Positions 1 to 64,000 of a stretch of 64,000 nt of DNA are shown in pieces. The stretch comes from Geosiphon pyriformis uo1 (lineage: Eukaryota; Fungi; Glomeromycota), in the NCBI GenBank assembly GCA_016748015.1, contig JAAOMT010000003.1, positions 66,373 through 130,372 of the forward strand, in the 5' to 3' direction. The stretch's first letter is position 1. Every line of letters starts with the position of its first letter. Both the position numbers and the translations under genes were made by a program. Under the pieces are notes generated by a model. That model ran no database searches. It was not told where the DNA came from and was given only the letters and a program-made list of their open reading frames with translations.

Positions 1-669
1 AAAGGTTAGAGGTATTAGCAAATTTTAGAAATTTCCAGCAACAGATAGTATAGTTAGTTCTTACGATTAAAAAGCAAAGATCAACTGTATCTATACCATT
101 TTAATCTTTGAAAGAAAAATGGAACAGCCATATGGTACAATAACTCTAAAACGTTTTCTTGGGTCTTGAATGATAGCCAAATATTTTGGCTATTTTGGTA
201 TTAGTTGTTCTTTTAAATTTTGAATTTAAAGAGACCATATATATTGTCCAAATTAGATTATTAAAAAAACCGATTTCGATTAATAAATTGTGAGATCTGG
301 AAAAGAAGCTTTTGCCCCTCAATCGGAGTTGCAAATACGAAATCTAAAGGTTGAGATCCCAGAATTTTTTAATAGTTGTCTGTTTATCAAAATTTCAAAA
401 TTTAGTGATTTATTTGTATAAAGAATATTCTCAAGTTGGAAAAATTATAAAAATCAATTCAATTCAACTAAACTTAATATAGGAACTCGCAAAAACTTGA
501 GGGTTTGTGTGAAAAAAAAAGAAAAGAAAAGAAAAAAGAAATTAAAGGATGAGTTTAATTATATAAAATTTCTAAATGTTACGCTCTTTTGCAAATTTTG
601 AGACGTTTTTTTTACATAGCTTTAGAAGCCCTTCTACGGCTGTAAATTTAATTAATATTAATGTGAAGC

Positions 670-3600
670 ATGGAGAAATTTTGGCTAATTTTTTGCAACA
701 ATATTTTTACATCTATTAAAATTCTTATTCTTTTATTAATTTTAAATTTCCCTCAAAGTAATTCCTCGTTCAACCTTACCTTTAAGGAAGAAGTTGAGGG
801 ATTCATTATATTTAATAGTTACACTGATTTTAAAGGAACTGTCCTCTTGCGATTGATAATGAACAATAGCCAAGTTGCATGTTATTATCCTGACGAACCC
901 CGGATACATCTTCGTGTTATCATTTCCGATGGCCATGTTAACCAAATTGATTTACCACTTAATACCCTGAATATTTCTCGTCAACATTTTTGTCCAGAAG
1001 ATTTTTTATGGTTTTATCTAATTGAACCTCAATCCATTCTCTTCACCTATTATGACTTTCGAAATGAGGAACCTTCTTTGAATGAATTTTATGATGAAAC
1101 TGGAGTGATTCTATCGTATTCAGGTGAAATATTGAGGTATGAATTGGTTTTTTTTTCTCTAAAATTTGATAAATACAAGATTTCTTAACCGTTTGATATC
1201 AGTAAGTTTCCCATCGGTCGTGGATATCCCTTGAATGAAACAATAACTATCAGTCTTTTGCCTCAAGGTGGATTTATGCGAGCTTATCTGTGGCCAAATA
1301 ATACAATCAGTTGGACGACATTTTCTTCACCGTAAAAATTTCTTTTATTTTATCCATACATTTAACGACAACTAGATATTTTGTGAAATATAAATTATAA
1401 AAATTTTTCTTCAATAGTGTCAATGGCATAGTGACAAAACTTGCTGAAGGCATTTTTTATGTGCCTCGTTCCCAAGAAGTTTTTGTTCAATATTACCCTT
1501 TTCTATTACTCGATGGTGGATATGGTTGTGCTATTGTTACAAATAGCTCATTGCCTCAATTAATTCCTGCCAATGCCACAAGAAACGAGATTTTTTCTAC
1601 CGATGAAGTTGCTTGGACTGTTTATGCCATACTTCTTCGAGGGTGTACTAAAGAATTAAACGAACTTTCAATTCTCTACCAAACTTCAAAGTCATGGGAC
1701 AACGTGAGTATTGGACCTTGTCGCGTAGCTCTTGATGGCTCAGGATATGGATGCTTCATCACACCAAGTTTAAATGGTTCTCCACCGTTCATATACAGCA
1801 TTCGTTTTATTTCGGAAGGGGCAGTTATATCTTTTCAGAAATTGAGGGCTCCAACTGAGACAAACTATACAATGTTCGATTTTTATAATGTTTTTGCTGG
1901 TGGCTATATAGTGATCGGGAAAATTGGTCAACAGAGAATCGGTGACTTGTATAATACCTCGGGAAGTAAAATTAACACAGTTAAAATTAGCCAAAGAAAG
2001 GTTCATATCAACATTTTTCCATGTAACAATAGTATTTGGTATGCAGGATTTTTTTCTAATGATCCCAAAACTTGGGAGCTTATTAGCATTCCATTGCAAA
2101 AATTACTCAAATTTGGTATGTCTTTATCATAGGTTTGAGTCTATTATTAATTTTACCAAGACATCAATCTAAATCCCTTTTTCTATGGAAACTTAGATGA
2201 GAAATATTCGAATCCCAATATTTTATCAACCTATCCAGCAATAAACCAAGTAATCCCTTTACGAACAACACTAATTTCTATAAACTACAACTCAAAAGTT
2301 TCCCTCGGTACCGGTAATATCACAATATATCAATCTATTGGCGAAAAATTATTTTTACGCCAGCAAACCTCATCCCCAAGCATTCAATATATGTCAAATG
2401 GCTCTACAAAAGTTTCAATTGATGTATTCCGCAGCACTTTTAATCGACCTGGTCAATCTTATTCTGTTGTCGTGGATACGAATTTTGTTCAACGCTTTCA
2501 AAATAATGAACCTTTGTTTGGGATTGGACCCACAATCTGGCACTTTAAAACTGGTAAAACATAAAATCCTGTTATAATTTTATTGTTTCTAATTTATCGT
2601 TTTCCTTACTCGTTTTTTTATTTTAGAAAATAAGAAGGGCAAATTGCCATCAGGTAAGGTAACATTCTTAGTTCTAACCTATATCATTGCACTCATTTAA
2701 CTTTTCGAATATTTATGTCGATAGATGATGCCAGTGGATTATTGCGCTTGTCAGCAAACGGAACAATTGCATTTAAGAAAGCCTATAGTCATCGGGGGTT
2801 TTCTATTCTACAAGACTTTTCAGATCAAATAGCCGATATCATCCCAATATCACGATCACGAATAAAATTTCGAGATGCTTATCAACCAGATCCACATACC
2901 AACCCTTCCAAAATACTCTTACGGGTGTACCTTATTGGCAAATCGGAACCAGATATCCCAAATGTCATTGAGGATATTCGAAATTTGTTAGCTAATAAGG
3001 ATTATAACCAACTTTCTCGAGAAAATTATACCAGTTGGCTAGATAATACATACCCTTTTGTAATTACAGGTAAGGTCGCAAGTTACTTTTTCCTTCTTAA
3101 AATTCAAATCTAAAAGTTACTTTAACCTCTATTTTCAGATGATATTTGGGCACGTTATAAAATAGCAATTTTATTGGCAGGGGCCATATTTTTAACAGTC
3201 TTGTTTTCATATATTTATGCTATTCGGCGAAACAAAGATGTATGTTAGCAACTTTATCAAAATCTAATACCTTATTTGAATTAAATTTAATGCTCTACAA
3301 TCGAACCCTCTTTCTAGGCAAAAAATTTTGTGATTATCAATATTACATTAATAGCCCAAGATTTTATATTTGACATTTTATTTGTCCTTCAAAATGGCAA
3401 AGATTTTAAAGAATTATTCATCCCGAGGTAGGTCTGGCTCTTTGATATTTTGATATCACGCTAATGATAATTATAATTTTTTAAGAAATCTTGGTTTTAG
3501 CGTCTTGACCTTAATTATGCCAATATTTTTCAATACGTGTTTTGCTCTCTTCATAATGTTCTCCGAAAATTCTAAAGAAGACAAATTCAATGATTGGCTC

Positions 3601-4268
3601 AGGTGGGTTTGCTACTTTTAAATACTATATGATCTCAAATTAGCACTTTCTGAATATAAATCTGTTCTTTAAACAATCAGAAAATATCCTCAGGTCGCTG
3701 CATTTTTTACAATACTTTCATGTGTTGACATTGAAGTTTTAACGATTTTATCATCGCGTCTGGGTGGTTTAAACATTTTCGCAGCGGTTTTTTCTACTGG
3801 CGCTGAATCAATGATTTTTTGGGCCAGTTTTTTAAATTTTCTTATTGAAGATGTACCACAATTTATAATCCGGGTAAGGATTCTTACTAGAAAGCTAGAT
3901 TTTTCAAATCCTTAATTAATTTGTTGTTCCCTTTTCTTAGGTCTTTTATTGGAAGAAAAATATTACTTACACAATTCTGCCAAATATAGCTTTAATATCA
4001 AGTGGTATCAGTCTATTGACCACCTTCCTTGGAAAGATATATCAAGCAACGATTCGATACGGCCGAAAAGTTAACCAAGGTTCTGGATTTCTTGAAAAAT
4101 CCACGACCATTACCAACGAAATTGAGGTATAGCATGTGGTACACAGATTTCGTGACTTTTTAGAAATTTGGTTTTAATTGGGTTCATAACTTTTTTTAGC
4201 CTGAACAAGAAGATATTACAGAGAATGAAAATTTCCTCAAAAAAGTTCCCCTCAATCAGAAAGTATGA
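670..4268 (+). CDS. Large signal-peptide membrane protein (~927 aa): ectodomain with SbsA/Big_5-like Ig domain plus C-terminal 5-6 TM XK-like region (expanded Glomeromycota-type family)
   Basis: Manually spliced GT-AG exons 670-1136, 1203-1331, 1418-2115, 2197-2553, 2627-2653, 2725-3069, 3139-3239, 3318-3427, 3501-3602, 3681-3873, 3941-4126 and 4200-4268 give one open frame. It has a hydrophobic N-terminus, an Ig-like block YSNPNILSTYP..GTGNITIYQ..LRQ..STFNRPGQSYSVVVDTNFV..EPLFGI..WHFKT, and a TM region with QDFIFDILF and IEDVPQFIIR. If the last intron is retained, the stop is TAG 4130-4132. Confidence 0.85.
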
Positions 4269-5099
4269 TCCTTAATCTTGAGGGATTGTAAAATAATTGA
4301 AAGGTACCTTAAACTAAACATTCGTTCAAAGATTGAAAAATTCAAAAGGTTCACTCTCAAAGGTGAATCTGGTCATTTTTTGAATATCTGGGAATAATAT
4401 TGAATCTCAAGGTCTTGAAGTCTTTAATATTTTAAGCACACGATAAAACATTATAAAATGGAGTCTCAGCGCACACTTCCGGCAACTAATTTTTTGAGGC
4501 AATTTTCTCCAAGGATCCAGTGGTTTCATCTAGAATAACCATAATTTCAAATTTAGTTAACTGTATTCTTTTTACTAAAGACAAGAATAGATGTGAATTG
4601 AAAATTTTTCTATTATTTTCAAGAGACCAATTTGTTTGGTTGTAGCATTTTTTGAGCCCTCGCATGTGAACCTAAAATTGAATTAAATTCCAAGTCACTG
4701 ATGCCTGATCATATTTCATAAAGTAGATATGATTTTATACTTTAAAAAGCTATGGATCTTTTTCAAGCTGGAGTATCTTTGAAATTCTCTTTGAATTATT
4801 ATAAAAGAATTCAAAGTAAACCTTTTTTAGTTAAATATTTATTTATTTCACATATTAGAGAGAAACACCTCAAAATTTGTGCTGAAATGAAGATAGTCTT
4901 TAAGTGGCTATTCATTTCAATGTGGTAAAAATTTTAATAGTCTATTTCTCAAGTTCTTTCTAACGGAATAGGCGAAAAAAGGAAGAATGCTTAAAATATG
5001 TTTTTCTTACTGTTCCCAGACTTCAGCTTTTTACCTGGATGAATTCAAATCTTAATTTGAAAATTTGAATCAATATAAAATTTATTGGCTTTCAAAAGT

Positions 5100-6400
5100 A
5101 TTCAAAATTCTGTTGCTTTTGACTTTAATTAATTTATTTTAAAGTTTTATAAATCTTGAAATTTTAGTTTTAATATAATTTCTAAATAATATGAAAAAAA
5201 TTTTAACATGTTAAATTGGAAAAGATCTAATGCTTGTAAAAAAATTAATAAATTTTACAAAATTTGTTAGTACTCAACCAGATCTTGAACTTTAGTTTTC
5301 AAGAAAAAGATCTCTTTTTAGTTTTATCTTTAAACCTAAAAACAAAGTTACAAAAAAAACAGCCAATTGGCCAACAGTTTAAATATATAACAATAAATTA
5401 ACTAATTGAATTAGAGCAATATTTTTCAATATTAAAGTTTTATTAATACATATTCAAGACGAAAAAAGGTGATTTTAAAATTTAAAACTAAATACTTAAA
5501 ACTTTGAAATTTGTGACAATATTTGTAATCAGAAGTTTCTTATTAGTTCTAGTTTTTTTCTAAGTACCAGTTTTAAAAACAATAAATTTATGTTTTAAAC
5601 ATTACAAAATCATATTCTTAGTAACAATCAAAAACCGAAAAATAAAGCATGTTTAACCATAAATTTGGCTTATTATATTGCTAATTTCAAAAATTGTACA
5701 GCCAAAATAAATTTACTAATTTGGTTCAAAAATTATTTTTCAAAATTATATCTTTTTTAATACATAAAAAAAAATTCAATATAATTCTTGTATACAAAAA
5801 TTAATTAGCAAATTAAAACTTTATTAGCTAAAGCCATTTTCCAATTTAAATTTGATAATTTTGGAAAACCACTTACTCGAAATAAACATAACATAGCTAA
5901 ATTGGAACTAGGACTGTTGATAATGGGTTTTCTTGACAGCCTTTTTACAGAAAAGCTGACATATAAAAAAAGTGTGTTTAATAACAAAAATAGTGGTTGT
6001 TTCTTTTTTCTCTTTTGTTTTAGTTATAGATATAAAATTTAAAAGCTTAAGCAAAAAAGTCTTTAATATTATTATTCAAAATATTTTTACAATTAATAAC
6101 TTGTTTAAAATAAAATTATATAAATTTTTATTTTTTTGATAACAATTTTTAAAATTTTAAACAAAGATATATTCAAATACAATATTAACAATATAAACCT
6201 AAATAATTAATTAAAATATTAACTATTGTGATAAAAAACAAAAGATTTTAAATAAATTTAATTAAATCAAATTTTTTTGCTTTTATTATTTTAAAACCAT
6301 TTTAAATAAATTTACAACTAAAAATATACAGCAGTAAAAAGCGTTTTTTACCCAATTTCTAATTAAGGAATTAAATCAAAAAAAGTTTGCCATTTTCAAA
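5100..6400. mobile_element. Ultra-AT-rich decayed block, probable transposon relic
   Basis: Abrupt switch to very low GC with almost no CpG and no credible ORF. Element family not identifiable by eye; boundaries approximate. Confidence 0.35.
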
Positions 6401-6479
6401 ACGACCATCATTCCAAGGTTCCTAACTTGGTGAAAAACATTGTGAGCTCAATAAGTAAGCACCTGAAGATTTATTTAAG

Positions 6480-6710
6480 CGTTTGATAGACTATAATTTT
6501 ATTTCCCGATTCAAGAGAGCAGCAAACGCAGAAGATTCTATGGAAAATGCTTGTTAATTAGTTGTCACTTCAAAGAGATCGGATCGAAAAAAAGCATTAC
6601 AACTTTTATTCAAAGGCAACAAAGCCGGGAGATTTATTCAATCTTGCAATGTGTTTTCGAATAGGACGAGAAGAATAAAAAGTTTAAATATTTTCAAAAG
6701 CAGCTCTCTT
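6480..6710 (+). pseudogene. Heavily decayed Sel1-like repeat (SLR) gene fragment
   Basis: DNA similarity to the Sel1 pseudogene at 21.4-21.7 kb (gattcaagagagcagcaaacgcagaagattct vs gaattccagaaaccagtgaatgcagaaaattct; gatcgaaaaaaagcatt vs gatcgaggaaaagcatt; gccgggagattta vs gcgggagatcta). Peptide scraps FKRAANAEDS and FNLAMCFRIG, with several frameshifts and stops. Confidence 0.55.
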
Positions 6711-9700
6711 TACGTAAACCTTTTGTAATGTTGTTTTTTTCACATTAGGATAACAATTTGAAATCGGAAAATACGTTTTCAGTGTCCTATTATTCTCCAA
6801 AATTTAAAATTTAGATTATTCCCTTTATTCTATTTATTTACGACTTTCTGCATTGTTATACTCTCTATTTTCCCCTTTCAAACCTTTTTAGGAAGAGAGG
6901 TAATTTAATACAACTTTGATAAGATTTACTTTCATAGACTTATTAGGAAGGATAATTTTCAATTGACTATTACTAAAATTCTAAACACTCCTTTGAACAA
7001 AAACTGGTATATTTTCTAAAATAGATGGGCTGTTTTCTCATAGGGACTTATTATGCTATTTGCAATTTCCTTGTACAAGTTTATTGGTCTTTAAGTAAGG
7101 TTAAAACTCACATATGAAAATAGTAAATTGGGATTTAACTTGAATCAATCAAAGATCATTCTAAACTAAAGGATTGAATTTATTAGTTAATTTTAATTTT
7201 TCAGTCGGAAATGCTTAAACTTTATCATCTTTCAAAGTGAAATAAGCTTCTCAAGTTGGTTTATGTGAAAGGTAAGCCAGTAAAAGTTTTAATTTTAATG
7301 AGAAAATAATTTTCTTTTTTTATATTAAAAATAATAATAATTAGCTCAGATAAATTGTATCTTGATAAAAAAAGTCTTAGGATTTTGAAATTTAAGACTA
7401 AGAAATAATTCTTTTTGACGCTGGAAAAATTGGATCAGAAAAGATAATCGACTATAAAGAAAAAATTTTCTTTCGTTGAAAAGTGGAAAGCAATTTATGC
7501 TTTGGTTAAAGCATTTTCTCAAAGATCTTGATAGTAAAACTTCAGACATGCACATTGGCTTAAGTCGAACAAAATCTTATTTGTCGAAACGACTAGGAAA
7601 AGTGATTTGTGGGATTTCAGTATATAAAATAAGCAAAAAGATGATCGGGTGCTTGATATCTAATTTTCTTTTGGCAAATTCTGCATGCTAAGTATGAAAT
7701 TTTATGTTGTGGTCAGAGGTTTTTGGCCTCATCAAAAACGATTATTATTTTTTTAAATATGAAACTGAAAATTATTTTTGCTTAAAAAACTCGTATATCC
7801 ATCTGCTGATATATGCATGAATTTAAAATGTGAGACTAGAAACTTGAATAGACTCTTTTTGGTCTTTATTAAGGAGAATTAGGTGCGAAAAAATTTTTTT
7901 TTTTATTGAGTATTTGATTTTAAGTATGACGATCATTTCTTAAAGACAATAAAACGGAATTTCTGATAACTTTAACATTTAAAAAAAAAAAAAAATTATT
8001 CCAAGCTCACTTGTTTTCACGCAATCACTGCATTTCTGTTGTAATCGCACGGAAAATTTCCATTCTTTCATTTAAAAAACATGAGATTTCATAATTATAT
8101 ATAATGATCATCCTGGATTGTAGGATTATATTAACGCCATTGAACTAAATATAGAAACCAGTACCTTAAATCAATAATCCTTTGTTTTCACTCTTAAAAA
8201 GTTTTGAGTTGAATTTCCAAAATTTGATATTCCCCTGAATCCTTATTAAAAGATTCTCGTTTTTTAAATATCTTTTCATTTAAAAGTATTTGTTTTTCAC
8301 ATTGTTATTATTATTAAAATTATTATCGAAAAAGATTTTAGAACTTTCCAAACGCAAAAGATATAAATCTCAACTTGCAAAAAAAATTATCGATCTGAAT
8401 ATATTGTAGATTCGAATTGAATTTTGAAGTCATTTTTTATGAAAGCAGGTAGATTACCTACACAACAGAAAGATTTTTTTGGAAATAATATCAAACACAA
8501 TAAAATGCCAAAAAAGATTAACTTGAAATACTTTCGAAATTTATTCTCAAACCAAAATCTCCAAATTTTTGATAATTAATTAATGTAAATTTAAAATTAA
8601 ATATAAACTTAAAAAGAAAATATTTCAGAAATTCTTGACATGTTCATTGAATCCCTTTACTGTTAAATATATATCAGTCTTGAAAGCTTTCAAATGTTGA
8701 ACGAGAAAGAATATCTAGCATAAATTTAAATTGAGCTTTTAATGACCTGGGATTATACATTATGGTTCGTTGAATTAAATTTTATTAAAAGAAAAGAAGA
8801 TTAAAATATCACCAAAGCATTTACAGTGGTCGATGTAATTGGCCTCCTTTTTACGAGATATATTTTTAATTGGTACTTTTTACAATAAAATTATGTTTCC
8901 ATTTTGGCTATATTATAAAGTACCTCATGGAATAGCCTTTTTATGAAAAATAGAGATAAGGGTTAACCCATCAGATTAACCCCATGTCTACCCAACTGTT
9001 GTTGGTTGATATTTATTTTTTTTCAATTTCAAGGTTTTTTGGAAGACATTTCTAAAAAAAAAAAGAGATCTTTTGATTCGAAATCTCCCAATTAAAATGA
9101 CTACTGTCCGATAGTATTTGGACTCGAAAGAATCTCCTGCACAATTACGTATTAATGAGAATATTTATAAGGACACCCTGGTCTTTTTAGATGTTAAATG
9201 CTGCAGTGATTTCTTTTCATCGAATTGAAGTGATATGTTGAATAAGATTAAATCATGAAGACGCTTTTTGAAAGATGTCTGGGTAAAACACTAGACCAAG
9301 TCTGGAAATATTAAATATACTACATGCAGATATCCTTAGTTTCAATCGGAGACCCCATTTCATGATTGTCAATCGGCCGGTAAAAAATACCGCATTTGAA
9401 AATGAATGAACTTTTTTTTTGAAAAATAAAGATAGAGTGCACACAAAGAATCTTTTTTAAAAAAATATTCTTCATGTTTATCAAAAAATAAATTCCGTTA
9501 AATATTTCACAAAAAACTTAAAAAAGAATCAAAATGTTTGAAGATACACTTTAACTAATATCCAATATCATCCCGCTATTTTCACGAAGATAAGCAGCTA
9601 ATTAAGAACCGGTTCTTTTTACTATTTAAAACCGGAAAACTTTGTAGTCCACTTTAAAATATCAATTTTAAAAGTAAAAAATCTTGAAATATAATTTCAT

Positions 9701-10668
9701 TAAATCTAATATAAATATAAAAAAACCATTATTTGACAAATTCTGAAAATGTCAAATATCGATATAAATAAAATTAATATTAAACTTTTCAATAATGAAT
9801 TGGACAAAAAACTTTTTTAAAAATTGATTGCTATGCATTTTGACTTTAGAGTCTTTTCAAACTTTTACGTGTTTAAGAAAATTAAAATAATCATATTGAA
9901 TGAATCTCATGAAGCGAGATTGTGTGACGATTCAATTATATTATTTAGGAATGGTCTGCTTGATTATTGATACAAACATGAGCCTAAATGTTTATCGCTG
10001 TGAGATCATAAAACGTCATAGAATGATGAAATGGGGGAAAAATGAAACTATTGCTTTGACTTGGTGCTGTGGTGTATTGTTCCCAGAAGACTTCAAGCCT
10101 CACCATCTGCTTGAATGAGGTTAAACCTCGAAATTCTGAGCATTCTCACTCGCAAATGGCTATGAACCTTTACTATTGACCATCAGCAAAAATCTTTTGC
10201 AATTGAATCTTCACATCCTGTTTTCTTCGACAGATGAATATGTAAGTGATCTTTCGCTTGTCCCAGAAGAATCAAGAGTTGTAAAGGATTGATATAAAAT
10301 GAGAATTTTTTAGCTCAAAAGCTTATTTTTATGAAAATGGCTTTTCATTAGATGTCTTTAAAGGCGAATTGATCTTAAGCCTTTGATTTTGTGAAATTAG
10401 TTAAATTGGCCCTTGGATACCATGCAAAAAATTGCCTTTAGCGTTAAAAAAATCTTTGGATTTTCTTTGTTTTCAAAAACTGATAAAAATCTTGTCCCAT
10501 GTATTTGATCTATGAGCCGATGGCGTTTACCCAAGCAATTTGTGAGCCCCCATTTCCTTCAAATTTTTGAGACACCCATTTTTGAGGTCTCGAGAAAATT
10601 ATCATTTTTTTTTTTGCAAAAAGTTGAACGAGAAATTGAAATTATTGCCAAAAATTTTTCTTTGAATG

Positions 10669-12439
10669 CTATCGATCCCTTTGGCGTTCGGCAGCAGATG
10701 TAGTCTTAAAAATATCTACCAAAGAGCGGCTATACAACAAAGTAGATGACCTTGATGAATTATTTTGAATATTTGCCTCTAGAGCTTTAATTGATTCTGT
10801 CGTCCCCCTTATTTTAGGGGATAAATGCAGTTCTAGGTCAGGGGACGTTTGAAATAATTCAAAAATGTCTTTCATTATTTCGATATCTAAATTTAATTCC
10901 AAAAAGAAAGTCAGCCTTTATTCACTTAAACTAGTGAAAGGTAAAAAAGTTTTCGACAATGAAAAAGGGGGACAATTAAAACTCACTTTGAACATTCTGG
11001 AAGAACTGCAAATATTTCAACCCTCCTCGTTTTCTTATGTATGGAAGAATTATAGGGCGAAATAGTCGCCCACGCCAATAAGGCCATCCATATTGTGATA
11101 GTACAATCAATTGATGTACAGCAGCCTCACTTGAGAAAAGATTTGAAGAATTTATTTCTCTCTGAAATTTCAACGAGAATTTGATTAATTTAAAATTAAA
11201 TACGAAATCTTTGAAATTTTAATCAGAAAATTGTAGAGATCATGCCTAGGCTTGTTTACCTCATATGACCAAATTAGATTTTTAACTACTCTAACAGCTA
11301 ATTCTTCTTGTGTAACTTGCATGAGATTGTATGAAGTTTGAGCTTTTTCGACTTCCTCTTTTTTACGAGTAAGTATCCAATCATCTTTTTCAAAATGTTC
11401 CGCTATCATAGGCGTTGATGGTAAGCCAGATAACAAGATTCTTAGTTCAGCGCGAGCCTCACCCCACATGTGTGCCTTTATGTAGATCATAGCTATTGAG
11501 TATAGAGCGCGTAATGGCAACATAAGTGACATTTGAACCTCGATAGCACTTTTTTCTTTTGAAAAATTATCATTTGGGCATCGTTGATGTCGATGTGATG
11601 AGACCAAAATAGGATTTTCAATGTTTTTGATAATTGGCTGCCGACTTGCATCCCATGCATGAGTAAATTCATCGCAAATCTCACGGTAATATTTGAATGA
11701 TGTCTGTGGTGAGCCACTATTTAAGAGATTCAATTCAGCGCGAGTGAGCATTATTGAGTTTATGATTTCTGATGTAAGATCCCAAGTTTTCATTTGATGA
11801 TTCAAATCTAATTAAAGAATATAATAACAAAATTAAATATTATGAGACAATTTTCGATATTTATACGAAAAAGAGAATTTTTCGGCGACCTTGTACTAGA
11901 TCGAGGTTCGAACCTCGATGATCCGATACCATTTCCTCAATCAAATCCCAACAATTTCTGGCACGTATTAAAAGTTCTAAAGCTTTTTTTGCTTCAGAGT
12001 CACCTAATTCATATTCTGCTAATAAAGAAAATTTATTTTAAACACAAATAAAGCGAGGATGTATGGAGTGAGTGTTTCGGAAAAGTCGTACCTTCAAGGC
12101 ACTTTCCAAAATCTGTTTCACTTCGGTGGGCACCGTTAATGTCATTAAGCGTTGAATGAGAATATGTATTTGATGATGAATTTGGTGATGATTCAAAATT
12201 TTTCTCAGTATCGGCCATGGTATCGTCATCGATCAGGAGGTTTTTCACTTTCATCACATCGGTCCCCCTAACTTTTTGTTTGCCTTTTCGTTCCGAATTT
12301 TCTAGGCATGGCGAATATATTTTCTCCTTAGCTACGTCTGCCTCCCCATTATTTGAAATTTGGGCAGTTCCATTCAACCTTCGCATTTTGCTTGCTGGTT
12401 GACCGACTATTGCATCTTCCGACAATATAGAGTCCGAGT

Positions 12440-12472
<33 letters not shown>

Positions 12473-14559
12473 TTAATGTTGCTCTGTTTGATGAGATTTC
12501 CGGGGGTGATGAGAAAAGAGGTATTGGCCAAAACGGAATTAGGCAAGTTTTCCTGCCTGCAAATCAAAAAAATATTGCATGTAGGTTTTGAAACAAAGGA
12601 TAAGGAATCAACTAATTTGAAATGTTCAAAAAAAAAAAATGTACTGGCAAAATTCCGGATTGTTATATTCCAACTTTTCGGTATAATTAGACCAACAAAA
12701 CATACCCCCTGGTTGCGTATTCTTTAAACCAGCCACGTGTTCGTAGAACTCATAACAGCAATGAACAAAGCAGGCCATAGCGATTGACAGAGCAAATTCT
12801 AGAGCTGAAGGATCCTCCAAAATTTGTTTTTGACCAATTAGATTGAATAACTTTTGTGGCAGCTTATAAGGATTTGAGAAGAGATCTACAAGGGTAGTTG
12901 GTGCCGAACTAAAAAAAAGGGTTCAAAAATAAAATCACCCGAGAATTAACAGTTTGAATATTGAAAGTGACTCACAAGAGATCATTAGATAGATTATTAA
13001 AAAGAAGATTTTTGGATCTCTTGAAACATTTATTACCTTTGTAGTTTTAAATAGCCACAAGTATCCAATAGAGTAAGTGAAATTTCGAATAATTTTCGCC
13101 AATTCTTATTAGAGATGTAATATCCTTGAGCAGAATTAAGCCAAAGTTTAAGATCATCATGGGTGACGTGAAGAGAGGAATGGGATGGATGATTGATTTG
13201 TGTAGAAATGAAAGGAACAAACGGGGGTAGACGGCTAGGTTGATAGATGAATATTTCGGGGGAAATCTGAATTGAATGAACTTTAACTTTATTTCTCAGG
13301 ATTTCAGGAAGAATTTCTTCCGCTGTAAAAGAATAATTGAAAATTAGTATTTGTGTGGGGGTATATATTAATAATAGAAATATTTAAAAACAATGGAAAT
13401 TTACCTAAATGTTTACGATAAGGAATTGGTTGAATCATCAGTCTTTCTTCTCTCTCACATCTTATTGCCAGTTGTGCGGCGTGTGCCTTTTCAAAAAATT
13501 TTGTTTGAAATATAGAAAGAAAGTTAGCAAGGGAAAAATCATTTATTATAATCAAAAACAACAAGGTCAAAATACATACTCCATAATAGATGGTTGTTTC
13601 CTGGTAAGTTTTAAAAACAAACGCAAACATTTTGCAAGCCTCTAAATAGCAACTGATTGATTCATAATAAACTTTGAAAAAAAATGGTGATTGATAAGAT
13701 ATTTTTAATTTGTTTCCAAATTTGAATTTTAATATAAATTGAGAGATATATACTTGCGGTGCGCAATAAAACTTCACGCTGGGTTCTTGTCGGGATCTTT
13801 AAGAAGAATGCTGAATCAATCAATCAATCAATCAAATAGACACATAAAGAGTAGAAGGAAAATTAGTTGAGAAAAAACCCATTTGGTTTAGGTGATATTA
13901 TTATTTTTGGGATATTTTATTGGGATCAAAGTAAATCGTACTCACCAAAGTTATCGTCTGGAGACTTGGACATGACTGAACGTGTTATTCTGGCAAGATA
14001 TTCTTTAAACGGTAAATGATCCGGATATCGTTCGCGACTTTAGAAAATTGGAAAGATTTATAATTTGAAGGTGAGGGAAGTTTTAGCAAAAAAGACTTTT
14101 TTTTTTTTTAGAAGCTATGAGGTAGAACTTACATGAAATCAAAAATTACTGTGGCATTAGTAATATCACCTCGTTTTAGTGCGATTTGATGCTCAAGTAT
14201 CTAAGATTTTAAATGAAAAGGATGATAAATTAATTGAATGATTGATTACTAATTATTATAATTACATATTACGATTAGAATGATTTATTTATTTATTTTT
14301 TTACCTTTAAATCATAAGCGAGTGGAAATAGTTGCAAAGCTTGATTAACACATTTAAAAGCTTCCAATAATCTAGCATCACTTGGATTGTTACTATGATT
14401 TTTTTCTTGTTTATTCTCACAAGAGTTCTTGGTTTGATGATAATGATGATGATGATGATTGATCGAATCTTTTGGGTCAGCCAACCATTGATAAATTTCG
14501 TTGACAAAAGATTCAAGGCTTCTTTTTAAGGACGGATTTTCAAAGTTGGTTGTGGCCAT
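10669..14559 (-). CDS. INTS10: Integrator complex subunit 10 homolog (~888 aa, 13 exons)
   Basis: Exons 14559-14305, 14200-14133, 14037-13946, 13810-13754, 13671-13580, 13486-13405, 13322-13037, 12908-12706, 12556-12092, 12015-11890, 11807-11260, 11161-10987 and 10886-10669 splice in frame. Motifs are colinear with animal INTS10 as I recall it: ALQLFPLAYDLK~ARSLYPADFNIQ; FFLKIPTRTQREVLL~LFETLPGRVQCEMLL; NWRKLFEI~PWERLFKI; IRARNCWDLI~KLARESWELL; AVHQLIVLSQYGWP...LKYLQFFQNVQNIEIMKDI~ALGHVIVLLQQEWP...FQYENFFNYVTNIDMLEEF. Confidence 0.85.
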
Positions 14560-14807
14560 ACGAGTAAATTTCCGTGATGATAATGATAAATTTTTCGTGT
14601 AGTTTGGAAAGTTGTTTGGAAAGTTGTTTGAACTGTTACTCTGGGGTGAGGGATCTTATAGGTTTCAAATTTTCTCAAGTGGAATAATTTCGCCTTTTAA
14701 AGTATAGCTTAAAAAAAAATTTTTTTGAGTGAAATTTCACTCGCGTGTCAAATGCTATTTACTCGGTGTTGATATGGTAAGGCGACGAAATTGATAGGGA
14801 GTTGTTA

Positions 14808-14824
14808 ATAATAATAATAATAAT

Positions 14825-14856
<32 letters not shown>
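14808..14856. repeat. Compound (AAT)n-(AT)n microsatellite upstream of INTS10
   Basis: Directly visible. Confidence 0.9.
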
Positions 14857-14860
<4 letters not shown>

Positions 14861-14964
14861 TTTACAAGTTCAAAAAGAATTAATTTTTAAGTGAAGGATT
14901 TTGAGGATAATTTATCGATAAAAAATTTTTTGCATTGACCAAAGGATAAAAGTTTTTTAAGAAT

Positions 14965-15018
14965 GGGGGGGAGGTGGAGGTGGAGGTGGAGGTGGAGGTG
15001 GAGGAGGTAGAGGTGAAG
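14965..15018 (+). repeat. (GGAGGT)n G-rich microsatellite
   Basis: ggggggaggtggaggtggaggtggaggtggaggtggaggaggtagaggtgaagg. Confidence 0.85.
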
Positions 15019-15832
15019 GAGATAAAAAATATTTTTTTTAGAATCGGTTAGAATCCTAATAATATCCTATCGTAAAATTTTTCACTGCACAGAAAAAAAA
15101 AAATATTCAATAAAAAAAAAAAGATGATGTATTTTGGTAGTTCAAAAAGCAAATCGTCTAAAAAATTGAAAATCCAATAGGTAGTAGTAGGTGTATATTA
15201 TGATGATTTGTATTTTTAACTCTGGACCAATAAATATCAATGAATTCATTGATTACCTAATATAAGAACGATTTTGGACAACTGATAATTGTTAAAGATT
15301 GGAAACACAAAAAGACGACAAGGTAAAAATTTTTTCCCCCACAAAATACATTGAAGCTCTGGAACGGTCGAAAAACATGGCGTGTCAAGCAACTATCTAT
15401 TACTTTTCAGAATTTATTTTCACGGCGATATTACATAATAATATTTTTTTTGTGGCAAAACATTAGAGATTCAATAAACTTTTTTAAGAACGTGATTTTA
15501 AATTTACTAGCTTGATTTGGAAATTTTTTGAGTTAAAGTTTTGCTTAGGTAAACACGTAATAGTTGAAAATCTCATTCGTAACTTTGGTTAGTTGAGAAA
15601 TTTAGTGAGACCAAAATAAAAAAAATGAGGGTCTGACGGATTTTATTTTCGCGTTCAGTCTAGACTCGGGAAAATTCAGTTTACGGTTTTTAAGTATTTT
15701 GATTTTTGATTTTTGCTATAAAGTTTTTAAAAGACAAGACAAGTCAAGTCAGTCAAAGATTGTCAATTTATATAATGATTGAATATTTAAAAGTTGAGAT
15801 ATATGTGCAAGGATTCTTGAATGTTAAAAAGC

Positions 15833-15904
<72 letters not shown>
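15833..15904. repeat. (ATT)n microsatellite, ~24 units
   Basis: Directly visible; further (ATT/AAT)n tracts at 16426-16472 and 18748-18798. Confidence 0.95.
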
Positions 15905-15905
<1 letters not shown>

Positions 15906-16425
15906 AGAGATTTAAACCAATCCAATCCAAGCCATTCATTCATCGAATAATATACATGTTTCAGAATCAGAAAAGCCGTTTTCGTGTAATTTTGTGAAAT
16001 TTTTCACTCTGGAATATTTTTACAATACAGTAGTAAATGGTATGCTACTAAAACCGAGCTTAAAAACTTTGGAATAGTATTTTGGATAATTTGTAACAAT
16101 TTTTTTTTTAAAAGTGGTAAAAACCCATTTTGGCATGCCGAAACAAATTAATTGCATATTATGGAAACAGAAAGAACCTTTTTTTTTTTTTTTTTTGTAA
16201 CATTCATTCATTCATAATAATCATGGAAATCAAGGATAAAAATAAATCAAAAAGATTCGAAGACTCAATAATGTCATAAATCATTTTTTCCATGTTAGAT
16301 AAGGGTCCCTAATGCAGGGTTTAAAACCGAATATTGAATTAATAAATTCTCAATGAAAAACATGATTTGGGTCTCCGAGAATCTAGAATAATAAAAGGGG
16401 ACATATTTCACCACATATGAAAGAG

Positions 16426-16472
<47 letters not shown>

Positions 16473-17655
16473 GAAAGAATATTTTTTAAAATAATATATC
16501 AAAAAATTGTGCATATGTAATGTAATGTAACAATTTGACAAGATTTGTTTTCTATTTTATTTTTTATTTTTTTTTGAAAGAGACTGAATCCAAAGAGATA
16601 AGGTGCTTTAATGACGTAAATATTTCTTTTCTTTTTATAGAATTGAATAAACTTGAGGTTTAATTGATATAACAAAAAAAAAAAAAATTCTAAATTTCAA
16701 ATATTTATAATTTGCGAATCAAGAGAGTTGTATTTAAATTAAAAATTGAAAAGAACTTTTTGTAGTGGAGAAAAAGAGATGAGAGAGTGTGGTTTGACAA
16801 TAAAAAAAAAAAAAAATTCTTTTTCAATTTGATAATTCATGAATCGTATTACATGAATAAAGAATCTAGACCCTACTAAAAGAATTTTCTTCAATTGAAA
16901 ATCATGTCTCAATTTTGATTGATTCAAAATGCCATGCTTTCTCCGGTTAAATTTGTTGAACAAAAATTTTTGCCTTTCAAAAAAGAATTGTGGCCATTTA
17001 AAAGTTTTAATTTTAATTTTCAAGACTTCTTTTTAGAATATTTATTCCAAGGATAAAGTGATAAGAGATGTAATTTTTTAAATAAAGTTACTAGATTACG
17101 AAATTACTTTTTTTTTTAAAAAAAAAGGATCAAATCAATCATAAGTTTTAATTATTGTAAACCCGATTCAGAATATATATTCGGGAATTAATGAATGAAT
17201 TAATGAATGAATGAATAAATGTGAATAAGAATAAGAATAAGAATGAGAATACATTAAAAGGTTTAAAATGTGAAACCGTTTTCTAATCATCAAAATTTAA
17301 TTTATGAACTTTACATTTGTAGGACTAAAAGTTTCTTTAATTATTTTTGATTAAATCTTTTGATAACTAAATTTTTATTTAAAAAACCTTACCTTTAAAT
17401 CAAAATTTGTACACGAGGTCAAAGATGTGCTGTTTATGAAATACAGAATGCATGTTGGCTGACCTAATTATGTTATACCTGTTACAAAGTAAAAACTTTT
17501 TTTTTATTTTATTTTTTGAATTCTTAAATGGCGTTAAGTGATTTTGCAGATAGTCGGATTATTTTGGAGTTTTTATCTAATATTTTGGGTTTTGGATTTT
17601 GGATTTTGAATTTCTATCAAAAAAAATAACTTTTAAGTTTTAATCATCTTTTTTT

Positions 17656-17739
17656 GGGGGTAAGGGTGAGGGTGAGGGTGAGGGTGAGGGTGAGGATTAG
17701 GAGGGGGTAAAATGGGGAGGGGGTGAAATGGGGAGAGGG
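17656..17739 (+). repeat. (GGGTGA)5 plus G-runs; potential G-quadruplex
   Basis: gggggtaagggtgagggtgagggtgagggtgagggtgagg followed by further G4-5 runs; a complementary C-rich (CCCCCT)n tract lies at 17981-18024. Confidence 0.75.
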
Positions 17740-18747
17740 AAGTTATAAGTTGTCATAACTTCTTATCTTCCAGATCTTAGATAGGAAAGAAAATATTGAA
17801 TATTTAGCGATTACATTATTTTTCAGATTATATAATAAAAATAAAAATAAAAACTTTGAAAAATAATATTTTATTTAAAGATTAGGAAATTGATTTTAAA
17901 AAATATATCCTTTACGAATAAACCTTTCTTTTTTCTTTTAAAAAAATAAATAAATGAAAATATTAAAACATAATTTTATTCCCCCCCCTCCCCCTCCCCC
18001 TCCCCCTCCCCCTCCTTCCCCACCTCTCACTCATCTATTATTTATTATTTAAAACTTTATCTCTTTTGTGATTCTTCCTAATGAATTTGACCTATCTCTA
18101 AAAGTTTAAATAAAATTTAAAAAAAGTACACCACGGAAAAAAGTCTGAATTTTTGTTCAAAAAACAACTGATCATCAAATACCCAATTAAAGCAAAATTT
18201 CCTATATGTTTTAATGTAAATATATAATAAAAAAAATTATTTTGAAATCATACGGTTTTTTTTTTTGCTTTACATTCCCAAATAAATACTTTTATGCAGC
18301 TATTTACTATCTTTGCTTCACATAGATTCTTTGTCAGCAGTTTAGCAATCGAAATAAAACTAAATCTTTTACTTTTTTCATGTGACCAAATTTTCTTACC
18401 AATGGGAGAATTTATGTAACTTTTATTCACGTGACTTTAAAATTTTCCTATTGGTTTGATTTAGAGTCTTGTCGAATATTTTCAAAAATGTATTTGAATA
18501 TGACATTCATTGTATCTGAAACTGGAATTAGTGTTCACTGGGAAATGACTTTTCTCAATGCTTTTGAATTTTTTTTTAATTGATCCATTTTTTGATTATG
18601 TATCAGAGAGAGAGTGACTCCTGCAATAATGACCACTTGATAAACGACACTAATGATAATAATAAAATTTTTTAGTGGTCACAAAGTTATTGTTGTGCTG
18701 CCTTGAGATCTAGGCCCTGAAACGAACAATTCTAAATCGAATGAATC

Positions 18748-18798
<51 letters not shown>

Positions 18799-19049
18799 TC
18801 TGCAGATAAACCATAAACAAAGGAATTATTTAAAAATTTACAAATTACTGATACCAATGTGTAATACTACAGAGTAACTAGATGAAAAAATATCAAAGTC
18901 CCGATCGATGGTCGAATCTATATATGTAATCTTTTCAAATAACATAACATCTCACAATAACAATGATCATTAAATTCTTGAAAACCATGAGTTTTTCAAG
19001 ATATTTTTATGTACAATTTTTTCATTCAAATTACTGATGATGTACAATT

Positions 19050-20228
19050 TTTGATAACTCTGTGATTAAGTTTAAAACGACAATTGAAAATTTAATTAAA
19101 ACAAGATCTTATCATTTTTATGCAAAGATTTAAAAAAAACATATATATATTTTTCAAAATTTTTGATTTATTACAAAAAAAAAAAATGTTCGCTTATTAA
19201 TAATCAAGATTACAATGATAATTTTTTAATTTTATTCGGCTTTTTTTTAACTCTAATTTTATGTCAATTTTATAAATAAAATAAAAAATTATTATATATT
19301 TCCTATTATTTAAGGATATAATTAACGCAGATAATTATAAATTACTTATTTATTCATTAGATAAATGATTATCTACCCAATTAAAAAATATTAATTTTTA
19401 ATTTTTTTTTGTCAAAAATAAAATTTATGTTTTTAATTTCATTTGTAAAAATTATAAAAAAAATATCCAATAAATAAGTTAAAAGAACCCGAACTTTTAA
19501 GGTACACAATAATTTATTAATTTATGCGATTATATTATGTAATAAAATTATTTAACAAACCAATGGTACACATTTACGATATATATGTAAAAAAAAAAAT
19601 TTATTTAAAAAAATTATTTTTATTATTTATTTATTTATTTTTATAAATAATTAAAAATACTTTTTTTTTGTTCATTTATAAAATAGAAAAAATAATTTTT
19701 TGAAATATTATATTCTTTTCAAAGTTCAATTTAAATAATTATATATTATTTTATATTTTATAAAATTTATAATTAATAAAAATATTTGCGAATATAATAA
19801 ATAATAAATAAATATTTTGTAAATTATAATTAAATAAATAATAATAATAATAATAATAATTAACTAAAAAAAAAAATTAATTTGGTTTTAAATAATTTAA
19901 TAGAATAGGATCAAAAATTTTAAAAATTAAATAATAATTTATATTCAACTTTAAATTAATTGTATTTAAATTAAAAATTAAAAATTAGTTAATTAATTTA
20001 TTTATTTGTTTAAAAAATAATTATAAAATTAAAATCAAAAAATAATAATTTTTTTGATCAAATATTTAATTAATATAAAATATTTTAATTTTTTATAATT
20101 AATAATAATTCTTGATAATTATATTATTATTATTATTATTATTATTTATTATTATTTATTATCATTATTATTATTATTATTATTATTTATTATTATTATT
20201 ATCATCATTATTATTATTATTATTATTA

Positions 20229-20264
<36 letters not shown>

Positions 20265-20950
20265 TATTATATCAAATTTTAATTCAAAATTAATTTTTAT
20301 TACATTTATTAACTTGAATATTAAATACATTTTTTGAAAATATATTTAAATATTTGTACATTAAATGATTATTAATATTATCACTTTAAACAATCAAATA
20401 TTAATTTTGAAAATATTTTGTAATAAAAAACTAATAATTTAATTTAACTATACACAATCCTAAATTTTAAAAAAGCTCAAATTTTATTATTTGGCTTTAA
20501 AGAATGTGAAAAAACAAACAGTGATTTTTTTATAATTTATCACAATTTTGGTAACAATTAAACTTTTATTAAATTAAACAGAAAATTTGTAATAAACAGT
20601 AAAAACTTTTTAATTTCAAAATTAAACAAATTAAAAAAACATAAATCAATTCATTTACTTAATTTATATTATTTTAGTTAGTGTTCTTAAAATTTAATTA
20701 TTTTTTTAAATTTATTTTTCATAAAAATTTTCTCAACAATTTGAAAATAATTTACAAATAATCTATTTTCTTGTTAAAAGTAAAAGATATAAATTGTGAT
20801 ACTTGATAAAAATATTTTCTAATATTAGTTGATTAACTTATAGTTTTTTTACTCTCTTAAAATTCAATCTTCGAATAAATTTAAAATTTAGTATTTTTTA
20901 ATATTTCTAAAAAAATTTATATTAAAATTCGCAATTTCCAATAATATTCA
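19050..20950. mobile_element. Ultra-AT-rich decayed block with degenerate (ATT)n tract at ~20120-20270; probable transposon relic
   Basis: Very low GC, CpG nearly absent, no ORF; family not identifiable; boundaries approximate. Confidence 0.35.
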
Positions 20951-21109
20951 TTTATCCTCATCCAAACTATACTTCAAATCTCAAAGTCCAAAAAACTGGA
21001 TATCTGTATATTGACAACTCGGATTTCAACAAAATTTTAAAGAAGTTTTACAATTCTATAAAAGTCATAAGCATCCAAGATTTAATCTATCTTTATTTTT
21101 CTTTGCACA

Positions 21110-22270
21110 CTTTGGCCTAGACTTTTTTGAATTTCTGAACTCTAATGAAACTATCAAAAAACAATTAGCAGATATTCTGAATTCTTTTATTTCTCTCTTT
21201 GGTAAAGTATAGAAGTCCTATAATATAAATCACTTTGTTTATGAATAACATCAAATAAAATAGTTCGAATTTTAGTGACAATAATAGAGTAAAGCCAAAA
21301 CTCTTAAAATAAATCAAGACAGCTAACTTTATTTAAATTTTTTAATAATTTTAAAAAAGCATTTTTTGAATATTTTGCATATGACAACAATTTTATTACT
21401 TATGAAAATTGGTTGAACATGGGATTGGAACTATATTTAATTTAACACAAGCATTTTTAGAATTCCAGAAACCAGTGAATGCAGAAAATTCTTGTGGACA
21501 ATTCTTCTTAGGACGTTATTATAATCATCGAATTAGTACTTCAAAAGATCGAGGAAAAGCATTTGAACTCTTTCAAAAGCAGTAGAGGAGGGTAATAAAA
21601 ATGCACAAATCAAATTTGCAAATTGTTATATAAATGGATGGGAACAACGGAAAGCATTTGAACTCTATTCAAAAGCAGCAGAGGCGGGAGATCTAGATGC
21701 ACAAATTATTCTTGGATGGTGCTATCGAGATGGATTAGGAACAACGAAGAATCATGAAAAAGCATTTGAAATCTATTCAAAAGTAGCAGAGACGGGAGAT
21801 CTAGGTGCACAAAACGATCTTGCAGATTGCTATCTAAATGGATTAGGAACAACAAAAAACGAGGAAAAAGCATTTAAACTCTCATTAAAAGCAACCGAAG
21901 CAGGACATCAATATGCACAACTAGATCTTGGACTTTGTTATCAGAATGGATGGGGAACAACAAAAAATCTAGCAAAATCATTGAAACTCTATTTAAAAGC
22001 AGCAAAGGGGGGAAATACAAAGGCCCAATAAAATATTGAATTTTGTTTTAATAGTGGATCGGGAACAAAGAGAAATTGAGAAATCTGAGCCCACCAATTA
22101 AACTTGGAACGTGTCATCGAACGGATGGGGAAATAAGAAAAATTGAATTTTATTCAAAAACAGCAGAACTGGAAAATATAAGTCCACGATATAACTTTAC
22201 TTGGTTTTATAAAAATGGGTGGGAGCAACAAAAAGCCTAACAAAAGCATTTGACTCTACTTAAAAGCATA
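21110..22270 (+). pseudogene. Sel1-like repeat (SLR) protein pseudogene
   Basis: Tandem ~36-aa/108-bp repeats: EHGIGT...KAFELYSKAAEAGDLDAQIILGWCYRDGLGTTKNHEKAFEIYSKVAETGDLGAQNDLADCYLNGLGTTKNEEKAFKLSLKATEAGHQYAQLDLGLCYQNGWGTTKN. Frameshifts near 21580 and 21645, in-frame TAA at 22029-22031, degraded repeats to ~22270. Confidence 0.9.
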
Positions 22271-22399
22271 AGCGAATAAATTAACTTATTAAAATAATTT
22301 TTATGATTTGGCCCGGAGCGTTTCAATTTACAAATGACCTATCAGATATGATTAATATTTGTGTATTAAATATAATGTAGATAGTATTAATCAATTGCA

Positions 22400-25100
22400 T
22401 ATAATTTGTTTCAATTTCTTACCTTTAAGTAAATACATTAATTCTTTTAAAAGTAAATAATAAAATTTTAATATACTGTATTATAATTAAATTAATCAAT
22501 GAGTTAACTAATATAAAATCTCTACTAATTAGATAAACCAACCCTTTTTTTCTCTAATTATTTGCAAAGTTAAAAAATGACTTATATAAACTGCTCCTGG
22601 ATGAATATTTGTTATTGTTGTTATTGTAATTAAATGATTCACTTTATTTTTTATCATTGACACCTTAACTGTAGACTCTTCCAACATCTCTCCAATTTCT
22701 TCTGCAGTAAAAAATTTTTAATATTAACATTTCAGCACTTTAGATTTTATTTTGGCAATATAAGATGTAACAAAAAAAAGATAATTTTAGGTCTAATACT
22801 TTTAAAAACAATAAATATATGCATATTTTCATGAAAATAATCATAAAAAGAAGGCTTTTTTGGTTCGAATTCTTATAATAAAATAGCAAAACTATAAACA
22901 TTACCAGCTATTGTAAACATTTTACTTCTTAAAACTTCTTGTAAAATGAATGAAATTACTTTATATATGTTTTTTTTTGTTGCTTTTTCTGTTATTGTTA
23001 ATGTTTCATGGTTTGTAAATTAACATAATATTAAATTAACAATTATTTTTTATTTTTTAATAATACTGCAATACATATTGTTATATATGACCCAAAAAAA
23101 AACGAAATCTTTAAACAAACAAATAATAACAAAAAGCAATGTTAGACAGCTCTAAATCTTTTTATTCAAAAAAAGTAGCTTTTCAAGAAGTTTTGTATTA
23201 AAAGAGATAATCTGCTAATAGTATTTATACAAAAATTAGTCTTCTGAAAAAGCATATTTGAAATTATTTCACAATATTTAAAATCTGTATTGATGTGACT
23301 CATAATAACAGTTTAGAAATAAATTAATAGAGTATTTTAGAAGACAACAGTTATTGCAAGTTTAATAAAAGAGACAAAATAATTTTACTGGAATTTATTT
23401 TGAAGATAGGTCCAAATTAAAAATTTTACTCTGTATTTAGAAAAAATACAAAAACCTATTCTACTTAATTGTTTTTATACTTCTTTAAAATACTTAAAAT
23501 AGAGTACATATTTTTTTATTTTTATAAAATAGAATAAAACTTGGGTCTTATTAATAGATTATTATGATTAAAACTTTTAATTTTTAGTTATATTTATTAT
23601 CTAATTATAATTAGCCACATATATTAGCCACCTTATTTTTACAATTAATCGTTAACTTAATCAATAACTTAATTATTGACTTGGTTATTAACTTAATCAT
23701 TAATTCAATTATTGATTTTTTTTAAAATATATTAATATATTATTTTTTATTAATAATATAAACTGTTCTTTTATTTTTAGATTTTTTTAAAAAAATAACA
23801 ACTAAAATATTTACAAGACTGATCTTGTGTATTAAATTCTTACAAATTCAATTTGTTCATTAAATTGAATTTATTTTTAATTAATTTATACTATAAAATA
23901 CTGTTCTTTTTTATTATTTGTTAAAAAATTATATTTAATTATAGCAATATAAAAACATTTTAACTTTATTATTATTACGTAAGAATAAAAAAAATTTATT
24001 TAAGAGCTTTATGTTGTTTTTTTAGTAATATTCAAATTTTTAGTATCAATTAATACTTTTTTTTAGAAGTTATTGGCCCCATTTGCTGTTTATTTGATTA
24101 TTTTAAAAGTTTTTAAGTAACATTCAAAAAAAAGTTGTTTGAAATAATATATAAAAATGCGTATGTTATTACTCTTAATTGTATAAAATATTTTTAAGAA
24201 GTTTAGTAAAGTAATTTGCTATAAATATAATATAAGATAGATATTTAGTGCTTTTAATAATTTATAAATACATATAAAGTCGAAATTTTAAGTGCAATTT
24301 TTTAATAAGCTAAAAATTTTTATATACTCAAACTTCAAATAAAATAAATATGTAAATTTTAACTAATTAATTATATTCAAAGAATTTTTAAATTAATAAC
24401 CATCTTAGTTTGATCACAATTAATAGATAATTGCATTATTTGCTTATTAACTATCTGTTTTTCGCTTTTAATGTTTTAAATAATTGAGCAATATTTATTG
24501 CTAGTTCTTTTTTTATGTAAAATATTTTCTGGTTAACAGCTGAATTTATTAACATTTTTTTTACAAAATATAATTTAAAAAAATTTATCAAGTTTTTGCA
24601 GAATTTAATTTTTGGATTAAATAAAAATATATGTTAATTTGAGCTGTTGACTGTATTGTGCAAATTTACTAGCATTGAAATTAGGGTCTTAAAAATTTAT
24701 TTTTTATAAATAACAATAAATAGTTCTTTATAAACAATAATAATTTTTATTCAAAAGAATTTAAAATTATATTTTCTCAAAAAATAAGAAAGCTAAAGTA
24801 AAAAGATCAAAAAAATAATTGGTATATATGTCAAAAAATCTTATGTTGGCAGATAAATATACAGTCTAGAACAAAAAAATGGAAATTAATTAAATAGCTA
24901 TTATATCTTAACCAATAAATTAATTAAATAAAAAATATATTATCTGAAAGCTAAAAATTAGAGTTTTTATTAATAGAAAATTTCCTTCTATAATTAGTTT
25001 ACAATACTGATTTATTAATTTTGCTAATTTGATTAGAGAATATCACACCATTTTTTTCAATAAATTGCTCTAATTTTAGCTCTTTTGGCTTTTTATAAAG
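22400..25100. mobile_element. Ultra-AT-rich decayed block, probable transposon relic
   Basis: Very low GC and CpG, no ORF; a similar block lies at ~26550-27600; family not identified. Confidence 0.35.
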
Positions 25101-28100
25101 GCGATAGATTGTGATAAAAAAGATATTTATTCAAGCTTGTATTTCTTTTGCCCTTTGTATACCCTTCTTTTATAAATATAACATGGCTTAACGTTGTATA
25201 TCTGTCTTAAATACCAAGGTTTTTTAAAAAATTTATTATAATAATGTACTAAGAAATTATCAAAGACATAGCCACTTACTTTGTGTTTCAGTTCCATATT
25301 ACAGAATGCAAATCAGTTAGATTGTAAATAGACGTAATATTTTGGTCCCAGACTGTATACAGAAAGGCTGTTGTATTTGACTCACAAATTTGATTCTATT
25401 TTTATTCCTTTCTTTAAATTATTGAGCATAGTGCATTGAAAAGGATTACTATAACAGAAGAATTGGAAGTCTAATTTTTTATTAAAATAAGGTCTATGTC
25501 CTTTAAAAATTGTAGCTAGTGTGAAAATCTTTAAAAAATCGGAGGATCTGAGCTTTACAACTGTTGAAATTGTAAACTTGTTATGAATAAAAGTGAAAAT
25601 AACACTGCGAAATCTTCTTTCAAGCATTGCTTTATAGAGCAGAAAATAATTGTTATATTGCAATCTATCTGTAAAAACAGGATATCTGAAATTAAGATTT
25701 TAAAATTGAAAGCATGCAGTCTATTGATTTTATTTTGGAATAAATACTAGAATATATTCACATCACATCATGAGTAAAATTTTTAATGACAACCCATTTG
25801 CATAAATTTATATTTAAAAAAAAATGAATTGTTTCTTTTGATAACCTGCCAAAAATGAAAAGGTTAATGATCATTAGAAAACCGTAAAACTTTAGACCTT
25901 TAAAATTCCAAAAAAACGTTGAACACATTTTCAATGTTTTATATTGATTCAAATTCCATTCAGAAAAGCAGATTTGAAACATAATGTAGTTCTTGTCATA
26001 AAAAATCTCTGAATTTTCGATAGGAATTTTGGGTTCTTTATTCTGCCAGTCTGAAATTTTGTGCAGTTGCTTTAAAAAAGGTCATAAAAATTAAGATTAT
26101 ATTAAGATTAATAAAAATACCACAAAAATTTTGGAGGGCCACAAGTTTAAGAATATAAATGCATACACTATAGATGTCGACTTTTAAAATTACTAGCCCT
26201 CCTTTAATATTAAAAGATACCAGTCTTCTTTTATTCTGATTCTCTTTTAAATCTTCATTTTTTTAAAGATTGAAACCTCAATAATGTTTCAAATTTCAAC
26301 AATTTTTGTACAATTTATGCCTCTGCACAAAGCTCAACAAATATTATCACTGACAACAGCAAAATATTTCCTTAAGAAACATGCACTCCCTATCTCAGAA
26401 CTCATTATGATCTCACAATTTATAGTTATCCGATGCATTCAGAATCGCCTTTGATATGCCAAGATTCGAGGGAATTCTAGTTGATAAATTAATAATCTTT
26501 CAATATACATAGCATTACGTTTTGTATTTGTCTATAAAAGTGCATAAATTAATTTAGGATTGTTACGATGAAAAAAGTAATTTAAAATGTATATTAACAG
26601 AATCTAATTGAAAATATAAAACTTATCTTGAAAAGAATAAATCCTATTTTTCTTAATAGAAACTAGCATGACATAGCTATTAAGAAATTAGATTTAATAA
26701 TAATCGAAGTATATATATGTAGATTGCATTTAGGATTTTATTATTATAGCTGAAATTTGTAACACAAATATCTTTATAGCTGTGTTTCCAAATTCATGGT
26801 TATATTTAATGAAATATTTTCGTGTTTTAAAAAAAATAACTTGAATAGATGGAAATATTATATATAAAAAATATTATTAATAAGATTTGTAATTAGCTCG
26901 TTAATAGTGGAAGAAAATATTTGGTCTCTTAAGAAATAAAAATATAATAGCCTCAAAACAAAAATGCATATATTGTAATTCAGATTTATTAACTACAAAA
27001 TAAATTTGGGCTAACTTAACTACAAATTTATATCAAAGAAATCGTTGTAATCCAATCTTTTCAATTAACTTGACAGCTTGAGTTATAATAAATATAGATT
27101 ATTAATCATTCTATTTATTTCAATTTTATGTTTAATATAGGATTTATTGTAAATAAAAAGAGATATTAACAAAATATCTGATATTAAATTTCATAGGCAT
27201 ATGTTTATTTCTGTTTAGTTTGTATTTTAATCTACCATTATAATAATCAGGTGTGATTAAATTTGTGCAGGTTTTAACAAGTAATTTATAATTATAATAA
27301 AACTGTTAATGTATTATTTTTTTGTCAAAATTATATATATAGCTATCAAAAAATGATATTATAATATAATAATTATGTTGAAGTATTATGATTTAAAAAA
27401 TATAAAAATAATCTTATTTTTGAGATATAATAATAATAAAATTTGAAAATTGATTAGAAAAATAACTAAATAATAATAATAATAATGTAACTAAAAAAAA
27501 AAATAATAGTAAAAAATATTTTGGTAAAAATATTATAATAATAATTGAGAAAACTTAAAATTAAAATGACATAAATTAATGCATTTTAATTTTATTTGAC
27601 AGCTCCCGAATAGCAAGTGTGAAACATGATTGCTTCCATAGGTGATCTAATGATAGTCGATTACTTTATAAGAGAATTAATATTTTCGCGAGTGGAGGTA
27701 TTGTGACGAATATAATATAGAGTATTGTGGCAAAGTTGGCAAAATAAATTCGCGTGCGAGAATAAGACGCGTGAAAGTATGCCATTTTCTAATTTGAACA
27801 AATAGGTTTTGTATATTTTTTTTATCACAACCCCTCACAAATTATTAATACTGTAATTCGCCAAAACATTCCATATTACCTTATGTCGAGAAAGTTATTG
27901 CATCTCTGAGGTGTGGTGAAAGTTAGAAAAATAAAAAGGAGAGGGACATATATTTATTTTTTCTATTTTGTAAATTCTTCACAATTTCTTGATCAATATA
28001 ATCTAGCATAACTTTAAAAATATTCAATTTGAGAATTTCAAAAGGATTTGAACTTTTATTTTCAAACCAATTGTCTATTTAAATGAACTTTATATATTTT

Positions 28101-29849
28101 AGTCGATCTCTTATATATGTTTAAATTTTTGGTACTTTATTTCAATCAAATATATTATCTTGGAGAGTAAAAATTGTGCTTCTGATTCATGTGAAATAAA
28201 AGATTCTTGATATTCTTTTAATGGTAATTAAACTTTGCTTATAGAAATACGAATATTATGGTGGCGAATCTTTGATCTTGAATTTTAGACTGATATAACA
28301 CCAGGTCAGATCCTGCTCTTCGCCCACCAAGTATTTAACAGTATTAGAGTTATGATCTTGTTAAGTTAAAAGATAAATGATTAATCACATGATCCCTATC
28401 TGGTATTGTCTTTTTTCAAAAGTTTTTGTAAAAGTAAAACTTCCAATAACAATGCTTATTATTCCTGGAGTAACGACTTTATATTAAATGTATTAATATC
28501 AGAGAAAAAAATTACATCCCTAAAGTAAATTTATGAAATATTTTTGTGGAATAATGTAGTTTTGTTACGATATGAAGCGAATTCATTTTTTATCAAATAA
28601 GTTTTGTCAATAAAATCATTTAATACAATAAATTCTTAATTATTATCAAAAGAACAATACTCAACAACCAAAAAATACTATTCTCAGATTTCAGGACATA
28701 AAAATACATCCAAAATAATTATATTTTTCTAAAAAACTGCACAAAATTTAAAACTCTTCTTGAATAAACACAATAAAATATGATTCTTTGAACGAGTTTT
28801 CCAAATATTTAGATTAAAATCTAAATTTTAAATTTAAACGATAGATTACACAGAGGATCACAGAATATGTCTTAGATTCTAAATATATTATGATTTTCAG
28901 AGAACAATATTTGCTTCGAAAGTTACATAATATCAATTTTGTTTAAAGTCTCTTGTTTTGATTGAGATTTTTAAAGGTAAGTATCAAATGTTGTAGAATG
29001 AACACAAAATGATGTTCCCAAGAAAATATTATATATGAAATCGGCTAAATTATTGGGAGGAGGATTATTCAAAATAAAATGGAAAAAAAAATAAGGAGTA
29101 CTAAAGTTAAAAAATTAAATTTGCAAAGATTAAAAAGTTTATCATTAGATTGAAAGTAATCATAATTTAAAGTGAATAAAAGGATGATATTTTTCTATAA
29201 TTATTGAATCACAGAAACAATATTTTATTTAATGAAATATTTATACTTTAAGAGTCTTTTGTGTGGAAAATATTTACATTTGGCATTCAAAAATGTGTGA
29301 CTTTTAATACGGAAATAATCCCATTTATTTCTCTTTGTGTTCATAACTTTCTATGGTATCTTACAAATTTTAAACAAATTGTGTATTTTATCCCATTTGG
29401 TTGGGGACAAATGAATCTCCGAAAAGATAAGAAAATTTATCTTTGTAAATACCAACCGAATAGTTTCATTAACTATACAGTGCATCAATTTCCAAAGTTC
29501 CACCTATTTATTATGTCATTTTCATTTGGTGATTGTAAATACACCAAAATTACCTTCAAAAGAAATTTATTGCCGAGAACAATTGTTAATATATAATTAA
29601 TAAAGAACAATACTCAATTTGTATCAAGAATACGATAAAATTTTATTTTATTTCCACCAACTAATTTAAATGTAATTTTTACTATTTTTTGCATAATTTC
29701 TTGAATATAACACTGATAAGCATAATCAATAATTTAGGTAACGCTTTTTACCATTGTCTGTGAACGTACAAGATTTTTTTAAAAGAAATTCCTTAAAAAA
29801 CCTGTTTATTCCATACACAATTAAAATCAGCCGCCTTAATTATAGAAAA

Positions 29850-30051
29850 AACAATGCTTTTAACATAATTTAGGGCATTGTTAGTATACCTTAACAATGC
29901 TTCGGCAAATTTATGGTTAAATTGAACAATAATTTTTAACCTGGGATATTGAAAATTTCTATCAAAATTTAGCTTTTTACCATTTTGATTTAATTGGTAT
30001 TGTTTCCAATTATAGATGTTTATGTGAAGGACCTGATTTTTCACTATAAAA
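29850..30051 (+). promoter_or_regulatory. Promoter of the CaaX micro-ORF: clustered HMG-box (AACAAT) sites and TATA box
   Basis: AACAATGC at 29850-29857 (+), 29875-29882 (-) and 29893-29900 (+); AACAAT at 29925-29930 (+) and 29999-30004 (-). TATAAAA at 30045-30051 is followed by a CT-rich tract and an A-rich 5'UTR. Confidence 0.6.
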
Positions 30052-30158
30052 CTGACGGTTCTTTCCCAATTTCTTTTCTCTCAATCCAAACCAACAAAAG
30101 AAAAAAAGCAAAGCAAATTAAGTCAAATCAAATCAAATCAAATAAAATAATTTGAAAA

Positions 30159-30290
30159 ATGCAACCAACAACCAACAATCAATCCTCATTCAATCCACTC
30201 ACAATCATCTCTCCTGGCAATGGCTCTATTAAAGGACCAACCGGTGACCCAGATGATGGTAGCGGTACTGGCCAATGTTCAATTATGTAA
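30159..30290 (+). CDS. Putative a-factor-like lipopeptide pheromone precursor, 43 aa, C-terminal CaaX (CSIM)
   Basis: ATG 30159 in gaaaaATG context to TAA 30288-30290: MQPTTNNQSSFNPLTIISPGNGSIKGPTGDPDDGSGTGQCSIM*. It is a GC-richer island in AT-rich DNA, with a TATA box 114 nt upstream and AATAAA at 30612. It is below the ORF-track size cut-off. Confidence 0.7.
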   Translation: MQPTTNNQSSFNPLTIISPGNGSIKGPTGDPDDGSGTGQCSIM

Positions 30291-31879
30291 ATTTAAAGAT
30301 TACTCCCATCGAAAATTCTCTTTCTTGACCACCACCACCACCACCACTATCAATTTTTGTCGCCAAATTTGTAACCGAACCAAATTTTATAAAAGTTATC
30401 TTCGTTACCTCTGGACCATACTTTTTTAAGAGATTTAACGATTTGATTCGATTTAGTTAATACCCAGTTTAAACTCTATAAAATAATTATTTAGCCCCTT
30501 TAATGATGAATTACTACGATATTATCTCGTGTAATATTTATAATTTTAATTGTGTATCAATATTATAAAATTGATTTGTTTTTATATAATATAATTAGTT
30601 ATAAAATGTCTAATAAAGTGATTCTAGTAACAAGATCAATTTTTTTTCTCGAAAAAAAATTTTTGGTTCTTTTTTAATCATAAAAAAGAAAAATAATTGA
30701 TCCTTGACTAAACTGAATAGAAGCTTTTACTTAAAATTATTTCTTAAATATTGATTTTGCGAATATAAATGTCTGAAAATTAACTTCAAATTTTTTTGGT
30801 TCAATTAAATTTTCAGTTACAATAATAAAACAATTAACTGGTCTCACACCAGCTTTTTAACAAAAGTTTTCACTTCATTTTGAACAAATATATATCATAT
30901 TGAATAATAATCATTTTTCATGCGTAAAATCGGGTTCATTTTCAGCTTGCGAATTACTAAAATAAAAATCTAAAGTTCTATTCTAATTTCGCCTCAAAAT
31001 ATTTTAATCAACTTTTTTCTCAATTCATCCCGGTAATCCACGAAACAACAAGAAATAATTCAATTGTGTCACAACTATATTTCTCATGATAAATACATTG
31101 AATAATTGTATGGGCTGAAAATCTCGTGAATTAGTTACCCATCAAGGGTAGACTGTATTTTGAAGTTTTTTTATCACTAACCCAGTAAATACTGCATAAA
31201 ATGTGGTTTTAAAAAAGGAAGAAAATCAAAATATGACAAACAGTGCGAATCTGTTTGTATTTAAATGCTGATTATATATAAAGAATTTTTATTATTAAAA
31301 ATCTCATCAACTTTTGCGTGCATTTAAGTATCAAATTTAAGATAATTTCGAAAAATTTATATATTTCAGAAACATCATCAACCATTCTTATCTAACCATG
31401 AAAAGTTTTCGTTTTAATATAAGATAAAATATTTTCTAATTTTATATAAACTAAGTTTAATTATAAAATTTTCGTAACAATTTTAAAACTTGATTAATAA
31501 AAAAAAACTAATATGAAAGGCGACAAAACTACAAGGAATTTTGGAAGACAAGTATAATTTACAAAAATAAGTTTCCTTAAAAGTTTACACATGGTAAAAA
31601 ACAGTGTTTTTTTAGATTTAGCATTCAGCATTTTTTAAAAAAAAGCATATTTTTTGATTGCATTTCCCATTTTATAAGGAAGACATTAATGCAAAATTTA
31701 TTTTCATGGCGAATATATGCCGTTTTTTTTAGAATACTGAGTTGAAAATCCTTTTTTAAAAAATATATATTGAATTTCTTCATGTTACTTGTGCTTTTAA
31801 GTTAGAAACTGGTGGGGCAAAAATATTGAAATTCAACATACATTTTTTTATCATTAAATATTTTACTTTACTTGTACGT

Positions 31880-32150
31880 TATGATAAACTATTCCATATA
31901 GAAGCGTTAATGTAATAAAAAACAAAAATTTTATCTAATTTCAAAGGCCCTCATTTTAACAAATTGGTAAACCAGCTCGTTTCATATTACGTCCAAGGAA
32001 TGCTAACAAATTGTTGGTTCAAGTGGATCAAGAATGGTTTGCAAATGTATTAATCATGATAAGTCCTTTAGTAGAACAAATTAATTGTACTATAGAGAAT
32101 AAAAGTTATAATAAATTTATTTTTGTGGACATGGTATTAGCGATGGTAAT
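31880..32150 (+). pseudogene. Class-3 lipase-like pseudogene fragment (GHGIGG-type)
   Basis: Frameshifted pieces FKGP (31940), VQVDQEWFANVLIMISPLVEQI..NKFIF and GHGISD (32127-32144), followed by a GTAATG donor-like site. This matches the alpha/beta-hydrolase order F(R/K)G ... helix ... strand-GHxxGG. Confidence 0.5.
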
Positions 32151-32599
32151 GAGCCTTTTGAAATGATTTGGTAGGGAGCAGGTTATGATCAGTGGAAACT
32201 TGGGTTTTTTTTTGAGGATTTGAAAATTTTGTTTGAATATTTTTTCTACAATTTAGAAAAAAAATGTTATTATCCAGTTAAAAATGAGCTATCAACATTG
32301 CAACATCATAAAAAATTTGAGATATATTTATTTCTTTGGGTATAAATTTGCATCAAAACACAGTAATTAAAATTTTTGATATGAAGCCAGTATTCTAAAA
32401 GATAAATTTAAGAAATATTCTTTTGGAGTAAATGAAAAAATATATGTTAATTACCTAACCTCCCAACAAAAAAATGAAAATTAATATTTATAATAAAATA
32501 TAGCAAATAAAACACTGATAATTTCTTTCAATATTATAAATGTAATTATTTTTACTGCACAAGCTTAAAATTTTGTATAGTTTAATTTGAATCCGTACG

Positions 32600-35500
32600 G
32601 CTTTTAAACAAAACAAAATTTTCTCTTTTTCATACTGGTTAACACTCAATTATATAATAATGATACTCAAATGAATTATTAAATTTCTTAATTAGCTTTT
32701 AATTAATGATTTTTTATTTGTTAAAAATAATTGGAAATTGAGTTCGATATATTATATAAAGTTATATTATTAAATAATTAATTATTAAATTTATTAATTC
32801 TCTAAAAATTTTTGAAGAAATTAAAAAATCAAAAAAAATAAGTTTGTTATTTCAAATATATATTTATATATATAAAACAAAAATTATTATAAATAAAATA
32901 ACTATTGCATTGATTATTACGATATAGTTTAAAATTGTAATTATATAACATTAAATATTACACTGGTTGAAATTTTTTGAAATATTATTTTTATAATAAA
33001 ACAAATAAATTAATTTCTTAATTTTAAATAATTTAAATATTCAAGTTTATCTATTTTTAGATTTTTTAAGTTTAATTAATATTGCTACAATTGAAATTTT
33101 TTTCCTATTTTATATATATTTTATAGAAAAGCAAATATATTTTTTAAAATTAATAATTATTAACTTGATCATTAACCAAAATATTAACTTGTTTTTTTTT
33201 ATAACTATATGGGCAAGATGTATTAAAATTATAGAAAAGTATCTGATTACTTAAGTTTTATCAATCGAATTTATTTTTATTCAATTTTCTTTTATTTAAA
33301 ACATTTAAAAATAGGAAACATAATTTTTTACTTTTTTTTAATTTGTATTATTGTTAATTTAGATTAAATAAACAGTTATTAAAAAATATTATTATTTGTT
33401 ATTAAATTTTAAAAATGCTAATTAAACATAAAATTATTACATTTGTTTTATTTTTTGCCAATAAATACTATTTTTTAATTTTTTCGAAAATTTACAATTG
33501 TAATTATAAAACTAATCACATTAATTAAATTATTTACTATTTAATTTGCTTTTCTAATTGTAAATATATTCTACTTATTTTTATTGTTATGTAACAACTC
33601 TTGTATAAAAATTACTTATTTTAATTATAAAAAACGAAAATTTACTTTTTTATCTAATTTGTCTTTTTGTTAAAAAACAATTTAGAATTGAAAATTATTT
33701 TTCAAAAAGATATTAGTAAAGCTACAAAAAAATATTAAGTATATAATAAGTACTTACTATAATATATATATATATTTATACACAAATATAATAGTTGAAT
33801 TTTATTTTATTAAACAATAAAAAATATTTATGTGTTGTTTTTTGTTAATACAAACAAAACAAATAGTTTTGTTATGTAAACTCGAAATTCAAATAATTAA
33901 TTAATAAATTTTTTGCTTAAGTTATTAAAAAATTAGACAATCTTAAAATTAGAATACAAACTTTAATATAACCAACATTTACTATTATTTATAACTTTTA
34001 ACAACAAAATTATGATTTTTTGCTTGTTAAATTTTGGTTATATTTAAAAAATCGTAACAATTTTTAATGTTTTTGTATTAAGATAATATATTGATTTTAT
34101 TTTATACCCAGTTTTGGAAAATTGCAACCAGTTCAAGTTTTTTTAAGAAGCTATGCTTTGTACAAAAATTCAAACAATATATCTTTGAAAAAAAAATGCT
34201 TTTTTTATTTTTTAAATAATACTATTTTGAATTTTAACAGTATTTTTTGGCAAATTTTTGGTAAATTTTCAAGTTAAAAGTAAATTTTAGCAAATTATTA
34301 TAGAGTATTTGATTGCACTTTTAAATTGTACAAGTTAAGCTATCATTAAATAAAATTACAACAATTTAACTAAATAATGATAAATAATTAATACTAAAAT
34401 ATAAAAAATAATATTGCTAAGTGATAATATAAATTTAAGAAATAATTTTATGTTAATTTTTGGATAAACTTTTAATTAATAACAATATATTTTTCAAAAA
34501 TAAAAATAAAGAATCAAATATGAAAATTACTTAATTATACATAATGTAAGAAAACTATAATTAAATCTAATTTTAATTTTATTATAACTAAATTAACTAA
34601 TAAAAAAATAAAAATATTAATGTTTTCAAAGCTATTTCTGGTTAAAAAACAAAATATGTATTAAAACTAATATAAAAATATTAAAAACAAAAAACTATAC
34701 TATTATAATTAGCAATAAATATTTCAAAGCAGCCAAACTATTTTTAATTAGAATTTATATAAATTAATAATAAGTATTATTATTAGACTTTTTTTAGAAT
34801 AACTTAAAACCAATTTCAAATTATAAAAATTTAAAACAAAGATACAATAAAAAATTGTTAAGTAATATTTATAACTTTTAACAATAATAATAAATTTTTA
34901 CATAATATTTAATTAACAAAAATATTATTATTAAATAAAAATTTATTTGTTAATTCTATTATAATAGATTTTTACTGGTAACCAAATAAAAAATAAAAAA
35001 AAATTGCTAATCACACCAAATAAAAAATATAACAAATACAAAAGTTTTTGAAAATAAAGTATATAAATTCAATTTATAATAATCAAACAAAAAATTAATA
35101 TAACATAAAAAAATCTTTTGGAAAACTCAAATTTTATTCTATTTATTAAAAACAAATAAATATATAAAAAAGCTTAATTTTATTAAAAAGCTAAAAATAA
35201 ATAAATTTTACAGTTAAATATTGTTACCTAAATATTATTAAACAAAACATGCAGTCTTTTTATTTTTAATTTAATAACACAACTTTGCAATTATTTTTAT
35301 GTTTTTTGATATTTTTAAATTTTTTTACATTAATTTTTAATGCAATAAATGGAAAATATGCTATTTAATATAATTGATTTAACTAAAAAAAAGTATACTA
35401 TAGAAATTAATTAATAATAGGTAGAAAGTTAAAAAACATAAAAAAATATTGAAAAAATGTTATTATTTAAATCAATAATTATTTATAAAAAGTTATTAAA

Positions 35501-37600
35501 GAAATCAATAATCAAATTTCACAAAAACAAAAAAAATAAATCTAAATTTAAAAATTTTTTACAGGATTATTAAAAAATCAATAATGTTTAAATATCTAAT
35601 TTTAAAACATAATAAAAAAAATAGATAAAAAAATTATAAATCAACTACATAATTCAAAGACAACATTTAATAATATATGCATGAAAATTTTGTTCTTTAT
35701 TTAATATAAAGTTTTTAAAAACCGATAAAAAAAATTTTCGAAATTGAAAAAATATATGTGCACCGCAAAATTGCTTTTAATAATTTAATTCAAATAAAAT
35801 AAGCAATTGCTATTTGCTATTTCTTTTTAAATAGTTTTTAGCAATAAAAAGCCTTAAGTTTAACAACCAAAATATCTTAAAAATATTAATCTATTGAAAA
35901 TTTAATATAAAGTTTCAAATTGCTGTAAATTCTAAATTTGCTTTTTGAATTTATTAAATTTATAATAAAATTAACTTTAAATATTTACTTTTTTGAATCT
36001 AGTAATTCAAAATGACTAATTTGTTTAAAGCTGGTAGTCAAACTATTATTTTATTCAAAAAAAATAAAAAAAATTGTTTTTAATAAATCGTATTTATTTT
36101 AAGTGTTTTAATTATTAAAATATTGAATAATTAATTATAATATTTAATAAGGGGTGTAGAAATTGAACTCTTGTACAAATAATAATTAATTAATTAATTA
36201 ATAAGATAATCTATTTTCAAAATTGAGTTTTTTAAAACTAAGTCTGTTTGTAATTTTTAAATAATAATTTACAATTATAATAAAAAAATTGTTGAAATCT
36301 TATTTTTGTAAGCTTTTTTCATTTTTATATAAATAAATTTAATAACTGTCTTAAATTCTTTTAAAATTTGTTTTTTAATAGTTATTAAAATAAAAGGTGT
36401 TTTTTTAAATTCTGTTTTTTATTGATACAAAATTCTCTTAAAATTAAAATAAATTTATACTAATTTTATTATTTTACAACCACATTATTAAAGTTTTTGT
36501 TAATTTAATGTATTAATAAAAATGTTGGTGCAAACATTATAGTTTTTTTCAATTATTACTAAAAATTAAACAATAAAATACTTTGTATATATATTTTGTA
36601 AAAATAATAATCTTTTGATTAAATTTAAAATAAACAAAATAAATAAGTAAATAAAATTCGTATTTTTATTGTTTAATAAAAATAATTAATTCTATGTTTT
36701 ATAAAAGTTTTTAAGATCAATTAAAAAATTGATATTAATTAAAATCAAATTAATAAAATAATTAGCTATTTGGACTTTACAAATTAAAGAAAAAGATTGT
36801 TATTGTTTACAAAAAACTTGATCAAAATGTTTATCAATTTTCATAAAAATTTCGAATCAAAAATTTTTACAAGTTTTATGAAAACCAAAAATAAGTTGTA
36901 AGTTAACTAAAAGCAATATAAACAGAAGTTCTTATAAATTTTTAACTATTGAATAAGTATTTGATTTTTAAAAAGGGCATTTATTAATTAAAACTGATAT
37001 ATTAAAGCTTAAACAAAAATATTTTCTTCAAAAATTTAAAATAACTTGAAATACATCAAAAGATAAATAAATTTCCAAATACAACCACTTTTAGTATTTC
37101 ATTAACCATATTTAGTTTTATAAATTTTAAAAAATTGAATTTATTTTAGTTATTGTTAACCAACTTATTAAAATAGCACATTCTAACTTGCAAAAAAAGA
37201 ACCCTTTTTTTAAAAACTGCAAAATTATTTCTACAATATTTAATAAAATTACAAAGAACATTGTTTTTGCTTATCATTCACAGTTTGCTTTCAAGTTTTA
37301 ATTTCAATTATTTCAATTATTTAGAATAAATACCAACTCTTTTATAATTTCCAAAGCTCAATTGTTTTGCTATTTTATTTATCTGGCCTTTAAAAGTGGG
37401 TTTTTATATCACAAAACACTTTCTTGATGCAATTGGTTAAAAAATTAATAAATCATCCAATTAACCAATGAATAATATTCATGGTTTAAAAATTAATGAA
37501 ATATTTACTAAAGCTGAGATGAAAATAGTAAAACCAAAGGTTATCATAACATAAAAAAATCGAGTTTGCACAAACCTGAATTCTTAATTATTATTATTAC
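32600..37600. mobile_element. ~5-kb ultra-AT-rich decayed block, probable retrotransposon relic(s)
   Basis: Extremely low GC, CpG almost absent, no ORF in the track over 5 kb. Similar blocks at ~39400-40920, 42700-44000 and 44700-45800. Family not confirmed. Confidence 0.4.
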
Positions 37601-37859
37601 GTATTAAGGTTTAAAAAAATAATTCAGGCAACCAAAAAAGGCAATATCTGCTGATCTATGTTCTTTGAAAAATTATAATTATCACATTGCCAATGGATAG
37701 TAGTGCCAAAATTCCTTCTCTATTTAGAATTTGCAGCCACAGCAATGAGTGGCCTCGCGCTTCGCCTCAAATTTGAATTTAACTATAAAAATCTGAATAA
37801 TTTTCGGTAAAAATTTATAACTGCAAGTAAAAAAGAATTAATAAATTTCTTATTAAAAA

Positions 37860-39039
37860 ATGAAAAAATATATTTGTGAAGAGCGTTGCCTTAAATATGC
37901 ATTATATAAGAAGAAATATATCAAAATATCTTCGCGTATATTGATATTAGCAGGCGTTTTTATGCTTTGCCATTTGATTAGTTTATTGGAAAAAGTCGAA
38001 GCTGTCGAATCAAATCCCTTGGATCAGTATGTATAAACTTTTTAGAAATTTTCAGATAGATTCGGATTTTCTTTTAAAAAATTAAAAAATTAACTTTTCC
38101 TCTCTAAATAAAAGAAATAAATACGACACATTAAAATTCCGTTTTGTGAGGAATATACCCCCGGAATTTCGAGCATTAGAGAAAAGGATAGAACAATCAA
38201 AAACAACCTCGACAACTACAACTACAACTACAACTACAACTTCGACTCCAACAACTTCAACTACGGTAAGAAAGCTTTAATCATACTGTCAAATATAGAG
38301 TTGAATATTAAAAGCAAAAGAACTTTTTCATTCAAAATAGAAACCACCTCTGCCAACTATTGGTAACCCGAATTCTGGAAACACAAATAAAGTGCCAAAT
38401 AGCCCAAATATTGGTAACCCGGATCCTGGAAACACAAATAAAGTGCCAAATAGCCCATCTATTGGTAACCCGAATCCTGGAAACACCAATAAAGTACCTA
38501 ATCCTCCCATCACTCCATCACCTACAATTGGAGTTCCTACAACGACAAGCTCGGCTCCAATAAATACTCCTTCGACCCTAATCCCAACTGTTACTCCAAC
38601 TTCGTAAGTTCTCATGCTTTTTCTTTAACAAAGAATATTTAACTTGGAGAATTTTATAGCTTAAATATTAAAATTTCTTATAAAACCATATAACAAGTAT
38701 CCTCAAAATCAATTTTTTATATTTTCAAAAATTTCAAAAATACTAATTAAGTTTTTTCTCAAAATAAAATCTTTTAATCTTAGATCAAATCCCTCCTCAA
38801 CTACAGATACATCGAAATCATCAAATGAACCAACAACAACTAGTGGAACGACTCATCCAACCACCCCGACAAATACAATAACCCCTCCAACTAATTCCCC
38901 TCCCAAGTCTACTTCTTCTTCCTTGCCAACAGAAACTTCTGGCTGCAATTCAATAATATTGGAAAAAATTACTTTATTGAAAAGATTTATTTTAAAGATT
39001 ATACTTATAACAGGCTTTAGTTGGGCTATGCGTTATTAA
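37860..39039 (+). CDS. Ser/Thr/Pro-rich mucin-like secreted surface protein, putative GPI anchor (~278 aa)
   Basis: Exons 37860-38026, 38115-38265, 38341-38603 and 38784-39039 splice in frame. It has a hydrophobic N-terminal segment (ILILAGVFMLCHLISLL..VEA), a Kex2-like LEKR, poly-Thr, 3x17-aa repeats, an S/T/P tract, then small residues SG and a hydrophobic tail FILKIILITGFSWAMRY*. Confidence 0.8.
38353..38505 (+). repeat. Coding 51-bp tandem repeat x3
   Basis: Units 38353-38403, 38404-38454 and 38455-38505 encode P(T/N/S)IGNP(N/D)(S/P)GNTNKVPN(S/P). Confidence 0.95.
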
Positions 39040-40939
39040 ATGTTTCATTTAACTTAAGTTTTAAAATTTGATTCTTCAAATTTCATAAATAAACTATAAT
39101 AATTTATAAAGATATATATAAATTTTAAAATTTTGAGACTGATATTTTCAATCTCATTAGTTGTGAAATAAGTTCCTCTAATTGATTTGAGCTATATAAC
39201 TATAACTCATTCTAATAATCTATACCTCTAAAATTTCAAATAATCAACCGGGTCCAGCCTGCCTTAAATTTCAAGTAAGCGAAACATGTATCGATTTCCA
39301 AAAGTTATACATTGGAAGAGGTGATGAGTTAAACAACGTGACATTTCTTTTAAAAGCATTTTGCTTATTTTTCTTGCCTTCTCTTATTAAAAAGAAAAAA
39401 TTATTTTATATAATTTTTATATAATTTTTAATTTTAATATAATTTCTTCGTAATTTGGCTTAATTAAGAAATTTAAATTAAACATAACAGATAATTTATT
39501 TTAAAGATAACATACCTTAAAAACATGCTTTTGATATAAAAAAAATTTTTATAAGACATATTTAAGAGAAAAAATAATCAACCTGTTTTGTAAATAATAA
39601 TCAACTTTAAAAATTCCTAAAAATGCTTAAAACTATTAAACAAATATGTAATCAGATTAAAAATGACAACAAATTTATGTGTAATATGTAAAGAAAATAT
39701 TACAATTAATTATAACTACATTTTAATGATTTTTTATTTAAAGCTAAAACTTTTTGTTTGTTCAAGTTTAATAAGTCGGGTATTTTCAAACATCAAAATG
39801 TTATTTTTAGTGATGAATTTAATAATTAGTCATGATTTTTTGAGACAAGTTATTTGAATTTATTTTATTGTTAAATATATTTAATACCGTTTTGATTACA
39901 CTTGCTGTAATTATTAAAATAATTAAAATGTAAAAAACTAAATTAAAAAATTTAATATTTATTATAATATCTTTGGATCGAAAACTATGAATGTGATTAA
40001 TAATATATATTTGTTTTTGTTAAATTATAATGTTTATGTAACATATGTGAGTTTAAAAAGTTGAAACCGGTGTATATTTATTTAAGAAACATAAAAATTT
40101 AAGTTTAATTAATTTAAATTGTTTAATATTTTTTCTAAAATGTTACAATCAATTATAAAACTTTAATAAAAATTATTATTAATTATAATGTTTGACTATA
40201 ACTACACCAATTTTTTTATCCATAGATTATTAATATTTAAAATATTATAGAGTTTAAATTTAAATTAATTATTAATATATCTTTTTTATTGTAATATATT
40301 TTGAGTTATTTATTAAATACTTTATATAAATATATTATTTAAGTAAATTTTGAGACTTAATTAAATATAATATAATATTAAATATTTTGAATTAATAGTA
40401 GAAAAATTTTTAAAGCTCAAATAATTATTGTTAACTTCAATTTATAATAATTTGTAAGATAAACTATAATTTTTTATTGTATACCATAAATTCTTAATAA
40501 AAACATTAATAATCAAATAAAATATTTGTTAGATTTAAATAAAACAAAAATAAAATGATCAAAAATTTTCAAAGAATTTTATTCGTTTATTTATATTCAT
40601 ATTTAACATTTTTAATTTATATAATTAAATTTTCAATTATAAATACTATTTTTTGATTTTTTTTAGACAAAATTACCAAAAAAATAATTTTAATAATAAT
40701 TATATCAATAATTAAATTAATTATAAAATTAATACTTTTTTCCAAAACAACTACATATCACTAATTATAAATAGTTAATATCAAATAACAAAATGAGGTT
40801 GCTAAAAAAAATAAATTTTAAGCAATAAGAATTCATTAATAAATCAATTTATTATTTATATGTACAGAATTCTATTTTAATAAAACTTTAATCATATTTA
40901 TTATTAAAATAACAATTAAACAAAATATTCTTCACCATC

Positions 40940-41090
40940 ATAAACACTCTCATCCTCTTCTGTCTGGCTCTCAGTGACAACCCTAATTACACTTTCCAAG
41001 TTGAGATCGGAAAGAATGATTCAGTCAGCACGCTCAAAGAGAAAATCAAAGATAAAACGCCTAGTTTTATCACTTTGCTGCACAAACTTG
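40940..41090 (+). pseudogene. Crinkler (CRN) N-terminal ubiquitin-like domain relic
   Basis: (ATA)NTLILFCLALSDNPNYTFQVEIGKNDSVSTLKEKIKDKTP matches the CRN header pattern LFCL...F.V.I...DSV..LK..IK. The presumed ATG is mutated to ATA at 40940; frameshifted YHFAA follows, then truncation. Confidence 0.75.
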
Positions 41091-41249
41091 AAAGAAAACG
41101 ATTGGCTGAAAATCTTGACTTAATGTTATTTCATTTTTTCTCTCTATCAAATTTACAGACTTAGGATTCAGTTTTAAACTTAAATTAATAGTGAATATAA
41201 AAGCCTAAAATTTAAACTTTTATCAATTTGATATCATAATCTTCTAACT

Positions 41250-42230
41250 TTTACGCTTTCAAATTGAAAGTGTTTTGCATAGTTTTTGGTGGTTTTTTGT
41301 TAGCCTGAAGGATTTAGTTTTGCTAGCAAAGGACTACATGGGGGTTTTTTAATATTGATTTAGAGGATGAAGAGTGACAAAATTGTAATCCCAATAGTTT
41401 TTTTCGGGATCAGTTATGCCCATAACCACACGATCTTGGAGAAAATTATTGCGTTTTCTACGAAATTTGAAATTTCTTTACTCGGCTGGTTCCTTGAAAT
41501 TCCAAATTGGCTGGTTCAATACATTTTTTGAGTGTTGTTACCGTGTACCACAGATCTTACTCTCCTACTTTTATGTTTTGTTTCATTTGCTTGTAATTGT
41601 TTTTGGGTGAAAATAGTTGAAGTAAGATAAAATGTACTTTGACGGGCTTTTAGAACTAGATTTGAAAAGTAAATTTCAAAGTTCGATAAATCTATTAAAT
41701 CTGCAAGTTTTTATATTCATAAAATTTTCATTAACCAATTCTATGTATATTCATATTCATTATTTGGATTTTTATTTCTCTTGTATATGCACTCTTTTCT
41801 TTTTTAATCTTGAAAATAAATGGGATTATCATTTAAAATTATCTAATTATAAATTCAGTAACAAAGACATCCTTGAATTATAAAACTTTAATTTGATTAT
41901 ATTTCATTTACAAAAAATAAATTTTTAAAGCCTTATCTATGGAAATTTATTTTCTAATAAAAGAATTAATTACTTAGGGGTTTTCCAATGTATTTTTAAT
42001 AAGGACACTCTAGGTTTGAGTAATGGTAAAATTTAAAGAATTTTTAAATTCCTACGTGTTAATTTGTAAAGCATGTAAACCATTTTTCGCACGTTCATTA
42101 TTTACAAGTGTTAGCATTGAAATCGGGCTAGTGAGAACAATACTGATAGTGAAAGCAAAGACGAAAGAGAAATTGATAAAAATATCATTCCGAAAGGTTT
42201 CTTTTTTGAAAAAAGCTTTTCGCGGGAAAA
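41250..42230 (-). pseudogene. Rearranged pseudogene paralog of the CAP gene at 62931-63686
   Basis: 42045-42230 resembles CAP exon 1 and its flank (FVFAFTISIVLTSPISMLTLVNNERAKNGLHALQIN, ATG out of frame). 41250-41460 resembles exon 3 (MGITDPEKNYWDYNFVT vs MGVNNNYWTQNFAT). 41460-41860 is the reverse complement of the CAP 3' flank (62460-62940). Exon 2 was not found. Confidence 0.8.
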
Positions 42231-45200
42231 ATAATCCTAAGATTTATATTTTAGCAAAGAGGTTGAATTAAGGAATGCGACCTCCCTATATTCTAAGAGA
42301 CCCAAACAACTCATACCCTCACCTATTGGCTTACCAATTATAATATGTTGAAGGGTATTTTTTTCGAAACAGTACCTAAATGAGCCAAACACTGGATTTC
42401 AAAGATACAAATAATACATTTAGTTGAAAAATAATAAAGATAAGAATAAGGATTTCGTTTTTCCTTTTGTACGACTATATTCAATGATTGTAGCTGCAAT
42501 TAAAAAAAATATAAAGCTTTCTCATCATAGAGTTTCTTTATTTACGACAAGTTTCATAGGTTAAATGAACCAAGTTTCTCTTACCCGGGATCCAGCAATA
42601 TCTCCAACCAGCCATGTTCAAATAAAAATTGATTAAGATTTTCTACTAAAATATCTAAATTTTATTCTGAACTTACCTAATTCCAAAAAATCAACATGTT
42701 AATTTAACTTTCTTAAAAAATAATATTACTTTTGTGTTTTTTGGTATTTGGACTTTTAATATGAATTGTAATTTACAACAATAACAAATGTGTTATGTAT
42801 TAAAACTGTTTAAGCTACAGAATAAAAATAATTGTATGAATTTATTTTCTAAAGTATAAAAATTAAAAAACATATAAAAGCTAAAATGTGTGTAAAAGAT
42901 AAATAAATTATTATTAAATAAAATAAAATATGGTTATTGCATAATTTTGAGTAAAAAAGTTATTAAAATGTTTGCTTTTAAACGAAAATCAGCTTTTTAT
43001 TTATATTTGTTTAAAGAAAGCAATCTGTAAAACTGAAAAAAATTAAGATCGAAAATACTATTTAGAAAACTATATATTAATAAGTTTTTCAAAAAATGAA
43101 TGGTGTTTAAATGCTTAATTTAAAAATAATCAAGAAAACATAATGATTTGAAAATAACTCTTTTAATTTTATGTTTGCAATATTTTGATAAAATGTTTTT
43201 GATAATGTTGTTACCAGTTAAATTGATCAAAAAGTAATATAAATTATTCTTAATTTCTAGTATTAATTTAGCATCACATTTATTATTTCAAATTATATAG
43301 TAATAAAAAGTTAAAAAATTTGTTAAAATCTTTGTGACAATAATAAGGCTTCAATTTAAAATAGTACTTTTCAAAAATTCATAAAAAAGCGAAAAATGTG
43401 ACAATTTTTTTTAACCATAACATAATTGAAAAACAATGATTATTAAATTAAAAATAAAAGATTTTAACAATTTGGTTTTTGGATTAAATCTGAAACTTTG
43501 TGCAACTAAAAATTGCTAACAATTGACAAAATCTTAAACTTGAATTATTAAAAGAAGTTAACATACAATTAGAATACAACAATTGACAAAATCAATTAAG
43601 TAATTATCAAAAAAACACTTCTAATACCAAAATGTTTTTATGGTAACAGCATGTAAAATAATTTTTTGAGTAATGAATAAAAATTAAAAATTAGAAATAA
43701 TGGTTTTAATATAAAAAAATGTATTTAGAAATTAATAAAAAATTGAAAGAAAATGTGCAGAAAAAAGAAAATCGTTTATTAAAAATTTTAGTAAAAATAG
43801 ATTTAATTAATTGAATTATTAACTTATTTGATTCAGAAACTAATAATTTAATTATGATTACACAATTAAAATGAATCAGTTAATTATTTTTTTGGCAACT
43901 ATTTTTGGGTTTTAATTTTAAATTTTAAATTGTATTTACATAATAGTATTAAAATTCTAACATTGATAGAATAAAAACAAAATTCAGCAACTTAAAAGAA
44001 AAGGATTATATGTTAAAATTTGTAGTCTAAGCTTTTTAATTATTTTCTACTTTTTTTTGATTTGCAATTGGACAAAAAAAGCTGAATAATAAAATTGAAG
44101 AGCATTTGATGGCTTATGAGCGCAAAAGTTAAACGCCTTTCTATCCAAAGGAAAAATAATGATTGTATGCTATTAATAAATAGTGCTTTCCTTTTATTAG
44201 CAAAACCAACTAATATAACATTAGATTCTTGGTTGTATGAAACTTCACAGAATTCCTCTTTGCCCAAAAGTCTCAGCTGATCTTATGCCGTTTTTTACCA
44301 CCAAGCTCTATAATAATTTTCCCACTGTTCATGCCTACCAGGCAGACCAAGACGTAAATACTTGACCCTTTTCTCTTAGTAAATGTCATGGCAGAGTTAA
44401 TTAGCAAATGGAATTGCAGCTGAAAGAAAGCCTTTGGGTAAATTTTATTAATAGCATTTGCAATTTCAAAAACAGAATATCATCAATCTTTGGTTACAGA
44501 GGAGATATAATAAAAACGATAAATTAGGTGATCGGATAGGTGAGATGCAAAATGATAACAATGAGAATCCCGGTTCATTAAAAATTAAGATTAAAGTAGG
44601 TAAATGAATTCTTAATAAAGAATTCCAAATTATTAAAGCTTATTATTTTTTCTCATCAGTTGTTTACTCAATAAACAATCACGAATACTACTGATTCAAG
44701 CATAAAATATGTATACTTCATATTAATCTATTAAGACATAATGCATTTTATTTTTAAGATTTTTGCAAAATATTTTAACATTACCAAATCAGATTTATAA
44801 AGTGCAAAACATCATTATTTTTCTTAAAAAAATAACAAAACAATGAAATAGCTAGTACAGCTACTAATCAATACAATTAATTTTATATTCTTAAAATTGT
44901 TTTGAAAAACAACTCTTAATCACAAATATATATTACAAATTGTGTCTTTGAAAAAGTAACCAGGTTGATTTGGCGTTCTTAAAATAACTTAAATCTTACA
45001 AATTATTAAGTTTTTATTGTACAATTGAAACTTGTGCTTAAAACTAATGAATTTCTCAATAAAATTTTTCTTATATATTTTTTTATTTGGTCAATTTTGT
45101 GCTTGATACTAAATAATCTAAACGAATATTTTTTTACAATATATATTTGTTTAATTGTACAAAAAAAGATAAGTATTTATATTCAATACTTAATAAAGTT

Positions 45201-47196
45201 TTTGATTTTTTACGATTATAACGAATTTATAAATGTTAAAAATAAAGAAACTTTGAAACTCAAATAATTAAAATGAATAAAACATTAATATACTTTATTT
45301 ATTTGTTAAAAACAACAACAACAACAATATTATTATTATTATTATTATTAATGAATTTCTCTTAATATCAACTTTCTTAATAATGGGTAATACATAATTT
45401 TTGAAAAAATTTATTTGCAAAAATTTCAGCACTATAAATGATTCTTTGCAATATTAATTATCAAAATTTAATATTTTATTAAAAATTGTGTAAAGCTTAA
45501 ATTTAAGAAATAGACATTAAAAATTTCAATATCTGCGTCAATAAAAGCAAATATTATTAGGACTTTTTAAGTTGCAGAATGCTGTAACAAAATTAGCTTT
45601 TATTAAACTTTGGTTTTCAATCTAAAAACTTGAAAATTAGAATTTTTAATAATAATAATATTATTTTGTTTTTGATTAATATAATATTTAACAGAGTATT
45701 ATGGCACTCTTTGAAATTTTAAGATGCCTATCAAATAAAAATAATTAATATTAACCTAAAATTTTGTTATCATGAATTAGGAAATTAATAACATTTGTGT
45801 TATCCATCTTAAGTATAGTTAATAAAGTAAGACAATTTTTTCTCATCAAATCCTAATTTTTATCTGGTCTTAGGTTATTGTATCGTTTCGTTTTTAATTT
45901 ACACCAAATTCTATGCTATTGAAAAATGGTGTCCAAAAGATTAGCCTAATTTATCTTAAAAACGCAAAAATTAATAGGAAGAATGTGAATTTTTCGGAAA
46001 AAATATAACACTTTTTTAAAATGCAAATCAAAATTTTATGAATCATTTGTTGTTTATATGCTACTAACTATATTTATATTTTTTATTTCCCAAATTATTC
46101 TAAATATGGGTATCTATATTATTTCAATGGCAAATCAATGAAAAGAATAAGCAAAAACGAGAAAGAAAAGAAGCTTAATTATAAAAATATGAAATTTTCT
46201 CAAAAAAAAAGGAAATAATTAGACTTTTGAGTTAATTACATTGTCGTAATTATTATGGAAAATTTTGAGCTAATAAAGACAAATTAGTAAGTACTAAAAA
46301 TTACGGTAATAGTAACACTTCTAGAAATTCTTGGAAAGGTTAAATTATCGACAATTCCACTCTGCTAGAATCAAATAATAATAATGAACATCAATTTTAA
46401 TAATAGAAGCTTAAATGGCGTGGATGAGAAGCCGTTTAATCTCTCAAATGAAGCTGTTAAATTCTAAATTATTTGATTCAAACGCAATCAAAATTTGACT
46501 TGAGCAAAATATCCACAAAATGGGGGTCAATATAAACATCTTTTCTGTCAACAAATTAATATTTTTCTCATGAGCTTGGTAGTCATTAAAAATTTTATTT
46601 AATTTTATTGTGTATAGAATTGTAGAATGGGAAAAGAGATGAAGATAGTTTCGAAGAAGGCTATAATTAACATTACAAAATAGTTTTCATTGTAACTGAT
46701 ATTTCTTTTGATATTAAGAAGAATCAAGATTAAATCAGGTGGAGGTATCAAAGTAGAAGATTGATTTTTATAGATTTTTTATTGGTGCTTGATTGGAATG
46801 GGTAATTTTTAAGAAAAACTCATTCTTAAATTATGACTTGACTTTTAATATAAGAATCAAACTTTTACAATCTAGTATGCTATTGAAACATGATCGAGTT
46901 TTTGGAAAGCTTTAATTTCATAATAAATGTAACAAATATTCCTATTAGTAGCAATAGAAATTTCCACGCCTAAAATGATTCAATCAAAAAAAAGATAACT
47001 GGAAGGATGCCAATAAAACGACTCGTGTTTCCAAAAGATTAAAGCCTCAATCAATGATAATCTACACATTCTTTATCATTAGTGATCTTTGATAAATTAC
47101 ACAAAGTATATAAAATAGAAAATTTATCACTACCAAACTTATATGTTTACAATTTCAGCACCTCAATCAATATAGAGAACGAACGCTTTTAAGAGT

Positions 47197-47643
47197 ATGA
47201 ATCATCAACGCAACCTTGAGGGCTGCAAGAGTTATCTTAACAGTCGACCTCAAATTTCATGTTTGGATTCAAATCATTTGGGTAATGTAGAAGCCAGGGT
47301 TGAAGATTGGGTGAGTTTTGGATTCAATCATGAACTATATGGGTTTTCTGATCAATCCGTTCCCTAATTGACTTTAAATACAACCAATTTAACCAAGCTA
47401 TACATCTGTTGCACCTTTCTTACGGAACGTCGTGTTCTTATATTCCCGCGAACAGGATCTCTCGCATTTCTACAAGATCGTGTTCGACACAGATTCGGAT
47501 ACGATGGAGGTTCATTTTATCATCGAAACGATAATCGTGTGATGATTGAAGTTCACAAAGAATATGACTGGCAAGTAGCTAAATGGGAAGCAACTCTCGC
47601 AACTCAGACCACTTTGATTCGTCTTGAGTTGTACTTTGGATAG
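47197..47643 (+). CDS. Small stand-alone PB1-like domain protein (~119 aa)
   Basis: Exon 47197-47310, GTGAGT..AAG intron, exon 47398-47643; TATATAAA at ~47107. LYICCTFLTERRVLIFPRTGSLAFLQDRVRHRFG..SFYHRNDNRVMIEVHKEYDWQVAKWE..IRLELYFG fits the PB1 beta-beta-alpha-beta-beta-alpha-beta pattern. Confidence 0.7.
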
Positions 47644-48953
47644 CCCAGAAAGTAGGTTAGTTTTGTGCTGATCTGAGCGAATGAGCGATTTCTTTTTGAA
47701 TAGTGCTTATAGTCATTTTGAAGGTTATGAAAATTTCTATTTTAAAAATGAAGGTAACCAATTTGCTACTTTTTTAGGACAAAAAATCTCAATGTCATTG
47801 GATACTTTCCTACACATAAGGGGAAGAGCCTCATAAATAGGTTACGATATTTGGATTTGAGAAGTAATTTGAACATGCTCGATCGGAAATCTTCAAGAAA
47901 GCATTAATATCTCTCGATGGCAAGATGTTTTGTATGCACGCAAATCTAGGAAAGGAAATGGAGGAAGGTTTTCATCAAGGTTCAAGAATCAATCTAGTGT
48001 TTGAAATGAAAATTTTAGTATTTTTCTAAAACTCTAAGTGAAGATGAAAAAATTTTCTCTCTTATACGTAATGTATACGAAATTTGTCTAATGCTTTAAA
48101 AAAATGAATAAATTCCTCAAGAAGTTAGACCGAGCTTGCTTTTGATATCGGTTTATAGTAATTTTGGAGAGGATTCGAATTTTCAAGAGAGATATTTTCT
48201 TCCCCAAAAATGTGATTTTCGTCAAATCCAAGTATAATGATATGGTTATTCATAATAATTTGGACTATTTTAGTTCATGAGCTAGTAATTCCAAGTGGTC
48301 CCCAGCTTTGAAAATCTTTCTTAATAAAGGGCGGGGGATTAAATATACTTATAAAGTATATATTTCCGGAAAATCTTGATACGATGCAAAAATTATTCCA
48401 TTAATTAATTCCAAAATGCAGGCGAAAAGTTTTAAATAAGATTTATCCCTTTTTTCTTATTTTAGATTAGCGAAAAAAAGAGAATTTTCCACATTATATT
48501 TTTTGGTGTTTAGATCAGGAATAAGCTTCTTGAAATTTATTAAAATTCAATTCCCCTATTAAACCTAAAACTCTGATTCAACCGAGAAAAAAAATCATTA
48601 CAAAGAACCAATCAAACCGCTAAGGTAAATTATAATGACGATCCAATTGGCAAATTTCGAAAATCTTCCTAAACTATCTTTAAATATGTAGAACTTTTGG
48701 CGTTCGACAATTGAAACTTCTAGCCTTTTCTGCGATTAAAGTTTTTTTATAAAAAAACCCCACAATAATTGGATCGTTAATTCACGGGATGATTGTGTGA
48801 GAATTTCTGGGTGAATTTTAAATTTTATTGACATCAATCTTGCGTCATTTTAAATTGATTAGTTAATTAATCGTATCACTAGTGATGTGCTCATTTAATT
48901 CGCGAAAACAAACATTTTCTCAGAATAATCGATGAAAATTTTTTTGCTTAACA

Positions 48954-49533
48954 ATGCCTATCAATAAAATACTAATTAGTTGCTTAGTAATGCATATTGC
49001 CCTTATTGACATCCCCGCCGTCATCTTTTCCGTCGCAGTTTAAAAGATTTTCATCTTTAAAAAAATACTTACAGTAGCTTACACAAAATTACATGTGATG
49101 GCAAACTAACAAAACTAATGAGTGGAAGTTTACCTGGGTATAGGAAACGCAAAACAGCTCCGCGGATGGCTCTGTTCATGCAGCCTTCATAGATTCTGGC
49201 ATTCGTAGATCATTCACGTGTAGAAAACATGACGTATTGTTTGTCTTTGCGTCTATATAGATAATTTGATATCACAATCAACCTCCAAGAAGGCATGTAT
49301 TCGGCGAAAAATTATGCGCTTGCAAAGTGAAATTCAGCGCCATTATCGTCTTTATCCATTACAGTCCTAAAATTCGGGCGTTTGTATACCTCGGACCTTC
49401 CGATTCTTTGTACACCAAATTCTTCTGCTTTGTTTTCCCACTCACCTCGAACGGCGGCGAGATGAGGGTAGCGTCGAACTCACAAATAAAAAATGCCGTA
49501 GGAGATCATGCAGGAAATAGTAGCAATGCCTAA
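48954..49533 (+). pseudogene. Possible decayed secreted-protein gene
   Basis: GC-richer island beginning with signal-peptide-like MPINKILISCLVMHIALIDIPAVIFSVAV*, then long frames broken by stops; no family recognised. Confidence 0.3.
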
Positions 49534-50088
49534 TATTACCCATTATTGATTTATTTACTAAACATACTTTGTTATGAAACACGAATTGAAATTTTATTGA
49601 TTTTTTTTCAGAATATTTGTAATATTTCTTCGTTTCATGGAAAAAAATAAATGATAAAAATAAAATAAAGCTCTTTAGTTTAGTGAGAAAAATCTAAGTT
49701 TTAATATGTAACAAGTAAAAGATTCTAAACATAATTTTCAAGAAAATGAGAAACATTTTCGACCAGCTTTTTACATAATTTCTTTTACAAAAATTTTCTG
49801 CCGCTTATTTTTGAGAAGCATAGTTTTTTGATCTAGAGAGAGCTCATTTAAAGGAATATTCATAAAAATTTATGTACAAATTAAGGGATAATTATATTTT
49901 AAATGTATCTACAAATTGAAAAATGAAAGAAAAAGAAGGAGCAAAAGGATAAAAATACCAAGAAAAAAAGGTTGAGTATATATGTTGATGTTAAAAAAGC
50001 TTTTGTTTCATGTTTTTAATCTTAAAAATCTTTCAAAGATTTGCATGTAAAAAAAAGTGAGATTACAAGGGATAAAATCGACCAATAA

Positions 50089-50682
50089 TCACCAATGCGT
50101 CCACCCGACGTACCCCGAATTTAATTTCTCGTCAATTATTCGTTCGACGAATCGTCTTGCATTTACAGGGGTGGCATGTTCTTGTTTCTGCATGGCACGT
50201 TCTTTTAAACTACCATCAGGTTCTATGTAACCATATCTAACAAAAGTAGTTATATCATTCTCAATTCTGAATTCCCAAAATCTTTTATCATTTTCAAGGA
50301 AACCTGATGGAATTTGGGGTTGAATTTGTTGTTGTTCGCGTTGTTGAAGTAATTTTTGTTTCTTTTGTTGTTTTCGTTCGTAAGTCAAAATAGCTTCGTA
50401 CTGAACAAGAAGACCTTCCATCACCGGAAATGTTTTCAAAAATTCTTTATTGACTTGTGTTGATGGTGTTGTTGGTGATACTATTTGCTTTTTGGAAAGA
50501 TTTGATCGTGTGGATTTATGGGAAAGGTTTGTTGAAGGGAGTTGCTGATTTTTTGGTTCAAAATAAATACCGACTTGTTCTTTAAAGCAAGACTTTGAAA
50601 TATTGTCTTTATTAAAGCATTTCTCAACGTTTAAATGTTGAGGGTGAGAAAAAACAGAGTTATTATCATTGAAAGACGGCAT
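50089..50682 (-). CDS. Stand-alone WGR-domain protein (~197 aa), intronless
   Basis: Likely ATG 50682 (MPSFNDN...). The C-terminal KRFWEFRIENDITTFVRYGYIEPDGSLKERAMQKQEHATPVNARRFVERIIDEKLNSGY matches the WGR pattern (KFWEI..RYG..G..A.....I.EK..KGY); the N-terminal part is low-complexity and Q/K-rich. Confidence 0.85.
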   Translation of the reverse strand: MPSFNDNNSVFSHPQHLNVEKCFNKDNISKSCFKEQVGIYFEPKNQQLPSTNLSHKSTRSNLSKKQIVSPTTPSTQVNKEFLKTFPVMEGLLVQYEAILTYERKQQKKQKLLQQREQQQIQPQIPSGFLENDKRFWEFRIENDITTFVRYGYIEPDGSLKERAMQKQEHATPVNARRFVERIIDEKLNSGYVGWTHW

Positions 50683-50948
50683 GATGATGGTGATGATGAT
50701 ATGATGATGATGATGATGATGATAAAATTTTTTTGGTCTCAATAGATATGTAAAACCGAAACTTTTTGAGAAGAGTTTTCGTTTCAAATTTAAAAGCTTT
50801 TTTTAAACTTTTAATCTTTTTTAGATATTGGGACGAAATAATTTTGAATCGTTATAATTAAATGATGATTTTCGTTTCAAAGAAGATAATTTTTTTGGAA
50901 TATTAATGAAAACCAATTTTGTTCTTCTCGTTTGATTGATTGAGTGAG

Positions 50949-50981
<33 letters not shown>

Positions 50982-53925
50982 TGATTTATTGAGTGAGTGA
51001 AATATAGTATTGAGCGAACGAGTTGTTGGCAAGATATTCGGGTTCCTTTTATAAACGTTTGAAAATCATTAGTGGCGTTAAAAATTGAGTTACATATCGT
51101 TGTCTGTGTTTTCATGAACGTGTGAATTATACTTGGCCTAGCTTTTTCACACGATCAATGAGATTTTGTTCAAAAAATTTTGTGAGACGAAAAGGGAATG
51201 AGTGAATAAAACAGAAACGCCTACATGATTTGTACCACTAACAATTAACAATAAGTTTTAGTAGCGTTTTTTTTTATTTTATTAATTTTTTTTTTCCTAA
51301 GAAATTTCAATATACATTAATTTTATTTTAAATTTTAAGAATTAACTAGTTAATTAGTTAACTGGATTTACTCCACTAACAACAATTAATATTTAATTTT
51401 TTTTCTGAAGTAATAACAACAACCAATAATAATAATAATAATATATTTGGAATGTCTCGTTGCCGCACAGTTGTACTACCGGTCGTGACCTCCTCTTCAT
51501 ATGTGATTTAACTAATTCAAATAGGTTCATTGTCTATTGCTTGGAATTTGGCGATAGTGGTTGGAATTTTTTTTTCTAGTCATTTTTCCAAATAAGTCCC
51601 AAATTTTTAAGTTTAGGATTCCAAATCGTCGATATCACATAGTTTAACTTAGTGAAAATTCGATCCGGACAGAATCGTCATATGGATGCATAATGCAGAC
51701 CTATAAAACGAAAAATTTTCTGCATGCGCAAAAAAAAATCGGGCTTTTTTATTTCCCTATTATGATTCCCACTTTTTTTGAACCGCTTTTTGCTTTTCAC
51801 GTGAACCATCAGAAGCTGAAAGGATCAAAAGAGATGATTTCGTGCGAATCATGAAAGATGATAAATTTGTCAGTTTCCTGGAAACACAGCCAATATGCAA
51901 AAGCACAATGTTTAAAAGTGGATAAATTTAATTTTCTCATTTATGAATTGTGTAGAAAAAGTTTTGTTTCCCGGTCTTATAACCATTTCGTAAAAAATGG
52001 TTATGATGATGATGATATCATAGTACTATGGAATATTTTTTACTTTTGAAATATTCCCAATCGATGATAGATTTTCGTTTGCATCTAGAGTGTCTGTTCG
52101 CACTTGGATCTACCGCTGGAGGTGGAGGTGGAGCTGGAGCTGGTGCTGGGAGCTGGTGCTACTGCTATTATGCTTTGTCAGGAAAAATCTTTTTTGATAT
52201 AATTTCTATTTCTATTTCTATTTCTATTTCTATTTCTTTTCAGGATCAAACCTTTTTACCACTTAATCTGCTTTTATTAGATACCAAATATCGAATTAGA
52301 AATCCGATTTCTTTATTGCACCATCATCATCATCATTATCATTATCATTAACATTAACATTATTATTATTACTATTGTAAATTTTATTCGTGATCCCATG
52401 ATTTAAATTTCATCTATTTGTCAATAAAGCAATCTTTATTTGGCAATTATTATCGTGGTTAGTTCATCATCATCAAGAAAAAGAGACGATAAACTGCCCA
52501 ATATCATTGCGACCATAATGAGAAATGTTGGTTGGGGGAAATTTATCTGCATGTTTCAAAAAAGGTGAATCTTGGCTTTCATTCTCGATAATCCAAGATA
52601 TTTTTTTTAAAAAAAAAGCTTATGATCAAAAAGATCCTACTTTGTTGAATAATCAATATTCCGAAAAACCGTATTTAATAAAGATCAATTTCTCTTGATG
52701 CTAATTATCAACATCTATGCTATTATTCGTTAACAATTCCCCAGAGTAATTAGTACTGCGTACAAAATATTTTCAAATCATGCTTAATGGTTTATCCCAA
52801 AAAAAAAATAATAATAATAATAATAATTTCACAAACAAGATTTGATTTCATCAAGTAAAACTTGTCCAACATGAAACCAGATATAATTTCATTGTTGTTG
52901 TTATTGTTGTTGTAAACACAAATTTATTTATAAACTGAAAAAAGTTTATTTTTAAAACGATCCTTTTTTAATCTTAGTATAGTGACCAAAAAAGAAGGTA
53001 AACTTTTGTAATTGAACGCGTATACAGTCCCATAGCTCATAGCCCATATAGTTTAATTTAGATTTTCTTGATCAGCTGACAATCTTTTTCTTTTAAGAGT
53101 TATTTGGGTTGAATTTCATTTTACCATGTTAGGAAACAAACGATACTGTGTGTTCAAATCTTATATGGTGTACATTTTGTCAAGAATGTTATCATTAGAG
53201 AGAGCTGGGAAACTTACATATCATAAGTGTTTGTTTTTCACAAAATTTTGTACTCAAATTGATGAGGAGAGGGGGAGGGAGAGGATTAAGATTTTTTTGG
53301 TAAACTTTTACGAAAGAAGTCAATGTTTCCTGATGATCCTCATAGTACATAGGGAACTGCTTAGTAAAAAAAATTACTACGATAAACGATATGGTGAAGT
53401 TGAACGATTTTCTTGGAAAAAAAAAAAGTCTCTTTTCTGATTTCCTTAAAAAGTAAAGAATACTGTCATCGTGAAGATTCCTTTAATTTTTGAACATATG
53501 ACTCAAAAAACTTTACCAAAAAAGCCAAGTTTTTAACTTGAGAAGCAAAAGTTCATATAATAAAGAATCAAATTTCTATTACGATCCATATTATTTACAT
53601 TACACTGTCAGTAAATCAGTTTTTTTTTAAAATGGTTTTTCAAATATATTAATTAAAGATATTTCTACCTAGAAACTTTATATGAAACTATATGCTGTTT
53701 GGGAACATCCCGTCGTGGATACTTTTAAGTGTACAAATCACCCAAAAAAAATAACAAAAATGGATAATAGGCTTTTAATGTACTTGGTAAAGAACCAGTT
53801 CAGTGAGAAAATCATTTTTAAAATGAAAATTCTATTTGGAATCATCATGTTCTAAATAGCCCCATAATTATTGGGAAAAAAAGACGCCCCATTTAAAAAA
53901 AACCGAAAATCATTAGATTCTAAAA

Positions 53926-53927
<2 letters not shown>

Positions 53928-53957
<30 letters not shown>

Positions 53958-53974
53958 CTTCTTCTTCTTCTTCT
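53928..53974. repeat. (CTT)n microsatellite
   Basis: Directly visible; other SSRs include (GATT)n ~50933-50980, (TTTCTA)n ~52203-52235, (GTTA)n ~56670-56694 and (AC)n ~57727-57748. Confidence 0.9.
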
Positions 53975-56900
53975 GATTACTTGTCATTTTACTTTCAACC
54001 ATGATAAAATGATTCAAAAAAAATTGCTTGATTTCTTAAAGTCATTTAATATTTGGTTTTAAAAATATTGTTAAATTTTTTTACCCAAGAAATATTTTTT
54101 AAATTTGGGAATATTCTCGAATTTTTTTTTTGACATGCCCTCAATCAACATGAGCCAAAAATTTGCCTATTCTAAAATAATTAATTGACAGTTGGATATT
54201 CACAAAACTAGGCGTGCTTATCAATTATGCGCATGACCTCGGGCGTTTAAGAATATCTGCAGTCTGCAAGCCAATAACCTATAAGTGAAGTACATTAGGT
54301 CATCGAAATTTGCATTGAAAGAGACGAGAACTGGAAAATATATATATCATCATCAAATGTAGAATTTATTCTCGAAAATTTTATCAGTGCGGATCTAGAT
54401 TGGAACACGGATTTAGAGCTTCTAAAATAATGATGTAAAAATAGTTTTGAAATAGGAAAAAAAAATTATTTTCAAAATGTCACGTTACGTCACCTCCATT
54501 TAGCCAAGGAATCTTAGGTTAAAAAGATGTTGTACACTAGTATCTGTGATCTAGAGCCAATCTAAATTGGATTTAGACTTTGAATTAAGATTCAAAATTA
54601 AATTTGACTAATATTATAAAGAGAAATCCATTTTTACATGCACGTTAATATACTCACTTTGGTAACAATAACATGCACTTTAGCCGAAAGAAAAACTCTT
54701 TTTTGACAGGTGTAAGCAAAATGAAAGATGCCAAAACTCTCTTCACTATTTTCAGATATCAGGTATAACTCTGAATTTCCCATTTCTCATTTCCCAATTT
54801 TTATGGGGTGTTTTTTAAAAATGGGAAACCTTAACTTTAAAAAAAAACGTAGTGTCAAAAACTGATTCAATTCAATTCTGTTATTATGCGCTGTGTCCGT
54901 TTAGAGGCTTATTTTGTGTTCAATTCAGGTGAAGAAAATAATTAGAACACTATTTTGTTGTTGCAAGAAGTTTTGTGCTTCCATCAATATGGCTATTTTT
55001 CTTTCCGATTTTTGTTTACGATAAAGCAAAGTCTTAAAATGCACAGAATCAAAGTTTTCTCAGTTAACAATTGATAAATCTTTCAAAATGGGAATTTTTT
55101 AGTGACCCAACTCTCCCAAAGAAGGACAAAAGTGAAATATCGATAATCAACCTATTCAGTATTCCTGTTATTCCTCGCTTATATAAATGCGAAAAAAGCA
55201 TGGCGTTAGATAATATCAAACATTCTATTTCGAACAATGTTGCATTTCCGCCAAGAGAGTTTCCCAAATTTTCTCTTCTATAAGCTTTGTAAATGGCTGA
55301 AAAAAAAAGCCCATAATCAAAAGTGTAAAATAATCTTATTCTTAAACAGTTTCGCAACTTTTCAAGAATCGAGGTTTCGTTGAATTCCATGTTTTTCTTT
55401 CACGATTAAAAACACTAAAGTTTTTTTCCGCTGCAAAACTGGAATTGTTCCTGCTTCAAACATGCTATTTAAAAATTGCCTATTAAACAGAGATAAGGTA
55501 TTACACTCAATTCACTATTCTTTGCTTCTTACGAAAGTTTCATTTTAAGATTAAAATCCAATTGGCTAATATTCATAATTTTTTCCCTCAAATCAAAAAT
55601 TGACTCCTGCATTTTACAATAAGGTCGCAAGACGTGTTCATGCATCTCACTCGCGAAAAACAAATCCTATCCTGATTAGTAAAAGGTTTGATGATCAAGA
55701 AAAAAAAAAACGTGCGATATTTGACCAAAACATTTTTACTCTCGAGATCAGTCAAAATATGGACAGGTTGTTGATCTTCTTACGATACATTTTAAACTTT
55801 CTTCCATAGAATATTATGAATCATGATGATGAAGTTAGAAGTATGTCAGAAATGACATATTTTTTTTTTGGAAGGGGTGGTGGTGGTTAACTTATTCATT
55901 AGAGACCCTTTTTTGATGTTTGCTTTACTTTATGGCACCACCAACACCACCACCACCACCACCCCATTCACATCGTTCAATGTTTTTGAAATAGATTAAG
56001 TTGGGTAATCAAGCTGTCATGTGACGGCTTGATGGAAAGAACCTCAAAATATCAACTTCCAATTTGGAACTCAACGAGGTATTTAGGGTATAATCGGTGA
56101 CGATTTCTGACATAATTTTGAAGTTTGATAATTGCGTCGTAAATATGTCGTATCGCTTCACTTTTTAACTACTATCTATCTCTTTTTCCTAACTAACTAT
56201 TATTGGCACCGAACTTTTTTTTCTTTATCAATTTGTGAAATCTCATGCAAATGCATCAACGTCATCATTGAGGAAAAGATATTCGAATGACTAGTCACCG
56301 AAAGAATTTTACATCTTTTGAAAAATGGTTGATAAAAATTTTTCCCAATAATGAAAGATGCGAGATTCCCCATGCATGAATTTCAAACGCGACCCAGTTG
56401 TCAAACAGCGAAAGCCAAGGACTCGCCTAGTTTTGGATGTTCTTCGATTGCACAGAGGGTGAGAACGCGTCGATTATAATCTTTTCTCGATTTCGAAGAA
56501 ACGTGAGGAAAAGATCAACAGGATTTTTATTTTCCGTGCATTTTGCAGTAGTTTGAATAATGGTAAAATTTTTCCATTCCCACAAAGATCGTACATTATT
56601 TTGCGATAACAAATACAATTGGTATTTTGTATAGGGTTTCAGAAGATCATGGATATTTTTAAAAAACGAGTTAGTTAGTTAGTTAGTTAGTTAGTAAGTA
56701 AGTCAAAAAGGATCGATATGAAAGAAACCCAAATTTTGGTTTGTTGAGACTACTTTTGAAATGTTTTTAATTTCCCCATTACGATTTAATAATCAACATC
56801 ATCAACATCATCATCACCCATTATTGTGATACACGTCTTGCATTATCGGATAAATGATTTCCTCATGCCATTCATCCCCGAAAATGTCGGTGATAAATTC

Positions 56901-59900
56901 TATTTTATCACGTTACCGTTTTGTAACTTTTTCACGAACATCAGGCAAAAAAAAATTAAATAGAGTATTTTGAAAATAAACATTTGATACAGACAGATTA
57001 AGTATTTTGGCTCAAAATGTTAACATCCCTTATCACCTTCTCTTAAAATAGAATCACTCGAGTGCCTTTATTTATATGAGTCGAAATATTTAAAATCAAT
57101 TCATGATTTTATTATATAACTTGAGAGGTATTTTATGAAAGGTGAGATTAGCTATTCGATTTCCTTCAAAAAGGTTTAAATAATCTACTTTGAGAAGTAA
57201 TGAATTCATTGTTCATTATCTGAAATTGTCGTTTTAAACTGATACTCAAATTTATATTTTTCCTCTTGATGGTTATCCCCAATGATTAAAAATAAAAAAT
57301 TATTCGATTCTAACAGCTCACCGTGTAAAATAACCATTTTTTTAGTTATTTCCAAAATTTCTAATCTCATTCCCAAAAAACCAATAAAAATCTTTTAAAT
57401 CTTGGTTTATCAAATCAGAAATGATGGGAATGTATTTTCTCGAGATTCCCACCGAGCAATATTGTAAGATATGGTTTGATTGTCAAAAGCTTCTAGAATC
57501 CCTGGAAAACAATAGGCATTCAAAGACATGAGAAAAGCCCCAACGGCTAAGGGAATACTGAGACTAATAACTAGACTTGATGATGACGATTATAATGATG
57601 ATAATGATGATGATGAGATGATAATAATTATTTCTAGATTGGTATTTATGTAACCTTCAAATATCTATATGACTACCGTTAGAGATAGAGATTTTCTTTT
57701 TATTCACATAGAACCATTCTTTCCATACACACACACACACACACACACGGTAAATCAGATATGTAAAAAATGTGATATAATTTTTTTTTTATATAAACAT
57801 TTCTATTCTAAAGTGACAACTGATTTAGGGGATAATGAGTTTCAAAGAAAGCTGCAGTGTAACTGTGGAAAGAGAACTCTGCCTGCATTTTGGGAACTTA
57901 ATATGGAAAGTCCAAAGATCCACATATTTCCCGCACCGCATCAACATTTGGAATACATGTGGTTGTTAGATAGCTTTCATAATAATTACGAAAGGAATCT
58001 CAATCAGTTTATTTTGAATTGTTTGCTCATGGTTTTCGGTAGAACTAGACTGACTGGTGAGGTCCCTCGTTTAACTTCAAAAGATCAAGAATTTAAAAAA
58101 CCCAATCTAGATTTTCATCATTTGATTTGGGGATAAATATATTGAAGTGTTCCTAGACAATGTGAGAGTTGTTGTTGTTCTTGCCTAAAATTTCTATCTT
58201 CCACAACAAACTATACCACCATCTAGAGCGTGGGCATTCTAAATAAAAGAAACCTTTCAAAACGATCTTCACACTATAACCTTCATTTCTGAAAAAAGCC
58301 TCTTAACCGAAATTGAGAAAGATTATCAGCGGTCACTTTATTTCAAAAGATATTTTCAACCAAGATTTTCTTTCATTATTTGAATCAATTTTTCGCTAAA
58401 CCTTTCTGAACGATTCTCAATTGGAAATTTTTTTTAGAATTTAGTTTGTGAATCTAAACTTTTTCGAGAATGATCCAACATTTAGCAAGTTAGACAGCTT
58501 TCAAGGGACCATTCTGACAAATATAACTTATCTAAGATAGAGTAGATCTTTTATGACAATATTGAAAGTGGAAATGAGGAATGCTAATTAAAAAACCCGT
58601 TTTAAAAAAAACGCGTCAGTTAATCCCCAAATTTAAGGCAAACTTTTTTTTGTGAGTCGTGAATCTCAAATATTCTTTTAAATTGACGATTCCCAAGAAT
58701 CTACTATCGATGGAAATGACAAAAAGGAATCTGGGATCTGACACAGAACTTTTAGTTTTCGGGAATTCTCGTCAAAATTGAATGCTAAATGAGCTGGCTC
58801 ATTCAATTGACCTATTTAAAAAAAAAAGGGGGAATTTTTGGAAAAGGTGAAAAAAAATCCTCTAATCAGTTTCGGGGGATTTTATTTTTTAAAATGCGTT
58901 AGAAAGATTAAGATTCGTGACCAAGGATCGAGTAGCTATTGGCTCACCTCAAAAAAAAGGATTATCTTTTCAAATGGGGGGATTTTGGAAAGAATCATTA
59001 AACATTATACATGTTATTCTGGTTATCAAGATTTGAGCATGCGACAATTAAGTTAATGGGAAAAAATGATTTATTTTTTCCGATTTTTTTTCAACCCAAA
59101 CAATTTGAAATGGCATATGCTTACTCGAGATTTTTTTTTTTAAGACAAGAGTTGATATCGTGAAAATACGTAGCCTTTTGATGCAACTATTTCTTTCGAC
59201 TAGGAACATTCTTTATTCACTTATTAAAACAAAATCATAAATTATGAAAGGATTGCTTCTAATCATACGTAAAAAAATTAATCAAAAAATTCAATGATTA
59301 AAAACAGAAATTTTATAGTATTAGATGATTTTCCGTTTGATATTTGATGTTGATGATGTTTGTTATGTGATTTGTAAAGAAATGTAAAAGAATGTCATTC
59401 AAGAATGACGATACATGCTCAAAAATTTTCCCTTTTTTTCCTTATTTTTTGGTAATCGATTCTCATAGATAAAAAATATATTAATGTACAACTAAAGAAG
59501 TGAAGGAAGCATTACAAAGAACCAAAAGTACCGGGATATTTAATACAACTCTTTTGTTCAAAGCCACATATCTTTTTAGAATTTAAACGTTTAAGATGTA
59601 ATCTTACGACACCAGCCAGATACATGCGGAATATCTTCAATTATTAGAAAAACGCCAAATTGAATTCTTGTCGCTCAATGTTATTTACTGATTCATTTCT
59701 AATAACCATCATGCAAGTTTATTTTCTCAAACTGCAATTTATCTCTGAATCTGGACAAGAATTTAGGTTTATTTGAATTTCCGATATTGGAATCCAAAAA
59801 AATGGGTCGCATTTGATTTCAAGCGAAATGATGAATTAATTGGTATGTCATGAAAAAATATTACGCTTCTGAAAGTTTTTAAAGCTAATTACCTTTAAAA

Positions 59901-60204
59901 AGAGAACCATTCAGCTGTTGCTCTTGAAACAGCTTTGCGCCCGCCTTGAAATAATGCGATTTACAGTTTGACTTGCGTACATTTTTCCGTGCAGGAAACA
60001 TGAATTCAGATGGTTGGCTAAATCCTTTTTTTATCATTGAACCTTGTTTTCTCACTACTTATCAGTGATGAAAAGTGATCATTTCAATCCTATCTTGTGA
60101 ATTAGAGTTTGTACTTTTCGATTCAAAGGTTGAAGTTTTTGCGCCAATAGTTTCTCCATTCATGAGATTACTGAATAAATGTATGTAAAAATGGATGGAA
60201 AAAA

Positions 60205-60306
60205 GAACGAACGAACGAACGAACGAACGAACGAACGAACGAACGAACGGATGGACGAACGAACGAACGAATGAATGAACGAACGAACGTACGAACGAAC
60301 GAACGA
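60205..60306. repeat. (GAAC)n tetranucleotide microsatellite, ~25 units with a few variants
   Basis: Directly visible. Confidence 0.95.
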
Positions 60307-62930
60307 CTATGGTAAGTTTTTTTCCAAAGTTTCATAATTTTTGTTAAAAGTCATAAGAAAACTTGAAAAGATTTAAATTTCAGTCTGAATGGAGAAAAAA
60401 TCCCAAACTTTCTTTCTTTCTATAAAAAATAATGCCGTAACTCTGGTTACCCATTTTCAAGCAGGTAATATTAGAAAGAAAAAACCTGTTTTGTATTTTT
60501 GCATCCTATTTCCCGTTCGAAACACCTAAGGGGTAATCAGGATAACAGTAAGATAAACAAGGTAAACATTGAAATTGCGCAACTTTAAGTTTTTTTTTAC
60601 ATGAATGCTTACCAATAAATAATTGATAGATCGAACATGGGTAAAATCACATGATAATAATTTTTTTAGGAATGCTCAAGAATTATTAGGTAACCATGGT
60701 TTTAATGACCATTGTAAATAAATTAATTTCTAACAAATGTTTTCATAAAATATAATTTTGTTACTTTTAAAAAGGATATTTTCAAGCACAGAAGAAGAAA
60801 TTTGAACTTATATTTGTTTTCTCAAAAATTTAAAATAGCTTGGTCTTTGTATTTAAGCGAAATTATCATAAAAAACAGATCCACCCTCTTGAATTGCGTG
60901 TATTTTGAGAGTTTAACATATTAAAATTATTGAAACTCAAATTTAAATGATATTCTAATATATTATTAATAATTTAATTTCCCAAAAGAATATTTATTAA
61001 TAATAAGTGAAAAGATATTTTGAATAAAAAAATTTTGCAGGGATGAATTTGTAGAAACTTTATCAATGTAAATAAATCTTCAAAGGGTACACAAATAGAA
61101 ATTAATTGGCTTCATTAAATTTTGAAACCCAATTTGGGATTCTAGAAATTTTTGTTTGTAATTGATCATAGAAAGAATAATTTTTCAAAACCATAAGCGA
61201 TCTTTTTTATTATTTTTTTGTCATTTCGTTCGACAAAGTAGAATATTACAAATCTTTAAATAAAATTTTCATCCCTATAAAAGTAGATATTAAAAAAAAT
61301 TATCATGTACTATGAAATTTTTATTTTTAAAAAATCTTATCATTTTCAACATTAGTGAATTCATTGTATTGCCCATTTCGAATTCTCATTAATTGTAATA
61401 ATGCTTTGGTGTGGATTTTTTTTAAAATTTGAATATGATTTGGAAATCATTGTGACAAAGAAGAAGAAGATGAGACAAATATTTTTCAATAATGGTCACT
61501 TAAATTTTGAATAGTGAGAAAAAAATTAATTATAATGAAATATTTCAGTCATTCAATATTATAGGCTATCAAGCTTCAAACGGTTATTTTACTGTCTAGC
61601 AATAATTTTATGAATGATTGAAAGCTGTTAAACTATTTCTTCTTGGTGTGAATAATTTTTTGGAATTGATCTAGCTCAATTATTTCCAAAATAACTTCTT
61701 TAAATTTCCACGATATTAGAGAAATAAAACAAAATTATTATCTTTAGTAGAAGCTTCACCACAATCTATTCAATTTTTATTTAATTTTCTAAACAATGAA
61801 TCCTAATATCTCTACAAATTGTATAGTTCAAGATCCTTTTTCAAAGGATTTTCTTGAAATCTAACTTTTTTGTTATTATAATAATTTAATTTGTCAAAAT
61901 TCTTGCTCAATTTACTTGACATCAAGTCTTTTTTATTAGGATATTTAAATAATTAAGCCGGGTTTTTTTTATTCATTTCGCTGAGCTTTGACATTTCTAA
62001 TTTTTTGATCGAAAACCTATACATAAATCGGGAAAATTTTCCTTTACATTAAAAATATTGATAATTTCAATGAAATCAAAGATTTCAATATTTCATTCAG
62101 TCAAAGCCACCATGTTCGAAAGATGATACAGTTCACAGATCATTACTTTTAATACAAATGGTATTCCCCCCCCCTCCCCCTCCCCCTCCCCTCACCCCTA
62201 GATTTTGAAACAATTTCTTAAGAATCCTCGTAGAATCTGCAAATGAAGTTTTCCATAGAAAAGCTTTACAGATCAAGATTTTTCTCTATGAATATGTATA
62301 ATTAACTTGTAGTAGTATTACAACATGTACAGGGTTTTGTAAATTAAGGGATATCTTTTTTGTTTCAAAGGGTATACCTGGAAAGTCCATTTACGCGTAT
62401 CACTAAATTTTAAATTACATCCATATTTGAATGATTTTTTTAATTAATCAATCAATCAATTTTAAGTGAGAAATATCTGCATCATAAATTAATTATCATT
62501 TATAAAAACATTAATGGTAATTTGCTTTTGATATTGAAAAATAAAAATTTTATGTTTGTAAACAAACAGATAAAATACTTATTTATCCCTCTAAAATAAT
62601 GAATGTGAATACAGTTAAATTAACATAATTGATTGACAATTTTATAATGTAAAATTTTTTGTACATCCTATAGATTTTTCAAAGTTCTACTATCCAAAAT
62701 GTACAACGGGTAATTCTAGACCCGATTAAAACTACATATTTATTTTACCAGTTTAAAGAAACATATTTAGTTTCCACCGTTTCCAGCCTAGAAAAATTTC
62801 TAGAAAAGTTGAAACAAAACATAAAAGTAGGAGAGTAAAATTTTGTACTACAAGGTACCAACATTCAAAAAATGTGTATTGAACCAACTAATTTGGAATT
62901 GTAAGAACCTCACCCGATTAAAAAGTATTT

Positions 62931-63686
62931 TTATTTTTTGAAATTGAAGCTGAAACGGTTTCTGTTTCGGCTAGAATTTGATGGTCTTTTTTTAGGCTTG
63001 GAGGATTTGGATTTGGGTCCGGAAGATGTGGGATTGGAGGATGTGAAATCGGAGGATGTGGTCTCGCTACTAGAGCCTCCAGAGCCTCCCATAGGAGTGG
63101 CAAAATTTTGTGTCCAATAGTTGTTATTAACGCCCATGCCAAAATGGGTATAAGATCCTAAAATGTTTTCTCTATGTCCGGGGGAATTCATCCAACTTTT
63201 AAAATTACAAAAAGAAAAGGGTTTATTAAAGTTTCAATCAATCAATATTATTAAAATCATTATTTTTAATCAAAAATTTCTTTACCCATCCATAACAGCA
63301 TTCTCTGTCGTATAACCAAAAGCAACATTCTCAGCAGCAGCGCTCCATGTAAAGCCATTAGCAGTTATTCGATCACCCATTTCACCCGCAGGGTCGGAAT
63401 GAGTCATCTGATTAATTGAGGCCTGGTAATTGCTATGATCTTGGGCGCAATTATTGAGTTGTCTGTATAAATAAGAAAATTTTTTTTTAATAAAAAAAAA
63501 TACTCCACATTTAAATTATGCAAAAAAATTTTAAAATTCTTACGAGCTAATTTTTAAAGCAGATAAACCATTTTTTGCACGTTCATTATTTACAAGTGCT
63601 AGCATTGAACTCGGACTAGCGAGAACGACACTGGTAACGAAAGCAAAGACGAAAAAGAAAGTGACAAATAAATTTGAAGAAATCAT
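62931..63686 (-). CDS. Secreted CAP/SCP-domain protein (~194 aa) with Ser-rich, basic C-terminal tail
   Basis: Exons 63686-63544, 63462-63286 and 63195-62931 are in frame. Signal peptide, then MLALVNNERAKNGLSAL..LNNCAQDHSNYQASINQMTH..DRI..G..W..AAENVAFGY..VMDGWMNSPGHRENILG..GMG..YWTQNFA. Confidence 0.95.
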
Positions 63687-64000
63687 TTTTTTTTTTAAAA
63701 AAAAAAGAAGCTTTTCGCAGAAGAGCTTTTGAAATGAAAATTTATTGTCAAAAAGGAAAAAAAAAGGAAAAATAAAGGCTTCAAAGCCCAAAATATATTT
63801 TTTGGAAAGGAAGAGAGAAGGTAGAAGTTGATCTAAGGAACAAGAAAGTCTTTTCCATCCCTTTTTATATTCAAAGAATTAAATGTCTTTCTTTACTAAT
63901 TACAATAGTATAGATGGTATATATATTTTTTTGGAAACACAAGCTAAATTCTTAATTGATGTTCATATCTTTAATACCATTTCTAGAATATATTCTGCGA

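Follow-up and report, generated by a model that had tools for sequence, protein, structure and literature searches.

A conserved multicopy family of CaaX-terminated micro-genes in Geosiphon pyriformis as candidate a-factor-type lipopeptide precursors

The question raised by the locus analyzed here is whether a 43-codon open reading frame ending in a CaaX box, located in the genome of Geosiphon pyriformis, is the precursor gene of a farnesylated peptide signal. The sexuality of arbuscular mycorrhizal fungi (AMF) is a long-standing open question, and meiosis genes, a putative MAT locus, STE3, STE6 and a MAPK cascade are retained in these organisms. Halary (2013) reported that AMF carry STE3 and STE6 and that peptide pheromone genes were not found (PMC3834313), Mateus et al. 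saw no pheromone genes up-regulated (PMC7490403), and Le Marquer et al. described for Rhizophagus only Kex2-processed, alpha-like repeat proteins (PMC6339444). Pheromone chemistry outside the Dikarya and the Mucorales is largely unknown (PMC6339444). An initial, sequence-only reading of the locus had proposed an a-factor-like precursor and had stated that no peptide pheromone is known to be described in the Glomeromycota; in the literature searched none is indeed reported for AMF (PMC3834313), and this literature, outside the scope of which lay the Geosiphon genome paper, contained no report of CaaX pheromone precursors in the Glomeromycota.

The stretch of DNA under analysis, hereafter the window, spans 64,000 nucleotides (C787:66373-130372) of a genome of 128 Mb in 792 contigs, all of which was searched. 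Protein searches identified the source as Geosiphon pyriformis, a member of the Glomeromycota in the order Archaeosporales, as the initial guess of a Glomeromycota-type genome had anticipated. Within the window, the micro-gene occupies positions 30159..30290 of the forward strand, with 43 codons, an ATG start and a TAA stop that is included in the interval, and its translation, identical letter for letter to the one first given for it, ends in Cys-Ser-Ile-Met followed by TAA. The CaaX box, where farnesylation, -aaX removal and carboxymethylation are predicted to occur, lies at 30276..30287 (+), and the stop codon follows directly 3' of it at 30288..30290 (+). Precursors of the family are 42-43 aa long, with a polar N-terminus (MQPTTNNQSS...) that shows no hydrophobic core when signal peptides are judged by reading the sequence, and the Geosiphon peptide contains five prolines. 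The signals that had been ascribed to the gene itself were largely recovered: there is a TATA box (TATAAA) at 30045..30050 (+), 114 bp upstream of the ATG, the context of the ATG is A-rich with an A at -3 (AAAAATGC), and an AATAAA at 30612..30617 (+) is a candidate polyadenylation signal, such a hexamer being present 283-343 nt 3' of the stop in most copies of the family. The CT-rich leader that had been listed with them is CT-rich only weakly so, with a pyrimidine fraction of 0.49 between -110 and -40. As regards the remainder of the window, eight larger ORFs in it have no Pfam match and no tRNA is found in it. Micro-ORFs ending in Cxxx-stop are by themselves not uncommon, the window harboring eight ORFs of 20-90 codons with a Cys at position -4, and the case for the gene therefore rests on its conservation, that is, on 33 intact paralogues and on orthologues in another genus.

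The locus had been pictured as a single gene, and this picture did not hold, as at least 32 further copies accompany the one in the window. Searched in all six frames, the Geosiphon genome returned 38 matches, 33 of which are intact 132-nt ORFs and at least four of which are frameshifted, truncated or degenerate pseudogenes. Most copies reside in tandem arrays, two of them on contig C729 (889-900 kb and 949-964 kb) and others on C578 (286-315 kb), C551 (34-60 kb), C622 and C657, with a unit spacing of ~2-3.5 kb and no second ORF common to the array units. The 33 intact copies comprise 29 distinct coding sequences, one and the same peptide is encoded by 24 of the copies, and the window copy is the sole Thr15/Ser18 variant within the Geosiphon family.

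Comparison of these copies, which corresponds to the dN/dS analysis initially suggested for the locus, revealed a strong signature of selection at the protein level. Mean pairwise pS across the 33 copies is 0.39 and pN 0.008-0.019, for a pN/pS ratio of 0.02-0.05, and variable sites number 9, 11 and 33 at codon positions 1, 2 and 3. Departures from the consensus codon are synonymous in 50 cases and non-synonymous in 20, against an expected synonymous share of 23.5% (binomial P = 3e-17), and two divergent copies, L034 and L035, account for 15 of the 20 variants that change an amino acid. The intact copies contain neither indels nor premature stops. The few amino acid variants are concentrated at residues 15-18, a stretch flanked by Pro13 and Pro19; in 31 copies, codons 1-21 carry 26 synonymous and 6 non-synonymous variants and codons 22-43 carry 20 synonymous and none that are non-synonymous, 11 synonymous and no non-synonymous variants being found when codons 34-43 are taken separately. 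The CSIM-stop terminus is present in 33/33 copies, and every degenerate position of the CaaX box varies, synonymously only: Cys is encoded by TGC in 28 copies and TGT in 5, Ser by TCG (15), TCA (14) or TCT (4), and Ile by ATT (16), ATC (16) or ATA (1), with each residue constant throughout. The stop likewise never shifts in position: TAA is used in 31 of the 33 copies and TGA in the other 2, with sequences diverging immediately after it. Strong purifying selection thus reaches through the CaaX box and the stop codon.

The genome is AT-rich and repeat-rich, the family is present in many copies, and fragments resembling transposable elements lie near some of them (for instance in the tail of the public gene model P0004); these circumstances would be those of a chance ORF carried by a repeat or transposable element whose copies are alike through recent duplication. 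The selection statistics, together with the distribution of conservation along the repeated unit, exclude a young repeat of this kind. The ORF is the conservation peak among copies, with an identity of 0.85-0.93 inside it, 0.55-0.79 over the 120 nt upstream and mostly 0.2-0.6 beyond ~180 bp, and with a sharp fall ~50 nt downstream of the stop, so that the unit is not uniformly conserved. A pS of ~0.39 indicates that the copies are old, and the peptide is nonetheless invariant; these values, the codon variants, the synonymy of changes in the CaaX box and the existence of orthologues in another genus that keep both the frame and the CaaX-stop led us to reject this explanation, the probability of which we consider negligible. 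That the family consists of real, selected coding genes ending in a functional CaaX box is, conversely, close to certain.

The orthologues were recovered through a profile search of 1.84 billion proteins followed by a second profile search, which matched mis-extended gene models of Ambispora leptoticha and A. gerdemannii (Ambisporaceae, same order). The true ORFs, as read from the DNA, are five within a single 18-kb contig of A. leptoticha and one in A. gerdemannii, a second locus of the latter species, marked by P0022, lying outside the six copies counted here. These ORFs are mostly of 42-43 codons (one has 39), and their identity to the window copy is 56-71%. The peptide is conserved over its full 43-aa length, the N-terminal part included, between Geosiphon and Ambispora, and Asn21 is invariant in both genera. 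The six Ambispora copies all end in Cxxx-stop, with CVIM in five and CIIW in one, and the stop position is fixed in 6/6, as TGA in five and TAA in one; differences between A. leptoticha paralogues fall at third codon positions in 15/19, 4/7 and 18/21 cases. Conservation of the CaaX-stop in related genomes, a check proposed when the locus was first described, is thereby observed both among the 33/33 Geosiphon paralogues and across genera, where CVIM takes the place of CSIM and either TAA or TGA serves as the stop, and the replacement of Ser by Val at a1 together with a change of stop codon, while the CaaX-stop itself is kept, matches the prediction of selection on a prenylation signal. Microsynteny provides a further connection between the genera: one Geosiphon copy (L035, on contig C704) and one A. 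leptoticha copy lie directly upstream of an orthologous gene, which encodes a ~750-aa membrane protein of unknown function (30% identity, E = 1e-59). Orthology and microsynteny together indicate that the family predates the split between Geosiphon and Ambispora. Relatives were detected only in these two genera among the 1.84 billion proteins of the profile search, with none in other orders of the Glomeromycota; metagenome scans with peptide patterns and with the back-translated IKGPTGDP(D/N)DG returned no relatives, and the ESM Atlas gave no usable match. Since micro-ORFs are rarely annotated, these negative results are weak evidence. Matches to an Acropora EGF-repeat protein and to an Ephydatia repeat protein were rejected as low-complexity repeats.

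The manner in which these genes are represented in public annotations bears on what their product is. The locus had been described as unannotated, and this does not hold in the strict sense: GenBank model G9A89_023116 (P0006, 76 aa) starts at the ATG of the window copy, yet it splices out the CaaX terminus and the stop through a 40-nt "intron" at 30259..30298 (+) that deletes codons 34-43 plus the stop codon and continues in another frame. Altogether 13 Geosiphon models in GenBank, and six or more from Ambispora, run beyond the stop, and were they right, the ORF would be a first exon whose stop is spliced out and the CaaX terminus would never be made. The G of an ATG and the T of the stop do form a GT donor, and two orthologous models join the ORF to the conserved ~750-aa gene. 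Against this, donors are inconsistent, being placed after residue 33, 34, 37 or 42, the tails that follow are unrelated and range from 7 to ~750 aa, and the putative intron of the window copy is just 40 nt long. Moreover, purifying selection acts on codons 34-43, which are missing from some models, and the position of the stop is held by both TAA and TGA with diverging bases after it. On these grounds (varied donors and tails, selected codons among those deleted, a fixed stop) the spliced models were judged to be annotation artefacts, and we regard the possibility that they are correct as highly improbable. Annotation pipelines probably drop models under ~50 aa, which would explain why only extended models survive. 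Current Glomeromycota annotations thus systematically hide genes of this type by splicing around their stops, and a search along these lines may therefore reveal counterparts in Rhizophagus and further AMF.

Regulatory sequences upstream of the copies were also found to be conserved. A single TATAAA is present between -140 and -90 in 31/33 copies, and the block from -119 to -60 has a mean pairwise identity of 0.73-0.79. Further upstream, the HMG/Sox-type core ACAAWG, mostly in the form AACAATG, occurs on average 3.6 times per copy within -500..-1, as compared with 0.2-0.7 in four control 500-bp flanks and 0.62 per 500 bp over the whole window. This represents a 5- to 17-fold enrichment in AACAATG-type sites, which are concentrated at -450..-200. 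The promoter of the window copy contains an inverted pair of HMG-type half-sites, CATTGTT-N10-AACAATG, at 29876..29899, as well as individual ACAATG/CATTGT sites at 29752-29757 (-) and 29851-29856 (+). The CATTGTT-N10-11-AACAATG pair is kept in 18/33 copies, with invariant half-sites and a variable spacer, and genome-wide it occurs 36 times, versus 5 for a reversed control, 19 of the 36 occurrences being upstream of family copies. Another 14 occurrences belong to a dispersed repeat, 2.7 kb long or longer and probably a transposable element, that is unrelated to the CaaX family. Enrichment is milder in Ambispora, where four of the five complete upstream regions have 3-4 ACAAWG sites; in the 1 kb upstream of the Geosiphon STE3 gene, ACAAWG occurs only three times and the palindrome is absent. 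Factors of the HMG-box class drive the expression of pheromone genes in several fungi (Ste11 in S. pombe, Prf1 in U. maydis, Mat2 in Cryptococcus), and MATA-HMG families are greatly expanded in the Glomeromycota.

A ligand of the proposed type calls for a receptor and for processing enzymes, and the search for STE3, STE14, STE24 and prenyltransferase genes that had been recommended for the locus yielded them all. The Geosiphon genome encodes a single intact STE3-type receptor locus (C642:334886-335808) with two exons, matched by PF02076 over positions 1-292, the full extent of the domain, with E-values of 1e-41 and 4e-19, along with an ICMT/Ste14 gene, the N-terminal domain of a Ste24-type CaaX protease and three prenyltransferase beta loci. 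The processing genes are necessary for the proposed pathway, and they do not discriminate between explanations because they are housekeeping genes. The STE2 model (PF02116) had no match in the Geosiphon genome, and the positive control likewise matched nowhere. No copy of the family lies on the contig that carries STE3, and no family member or convincing CaaX micro-ORF was found near this gene, over ~20 kb on its upstream side and 17 kb on its downstream side. There is therefore no linkage of the P/R-locus type, a linkage that is not required for systems of the ascomycete type.

Indirect evidence for the chemistry predicted from the terminus comes from work on other proteins. The initial description had taken a CaaX box with X = Met to be a farnesyltransferase substrate, and experiments prove this for both of the boxes prevalent in the family: the prelamin A box CSIM and the K-Ras4B box CVIM both undergo complete farnesylation when assayed in a yeast reporter (PMC11152559), and a-factor ending in CSIM supports yeast mating when Rce1 is present (PMC11152559). 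The a-factor pathway proceeds from CaaX modification to two N-terminal cleavages and then to non-classical export, the second cleavage exposing Tyr22, and the S. pombe M-factor and the pheromones of U. maydis and C. neoformans share the architecture of a-factor (PMC2134810). Prenylation of the family product appears very likely.

Comparison with a-factor itself provides a lead on where such a precursor might be cut. The comparison used a sequence of S. cerevisiae Mfa1 the residue numbering of which is consistent with PMC2134810, and against it the ungapped identities first listed for the window copy, ten in number, proved correct. The Geosiphon consensus reaches 11/36 ungapped identities (shuffle P of 3.5e-5 ungapped and ~1e-3 by Smith-Waterman), and Ambispora 6/36 (shuffle P of 0.07 ungapped and of 0.05 by Smith-Waterman, which needed one gap). 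None of 10 family members tested matched any Pfam family at E <= 10, pheromone families included. The resemblance was noted post hoc between very short sequences without a Pfam match, and is thus no evidence of homology, so that, with a pairwise similarity that is suggestive only, the family is not classed as homologous in sequence to MFA1. It is nevertheless suggestive in pointing to Asn21 as a possible cleavage site. By analogy with the cut between Asn21 and Tyr22 in Mfa1, the precursor may be cut after its invariant Asn21, in which case the mature peptide would comprise codons 22-40, from Gly22 to Cys40, at 30222..30278 (+) in the window copy.

Judged from its primary structure, each copy has all the hallmarks of a farnesylated a-factor-type pheromone precursor, and the reading that we favor is that the genes constitute a family of a-factor-type lipopeptide precursors and that their product is a candidate for the ligand sensed by the single Ste3 receptor, a reading to which we assign a probability of roughly 0.6. 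Under this model, farnesyltransferase would farnesylate the Cys of the precursor, Rce1 or Ste24 would then remove the -aaX tripeptide, and a Ste14-type ICMT would methylate the new C-terminus; the polar N-terminal part would be trimmed, plausibly after Asn21, and the lipopeptide would be exported by an ABC transporter, for which Rhizophagus has a reported STE6 orthologue (PMC3834313). The single Ste3-type GPCR would sense the lipopeptide, forming either an a-factor-type pheromone system or a self-signalling one, and HMG-box factors would control transcription of the precursor genes. As one dominant peptide and one receptor are encoded in the same genome, the system is not obviously mating-type-specific. 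The presence of receptor and ligand in one genome points either to regulated or mating-type-dependent expression, as in ascomycetes, or to autocrine self-signalling, which would imply functions such as hyphal fusion or recognition. That the product is a secreted Ste3 ligand is probable, and a role specifically in mating is less so.

Several properties of the family count against the a-factor-type reading, namely that the presumed mature part is, for an a-factor-type peptide, unusual in its length, its Gly/Asp richness and its hydrophilicity, that the N-terminal part presumed to be discarded is conserved between genera, and that 33 copies are far more than in known systems. The first two would suit a small prenylated peptide that is kept inside the cell, as a membrane-anchored regulator or a structural micro-protein, and that is not a secreted Ste3 ligand at all: the full length of the peptide, its N-terminal half too, is conserved across genera, the sequence is hydrophilic and Gly/Asp-rich, linkage to STE3 is lacking, and there is one invariant peptide with no mating-type-specific variation. 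Several observations speak for secretion instead. Constraint is stronger in the C-terminal half, which would be the case if the mature part lies there, the HMG-type sites of the promoters fit the regulation of pheromone genes (as by S. pombe Ste11 and U. maydis Prf1), and to our knowledge the only fungal CaaX proteins of ~40 aa are pheromone precursors. The genome, furthermore, encodes a Ste3 receptor that would otherwise be an orphan (PMC3834313). An intracellular role for the prenylated peptide is hence unlikely in our view, though it retains an appreciable probability.

The prolines of the peptide and the arrangement of its genes bring to mind yet another class of small precursors. In ribosomally synthesized peptides of the amatoxin (MSDIN-like) type, an internal core is excised between prolines, and here such a core would be released and modified by prolyl oligopeptidase or by other enzymes, the CaaX box being incidental or acting as an anchoring follower. 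The family is indeed small, multicopy and devoid of a signal peptide, it forms tandem arrays, and its peptide has five prolines, with variants clustering at residues 15-18 between Pro13 and Pro19. MSDIN families, however, have a hypervariable core flanked by a conserved leader and follower, whereas 24/33 peptides are identical here and codons 22-43 are invariant at the protein level in 31 copies; constraint is strongest in the C-terminal half, where the CaaX box lies, and the array units share no ORF for a modifying enzyme. We consider such an origin of the product, with the enzymes it entails, very unlikely.

A broader claim, that the family represents the long-sought peptide pheromone of the Glomeromycota and hence one half of a functional a-factor/Ste3 pair outside the Dikarya, is one that we put forward tentatively, at somewhat less than even odds. 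If it were true, the a-factor/Ste3 system would be older than the split between the Dikarya and the Mucoromycota/Glomeromycota, the MQP...N-x-IKG...DP resemblance to Mfa1 might reflect descent, and supposedly asexual relatives of AMF would keep a selected, massively amplified signal for mate or self recognition under HMG-box control. In any case, the family gives a concrete candidate ligand for the AMF-type Ste3 and a potential marker of a mating or recognition response.

Among known systems, the preferred a-factor-type reading finds its closest points of comparison in S. cerevisiae Mfa1 and Mfa2, with which the family shares a length of ~36-43 aa, a polar N-terminal extension, no signal peptide and a terminal CaaX-stop. 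In both cases several genes encode the same peptide, and Geosiphon holds Ste3, ICMT, Ste24 and farnesyltransferase; the ungapped match with Mfa1 spans MQP, Thr5, Asn21, IKG and DP. Compared with Mfa1, the Geosiphon Cys is separated from the IKG..DP block by 7 additional residues, the CaaX box is CSIM or CVIM and not CVIA, the presumed mature peptide has a greater length and is hydrophilic, and the 33 Geosiphon copies compare with 2 in yeast. Very short CaaX precursors, several ending in CVIM or CVVM and so having X = Met as in Geosiphon, are also the hybrid-type or a-type ones of filamentous ascomycetes such as N. crassa (mfa-1) and Magnaporthe (MF1-1) and those of S. pombe (mfm1-3). The S. 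pombe M-factor is encoded by several genes for one identical peptide under HMG-box control (the TR-box of Ste11), and the Geosiphon family resembles it in having multiple genes for an identical peptide. Ascomycete a-type systems pair with an alpha-type pheromone and Ste2 and have 1-3 precursor copies.

Outside the pheromones, the CSIM box is identical to that of human prelamin A, for which processing by farnesyltransferase, ZMPSTE24/RCE1 and ICMT is proven (PMC11152559); prelamin A is a large nuclear protein that, except for this motif, is unrelated to the Geosiphon family. The pheromones of basidiomycete P/R systems (U. maydis mfa1/2, Cryptococcus MFalpha/MFa, Agaricomycete Phb) resemble the family in being made from short CaaX precursors that are often multicopy. 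These precursors are of ~35-60 aa, their products are sensed by Ste3-type receptors only, their expression depends on HMG factors (Prf1, Mat2), and the mature pheromones can be Gly/Ser-rich and hydrophilic. Basidiomycete pheromone genes are, however, linked to their receptors and allelic between mating types, whereas the Geosiphon copies are unlinked to STE3 and one peptide is dominant among them.

For one copy of the micro-ORF per genus, the neighbour is retained, and the microsynteny with a gene for a protein of about 750 aa is conserved between Geosiphon and Ambispora leptoticha. In both species this copy lies directly upstream of the gene and on the same strand, as seen for the divergent intact Geosiphon copy L035 (G000:C704:513199-513327) and for the Ambispora arrangement at L054:4675-10253. 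The two downstream genes are orthologous (P0010 vs P0016, 30% identity, E = 1e-59), and their product is a single-pass membrane protein for which no Pfam family scored over the cut-off. The public annotation of both species joins the micro-ORF to this gene.

The public Geosiphon annotation of the micro-ORFs is systematically wrong. GenBank model G9A89_023116 (window 30159-30429), along with 12 more models from Geosiphon (P0001-P0005, P0007-P0012 and P0015), are carried past the stop codon of the micro-ORF by very short or arbitrary introns. P0012, and weakly P0009, join the micro-ORF to a neighbouring lipase class 3 gene; P0015 is a fusion with a Kelch-repeat protein at its C-terminus.

The micro-gene is embedded in a long, very AT-rich stretch (window 18000-46000, GC 14-26%) that lacks any ORF of 130 aa or more. 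None of the eight larger ORFs in the rest of the window has a Pfam match, and no tRNA genes were found within the 64 kb.

A second class of HMG-type palindrome, CATTGTT-N11-AACAATG, whose spacer holds a third CATTG/CAATG, was located at C136:155600-155624, at C787:461943-461967 and in 12 other places (L055-L064). It falls within a dispersed repeat that is at least 2.7 kb long, with copies 80-85% identical and tandem sub-repeats within, and that probably represents a transposable element with HMG-type sites.

The micro-ORF family evolves by birth and death. Four Geosiphon pseudogenes, L036 (C551:39722-39844), L037 (C700:140160-140261), L038 (C352:322889-322990) and L039 (C777:605211-605276), are frameshifted, truncated or degenerate; three keep CSIM-stop or CLIM-stop, the exception being L038, which is devoid of a CaaX. 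Ambispora leptoticha encodes a divergent 39-aa paralogue (L054:3469-3588), starting MKSASN, missing the IK of the IKG block and ending in CIIW-stop, where Trp as X is unusual for a CaaX; this paralogue may be decaying, or may encode a second type of pheromone.
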